From the NCBI GenBank assembly GCA_029858565.1, contig JAOUEV010000052.1, positions 1-23,858 of the forward strand: a stretch of DNA of 23,858 nucleotides, given 5' to 3'. This stretch comes from Nitrospirota bacterium (GTDB lineage Bacteria; Nitrospirota; UBA9217). A program made the position numbers and the translations under genes. Of this stretch, positions 1 to 23,858 are shown in pieces. How positions within the stretch are numbered: position 1 is the stretch's first letter; every line of letters starts with the position of its first letter. The notes below the pieces were generated by a model. That model saw only the letters and a list, made by a program, of their open reading frames with translations. It was not told the DNA's origin and searched no databases.

Positions 1-109
1 CCTCTCCTGCCGGCTTGATGTTCACGAGCGCGTAGACCGCCTGTTCAGCACTGCCCGCAGGCAGCGCATCCTTGCTCAAGATGCACTTGATGTTCAGTTC
101 GTTCTTCAT
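1..109 (-). CDS. N-terminal part of a probable von Willebrand factor A (vWA) domain protein, running off the window edge
   Basis: ATG at 109 with AGGAGG SD at about 115-120. It reads MKNELNIKCILSKDALPAGSAEQAVYALVNIKPAGE..., resembling the segment that precedes vWA domains in PP2C-linked vWA proteins. The vWA domain itself is not visible. Confidence 0.55.
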   Translation of the reverse strand, partial: MKNELNIKCILSKDALPAGSAEQAVYALVNIKPAGE

Positions 110-160
110 ATATTCCTCCTTTCGTACTTTCCGATAAGTCCTTTATTCCGCGATCCGCAA

Positions 161-1069
161 TTAAAGTACTTTTACCGCGATGGCCGTGATGTTGTCCCTG
201 CCGCCGTTCGCATTGGCCAGCTGCACGAGCCGCGCACAGATGAGTTCGGTCTGTTTCTCCTCAGCGCAGATCCGGTATATCTCCTCATCGCTCACCTCGT
301 TCCAGAGACCGTCGGTACAGAGCAGCAGGGTGCCGCCTGTTTTGAGTTCCCACCGCGTCGTGGCGGTCCTGACCGCGCCGTCAATGCCGATCGTACGGTA
401 AAGCAGGTTGGATCGCGGGTCGGTCCGGGCCTCTTCTTTTGTCAGCTTCCCGGCCGAGACCAGCTTTGCGACCAGCGAGTGGTCTTCCGTGAGCTGGGTG
501 ATGGAGCCGTTCTCGATCCAGTAGATCCTGCTGTCTCCCACATTGCCGATATGGGCGACGCCGTCAATGACCAGGGCGACGGCGAGCGTGGTGCCCATGT
601 TCGAACCCTTGCGGACCGCTTCCTGATGCACGACGGCATTTGCTGCCTGGATCGCCCGCTCGACCGCTCCCAGCGGGTCCCGCGAAAGGACAGCGATCCT
701 CCTGATCTCGGAGCTTACGGTCCTGACCGCCACACTGCTCGCCACCTCGCCGGCATCGTGTCCGCCCATGCCGTCGGCAACGACGAACAGGGAGTTTCCG
801 TTGACCTTCAGGTGCGCGAGATCATCCTCGTTGTGCGGCCGCACCATGCCGGTGTCGGTAATGCCGTGCCAGGTCAGTCTCGGCGTTGCAGCGAGCGGTC
901 CGCTCTCCATGGGGTCCGGACGCAAACGGATCGTGTGGGCCGGCTGCAGCACCTGCGTGAGAGACCGCGCGGAAGCAGGGTCGATCTGCACGCGGGGGAA
1001 AGTCAGCATTTCCCAGGAATGGTCCATTCCGAAGATCCGTCTGATGATGTTCATGAGTTCGTTCAGCAT
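161..1069 (-). CDS. PP2C-family (Stp1/PrpC-like) Ser/Thr protein phosphatase with an N-terminal extension of about 60 aa
   Basis: Motifs TDTGMVRPHNED, VVADGMGGH, GNVGDSR, TEDHSLV, LLCTDGL, GGRDNIT. Start moved to ATG 1069 (AGGAG SD at 1075-1079) from the ORF-track start at 1156. Confidence 0.93.
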   Translation of the reverse strand: MLNELMNIIRRIFGMDHSWEMLTFPRVQIDPASARSLTQVLQPAHTIRLRPDPMESGPLAATPRLTWHGITDTGMVRPHNEDDLAHLKVNGNSLFVVADGMGGHDAGEVASSVAVRTVSSEIRRIAVLSRDPLGAVERAIQAANAVVHQEAVRKGSNMGTTLAVALVIDGVAHIGNVGDSRIYWIENGSITQLTEDHSLVAKLVSAGKLTKEEARTDPRSNLLYRTIGIDGAVRTATTRWELKTGGTLLLCTDGLWNEVSDEEIYRICAEEKQTELICARLVQLANANGGRDNITAIAVKVL

Positions 1070-1692
1070 GCGCGCTCCTGTTCCGGAGTTATATGCACGA
1101 TCTGACTGGAGGTATTGCAGTGACCGTGCCAGAACTGACCGTTGGAAGGCGTCCAAAAAAGAAGTAAGAAAAACAGAGCACTGCGGGGTTTCCCTGGAAG
1201 GGGGGTGTACCTGGTTATAATGCCCGGTATAGGATTTTCAGATCCACCTGTTCGATTTTCGAATACATCGCATTCGCAGGTCCCGGGACAATGAGAATTG
1301 GTTCATTTCGTCCGGCGAAATCGTATTCCCTGAAATTCATCATGTTCCTCATATATGGATGAGATTGAAACTGGGCGATTATGCTTCTAACTGTCATAAA
1401 AACCATCGTTCTGTGTACTGATCATTCTATCGTGAAAATGAGCGCTAATAATCAGATCGCTCGAAATTGACATGTATAACTGTTTGAAATTTAAGGCTTA
1501 ATTTGCCTCCCTTTTTGCCTACATTAGGAAAACTAATATTCAAATTATAATTTTTAACTTGCAAAACAGGCGGTTTTCAACGATATTACTGCCTGCGCCG
1601 AAGTACGCCTGCGCGCGGGGGGTGTCTTGTGCACTCCCGAGGTCTGTCCCTGTACCTTCGATCTACAAAACCTGTACGGAGGTTTCCGATCC

Positions 1693-2340
1693 ATGGCTAT
1701 TCGTGTCGTTCTGCTCGGTGCGCCGGGCGCCGGTAAAGGCACCCAGGCGAAGATGTTGATCGATAAGTACAAGATCCCCCAGATCTCGACCGGCGACATT
1801 CTCCGCAAGGCGGTTGCCGACGGCACGCCGCTCGGCAAGGAAGCCAAGGTCATCATGGACCAGGGCGGCCTCGTGTCAGACAAGATCGTGCTCGGACTGG
1901 TCGAAGAGCGGGTCAAGCAGGCCGACTGCCAGAACGGCTTCATCCTCGACGGTTTCCCGCGCAACACGGCCCAGGCCGAGGCTCTGGACAAACTTCTTGC
2001 CGGTATGAACATGCCGCTGACCATCGCCCTGACCGTTGACGTGGAAAAGGGCGAGCTCATGAAGCGGCTCACGGGCCGCCGAACCTGCAAATCCTGCCAG
2101 CAGATGTACAATATCTATTTCTCCCCCTCAAAAAAAGAAGGCGTCTGCGACAAGTGCAGCGGTGCACTGTTCCAGCGCGATGATGACAAGGAAGAGACGA
2201 TCAAGAAGCGGCTTGATGTGTACGACAATCAGACCGCTCCGCTCATCAGCTATTACAATAAAAAAGGCATCATGAAGACCGTCATGGGTGTTGGCTCGAT
2301 CGACGATATCTTCAAGAAGGTCGTTGCAATTCTCGGATAA
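1693..2340 (+). CDS. adk: Adenylate kinase with Zn-binding LID
   Basis: P-loop GAPGAGKGT, ISTGDILR, GFILDGFPR, LID CKSC...CDKC, QRDDD. ATG 1693 with GGAGG SD. Confidence 0.98.
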   Translation: MAIRVVLLGAPGAGKGTQAKMLIDKYKIPQISTGDILRKAVADGTPLGKEAKVIMDQGGLVSDKIVLGLVEERVKQADCQNGFILDGFPRNTAQAEALDKLLAGMNMPLTIALTVDVEKGELMKRLTGRRTCKSCQQMYNIYFSPSKKEGVCDKCSGALFQRDDDKEETIKKRLDVYDNQTAPLISYYNKKGIMKTVMGVGSIDDIFKKVVAILG

Positions 2341-2343
2341 GCG

Positions 2344-2361
2344 TTGCGGCAAAGGCCGCAA
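2344..2361 (+). other. Stem-loop between adk and sat (weak terminator or mRNA-stabilising hairpin)
   Basis: TTGCGGC-aaag-GCCGCAA, a perfect 7-bp stem. The T-run (TATTTTT) is displaced by several nt, so this is not a canonical terminator. Confidence 0.5.
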
Positions 2362-2401
2362 TCGACTATTTTTACAATTCGTTCTAAGGAGGAACTAAGA
2401 A

Positions 2402-3640
2402 ATGGCACTGGTAAAGCCTCACGGTAAAAAGAAGAAGCTCATGCCGCTTCTTCTCGAGGGCGCGGCCCTGAACAAGGAAATGAAGAAGGCCAAGACCCTG
2501 AAGCAGCTCAAGATATCCTCGCGCGAGACCGCGGACCTCGTGATGATGGGCATCGGCGCGTTCACGCCGCTGACCGGATTCATGACCAAGAAGGACTGGA
2601 AGGGCGTTTGCGACAAGTACAAACTGGCCGACGGCACGTTCTGGCCGGTCCCGGTCACGCTGTCCTGCACGCCGGAGTTCGCAGGTTCCCTCAAGAAGAA
2701 CGAAGAGATCACGCTCGTGGACGAGGAGTCCGGCGAGATCATGGCCACCATGAAGGTGACCGAGAAGTACAACATGTCCAAGGCCGACAAGGAACATGAG
2801 TGCAAGCAGATCTTCCGCACCAATGACATCGCCGGCCACCCGGGCGTGCAGAAGGTCATGAACCAGCCGGAAGTCAACCTTGCCGGTCCGGTGAAGGTCC
2901 TGTCGGAAGCCCACTTCCCCCAGACCTTCAAGGGTATCTATATGAAGCCCGTCGAGACCCGCAAGATGTTCGAGGCAAAAGGCTGGAGCACGATCGCGGC
3001 ATTCCAGACCCGCAACCCCATGCACCGCTCGCACGAGTATCTTGCCAAGATCGCCATCGAGACCATGGACGGCGTTCTGATCCACCAGATCCTGGGCAAG
3101 CTCAAAGAGGGCGATATCCCGGCCGATGTCCGCGCCAATGCCATCGACACCCTGATGGAGAAGTACTTTGTGAAGGATTCCGCGATCCAGTGCGGCTACC
3201 CGATGGAGATGCGCTATGCCGGTCCCCGCGAGGCCCTGCTCCATGCGCTCTTCCGGCAGAACTTCGGCTGCAGCCACCTGATCGTCGGCCGCGACCACGC
3301 GGGCGTGGGCGACTACTACGGCCCGTTCGATGCCCAGAAGATCTTCGACGAGATCCCGGCGAATGCGCTCGAGACCAAGCCCCTCAAGATCGATCACACC
3401 TTCTACTGCTTCAAGTGCGACGGCATGGCCTCCATGAGGACCTGCCCCCATCAGAAGGAAGACCGGCTCATGCTGTCCGGCACCAAGCTCCGGAAGATGC
3501 TTTCCGAGGGCGAGAACGTGCCCGACCACTTCAGCCGTCCCGAAGTGCTCGAGATCCTCAAGAAGTACTATGCCGGCCTCACCGAGAAGGTGGAGATCAA
3601 GCTCCACAGCCACGCGGAAGGCACGCATACGCACAAGTAA
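2402..3640 (+). CDS. sat: Dissimilatory sulfate adenylyltransferase (ATP sulfurylase)
   Basis: [29 protein letters not shown] and Zn site CFKC...TCPH. AGGAGG SD. Confidence 0.98.
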
Positions 3641-3693
3641 AATAAACCAAAACTGCTTTCGCAGTTTTATATCACGAAGAGGAGGTTTGCAAT

Positions 3694-4125
3694 ATGCCGA
3701 GTTACGTTATTACCGAGAAGTGCGACGGCTGCAAGGCGCAGGACAAGACAGCATGCCAGTACATCTGCCCGAATGACCTCATGACCCTGAACAGGGACCT
3801 CATGAAGGCCTACAACCAGGAGCCGGATCAGTGCTGGGAGTGCTACAACTGTGTCAAGATCTGCCCTCAGCAGGCGATCGAGATCAGGGGCTACCAGGAT
3901 TTCAACCCCATGGGCGGCAACATCATCCCCATGCGCGGAACGGATTCCATCATGTGGACCGTGAAGTTCCGGAACGGGAAGCTGAACCGCTTCAAGTTCC
4001 CCATCCGTACCACTGCCGAAGGCTCGGTCGATCCCTACAAGGGCAAGCCTGAAGCGGATCAGAGCAAGATCAAACAGCCCGGCTATTTCACCACGACCAA
4101 GGCCATGCCGGTCATCAAGAAATAA
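3694..4125 (+). CDS. aprB: Adenylylsulfate reductase beta subunit (2x[4Fe-4S])
   Basis: CDGCKAQDKTACQYICP and CWECYNCVKICP, plus WTVKFRNG and RFKFPIRTT. Confidence 0.98.
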   Translation: MPSYVITEKCDGCKAQDKTACQYICPNDLMTLNRDLMKAYNQEPDQCWECYNCVKICPQQAIEIRGYQDFNPMGGNIIPMRGTDSIMWTVKFRNGKLNRFKFPIRTTAEGSVDPYKGKPEADQSKIKQPGYFTTTKAMPVIKK

Positions 4126-4136
4126 GGAGGAGCACA

Positions 4137-6155
4137 ATGGAGAAAGAGACCTGTACGTTTTCGTTCTGTAAGAAGCCTGAGATCGAGACGGTCGAGACCG
4201 ACCTGCTCCTGATCGGCGGCGGTATGGCCTGCTGCGGCGCGGCATTCGAAGGCGCCCGCTGGGCAAATCCCAAGAAGATCAAGATCACCATGGTGGACAA
4301 GGCGGCCACGGACCGTTCCGGCGCCGTTGCCATGGGTCTTTCCGCCATCAACACCTATTGCGGTGAGAACGATCCGGCGGATTATGTGAAGTACGTTCGC
4401 AACGACCTCATGGGCATCACCCGTGAAGACCTGGTCTATGACCTGGGCCGCCACGTTGATGATTCCGTGCAGCTGTTCGAAGAGTGGGGCCTGCCGATCT
4501 GGAAGGTCGGCGACGACGGCTTCTCCCTCGACGGTTTCCAGGCAAAGGAAGCCGGCAAGGCCATGCTGAAGGACGGCGGCAAGCCGGTCCGCTCCGGTAA
4601 GTGGCAGATCATGATCAACGGCGAGTCCTACAAGGTCATCGTGGCCGAGGCCGCGAAAAAGGCCCTGGAGACGAACCGCGCCGCCACCGGCGACAAGACG
4701 AACCACTACGAGCGCGTCTTCATCGTGAAGCTCTACAAGGATGCCAAGGAGCCGAACCGCGTTGCAGCAGCCGCGGGCTTCAGCGTCCGTGAGAACAAGA
4801 TCTATCTCTTCAAGGCCAAGGTCATGGTGCTGGCAGCAGGCGGCGCCGTGAACGTGTTCCGTCCCCGGTCCACGAAGGAAGGTCAGGGCCGCGCCTGGTA
4901 CCCGGTCTGGAATTCCGGCTCCGGCTACGCTCTCGGCATGCAGGCTGGTGCTGAGCTGACCATGATGGAGAACCGCTTCGTGCCCGCCCGTTTCAAGGAC
5001 GGCTACGGTCCGGTGGGCGCCTGGTTCCTGTTCTTCAAGGCCAAGGCGACCAACTCCCTGGGCGAGGACTATTGCGCCAATCCCGAAGCCCTGGCGGAAG
5101 CCAAGGCAAAGTACGGCAAGTACGTCGATGCGCTCGGCACTGCCATCCGCAACCACCTGATGATGCGCGACATGAAGCAGGGCAAGGGCCCGATCCTCAT
5201 GAACACGCACACGGCCATGGACGCCATCAACAAGACCTTCATCGAGAAGCTGGGCGAGAAGGAAGGCGCCAAGAAGGTGAAGCACCTGGTCGCCGAGGCA
5301 TGGGAAGACTTCCTCGATATGTGCATCGGACAGGCCGGTCTCTGGGCCTCGAAGAACATCGAGCCGGACAAGTCCCCCTCCGAGATCATGCCGACCGAGC
5401 CGTACCTCCTCGGTTCGCATGCCGGTTGCGCGGGCTTCTGGTGCTGCGGTCCCGAGGACCTCGGCGCGCCGGAAGAGTGGAACAAGAAGTGGCCGGCGGG
5501 CAGCTACAACCGCCAGTCGACCGTGAAGGGCCTGTTCATGTGCGGCGATATCTGCGGCGCATCGGGCCACAAGTTCTCGTCCGGTTCGCACGCTGAGGGC
5601 CGCATCGCCGCGAAGGCAGCCCTGGCGTTCCTCGCCGACAACGCGAGCTACACCCCGACCATCAAGGAGACGGTGGAGCAGATCGCGGGCGAGCTCTACC
5701 TGCCCTTCGAGGTGTTCGAGAAGTACAAGACCTACACCACGGATAAGAACACCAACCCGAACTACATCCGTCCGAGCATGCTCCAGGCGCGTCTCCAGAA
5801 GATCGCCGACGAGTACTTCGGCGGCATCTCCACGTGGTACATGACCTCCAAGACCATGCTCGACGAAGGCCTCAAGCAGCTCGAGATGCTCAAAGAGGAC
5901 ACGAACAAGATGGGCGCCGAGAACCTGCACGAACTGATGCGCTGCTGGGAGAACTACCACCGCATCCTGTCCGTGGAGGCCCATGCCCGCCACATCCTGT
6001 TCCGTGAAGAGTCCCGGTATCCCGGCTACTACTATCGCGGCGACTTTGACAAGATCGACGACGATAACTGGAAGTGCTTCGTGAACTCGAAGTACGATGC
6101 CGAGAACAACAAGTGGGAAGTCAAGAAGGTGCCGTTCGTACAGCTGGTTCCGTAA
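4137..6155 (+). CDS. aprA: Adenylylsulfate reductase alpha subunit (FAD)
   Basis: GGGMACCG, RSGAVAMGLSAINTY, WQIMINGESYK, ARFKDGYGPVGAWF, GHKFSSGSHAEGR, REESRYPGYY. Confidence 0.99.
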   Translation: MEKETCTFSFCKKPEIETVETDLLLIGGGMACCGAAFEGARWANPKKIKITMVDKAATDRSGAVAMGLSAINTYCGENDPADYVKYVRNDLMGITREDLVYDLGRHVDDSVQLFEEWGLPIWKVGDDGFSLDGFQAKEAGKAMLKDGGKPVRSGKWQIMINGESYKVIVAEAAKKALETNRAATGDKTNHYERVFIVKLYKDAKEPNRVAAAAGFSVRENKIYLFKAKVMVLAAGGAVNVFRPRSTKEGQGRAWYPVWNSGSGYALGMQAGAELTMMENRFVPARFKDGYGPVGAWFLFFKAKATNSLGEDYCANPEALAEAKAKYGKYVDALGTAIRNHLMMRDMKQGKGPILMNTHTAMDAINKTFIEKLGEKEGAKKVKHLVAEAWEDFLDMCIGQAGLWASKNIEPDKSPSEIMPTEPYLLGSHAGCAGFWCCGPEDLGAPEEWNKKWPAGSYNRQSTVKGLFMCGDICGASGHKFSSGSHAEGRIAAKAALAFLADNASYTPTIKETVEQIAGELYLPFEVFEKYKTYTTDKNTNPNYIRPSMLQARLQKIADEYFGGISTWYMTSKTMLDEGLKQLEMLKEDTNKMGAENLHELMRCWENYHRILSVEAHARHILFREESRYPGYYYRGDFDKIDDDNWKCFVNSKYDAENNKWEVKKVPFVQLVP

Positions 6156-6173
6156 GGAACATCATTCACACAC

Positions 6174-6207
6174 CTCCGGGGAGGGTTCTCCTCCCCGGAG
6201 TTTCATT
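6174..6207 (+). terminator. GC-rich hairpin after aprA (intrinsic terminator or 3' stabiliser)
   Basis: CTCCGGGGAG (6174-6183) pairs perfectly with CTCCCCGGAG (6191-6200), followed by TTTCATT. Confidence 0.7.
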
Positions 6208-6234
6208 GCAAAATGTAAATTGCAAAATGCAAAT
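6207..6234 (+). repeat. Heptamer tandem array, 4 x TGYAAAW
   Basis: tgcaaaa tgtaaat tgcaaaa tgcaaat. Confidence 0.85.
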
Positions 6235-6241
6235 GTGACGA

Positions 6242-6268
6242 AAGCGGGCCTTCGCTCGCTTGTTTTTT
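6242..6268 (+). terminator. Second terminator-like hairpin in the aprA-qmoA spacer
   Basis: AAGCGGGC-cttc-GCTCGCTT (one G-U pair) followed by GTTTTTT. Confidence 0.65.
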
Positions 6269-6290
6269 GACCTGCCTGATGTGATGTTCA

Positions 6291-6318
6291 CTTTGCACTT
6301 TGTATTTTGCACTTTGAA
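6291..6318 (-). repeat. Heptamer tandem array inverted relative to 6207-6234
   Basis: ctttgca ctttgta ttttgca ctttgaa; the reverse-complement units are ttcaaag tgcaaaa tacaaag tgcaaag. Confidence 0.85.
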
Positions 6319-6353
6319 TTTGTTTCACTGCCTGTAAGGAGGAAGAAGATACC

Positions 6354-7604
6354 ATGGCGGAAAATAAGGTGTTGGTTGTCGGCGGAGGCTTCAGCGGTCT
6401 CACGGCGGCAGTGGAGGCGGCCGAAACGGGCGCCGAGGTGATCCTCGTCGAGAAGAACCCCTATCTCGGCGGACGGGTGACCCAGCTTAACAAGTATTTC
6501 TGGAAGATGTGCCCCCCGAACTGCGGGCTGGAGATCCAGTACAAGCGGATCAAGAACAACGGGAAGGTCACGATCTACACGCTGGCCCAGGTGGAGAAGA
6601 TCTCGGGTTCCGAGGGCAACTTCGAGGTGACGATCAAGACCACGCCGCGCTTCGTGAACGACAAGTGCACGGCCTGCAACAAGTGCGCCGAGGTCTGTCC
6701 GGTCGAGCGTTCCAACGATTTCGACTTCGGCATGTCCAAGACCAAGGCCGCCTATCTTGCCCACAGTCAGGCGTTCCCCGCGCAGTATGTGATCGACGGC
6801 AAGGTCTGCAAGGGTTCTTCCTGCGGCGCATGTGTAAAGGCCTGCCCTTACGGCGCCATTGATCTCGGCATGAAGGCCGAGACCATTACCGTGAAGGTCG
6901 GTGCGGTCGTGACCGCGACCGGCTGGAATCCCTACGACGCTACGAAGATGGACAACCTGGGTTTCGGCAGGGTCCAGAACGTGGTCACCAACATGATGAT
7001 GGAGCGTCTTGCCGCGCCGAACGGACCAACGCAGGGCAAGATCGTCCGTCCTTCGGACGGCAAGGAAGTCAAGAATATCGCCTTTGTACAGTGCGCTGGC
7101 TCGCGCGATGAGAACCATCTGCCCTTCTGTTCGTACATCTGCTGTCTGGCATCGCTCAAACAGGCAACGTATGTGCGCGAACAGTATGGTGATTCCAAAG
7201 TGAAAGTGTTCTATATCGATATCCGCACTCCCGGCCTTTACGAGAACCGGTTCTACGCCAAGCTCCAGCAGGACGCGAACGTCTCCTTCCTGAAGGGTAA
7301 GGTGGCGAAGATCGAGCAGGGCGAGAACGGCGATGTGAAGGTCACTGCCGAGGACATTCACGGCGGTGGCAAGGTCACCGAGAGCTTCGACATGGTCGTT
7401 TTGGCCACGGGCATGGAGCCCACGGCGAAGTCGCTTTCCGGCGCGGGCATCAAGGCCACCTGGGACGGTTTCGTGGACCAGGCAGCGCTTCCCAAGGGCG
7501 TTTATGCGGCGGGAACGGTGAAGGCTCCGGTCGATGTTGCACGGACGGCGCAGGATGCGACCGCAGCGGTCATGAAGAGCATCCAGAGCTTGAGGAGGAA
7601 CTAG
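6354..7604 (+). CDS. qmoA: Quinone-interacting membrane-bound oxidoreductase subunit A (HdrA-like flavoprotein)
   Basis: VVGGGFSG, GGRVTQLNKYF..MCPPNCG, ATGWNPYD, FVQCAGSRD, CSYICC. Lies directly after aprA. Confidence 0.95.
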   Translation: MAENKVLVVGGGFSGLTAAVEAAETGAEVILVEKNPYLGGRVTQLNKYFWKMCPPNCGLEIQYKRIKNNGKVTIYTLAQVEKISGSEGNFEVTIKTTPRFVNDKCTACNKCAEVCPVERSNDFDFGMSKTKAAYLAHSQAFPAQYVIDGKVCKGSSCGACVKACPYGAIDLGMKAETITVKVGAVVTATGWNPYDATKMDNLGFGRVQNVVTNMMMERLAAPNGPTQGKIVRPSDGKEVKNIAFVQCAGSRDENHLPFCSYICCLASLKQATYVREQYGDSKVKVFYIDIRTPGLYENRFYAKLQQDANVSFLKGKVAKIEQGENGDVKVTAEDIHGGGKVTESFDMVVLATGMEPTAKSLSGAGIKATWDGFVDQAALPKGVYAAGTVKAPVDVARTAQDATAAVMKSIQSLRRN

Positions 7605-7607
7605 GGA

Positions 7608-9842
7608 ATGGAGAAGAAGATCGGCCTGTATATATGCAAAGGATGCGGCATCGCCGACGCGGTGGATGTCGACAAGCTCGTCAAGAACGTCAAGAAAATG
7701 CCGGTGTGCAAGACCCACGATGTGCTCTGCAGCGCTGAAGGTCTGCAGATGATCAAAGGTGACATGACATCGGAAGGTGTGAATACCATGGTGATCGCGG
7801 CCTGTTCGCCGCGTGTGAAGTTCGCCGAGTTCGATTTCCCCGGTTCGCTCGTTGAGCGCGCCAATATACGCGAGTTCGTGGCCTGGACGCTCGAGGCCAA
7901 GTCAGCCCAGGCCCAATCAGCCGCCGAGGACTACATCAACATGGGCATCGTGAAGGCCCAGAAGGCAGATGTGCCTCAGCCCAATGTTCTCGCGGACCTG
8001 AACAGCACGATCCTCGTGATCGGCGGCGGCATCGCCGGTATGAACGCCGCCCTGGCTGGGGCGAACGCCGGCCAGAAGGTCGTGCTCGTTGAGAAGGATG
8101 CTCAGCTCGGCGGATTCGTGAACAAGCTCTACAAGAAGATCCCGACGGCGTCCGTGTTCCAGGAGCCGCTCATCGTTGATACGGAGATCGAGAAGACGGT
8201 GAAGGACGTGGAAGGGAACGGCAACATCAAGGTCTACAAGTCCACGACCGTGGCAAAGACCGACGGCCAGCCTGGTCTCTATGACGTCACGCTCTCGAAC
8301 GGCGAGCAGCTCAAGATCGGCGCGATCGTTATGGCAACAGGCTGGAAGCCCTATGACGCGACCAAGCTGGGACACCTGGGCTACGGTCTGTCGAAGAACG
8401 TGGTGACGAACATCGAGCTTGAGGAGATCGCCAAGAAGAACAACGGCAAGATCGTTCGTCCCTCGGACGGCAAGGAAGCGACCAAGGTCGCCTTTGTGCA
8501 GTGCGCCGGCCAGCGGGACCCGAACCACCTGCCCTACTGCTCGGGCATGTGCTGCGCCTCGTCGCTCAAGCAGGCCAAGTACGTGCGGGCGAACAAGGAT
8601 GCCGTGGCAATGGTGTTCTACAAGGACATCCGGACGCCCGGCCGTACCGAGTTGTACTACAAAGAAGCCCAGAACGACCCGGGCGTGATGCTCTCAAAGG
8701 CAGATGTGACCGGCGTGTCAGATGCCGGGAACGGCAATCTGTACGTGGAGATGGAGAACACCCTGTTCGGCACGAAAACCGGAGAAAAAGTGAAGGTCGA
8801 GGCCGACCTGGTAGTGCTCGCCACGGGCATGGTCCCGACCACGCGCGGGCCGCAGGAATATCTGGACGGCCTGACCAAGGCAGCTGGCGGCGGCGATGAT
8901 TCCAAGAAGGCTTATCTTGAGCAGACGCCGAAGCCTGACTACATCCTGAACCTCGGCTATCGCCAGGGTCCGGAGATCCCCTCTCTCGAGGGCGCAGCCG
9001 GTTTTGCTGATTCGAACTTCATCTGCTTCCAGTACGAGACCCGCCGCACGGGCATCTATGCCGCCGGCTCGGTGCACCAGCCCATGAACATGGCCGAGGC
9101 GATCGAGGACGGCCAGGGCGCGGCCTTCAAGGCTATCCAGGCCATGGACCATGTGGCACGGGGTGTTGCTGTACATCCGCGCGCGTGGGATATGACCTAT
9201 CCTGATCCGCTCCTGATCAAGTGCACGGCCTGTAAGCGCTGCACGGAAGAGTGTCCCTTCGGCGCCATCGACGAAGACGAGAAGGGCATCCCCAAGTACA
9301 ACATCAACCGCTGCCGTCGTTGCGGAACCTGCATGGGAGCTTGCCCGGAACGCATCGTGTCTTTCAAGGACTACAGCGTCGACATCGTCGGGTCCATGCT
9401 TAAGGCTATTGACGTGCCTGATGACGAGGACGAGACCCGCGTGGTCTGCCTGGTCTGCGAGAACGATTCCTATCCCGCGCTCGACACGGCGGCCATCAAC
9501 CGGAAGCAGCTTCATCCGGGCGTCCGCTTTGTTTCGATGCGCTGCCTGGGCGGTATGAACCTGGTGTGGGTTGCCGACGCGCTTTCCAAGGGCATCGACG
9601 GCATGCTGCTTCTGGGCTGCAAGTACGGCGAGAACTATCAGTGTCACTTTGTGAAGGGCAGCGAGCTGGCGAACACCCGCTTCAGCAAGGTGTCCGAGAC
9701 CCTGAACCGGCTCCAGCTCGAATCCGAGCGCGTTGGCCTGATGCAGATCGCAATCAACGAGTACGACAAGCTGCCGGAAATGATCAACGACTTCGTGGAG
9801 AAGGTGAAGGAGTTTGGTCCGAATCCGTTCAAGAGCATGTAA
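7608..9842 (+). CDS. qmoB: QmoB (HdrA-like flavoprotein, ferredoxin and MvhD-like domains)
   Basis: N-terminal CKGC...ACSPR, IGGGIAG, QCAGQRD, CSGMCC, LGYRQGPE, CTACKRCTEECP, CRRCGTCMGACP, and C-terminal MvhD-like CENDSYPALD...RCLG...GCKYG...QCHF. Confidence 0.96.
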   Translation: MEKKIGLYICKGCGIADAVDVDKLVKNVKKMPVCKTHDVLCSAEGLQMIKGDMTSEGVNTMVIAACSPRVKFAEFDFPGSLVERANIREFVAWTLEAKSAQAQSAAEDYINMGIVKAQKADVPQPNVLADLNSTILVIGGGIAGMNAALAGANAGQKVVLVEKDAQLGGFVNKLYKKIPTASVFQEPLIVDTEIEKTVKDVEGNGNIKVYKSTTVAKTDGQPGLYDVTLSNGEQLKIGAIVMATGWKPYDATKLGHLGYGLSKNVVTNIELEEIAKKNNGKIVRPSDGKEATKVAFVQCAGQRDPNHLPYCSGMCCASSLKQAKYVRANKDAVAMVFYKDIRTPGRTELYYKEAQNDPGVMLSKADVTGVSDAGNGNLYVEMENTLFGTKTGEKVKVEADLVVLATGMVPTTRGPQEYLDGLTKAAGGGDDSKKAYLEQTPKPDYILNLGYRQGPEIPSLEGAAGFADSNFICFQYETRRTGIYAAGSVHQPMNMAEAIEDGQGAAFKAIQAMDHVARGVAVHPRAWDMTYPDPLLIKCTACKRCTEECPFGAIDEDEKGIPKYNINRCRRCGTCMGACPERIVSFKDYSVDIVGSMLKAIDVPDDEDETRVVCLVCENDSYPALDTAAINRKQLHPGVRFVSMRCLGGMNLVWVADALSKGIDGMLLLGCKYGENYQCHFVKGSELANTRFSKVSETLNRLQLESERVGLMQIAINEYDKLPEMINDFVEKVKEFGPNPFKSM

Positions 9843-9850
9843 TCAGAAAT

Positions 9851-9878
9851 GCGGAGCGCGGAATGCGGAGTGCGGAAT
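9851..9878 (+). repeat. Heptamer tandem array, 4 x GCGGARY, between qmoB and qmoC
   Basis: gcggagc gcggaat gcggagt gcggaat, preceded by a degenerate cagaaat. Confidence 0.85.
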
Positions 9879-9923
9879 TAATAACAAAGATCACTCCTAA
9901 CAAAGCATGTGGAGGATGTAAAT

Positions 9924-11090
9924 ATGTCAGACGCAACGGTCATTAAACCAGACCTGCAGTTCGTAAGTGAGATCATCAAGGGCGGCGGCGAGTCCCTGAA
10001 GAAGTGCTATCAGTGCGCCACCTGCTCTGTGGTGTGCAACGTGACGCCCGAGGGCAATCCCTTCCCGCGGAAGGAGATGGTGCTCGCGCAGTGGGGCCAA
10101 AAGGACAAGCTGATCACGAGTCCCGATGTATGGCTCTGCCACCAGTGCAGCGATTGCACCGCCTACTGCCCGCGCGGCGCCAAGCCGGGCGAGGTGCTGA
10201 ACGCCATCCGGAAACAGAGCATCAAGGAAGTTGCCATGATCCCGCTTTTCGCGAAGATCGCCACTGACCCGAAGCTCATCTGGCTCCTTTTTGCGATCCC
10301 GATGGCACTGTTCTACATTGTTCTGACGGTCCTCGGAAACACCAATATCGATGTCGTCCGCGCCAAGAGCAGCCACATGGCATATCACAACTTCATGCCG
10401 GTGCCGGCGATCGATGTCATCTTCATCCTTACCGCGGCATTTGCCGCCACGTCGGCATTCGTGGGGATCAAACGGCTCTGGGCAGGCATGCAGGCAAATG
10501 CAGGAACCGCGCAGGGATCGGGAAGTCCGTTCGGTCATATCCTTCCGGCCGTGACCACGATCCTGGCCCACAAGAAGTTCGCTGACTGCAACGTTAGCCG
10601 CCTTCGCCAGTGGGGCCACTTGCTGCTGTTCTACGCATTCGCAGGCCTGGCGATCGTGACCACCTGGGCGATCGTGTATCTCTATGGACACGAATTCCTC
10701 GGCATCAAGGCCTTCGGGCCCTTTAATTTCGGCGAAGCGCCCTATCCGATGACCGACCCCATGAAGATGCTGGCGCTCGCAAGCTCGGTTGCGTTCGCGA
10801 TCGGCTTTACGATCATCCTGCTGAACCGTCTCGGCAACGCCGGGAAGGCGGGCATGGGTTCCTACTTCGACTGGATTTTCCTGCTGATCGTGATCGGCGT
10901 GGGTGCCACGGGAATGCTGTCCTGGGGTCTCCGGCTCGCGGACGTGACCATGGGATACTGGGTATATTATTTCCACCTCGTGTTCGTATGGTCGCTGTTC
11001 GCATATGCGCCCTACTCCAAGTTTGCGCACTTGTTCTATCGTACGACGGCAATGGTGTTCGCAAAGTACACGGGAAGGGACAAGAAATAA
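9924..11090 (+). CDS. qmoC: QmoC (HdrC-like 2x[4Fe-4S] domain plus heme b membrane domain)
   Basis: CYQCATCSVVC, CHQCSDCTAYCP, several TM helices with His residues (WGHLL, YFHLV, PYSKFAH). ATG 9924 with GGAGG SD at 9911-9915. Confidence 0.95.
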   Translation: MSDATVIKPDLQFVSEIIKGGGESLKKCYQCATCSVVCNVTPEGNPFPRKEMVLAQWGQKDKLITSPDVWLCHQCSDCTAYCPRGAKPGEVLNAIRKQSIKEVAMIPLFAKIATDPKLIWLLFAIPMALFYIVLTVLGNTNIDVVRAKSSHMAYHNFMPVPAIDVIFILTAAFAATSAFVGIKRLWAGMQANAGTAQGSGSPFGHILPAVTTILAHKKFADCNVSRLRQWGHLLLFYAFAGLAIVTTWAIVYLYGHEFLGIKAFGPFNFGEAPYPMTDPMKMLALASSVAFAIGFTIILLNRLGNAGKAGMGSYFDWIFLLIVIGVGATGMLSWGLRLADVTMGYWVYYFHLVFVWSLFAYAPYSKFAHLFYRTTAMVFAKYTGRDKK

Positions 11091-11141
11091 GGGTAAGGAC
11101 GGGCTGTAAGCACGTCTTTGCAGGAATTTTCGGGACAAGCT

Positions 11142-11573
11142 ATGAAAGTCAAAGAACTGCTCAGTATAAAAGGCATTGAATGCTTCAGCATCATGAGCGA
11201 TCAAACGCTTCTGGATGCTGCAAAACAGATGGCGGAGTGCAAGATCGGCGCGTTGCTGGTGATGGAAAAAGGACACCTGGCGGGCATCATCACTGAGCGC
11301 GACGTGGTGAAGGTCCTTGCCAATGAAAAGGACTGCCGCACCGTCAACATCAAGGATGTGATGACCACGAACCTGCTGGTCTCCAAATCTGGCGATGATC
11401 TCGATTATGTCATGGCTGTCATGATCCAGAACAACATCCGGCATCTGCCGGTCGTGGAGGAGAGCGGACTGGTTGGCATGCTTTCCATGCGCGATGTCGT
11501 GCGCGTTCTGGTAAAAAACCTGAAGGCGGAGAACCAGTACCTGAAGGATTTCATCGGCGGTTTCGACGCATAA
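11142..11573 (+). CDS. Stand-alone tandem CBS-domain protein
   Basis: KIGALLVME..GIITERD and NIRHLPVVE..GMLSMRD CBS pair. The start MKVKELL is typical of the family; the SD is weak. Confidence 0.9.
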   Translation: MKVKELLSIKGIECFSIMSDQTLLDAAKQMAECKIGALLVMEKGHLAGIITERDVVKVLANEKDCRTVNIKDVMTTNLLVSKSGDDLDYVMAVMIQNNIRHLPVVEESGLVGMLSMRDVVRVLVKNLKAENQYLKDFIGGFDA

Positions 11574-11715
11574 AAGAAAAGACGGAAAGAAAAGGCATCG
11601 AAGTTAGGAATGACGAGGGGGGATGCCGGACAGGGCCATCTTTAACAAGTTTGCAGCAAGAACACCGATATCATAAGTACTAGCTTTACAAATCTGTCAA
11701 AGGAGGAGAGAGAAA

Positions 11716-13818
11716 ATGGAGTTTTCAAGCAATTTGGTTATGACGTTCGCGATCGCATGCGGCGTACTCGGCGTTGTATACGCCTTGTTCATTGCCGCGT
11801 GGGTCAACAAGCAGGATGCAGGAAATGAAAAGATGAAGCAGATCTCTGATGCGGTGAAGGAAGGCGCATATGCATTCCTCGCACGCGAGTACAAGACCGT
11901 GGCAGTTGTCGCCGCTGTCCTGTTCATCGTTCTGGCCGTGGTGCCGAAGCTCGGTATCTGGTCAGCCGTCGGATTCCTGATCGGCACGGTCGGTTCCGCT
12001 CTGGCCGGATTCGTCGGTATGTGGGTCACGGTGCGCGCGAACGTGCGTACCACGCAGGCGGCCTCCAAGGGCCTCCAGCAGGCGCTCACGCTGTCCTTTA
12101 AGGGCGGTTCGGTGACCGGTATCATGGTGGTGGGACTCGGAATCATCGGTCTGGCCGGCTACTATTCCATTGCCCGGAGCATGGCTAGTGCTGATGAGGC
12201 TTTCGGCGCTCTTGTCGGCCTGGGCTTCGGCTGCTCGCTCATGAGCGTGTTCGCCCGTATCGCGGGCGGTATCTACACCAAGGCTGCTGACGTGGGCGCC
12301 GACCTCGTGGGTAAGGTGGAGAAGGACATCCCCGAGGACGATCCGCGCAACCCGGCAGTTATCGCCGATAACGTGGGCGACAACGTAGGTGACTGCGCCG
12401 GTATGGCCGCGGACCTCTACGAGACCTATACGGTGACCCTCGTGGCCGCCATGCTGCTCGCCAAGTCCGTGTTCGGACCGGACAGCCCCTGGGTCGCGTT
12501 CCCGCTGCTCCTCGGCGGTGTTTCGATCATCGCTTCGATCATCGGCACCTATTTCGTGAAGCTCGGCGCCAACAACTACATCATGGGCGCTCTGTACAAG
12601 GGCCTGGCGGTTTCCGGCGTCCTGGCGGCCATCGCGTTCTTCTTCGTGTCCAAGTGGTTTGTGACCTCGCTCGGCACCGATCCGGCGGCCACGGGCGGTT
12701 TCACTGCCATGAGCATATTCGGCACGGCCCTGATCGGTTTGGCCCTTACCGGCCTCATCGTCTGGATCACCGAGTACTACACAGCCAAGGAGTTCCGGCC
12801 TGTTAAGACCATTGCCAAGGCCAGCCTCACCGGCCACGGCACGAACGTGATCGCAGGTCTGGCCATGAGCATGGAAGCCACCGCGCTTCCGGTGCTGGTC
12901 ATTGTCGGCTCCATCATGGGCGCATACTGGCTTGGAAACGGATTCGTTCCCGGTCAGGCCGCCTATGGTCTCTTCGCAATTGCGCTGTCTGCCGTGTCCA
13001 TGCTGTCCATGACGGGCATCGTGGTGGCAATCGACTCCTACGGCCCGATCACGGACAACGCGGGTGGTATTGCTGAAATGTCCGGACTTCCGCAGTCGGT
13101 TCGCGACGTGACGGACCCGCTTGATGCGGTCGGCAACACGACCAAGGCCGTTACCAAGGGCTATGCCATCGGTTCTGCAGGTCTGGCCGCCCTGGTGCTC
13201 TTTGCTGAGTATTCCCGCGAATTGGCCCACAAGGCAGCCGGCGCGGTCGCTTTCGATCTTTCCGATCCCCTTGTCATCGCCGGCCTGTTCCTTGGCGGCC
13301 TGATCCCCTACTACTACGGTGCACGTCTGATGCTGGCTGTGGGTAAGGCTGCAGGCGGTGTGGTGGATGAAGTGCGGCGTCAGTTCCGCGAAATCCCGGG
13401 CATCATGGAAGGCACGGGCAAGCCTCAGTACGGCAAGTGCGTGGACATCGTGACACAGTCAGCGATCAAGGAAATGATGATCCCGGCGCTCCTGCCCGTG
13501 GTCGCCCCGATCGTTGTCGGCTTTGTCCTCGGCCCCAAGGCCCTGGGCGGACTCCTGATCGGCTCGATCCTGACCGGTCTGTTCCAGGCAATCGCCATGA
13601 CCTCCGGCGGCGGAGCATGGGACAACGCCAAGAAGTCCTTTGAGGACGGCGTGACGGACGAGAAGGGTGTGGTCCACAAGAAGAAGTCCGATGGTCACAA
13701 GGCCTCGGTGACCGGCGACACGGTCGGCGATCCTTACAAGGACACCGCCGGTCCGGCCATCAACCCGATGATCAAGGTCATCAACATCGTGGCCCTGCTT
13801 ATTGTACCGCTCATCTAG
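11716..13818 (+). CDS. hppA: Membrane-bound H+-translocating pyrophosphatase, predicted K+-independent
   Basis: [49 protein letters not shown] (Lys variant), [20 protein letters not shown]. Many TM helices. Confidence 0.97.
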
Positions 13819-13841
13819 TACGGATCTCTCGCATTACCAGG

Positions 13842-13870
13842 GGGCTGGCCGAAAGGCCAGCCCTTTTTTT
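13842..13870 (+). terminator. Rho-independent terminator ending the adk...hppA block
   Basis: GGGCTGGCC-GAAA-GGCCAGCCC followed by T7. Confidence 0.93.
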
Positions 13871-13972
13871 ATTCAAGCACTTGGCCGGCACTAAGGGCGG
13901 CAAGGGGCCCGTAGTGCGGAGAAAACCGCTTATCGCTCTATTGGCGGATTCGGCGAATGTCGCGGCAAAATG

Positions 13973-14001
13973 TTTATATTTCTCCGATGAAGTGGTATTA
14001 T
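13973..14001 (+). promoter_or_regulatory. Putative sigma70 promoter with extended -10
   Basis: TTTATA (13973-13978), 17 nt, then TATTAT (13996-14001), with TG at 13993-13994. Confidence 0.5.
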
Positions 14002-14010
14002 GGCCATCCG

Positions 14011-14508
14011 ATGTGGAGCGAACAGGTTTTGATCGATACCGGGTGCTCACCCGATGTGGTTGCGCACTGCCGGGCGGTCTCTCTGGCGGCGGAAGCGCTG
14101 GCTGCAAGGGTACTGGCGGCGCCGGTTGATGTCGATCTGGTTCGTCAGGGCGGTCTGTTGCATGACATCGGCCGGTCGCGGACGCAGGGAATCGGTCATG
14201 CGCTTGCAGGCGTGGAAATAGGACGCGGGCTCGGATTCTCTCCGGCACTCCTGAACATCATCGAACGCCACATCGGCGCAGGCATAACTGCGGGAGAGGC
14301 AGAGCGGCTCGGTCTTCCGCGCAGGGATTATCTTCCGATCACGGTGGAGGAGAAGATCGTCTCCTACGCTGACAATCTCACCAAGGGGAGCACACCCATG
14401 AGCTTTGAAGCGGCCCTCCGACGGTTCACGGAGATCCTCGGGCATGACCATGAGGGCATCGAGCTGTTCCGCAGACAGCACGATGAGGTCCAAAGCTGGA
14501 TGCGTTAG
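14011..14508 (+). CDS. HD(IG)-domain metal-dependent phosphohydrolase, TIGR00295-like
   Basis: HCRAV, LLHDIGRSRT, HALAG, IIERHIGAGI, LGLP..DYLP.TVEEKIVSYADNL. The start is uncertain (13957, 13987 or 14011); 14011 fits the upstream promoter. Confidence 0.85.
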   Translation: MWSEQVLIDTGCSPDVVAHCRAVSLAAEALAARVLAAPVDVDLVRQGGLLHDIGRSRTQGIGHALAGVEIGRGLGFSPALLNIIERHIGAGITAGEAERLGLPRRDYLPITVEEKIVSYADNLTKGSTPMSFEAALRRFTEILGHDHEGIELFRRQHDEVQSWMR

Positions 14509-14548
14509 TTTTACAGGTGTCCGGTAATTAATGATAAGGAGTAGCGCC

Positions 14549-15454
14549 ATGAGCAAGAAAAAGAAAGAACAGCCGGAAGAGATCGAGGTCCTTTCAAAAG
14601 CCAAGAAGAGCGACAAGGTCGTTCCGGTGAAACTGACCAAGGACAGCCGGTTCCATTTCCGCTGCCATCCGAAGGTCCGGTGCTTTACCGCCTGCTGCAG
14701 CAACGTGAACATCGCACTTCCTCCCTACGACCTGCTGCGTCTTCGGAAACGCCTTGGACTGGCGGCTGACGAGTTCATCAAGCAGTACGGCGATATACAG
14801 GTCCTGGACAAGACGCTCTTTCCCGTGGTAACGCTCAGAATGCGTGACGATGAGAAGAAAAGCTGTCCCTTTGTGACTCCCGAAGGCTGTACGGTCTACG
14901 AGGACCGGCCGAACATCTGCAGATATTATCCCGTGGGCATGGCGACGCTCCGGAAGCTCGATGCCGAGGGCGGCAAGGACGAGTTCTATTTCATGACCCG
15001 GGAGGACCACTGCAAGGGTTTTGAAGAGGAAAAGTTATGGACCATCGGCGAATGGCGCCAGGACCAGGGCGCGGACCTCTACGACGAGATGAACCGCGGC
15101 TGGATGGAGATCCTGATCAAGAAGAAGTCACACGGTCAGGGGAAGCCTTTTCCTGATATCAAGAACGAAATGTTCTTCAAGATGAGCTTCGACTCCGACT
15201 ACTTTCGCGCGTTCGTGTTCGGCAGCACCTTCCTGGAGATCTATGATATTCCTGCGGAACGGATCGAAAAGGTCAGGAACGATGACACGGAGCTGCTGAA
15301 ACTCTCCTATGAATGGCTCCGGCAGGCGATCTTTGCCGAGGAGACGCTGAAATTCAAGGAAGGCGTGCTGGAAAAGCGGAAGGCCCAGGCCGATGCAACG
15401 ATGCAGAAGGTGTATGGAGACAGGGAAAAGGGTTCGGTCGGTGAGATTGACTGA
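14549..15454 (+). CDS. YkgJ/UPF0153-family cysteine-cluster (putative Fe-S or Zn) protein
   Basis: CHPKVRCFTACC, CPFV...GCTVYEDRPNICRYYP, HCKGF. ATG 14549 with AAGGAG SD. Confidence 0.88.
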   Translation: MSKKKKEQPEEIEVLSKAKKSDKVVPVKLTKDSRFHFRCHPKVRCFTACCSNVNIALPPYDLLRLRKRLGLAADEFIKQYGDIQVLDKTLFPVVTLRMRDDEKKSCPFVTPEGCTVYEDRPNICRYYPVGMATLRKLDAEGGKDEFYFMTREDHCKGFEEEKLWTIGEWRQDQGADLYDEMNRGWMEILIKKKSHGQGKPFPDIKNEMFFKMSFDSDYFRAFVFGSTFLEIYDIPAERIEKVRNDDTELLKLSYEWLRQAIFAEETLKFKEGVLEKRKAQADATMQKVYGDREKGSVGEID

Positions 15455-15477
15455 TAGGCGAGAAGCAGGTAATTCCT

Positions 15478-16233
15478 TTACCTTTGTTGCTGCAACAACA
15501 CGGTCATTTCCTTGTAGATCGCATTACCAATAGAAATGCCTTGCTCGATGATCTCCGGGCCGTAACGTCTCCCTGTTGCTGTCCGGAAGGTCTCTTTGAT
15601 CGATGCGATCCCTTTCATCTTTTCCTGAAAGACCCCGTGCAGCTGCTCGGGCGGAGTGCTCCGGTCATTCACCATCAGCCAGAGGGTCGTGGTGAAGTTC
15701 TCAGGCCCCCAACGGAACTTGTCCGCGTCATAGAGCGCATCGCTGATCAGGCATCCTGCCTCGTCTCCCAGGTCGCAGGTTTTCTTGAAGGCCTCGTGGT
15801 TCCTGATCGCATAGGTGATATACCCCGTCAGCCGTCGATCAAAAGCGAGCAGGTTCAGGATCTTCTCTGCTTCCAGGCTTCCCCGCACAGCATGGTCCTG
15901 TTCCCTCCGCTTGATATCATGCAGCAGTCCGGCAATGATCGCCGCCTGCGCGAGCAGGGAAAGCTCCCGCTCTTCCAGTCGCCGGCCCCTCCCCTCGATC
16001 ATCACCAGCGCGCCTGCGTCCCGGGCAACGGCCTCGCAATGGCACAGGCCATGGGCGCATTCCAGAAGTGATTCGTCGAGACGGCCGCGGCATTCGCGGA
16101 TCGGCCCGTCGCCAGCCAGGGCCTGTTCGGACCAGGCGATCTCGCGGGTGAATCTGCGATAAAAATCGGGTTGAGCGAGGTTTCGGGCCACATCCCGCGA
16201 CAGGTCCTGGAGTCTTTTGTACAGGGCATGCAT
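15478..16233 (-). CDS. HD-domain phosphohydrolase
   Basis: HGLCH, GLLHDIKR, DHAVRG, IRNHEAF, LYDADKFRWG. The ORF-track TTG start at 16272 is the -35 box, so ATG 16233 is preferred. Confidence 0.85.
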   Translation of the reverse strand: MHALYKRLQDLSRDVARNLAQPDFYRRFTREIAWSEQALAGDGPIRECRGRLDESLLECAHGLCHCEAVARDAGALVMIEGRGRRLEERELSLLAQAAIIAGLLHDIKRREQDHAVRGSLEAEKILNLLAFDRRLTGYITYAIRNHEAFKKTCDLGDEAGCLISDALYDADKFRWGPENFTTTLWLMVNDRSTPPEQLHGVFQEKMKGIASIKETFRTATGRRYGPEIIEQGISIGNAIYKEMTVLLQQQR

Positions 16234-16242
16234 ATTGTCTTT

Positions 16243-16272
16243 ATAGTAATAGCAAATCGGGCCGGTTGTCAA
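16243..16272 (-). promoter_or_regulatory. Putative sigma70 promoter for the HD gene
   Basis: Minus strand TTGACA (16272-16267), 18 nt, then TACTAT (16248-16243). Confidence 0.65.
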
Positions 16273-16289
16273 CCCTCAGCATCTAGAGA

Positions 16290-16318
16290 TTGACTTGTCT
16301 GTTCGCATACGGTACTAT
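16290..16318 (+). promoter_or_regulatory. Putative sigma70 promoter for guaA
   Basis: TTGACT (16290-16295), 17 nt, then TACTAT (16313-16318). Confidence 0.75.
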
Positions 16319-16351
16319 TTCAACCTGACGTGATACCGAAAGGAGCATCCT

Positions 16352-17899
16352 GTGTCCGATATCCATAGCGAACGAATTCTTATCCTCGACTTCGGCTCTC
16401 AATATACCCAGTTGATCGCCCGCAGGGTGCGCGAAGCCAAAGTGTACTGCGAGATCTTTCCCTATAACGCTGGGCTGGAAAAGGTCAAGGCGTTCCGGCC
16501 AAAAGGACTGATACTTTCCGGAGGTCCTTCCAGTGTTTATGACAGCGGCGCGCCGATCATCGATAAAGCGCATCTGGAGCTCGGCATTCCGGTGCTCGGT
16601 ATCTGCTACGGCATGCAGCTCCTGACCCACATTCTCGGCGGCCAGGTGGCAAAGTCAGCAAAACGCGAGTTTGGCAGGGCTGAACTGAACCTGCACAAGG
16701 GCGAAGGGCTCTTCAGCGGGATAGGCCAGGCCGGCAAGGCTACTGTCTGGATGAGCCACGGGGACCGCATCGAAAAGATGCCTGAAGGGTTTCACGCAAG
16801 CGCGCACACGGATAATTCACCGACAGCTGCAATGGCTGACGATGGCCGCAAGTTCTACGGCGTCCAGTTCCATCCGGAGGTGGTCCACACGCCCGAGGGA
16901 ACGAAGATCCTCAGGAACTTCGTGTATGACATCTGTAAATGCACGGCGTCCTGGACCATGGCCTCCTTCGTGGACTTCGCCGTGGGTGAGATCCGGAAGG
17001 CGGTCGGTGACAAAAAGGTGATCTGCGCGCTCTCCGGCGGCGTTGACTCCTCTGTGGCGGCGGTGCTGGTGAATAAGGCGGTTGGCAAACAGCTCACCTC
17101 GATCTTCGTGAACAACGGCGTGCTCCGGAAGAACGAGGCCGAGCGGGTCCAGCAGATGTTCAAGGACATGGGCCTGAACCTGAAGTACGTGGATGCGTCG
17201 AAGCAGTTCCTGGACAAGTTCAAGGGCGTCGAAGACCCGGAAAAGAAACGGAAGATCATCGGCACAACCTTCATCGAGATCTTCGAGCAGGCGGCACACA
17301 GCGAGGGCGCCGAGTTCCTGGTCCAGGGCACGCTCTATCCTGATGTTATCGAAAGCGTCTCGTTCAAGGGGCCGTCGGCGGTCATCAAGTCGCACCATAA
17401 TGTGGGCGGTTTGCCGGAAAAAATGAAGCTCAAGCTCGTGGAGCCGCTCCGCGAGCTGTTCAAGGACGAAGTCCGCGCCATCGGCAGGGAGCTCAAGATG
17501 CCTGATGAGATCATCGACCGTCAGCCTTTCCCGGGGCCCGGCCTGGCCATCCGCATCCTTGGGGAAGTGAGCGAGCCCCGACTTCACATCCTGCGCGAAG
17601 CGGACTTCATTGTCCTCGAGGAGATCAAGAAGGCGGGCCTGTACAAGGAGATCTGGCAGTCCTTTGCCGTGCTGCTGCCGATCAAGACCGTGGGCGTCAT
17701 GGGCGACGAGCGGACCTATGAGAACGTGGTTGCCATCCGCGCAGTGAACAGTCAGGACGGGATGACCGCAGATTGGGTGAAACTGCCTTATGACCTGCTC
17801 GGCATTATGTCCAACCGGATCATCAACGAGGTAAAGGGAGTGAACCGCGTGGTTTTTGACATTTCATCCAAACCGCCGAGCACGATCGAATGGGAGTAG
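16352..17899 (+). CDS. guaA: GMP synthase (glutamine-hydrolysing)
   Basis: [65 protein letters not shown] start with AAGGAG SD. Confidence 0.99.
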
Positions 17900-17972
17900 G
17901 CGTGACGCGTGCGATGACGGGGCTTCTCATCGATCAGGCAATACAGTGTTTTTTTCAAGCTTAACGGAACAA

Positions 17973-18009
17973 GAAAGGCCTGCTCAGTATCGAGCGGGCC
18001 TTTTCGTTC
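17973..18009. terminator. Probable bidirectional terminator between convergent guaA and the TauE gene
   Basis: AAAGGCCTGCTC (17974-17985), loop agtatc, GAGCGGGCCTTT (17992-18003), with T-rich tails on both strands. It overlaps the TauE stop codon. Confidence 0.7.
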
Positions 18010-18733
18010 TTAGATAACGTGTTCCGGTCCAGATCAGCACCATGGCAAAAACGATGCGCAGCACCAGGTCGGACAGAACATGTGCGAGCGATCCTCCAAG
18101 ATAGGTCCCGATCAGGATGCCCGGTACCAGGCCGGGAAGCAGTGACGTCCTGACATTTCCCAGCTTACCATGCGTGTAGGCTCCGACGCCGCCTGCGGGC
18201 ACCATGGCCAGCAGCGAGGTTCCCTGTGCAAGGTGCTGACCAAAACCGGCGAGCAGCACCATGGCCGGCACCATGATCGTTCCTCCTCCCACACCCATCA
18301 TGCCTGAGAGAAATCCGGTGAATACGCCTGCCAAGAGAAGAACGACGGACCTCATCCATCCGGAATCCATACCGCTCATAGGGGGCAGATAGGGTTTCAC
18401 GAGCATGAGCAGGGAAACAAATACCAGGAAGAAGCCAAATGACCGCTTCAGCGTCCACTCGGGCAAAGAGTGCGCGAAATGCGCTCCGGCGCGGGCCGTG
18501 ATGACCGCCGTGGAGGTCAACAGGACCGCTGCCGAGATGTCGACAGCATCTTTCAGACCGTAGACGATCGCACCGGCGATACCCGTGAACACGAGGGCTA
18601 CCAGGCTGGTGCCGTGAGCCTCGTGCTGGGTGAGCTTGAGCACGCTGACCATGAGCGGGATCATGATGACACCGCCGCCTAAACCCACGAGACCGCCGAA
18701 CATGCCGGCAAGAAGACCTGTCAGAATATTCAA
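17984..18733 (-). CDS. TauE/SafE (TSUP) family sulfite/organosulfonate exporter-like membrane protein
   Basis: Two internal repeats: GLVGLGGGVIMIP...AHGTSL and GMMGVGGGTIMVP...AQGTSL, about 8 TM helices. TTG start at 18733 with GGAGG SD at 18741-18745. Confidence 0.92.
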   Translation of the reverse strand: MNILTGLLAGMFGGLVGLGGGVIMIPLMVSVLKLTQHEAHGTSLVALVFTGIAGAIVYGLKDAVDISAAVLLTSTAVITARAGAHFAHSLPEWTLKRSFGFFLVFVSLLMLVKPYLPPMSGMDSGWMRSVVLLLAGVFTGFLSGMMGVGGGTIMVPAMVLLAGFGQHLAQGTSLLAMVPAGGVGAYTHGKLGNVRTSLLPGLVPGILIGTYLGGSLAHVLSDLVLRIVFAMVLIWTGTRYLRTKRPARY

Positions 18734-18782
18734 CGACCTGCCTCCCGAGGAAGGTAAGACTTCGTTCAATCGATTGTCGCAT

Positions 18783-18811
18783 ATATTAACATAGCTGCGA
18801 AAACGTGTCAT
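18783..18811 (-). promoter_or_regulatory. Putative extended -10 promoter for the TauE gene
   Basis: Minus strand ATGACA (18811-18806), 17 nt containing TG, then TAATAT (18788-18783). Confidence 0.55.
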
Positions 18812-18980
18812 CGTGGTTCAAATCCAGGGGCAATCTTCAAATAGGTCGATAAGCATCTGGGCTAGGCGATCAGGAAAGCGAGCTAGTGTCATGCACTAGC
18901 CTGGTCGCGTTCCTCGGCGAAAGAGTTGTTTAAGGCAAGGTTCAAGATGCTATTTGCTGTGTTTCGTATTCTATTTGGAG

Positions 18981-19017
18981 AAAAAAAAGAAGGGCAGCCG
19001 ATGTGGCTGCCCTTCTT
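18981..19017 (-). terminator. Rho-independent terminator of the grx-ftr-hypothetical operon
   Basis: AAGAAGGGCAGCC-gatgt-GGCTGCCCTTCTT, a 13-bp perfect stem. The A-run at 18981-18988 gives a U-tail on the minus strand. Confidence 0.9.
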
Positions 19018-19054
19018 GTGCTGTGCTGCAATGCCCGGAGATTCCTGATCAGGA

Positions 19055-19453
19055 TCAATCGTCCGTCTTGATCTCGTCGGGGTGCACGCCGCGCATCTGC
19101 TGCCCGAACTGGTTAGCCGCAGTGATGCCGACTTCCTGGAGCATGCGCTTCATGGTGTCTTTTAGCAGGTCAAGAGGTACGTCCAAGGCCGATGCCATGG
19201 TCTCAAGGGATTCCTGCTTGGTAAAATGACGTTCGGCTATCAGGATCTTGAGAAAGTCCGCCTGAACGATATTGCGCAGCTCGTCGTCGGTGATCGTGTA
19301 ACCTGCATAGGCTTCCTTCAGCTTCTTGCCTGCTGCAAGGGAAGCGCGGTAGCTGTCCACCGCCTCGACATAGATCCGATCCTCCTCAGGGGAGAATTCC
19401 TTGAATGCAAACTCCGGCATGTCCTCTTTTTTCTTGTCTTTCTTTTTCTTCAT
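19055..19453 (-). CDS. Hypothetical protein (132 aa) with a basic N-terminus and possible C-terminal helix-turn-helix-like segment
   Basis: MKKKKDKKKEDMPEF...ADFLKILIAERHF...SLETMASALDVPLDLL. Gene-like composition, third gene before a terminator. Confidence 0.75.
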   Translation of the reverse strand: MKKKKDKKKEDMPEFAFKEFSPEEDRIYVEAVDSYRASLAAGKKLKEAYAGYTITDDELRNIVQADFLKILIAERHFTKQESLETMASALDVPLDLLKDTMKRMLQEVGITAANQFGQQMRGVHPDEIKTDD

Positions 19454-19532
19454 AGATCCGCACCTTTCAGCTGAAAGTACAACTCCTACCGCCCCCGAGA
19501 GGGACCGCAAATGCGGGCCACAACGGAGCGAT

Positions 19533-19868
19533 TCATATCATCCTGCGCTTCTCTTTCGGTCTTCGTTCGGGCACTTGCCGATGTTCGATCTTTTCCTCGT
19601 TCCATTCCGGGGAGACGTAGAGCTCGCAGTAGCAGCTGCCGTACTCCTTGATATCCGGATCGCGATAGACGCAGGGGCAGGAAATATCCTTGTCCTTTTC
19701 CCGATCACCCCAGGAGAGGCGGCAGGGACAGGAGCGGTAGCCATACCGTTGCTCGTTCGTGAGCAGTCCGCGCATGATATCCATCACCAGCTCCTTGTCC
19801 TTGTTCAGACGGATCCCCTGGGAACGGGCATACGCGGCAAGGATGTCATAGAGCTGTTCCGGTGTCAT
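19533..19868 (-). CDS. Ferredoxin:thioredoxin reductase catalytic (beta) subunit-like protein
   Basis: YGYRSCPCR, ISCPCVY and SCYCELY, the CPC/CPC/CxC pattern. The ATG overlaps the grx stop codon (ATGA). Confidence 0.93.
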   Translation of the reverse strand: MTPEQLYDILAAYARSQGIRLNKDKELVMDIMRGLLTNEQRYGYRSCPCRLSWGDREKDKDISCPCVYRDPDIKEYGSCYCELYVSPEWNEEKIEHRQVPERRPKEKRRMI

Positions 19869-20125
19869 GCGCACGCCTCAAGGGCCTTCCGGATGCGTTC
19901 TTCGTTGAATCCTACAACGATCGTGTCTCCGATGCATATGGTCGGAAAACTCACGTCCGGATTCAGCTTGCGGACCTCTTCGACGATCTTCTCCCGCTCC
20001 GGTCCGGACAAGAGATCCACATCGGTGAACTCGACGTCGATCCCGTTGTCCTGGAAGAACTTTTTCGTTTTGTTGCAGTGGGAACAAGTGCTGAGAGTGA
20101 ACAGCCTGATCTTTGGTTTTCCCAT
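19865..20125 (-). CDS. Glutaredoxin/NrdH-like redoxin
   Basis: LSTCSHC active site, cis-Pro motif SFPT, IVVGF. GGAGG SD. Confidence 0.92.
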   Translation of the reverse strand: MGKPKIRLFTLSTCSHCNKTKKFFQDNGIDVEFTDVDLLSGPEREKIVEEVRKLNPDVSFPTICIGDTIVVGFNEERIRKALEACA

Positions 20126-20145
20126 CGAACAACCTCCAGGAAATC

Positions 20146-20174
20146 ACTATAACATGCCCCATTTCTCCATGCAA
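20146..20174 (-). promoter_or_regulatory. Putative sigma70 promoter of the grx-ftr operon
   Basis: Minus strand TTGCAT (20174-20169), 17 nt with TG extension, then TATAGT (20151-20146). Confidence 0.7.
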
Positions 20175-20289
20175 ATGCTTTTGCCGCGAGGTCCGGCGAG
20201 AACTGTTTCCAACATGGGAGCGGCGATTTGAAGTATAATTAATCACAGGCGCTTGTTATGCGACGATATTTTCCCGGAGGCCCGGTAAG

Positions 20290-21228
20290 ATGCAAAACAG
20301 ACAATGGATCGCTATAGCCGCAGTACTGCTGGTCTGTGCAGCAGGATGCAGCGAACAGCAGCCCGCCCGCAAGGTCAGCCTGGAGAAGCGCGATGCGGTA
20401 ATGGAAAGCGCCGAACCGCATAAGGCAAATACCCTGCGTTTCGCCGTGGGCGGAATGATCACCCCCCGTGAAGGATTCGCCTATTACCGCCAGTTCCTGG
20501 ACTATATCGGAAAAAAGACGGGCCGGCATGTGAAATACGTCGACCGCGAGAAATATGAAGAGATCAACCGCCTGCTCGCGACCGGGGGCGTTGATGTTGC
20601 TTTTGTATGCAGCGGGCCCTATATAGACGGGAGGGAGAAGTTCGGTCTGCAATTGCTCGTAGCGCCGCAAGCCTATGGAAAACCGATCTACTATTCCTAT
20701 ACCATCGTTCACAAGGATAGCCGGATCACCCGGTTCGAGGACCTGCGGGGCAAGGTGTTCGCGTTCACTGATCCTGACTCGAACACCGGGAAGCTCGTTC
20801 CCGAGTACCGGCTTGCAAAGATGCATGAGACCTCGGACTCGTTCTTCCTGAAATACGTGTATACCTACAAGCATGATCAGTCGCTCAAAGCGGTCGCGCA
20901 GAAGGTGGTGGATGGCGCCGCGGTGGACAGCCTGATCTGGGAGTATGCGAACCGGAAGAGCCCCCAGTACACTTCGCAAACAAGGATCATCTGGAAGTCC
21001 CCGCCCTACGGGATACCGCCCGTGGTCGTGCGTCCGGGCCTTGATCCCGCGCTGAAGCGCGAACTGAAGCGGGCATTCCTGAACGCTCATGTCGATCCGG
21101 AAGGCAGGGAACTGCTTGAGAACATGATGATCGACCGGTTCGTGGAGATCAATGACAGCGCCTATGATTCGGTCCGTGAGATGAAATCCTGGATAGGACA
21201 GCAGAAAAAAGGGAAGAAGGCGCGATAG
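20290..21228 (+). CDS. PhnD/AioX-like oxyanion-binding lipoprotein
   Basis: Signal peptide with lipobox AAGC; DVAFVCSGPY, GKPIYYSYTIV, DLRGKVFAFTDPDSNTG, SPPYGIPPVV. Confidence 0.88.
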   Translation: MQNRQWIAIAAVLLVCAAGCSEQQPARKVSLEKRDAVMESAEPHKANTLRFAVGGMITPREGFAYYRQFLDYIGKKTGRHVKYVDREKYEEINRLLATGGVDVAFVCSGPYIDGREKFGLQLLVAPQAYGKPIYYSYTIVHKDSRITRFEDLRGKVFAFTDPDSNTGKLVPEYRLAKMHETSDSFFLKYVYTYKHDQSLKAVAQKVVDGAAVDSLIWEYANRKSPQYTSQTRIIWKSPPYGIPPVVVRPGLDPALKRELKRAFLNAHVDPEGRELLENMMIDRFVEINDSAYDSVREMKSWIGQQKKGKKAR

Positions 21229-22602
21229 ATGCTGACACGTCTTGGCAGTCTCTATGCGAAGGTCCTTGCTGGTATGAGCGGGCTCATACTGCTCATGGGC
21301 GTCGTGCTCATTGTCTTTGTGGAGACCGTGGTGCAGGAGCGGCTCCATGCATCACTGCACAGGCGTGGTTCGTACATCGCACAGGAGGTCGCCAGTGAAA
21401 GCACTGATCCCCTCCTGACGGACCGGCACGTGGCAGTGGACATGCTGCTCCGGGACATTCAGGAAATGGACAAGGATATCGCCTATGTCTTTATTCAGGA
21501 CCCGCTTGGCAAGGTTATCATCCATACCTTTGGCAAGGCCTTTCCCTCTGATCTCCGAACGTTGGGCGTGATCGTAAAGGGCGGTCCGTTGCGAATGGAA
21601 CATCTGGAGACCGAGACCGGGCCGATCCTGGACTTTGCCGCTCCGATCATGGAAGGTTCGCTCGGCACGGTGCATGTCGGCGTCTTTGAGGCGTCGCTGA
21701 GGCGAGAAGTGACCGGGATCGTCATGAAGCTCCTGCTGATCATTGCGCTGGTGATGATCATCGGCACCGGTATCGCAATGGTCGTGGCGCGGGCGGTTAC
21801 CAGGCCGGTGCATGCCCTGGTCCGGGCGATCCGGGAGGTCGCTGCGGGGAACCTGGATGTGGCCGTCGATGTGCGGGGAGCGGACGAGGTCGGGGTGCTT
21901 GCGGCATCGTTCTGCGATATGCTTGCGAAACAGCGGGAGTCGACCGAAGCGCTTCAGGTGAGCGAGAAGAAGCTGCGGGATATCGCTGCGAGCCTTGGTG
22001 AAGGAGTGCTGGTCATGGATTCCCGGGGGATGCTCACCTATATGAACCCTGAGGCGGAAAACCTGCTGGGATGGAAGGCTGACGAGTTGTTCGGCAAGGA
22101 CGCCCATGACTATCTGCATGCGCACCATGGAGACGGGTCGCTCAATGAGAAGGACCGGTGCCCGAGCACGATGGTGCTCGTTTCAGGGATCCGTCAGGTC
22201 GTGGAGCGGGACATGTTCTTGTGCAAGGATGGATCATTCCTTCCGGTGTCGTACGTGACCGCGCCGATACGGGAGGGAAAACGGGTCGTAGGCGCCGTGA
22301 TCGCCTTCCAGGACATCACCATGCGTCAGTTGGTCGAGGAGGAGCGAGAACGGCTGATTGAGGAGCTGAAGGACGCTCTCGAGAACGTCAAGACCCTGCG
22401 CGGACTCATCCCGATCTGTTCCTCCTGTAAACGGATCCGTGATGACAAGGGATATTGGAGCCAGATCGAAGCCTATGTCCACAAACACTCCGATGCCGAG
22501 TTCAGCCATTCCATCTGCCCCCAGTGCGCGGTCAAGCTCTATCCGCAGTATTACAAGCCCGAAGGTCACGACAGCGCCGGGCCAGAGGAGGAAAAGCCAT
22601 GA
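21229..22602 (+). CDS. Membrane sensor: TM, periplasmic domain, TM, HAMP, PAS, coiled coil and C-terminal Cys4 domain; no kinase domain
   Basis: HAMP TRPVHAL...DEVGVLAASF, PAS EGVLVMD...MNPEAENLLGW...AFQDIT, and C-terminal IPICSSCKRIRDDKGYW...FSHSICPQC. No H-box, HATPase, GGDEF or EAL motif seen. Confidence 0.88.
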   Translation: MLTRLGSLYAKVLAGMSGLILLMGVVLIVFVETVVQERLHASLHRRGSYIAQEVASESTDPLLTDRHVAVDMLLRDIQEMDKDIAYVFIQDPLGKVIIHTFGKAFPSDLRTLGVIVKGGPLRMEHLETETGPILDFAAPIMEGSLGTVHVGVFEASLRREVTGIVMKLLLIIALVMIIGTGIAMVVARAVTRPVHALVRAIREVAAGNLDVAVDVRGADEVGVLAASFCDMLAKQRESTEALQVSEKKLRDIAASLGEGVLVMDSRGMLTYMNPEAENLLGWKADELFGKDAHDYLHAHHGDGSLNEKDRCPSTMVLVSGIRQVVERDMFLCKDGSFLPVSYVTAPIREGKRVVGAVIAFQDITMRQLVEEERERLIEELKDALENVKTLRGLIPICSSCKRIRDDKGYWSQIEAYVHKHSDAEFSHSICPQCAVKLYPQYYKPEGHDSAGPEEEKP

Positions 22603-23177
22603 AGAGATCATTGACCATAGTAGCAGTGCTCCTGGCCGGTCTTACCGCATGCAGCCCGGTGCTGAACAGGGAGTATATGGACAGCGGCGCCCGGGAGTTC
22701 AATCCTTCCCACCTCATTGAAACGCCGGAGGTGTTCAAGGACAAGCTCTTCATACTGGGCGGCGTGATCGTCGAGACCAAGCTGGCAGAGCAGGGATCCC
22801 AGATCGAGGCATTGTTCGTGCCGGTAGACCGCTACGGCTACCTGAAGGACGCCAGCCGTTACCAGGGCAGGTTCCTAGCGCTTTATCCCAAGTCGCGCGG
22901 TATTCTGGATCCGCTGATCTACAAAAAAGGCAGGGAGATCACGATAGCAGGGGATTTCATTGAGGCGCGAACGGGCAAGATCGACCAGATGGACTACCAG
23001 TTCCCGGTGTTCGAGATCAGGCAGGTCTATCTCTGGGAGGAGCTCAAGGACTACCGCATGCCTTACTATTACTACTATCCCTATCCCTTATCATACCCGA
23101 CCTGGAATCCCTGGTGCTATGACGCCTGGGGCAGGCCTTATCACTGTCCGCCGTATTGGGGGCCCTATCCGTGGTAA
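22599..23177 (+). CDS. Slp-family outer-membrane lipoprotein with an aromatic/Pro-rich tail
   Basis: MKRSLTIVAVLLAGLTAC lipobox, LGGVIV, GRFLA, LDPLIYKKGREITIAG, YQFPV...YLW. ATGA overlap with the sensor stop. Confidence 0.85.
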   Translation: MKRSLTIVAVLLAGLTACSPVLNREYMDSGAREFNPSHLIETPEVFKDKLFILGGVIVETKLAEQGSQIEALFVPVDRYGYLKDASRYQGRFLALYPKSRGILDPLIYKKGREITIAGDFIEARTGKIDQMDYQFPVFEIRQVYLWEELKDYRMPYYYYYPYPLSYPTWNPWCYDAWGRPYHCPPYWGPYPW

Positions 23178-23190
23178 GGCAGAAAGAAGC

Positions 23191-23218
23191 GGTAAGGGAT
23201 AAGGTGTAAGGGGTAAGC
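23191..23218 (+). repeat. Heptamer tandem array, 4 x NNTAAGS
   Basis: ggtaagg gataagg tgtaagg ggtaagc. Confidence 0.8.
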
Positions 23219-23320
23219 AACATCGCAGGGCGGACAGAGTATGCCGCCCGAATGTTCGCGCTGCACCTCATGGTCCCGAAAAGCTATAATTCCGTACGGC
23301 GATCCCTTCGAAAAATCCTG

Positions 23321-23350
23321 TTTACAATTCCCTTCCGTGCCTGATATACT
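23321..23350 (+). promoter_or_regulatory. Putative sigma70 promoter
   Basis: TTTACA (23321-23326), 18 nt with TG at 23342-23343, then TATACT (23345-23350). Confidence 0.55.
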
Positions 23351-23561
23351 CGGGCAGTTCGCAAACACAAAGTTTGAAGCCTGGTCTTCCGGAAAGGAAA
23401 CCCTATGAAGAAAACCGCTCTTCCCTGTCTGACTGGGAGCAGGCAAAAAAACGCATTAAGAATAGCCTCGGCTTCCGATATCAGAGCTTGCAGGAACCTG
23501 TAAATTGATTTAAAATTATTCGTCATCAAGGTGAAAATCAGGTTCGATTAACAAAGCGGCC

Positions 23562-23756
23562 ATGAAGATACGAGATGTCATAAAATTAATCGAAGAGGAC
23601 GGTTGGTATCTGGTCGTTACAAAGGGAAGTCACCGTCAATACAAACATTCGATAAAACCCGGACGAGTAACGATAGCCGGTCATCCGGGTGACGAAATGG
23701 CGCCGGGGACATTGAACAGCGTTCTCAAGCAGGCGAAACTGAAGGAGGTCACGTAG
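23562..23756 (+). CDS. hicA: HicA-family toxin (mRNA interferase)
   Basis: 64 aa, DGWYLVVTKGSHRQYKH...VTIAGH...GTLNSVLKQA with the catalytic GSH His. Confidence 0.93.
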   Translation: MKIRDVIKLIEEDGWYLVVTKGSHRQYKHSIKPGRVTIAGHPGDEMAPGTLNSVLKQAKLKEVT

Positions 23757-23758
23757 CC

Positions 23759-23858
23759 ATGAGGCGATTTCTCATCGTAATAGAAAAAGCCGGTGATAAC
23801 TTTTCGGCATATTCGCCGGACTTGCCGGGTTGCGTTGCGACCGGGTCCACGCGTGAAG
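23759..23858 (+). CDS. hicB: HicB-family antitoxin, truncated by the window edge
   Basis: MRRFLIVIEKAGDNFSAYSPDLPGCVATGSTRE..., with AGGAGG SD inside the end of hicA. Confidence 0.9.
   Translation, partial: MRRFLIVIEKAGDNFSAYSPDLPGCVATGSTRE

Follow-up and report, generated by a model that had tools for sequence, protein, structure and literature searches.

A putative oxyanion-sensing locus of the AioX/ArrX kind in a Nitrospirota bacterium, with a kinase-less sensor that ends in a widespread, unnamed Cys4 module

A membrane sensor that is encoded directly after an AioX/ArrX-like binding protein, and that carries no histidine kinase, raises the question of what it signals through. Such a locus was analysed in a contig of a Nitrospirota bacterium (the window, that is, the whole stretch of 23,858 nucleotides). 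Three genes on the forward strand encode a binding protein (20290-21228; 312 aa), a membrane sensor (21229-22602; 457 aa) and an Slp lipoprotein (22599-23177; 192 aa). An earlier note on this DNA had described the three as translationally coupled, and the ORFs bore this out: the TAG stop codon of the first gene abuts the ATG start codon of the second, and the sensor stop and the Slp start overlap in ATGA. Profile searches of the three products returned Phosphonate-bd, sCache_3_2-HAMP-PAS and Slp, respectively. A Pfam scan of the window's 25 larger ORFs revealed no ABC permease, no ABC ATPase and no response regulator, in agreement with the earlier note. That note had also placed the locus near a sulfate-reduction cluster. 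A sat-apr-qmo cluster was indeed identified 9-18 kb upstream of the trio (Pfam, window ORFs), but a functional tie was not supported, the synteny being kept in one of the two relatives examined and absent in the other. As a whole, the earlier interpretation was partly supported.

The product of the first gene matched PF12974 (Phosphonate-bd; E = 4.9e-64, Pfam) and exceeded the cut-off of the TIGR01098 subfamily model (NCBIfam). It is a lipoprotein, with the lipobox cysteine at Cys20 (20347-20349). Its placement in the AioX/ArrX subfamily of periplasmic binding proteins was directly supported by comparison with PDB sequences, in which the best solved relatives were ArrX (E = 1.8e-59; 204.8 bits) and AioX (1.8e-43; 152 bits), with PtxB (66.9 bits) and PhnD (63.4 bits) at about 1e-17 to 1e-16. 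A quick tree of the binding proteins, from which ArrX and AioX sequences were absent, left the backbone open. The AioX pocket, in the description given by Badilla et al. (2018; PMC5908839), is formed by Tyr88, Cys106, Tyr131, Ser161, Ser163, His192 and Asp210, and specificity is stated there not to be set by the pocket residues alone. Six of these seven residues were identical in our alignment (Y89, C107, Y134, S164, H195 and D213) and showed no variation across 24 orthologues; in a difference from AioX, the position of Ser163 is occupied by Thr166. The cysteine of the VAFVCSGPY motif (codon 20608-20610), which had been proposed as a match to AioX-type proteins, is Cys107 and aligns with AioX Cys106.

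The protein and its orthologues are publicly named 'phosphonate transport system substrate-binding protein' and, together with the score above the TIGR01098 cut-off, this would fit an ordinary component of a phosphonate, phosphite or phosphate transporter with its permease elsewhere, the adjacent sensor being incidental. We consider this extremely improbable. The score of 147.6 bits against the PhnD equivalog model TIGR03431 was under the cut-off of 261.1, and the protein is far nearer to ArrX and AioX than to PhnD and PtxB. The other parts of a PhnCDE transporter were not found at cut-off in the genome, which was rated 100% complete, the best matches to PhnE and PhnC reaching 26.1 bits (cut-off 216.7) and 206 bits (cut-off 266.1), respectively. 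Furthermore, the gene abuts the sensor gene translationally, and the gene pair was kept in 64 of 67 metagenome loci. The results support the binding protein as a predicted AioX/ArrX-type sensing protein rather than a transport PhnD, consistent with the earlier view that it is unlikely to serve a PhnCDE transporter.

The membrane sensor was resolved by Pfam, NCBIfam and AF2 into TM1, a periplasmic sCache_3_2 domain (residues 37-164, 21337-21720; PF17203, E = 1.6e-10), TM2, a HAMP domain (residues 185-233, 21781-21927; PF00672, E = 1.6e-12), a cytoplasmic PAS domain (residues 249-363, 21973-22317; PF00989, E = 2.1e-11), a long helix and a Cys4 tail, all on the forward strand. The AF2 model of the full-length protein had a pLDDT of 80.3. 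Near-full-length orthologues numbered 50, with lengths of 431-460 aa. The columns for His293, His297 and Cys311 of the PAS domain were without variation in the orthologue alignment, and the PAS domain is missing from short sensor variants. Pfam returned no match to HisKA, HATPase_c, GGDEF, EAL, PP2C or MCPsignal, nor to HD-GYP or HTH, across the whole sensor, and the last 87 residues matched no curated output domain even at E <= 10. The view of a sensor without a phosphorelay output, in which neither Pfam nor NCBIfam detected HisKA or HATPase_c, was thus upheld.

The AioX-AioS-AioR and ArrX-ArrS-ArrR systems, as outlined in PMC5908839, share with this locus the PhnD-fold periplasmic subfamily and the pocket Tyr, Cys, Tyr, Ser, His and Asp; their binding-protein gene directly precedes the gene for the membrane sensor, as is the case here. 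The present locus differs from them in that the sensor lacks HisKA and HATPase_c and has a cytoplasmic end of PAS and Cys4 tail instead, and in that no response regulator, of the sigma-54 or any other kind, was present among the window ORFs scanned. It differs also in its setting, as no arsenic-metabolism genes were found near the trio; acr3 and an arsC-like gene are located on another contig. In relatives of this genome, loci of the classical type are found, complete with HisKA kinase and sigma-54 regulator. TtrS/ThsS-type sensor kinases contain a fused PhnD-like input domain and act as periplasmic sensors of a sulfur oxyanion. By description, these share with the locus the use of a PhnD-fold module as a periplasmic sensor, but the present binding protein is encoded apart from its sensor, as a lipoprotein, and that sensor is without a kinase.

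The pairing of the two genes, and the interchangeable outputs of the sensor, were directly observed in other loci. An sCache_3_2-HAMP sensor was encoded directly downstream of the binding-protein gene at 64 of the 67 informative metagenome loci, namely those with room for a downstream gene. The output could be judged at 44 of these loci and was the tail at 27, a distant tail at one, a kinase at six, GGDEF at six and unknown at four; these classes were obtained by tblastn with our own queries rather than by Pfam, and some of the loci duplicate one another. The variants of the pair in relatives included a GGDEF-EAL protein, a HisKA_3 kinase with a LuxR regulator, and a HisKA kinase with a sigma-54 regulator, the latter regulator being present at four kinase-type loci. 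With the Cys4 tail at 27 of the judged loci, against six each for kinase and GGDEF, and with 50 near-full-length orthologues, the kinase-less form is a recurrent variant and not a one-off rearrangement. The two outcomes that the earlier note had named as refuting its reading, a grouping with transport PhnD and a full histidine kinase at all homologous loci, were thus not observed. Whether the sensor is of the kinase, GGDEF or tail type, the gene after that of the binding protein encodes an sCache_3_2 domain, at which the binding protein is presumed to dock.

The survey upheld the pair, but not Slp as a regular third member, which was confined to a subset of loci (downstream of the tail-type sensor at 4 of 8 genome loci and 16 of 27 metagenome loci). 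The product of the third gene matched PF03843 (Slp; E = 8.6e-32, 110.1 bits against a gathering score of 22.5), and scored 61.9 bits against the TIGR00752 superfamily model, under the cut-off of 88.45. A lipobox, L-T-A-C, is present at residues 15-18, with Cys18 as its cysteine. In one sub-lineage of these loci, Slp is present as an accessory lipoprotein of the outer membrane. Outer-membrane lipoproteins act as helpers of envelope sensors in NlpE-CpxA and RcsF-Rcs, to which Slp and its sensor may be likened as a lipoprotein gene co-expressed with an inner-membrane sensor; however, Slp is of another family (PF03843) and is absent from many tail-type loci. The Slp-bearing loci are accompanied by a divergent operon, Grx-FTR-orf151 (19055-20125, reverse strand; Pfam), which comprises a glutaredoxin-like gene (19865-20125), a gene for a ferredoxin-thioredoxin-reductase catalytic-chain-like protein (19533-19874) and orf151, encoding a small conserved protein (19055-19453/19510). 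Among 21 metagenome loci, 14 had both the operon and Slp, seven had neither, and none was discordant. The divergent intergenic region (20126-20289) contains two conserved sigma-70-like promoters, identified by a 22-locus alignment and a promoter scan. A gene for a TauE/SafE-family anion permease (17984-18811, reverse strand; PF01925, E = 1.7e-48) is also present in the window, and a TauE/SafE gene is next in the divergent direction at some loci, four in number.

The putative output module of the sensor consists of a conserved helix (residues 364-388) and a CxxC-x29-CxxC core (residues 393-439), together at 22318-22545 on the forward strand, with the Cys pairs at 22417-22428 and 22516-22527. 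The Cys4 tail had been noticed before and is present; what had been missed is a huge recurrent output domain, with 21,800 cluster representatives at E <= 1e-3 and 16,654 at E <= 1e-10. No Pfam, NCBIfam or PDB-sequence match was obtained for the tail, the last ~75 residues of the sensor, even at E <= 10. The size, position and conservation of the tail were observed directly. The spacing of 29 between the CxxC pairs was found in all 174 motif instances, within a signature of its own (KxIRDDxGxW...FSHxxCPxC), and the last CxxC was followed by at most 30 residues in 132 of 149 tail proteins, a position that is almost always C-terminal. The identity of the tail was 60-75% across unrelated architectures and many phyla. 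It is preceded by REC, PAS, GAF, HAMP, Cache or MASE domains; in addition, helix and tail occur on their own, as proteins of 82-107 aa. No kinase, cyclase, MCP or HTH domain was detected in the 50 tail proteins scanned. REC-tail genes were located directly after PAS-kinase genes at the three loci examined. No recurrent neighbour of tail genes was found among 80 loci by clustering on crude ORF calls, and neighbour clustering of 18 loci gave no recurrent partner near REC-tail genes. Taken together, helix and tail are, as judged from sequence comparison, a widespread unnamed output domain, and the predicted output of REC response regulators as well.

The genome under study contained one tail by a strict regular expression and three by tblastn, together with a short N-terminal look-alike on contig C47; a divergent copy on contig C142 lacked both conserved His residues. 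Public names of tail proteins were limited to 'hypothetical' or 'PAS domain' labels, and neither tail peptides nor a description of the tail were found in CC-licensed PMC papers or bioRxiv. The AF2 model of the tail had a pLDDT of 76.8 alone and of about 60-75 inside the whole protein; the former gave no Foldseek match at E <= 1e-3, and VIA-align reached a Z-score of no more than 2.5. Zinc sites described with the same spacing in papillomavirus E6/E7 and EpsE were not recovered by the fold search and were discounted as coincidence. Likenesses to HNH, DksA/TraR and ZAS were considered and dropped, as there was no match at all. In response regulators, ANTAR and PilZ serve as small output domains without enzymatic activity, and DksA/TraR and the zinc anti-sigma proteins combine a helix with a C4 zinc finger. 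The tail resembles these in being a short C-terminal module after a signalling helix and a presumed macromolecule binder, and shares with DksA/TraR and the zinc anti-sigma domains the four Cys in two CxxC pairs, but differs from all of them in the absence of a sequence match (E <= 10) and in its own 29-residue spacing and signature.

We think it rather probable that the locus encodes a periplasmic X-S-type pair for oxyanion sensing, of the AioX/ArrX kind but with a different output in place of the histidine kinase. In the proposed mechanism, the lipoprotein would capture an oxyanion in the pocket that includes Cys107, and the ligand-loaded binding protein would dock on the sCache_3_2 domain of the sensor, a step that we infer. 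The signal would then pass via TM2, HAMP and the cytoplasmic PAS domain, where a second input, from inside the cell, may join, and down the long conserved helix to the ~60-residue CxxC-x29-CxxC module. Metal is most likely bound by the four tail Cys, and instead of phosphotransfer the tail most likely relies on contact with a single conserved cytoplasmic target. A module of this kind, stabilised by its metal, is our best guess, although a small module with catalytic or nucleic-acid-binding activity is also compatible with strong conservation in the absence of a linked partner. That the helix and CxxC-x29-CxxC core constitute a new class of bacterial signal output, with a role comparable to that of kinase, GGDEF or MCP domains and a common cytoplasmic target, is proposed tentatively, at slightly less than an even chance.

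If the tail were instead a DNA- or RNA-binding zinc module, the sensor could be a membrane-tethered one-component regulator of the divergent Grx-FTR-orf151(-TauE) operon. This would be consistent with the presence of the operon at five of eight genome loci, with its full concordance with Slp at the 21 tail loci, and with the resemblance of REC-tail proteins to response regulators with a small output; Cys4 modules in archaeal regulators have likewise been predicted to bind DNA or RNA, in the account of those modules in PMC5847659. However, paralogues with unrelated inputs, in many phyla, share the tail at 60-75% identity, which ill fits many different DNA targets. The operon is missing at seven tail-type loci, the 22-locus intergenic alignment showed the promoters but no clear operator-like palindrome, and no nucleic-acid-binding fold was matched by the tail model (pLDDT 76.8), and we regard a nucleic-acid-binding tail as unlikely. 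It is very unlikely that the tail captures and releases orf151 as a zinc anti-sigma domain would, with orf151, a possible sigma-region-4/ArsR-like HTH protein, regulating transcription. While orf151 shows conservation, with a mean column identity of 74% over 12 sequences, and travels with Slp-type loci, its weak HTH signals, from language-model neighbours (Sigma70_r4/HTH clusters at 0.83-0.87), a match of the orf151 profile to an ArsR regulator (E = 0.76) and Sigma70_r4 matches in two of 12 members (E = 0.012), were all under significance, and it is missing at seven tail-type X-S loci. As orf151-like genes were not recurrent in the 80 general tail or 18 REC-tail loci, orf151 cannot be the general partner of the tail.

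A Cys4 site may serve as a redox switch, dimerisation is common among PAS and HAMP sensors, and the CxxC-x29-CxxC spacing occurs in zinc sites described as structural or dimerising, in papillomavirus E6/E7 and EpsE. The tail might have no output role and serve instead as an input that senses metal or redox state, or as a clasp for dimerisation, in proteins that heterodimerise with true kinases or cyclases. Such a role appears quite unlikely, since it would leave REC-tail proteins with two inputs and no output; the existence of the stand-alone helix-tail proteins, and the absence of any other output domain beside the tail in all 50 proteins scanned, also argue against it.

AioX/ArrX-type periplasmic oxyanion sensing is not tied to phosphorelay, as one input, of binding protein and Cache domain, leads to a kinase, c-di-GMP or Cys4-tail output. 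The tail family is large yet unnamed in curated libraries, even when counted at E <= 1e-10, and thousands of proteins labelled as 'PAS domain S-box proteins' and 'response regulators' carry an unexplained output. If the proposal of a new output class is correct, Cache/HAMP, PAS, GAF, MASE and REC inputs in more than a dozen phyla would feed an unrecognised signalling route, to which the kinase-less AioX/ArrX-type sensor would be one entry point. The target of the tail, once found, would make the roles of the proteins so labelled testable.

The binding-protein gene (20290-21228, +, 312 aa; Pfam Phosphonate-bd, 4.9e-64), the sensor gene (21229-22602, +, 457 aa) and the Slp gene (22599-23177, +, 192 aa; Pfam Slp, 8.6e-32) form a trio in which the binding-protein stop TAG abuts the sensor ATG, and the sensor and Slp genes overlap at ATGA. 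Lipoprotein signal peptides were present at the start of both the binding protein (Cys20, invariant among the orthologues) and Slp (Cys18). The sensor contains sCache_3_2 (residues 37-164), HAMP (185-233) and PAS (249-363) domains; HisKA, HATPase_c, GGDEF, EAL, PP2C and MCP domains were all absent in profile searches. ORF and Pfam analysis confirmed the three coupled same-strand genes, and the lack of these output domains, described in the earlier note. The last ~75 residues of the sensor had no match in Pfam, NCBIfam or the PDB sequences, even at E <= 10. In the PAS domain (21973-22317), His293, His297 and Cys311 were unchanged in 25 orthologues; they could be cofactor or metal ligands, which would make the PAS an additional input on the cytoplasmic side. 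The short variants of the sensor have no such PAS at all.

Upstream of the trio are adk, sat, apr, qmoABC, guaA and the genes of an H+-pyrophosphatase and a TauE permease, followed by divergent glutaredoxin-like (Grx) and ferredoxin-thioredoxin-reductase-like (FTR) genes and orf151. A HicA toxin-family gene (PF07927, 4.5e-23; 23562-23756, +) lies just 3' of the trio, and the window ends before any HicB. A PP2C-family phosphatase gene (161-1156, -) is present near the other end of the window, past the sulfate-reduction cluster, with no sensor link seen.

On sequence comparison, the binding protein belongs to the sensing type, as the earlier note had proposed, and not with the PhnD of transport. 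Among all PDB sequences its top matches were ArrX (1.8e-59, 204.8 bits) and AioX (1.8e-43), whereas PtxB and PhnD reached about 1e-17 to 1e-16. It passed the cut-off of the broad subfamily TIGR01098 and missed that of the PhnD equivalog (147.6 vs 261.1 bits). Service to a PhnCDE transporter likewise appears unlikely, since its own genome, rated 100% complete, contains no PhnE (best 26.1 bits vs a cut-off of 216.7) and no PhnC above the cut-off. According to Badilla et al. 2018 (PMC5908839), the AioX pocket comprises Tyr88, Cys106, Tyr131, Ser161, Ser163, His192 and Asp210; arsenite bonds to Cys106, a residue that PhnD lacks, and one pocket is common to arsenite- and arsenate-specific proteins. 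Aligned to the residues listed there, the binding protein has Y89, C107, Y134, S164, T166, H195 and D213, six of the seven being identical (and invariant across 24 orthologues) and one conservative. Given the pocket shared by the arsenite- and arsenate-specific proteins of that account, the ligand is not readable from these residues. The acr3 and arsC-like genes of the same genome are on a different contig, so there is no local tie of the trio to arsenic genes.

The binding protein and its sensor form a conserved pair with interchangeable outputs. Wherever one of 40 relatives encodes a close orthologue (47-66% identity) of the binding protein, an sCache_3_2-HAMP sensor lies next to it. By Pfam, this sensor ends in a C-terminal helix and Cys4 module (CxxC-x29-CxxC, hereafter the tail) in genomes G014, G024, G010 and G015, in PAS-GGDEF-EAL in G011, and in PAS-HisKA_3-HATPase followed by a LuxR-type regulator in G008; the sensor of G019 is a short form that lacks PAS (sCache-like N-terminus-HAMP-tail). 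In G036, G009, G024 and G006, a tandem double binding protein accompanies a HisKA-HATPase sensor and a sigma-54 regulator, the classical layout of binding protein, sensor kinase and response regulator. Fused tandem double binding proteins (565-576 aa) precede an sCache_3_2-HAMP-HisKA kinase and sigma-54 regulator at loci L021, L024, L025 and L026 of the relatives, which is AioXSR-like but with two binding domains per chain.

Metagenomes scanned with the alignment of binding proteins gave 467 relatives, of which the best 80 loci were retained. Thirteen end at the binding-protein gene; in 64 of the remaining 67, tblastn placed a sensor N-terminus directly 3' of it. Outputs in the 44 judgeable loci, classed by tblastn with queries from the relatives rather than by Pfam and including a few identical copies, were 20 PAS-tail, 7 short tail, 1 distant tail, 6 kinase, 6 GGDEF and 4 unknown. 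Output types were interleaved in a quick binding-protein tree with an unresolved backbone. A protein search found 50 sensor homologues (431-460 aa, >=91% sensor coverage, 44-64% identity) with an identical domain list and a kinase in none. The kinase-less sensor is thus a recurrent variant and not a local accident or one-off rearrangement, in line with the tail output of 27 of the 44 judged metagenome loci.

The tail represents a very large unnamed family; no description of it was found among CC-licensed PMC papers and bioRxiv preprints. A search of 1.84 billion cluster representatives with the last 87 sensor residues returned 21,800 matches at E <= 1e-3, 16,654 at <= 1e-10 and 42 at <= 1e-30. 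The signature is a conserved helix, EERExLIxELQxAL, then KTLxGxxPICxxCKxIRDDxGxW...E.Y...H...FSHxxCPxC...YP. Among the best 150 matches, the motif was present in 149, the gap between CxxC pairs was 29 residues in 174/174 instances, the last CxxC was followed by <=30 residues in 132/149 proteins, and 25 proteins carried two tails in tandem (input-tail-input-tail). Fifty of these 150, picked non-randomly by length or double matches, were scanned with Pfam and contained REC, PAS, GAF, MASE6, HisKA_7TM, dCache_1, HAMP, PilJ, CHASE3, Reg_prop/Y_Y_Y and ABC_sub_bind domains; kinase core, cyclase, phosphodiesterase, MCP and HTH domains were found in 0/50. Further architectures in the Atlas include MASE3, Tll0287, 4HB_MCP and REC, the aligned tail being annotated 'no family'. 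Stand-alone helix-tail proteins, of 82-107 aa, also occur.

A genome scan yielded at least 584 tail loci. Record titles of the 80 retained loci named Nitrospirota, Deltaproteobacteria/Thermodesulfobacteriota, Verrucomicrobiota, Spirochaetota, Acidobacteriota, Ignavibacteriota, Chloroflexi, Gemmatimonadaceae, Nitrospinae, Armatimonadia, Synergistia, a Victivallis, an anammox planctomycete, a Chromatiaceae and others. The 66-residue core occurs in 28/41 related genomes (0-12 copies each). The source genome has three copies: the trio sensor, a frame on contig C27 whose C-terminal part matches PAS-tail, and a REC-tail gene on contig C142. REC-tail genes directly followed a PAS histidine kinase in 3/3 loci checked, so the tail is also an output of true two-component regulators. 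In the C142 gene (63845-64501, +; equivalent to L187:6900-7502), both conserved His of the tail are missing. This gene overlaps the stop of a PAS-HisKA_2/HWE kinase, and genes for an OmpR-type regulator and a Tll0287-HisKA kinase adjoin. On contig C47 (42407-42973, +), an open frame starts with a shortened look-alike (CxxC...SHGICxxC) that has no Trp-Glu-Tyr helix and is N-terminal, not C-terminal.

Slp lies 3' of the tail-type sensor in 4/8 distinct genome loci (own, L013, L014 and L017; not in L015, L016, L028 and L078), where L016 and its repeat L027, and L017 and its repeat L050, each count as one locus. In the metagenomes, it followed 16/27 tail-type sensors, or 15/24 of those keeping >=300 bp past the tail, and 0/17 sensors with other outputs. 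In tail-type metagenome loci with room on both sides, upstream Grx and downstream Slp were both present in 14, both missing in 7 and discordant in 0; the genome locus L015, with Grx present and Slp not found, is an exception. The conserved, ~131 aa orf151 product (19055-19510, -; Lys-rich N-terminus) accompanies the Grx-FTR genes next to the sensor, is common in Nitrospirota (Atlas clusters) and gives weak HTH-like signals (sigma-region-4/ArsR-like). In the intergenic region between Grx and the binding protein (20126-20289), two back-to-back sigma-70-like promoter-like elements are kept across 22 loci: a TATAAT box for the sensor operon and a minus-strand element, CAGTATAACA...TGCAAAT, which reads as extended -10 and -35.

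The location near the sulfate-reduction cluster held for the window and for G014, where sat-apr-qmo synteny is kept, but not in G024, where these genes were not seen within 15 kb upstream; proximity to the sulfate-reduction genes is therefore not general. The G014 locus (L205, C1:124000-143999) is syntenic with the window along all of adk-sat-apr-qmoABC-pyrophosphatase-HD-CxxCxxCC-orf264-guaA...orf151-FTR-Grx, the proteins being 61-92% identical.

The AF2 model of the whole sensor (pLDDT 80.3; tail region about 60-75) consists of TM1, Cache, TM2, HAMP, PAS, a long helix and the tail, and that of the tail alone (pLDDT 76.8) of a helix, a strand, two helices, a strand and a helix. Foldseek found no match of the tail model in the PDB at E <= 1e-3, and the best Z by VIA-align against 48,161 chains was 2.5 for this model. 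Nucleic-acid binding, a small catalytic role, and a redox or dimerisation role are possible but less likely readings of the tail. The tail is always at the protein end, after the signalling helix, and has 60-75% identity between paralogues with unrelated inputs. By crude ORF calling, no recurrent gene neighbour was found (the largest non-sensor cluster covered 6/80 loci), nor any around 18 REC-tail loci. From its end position, this identity and the lack of a recurrent neighbour, we read the tail as a putative metal-stabilised module, which would contact one conserved cytoplasmic target encoded elsewhere.
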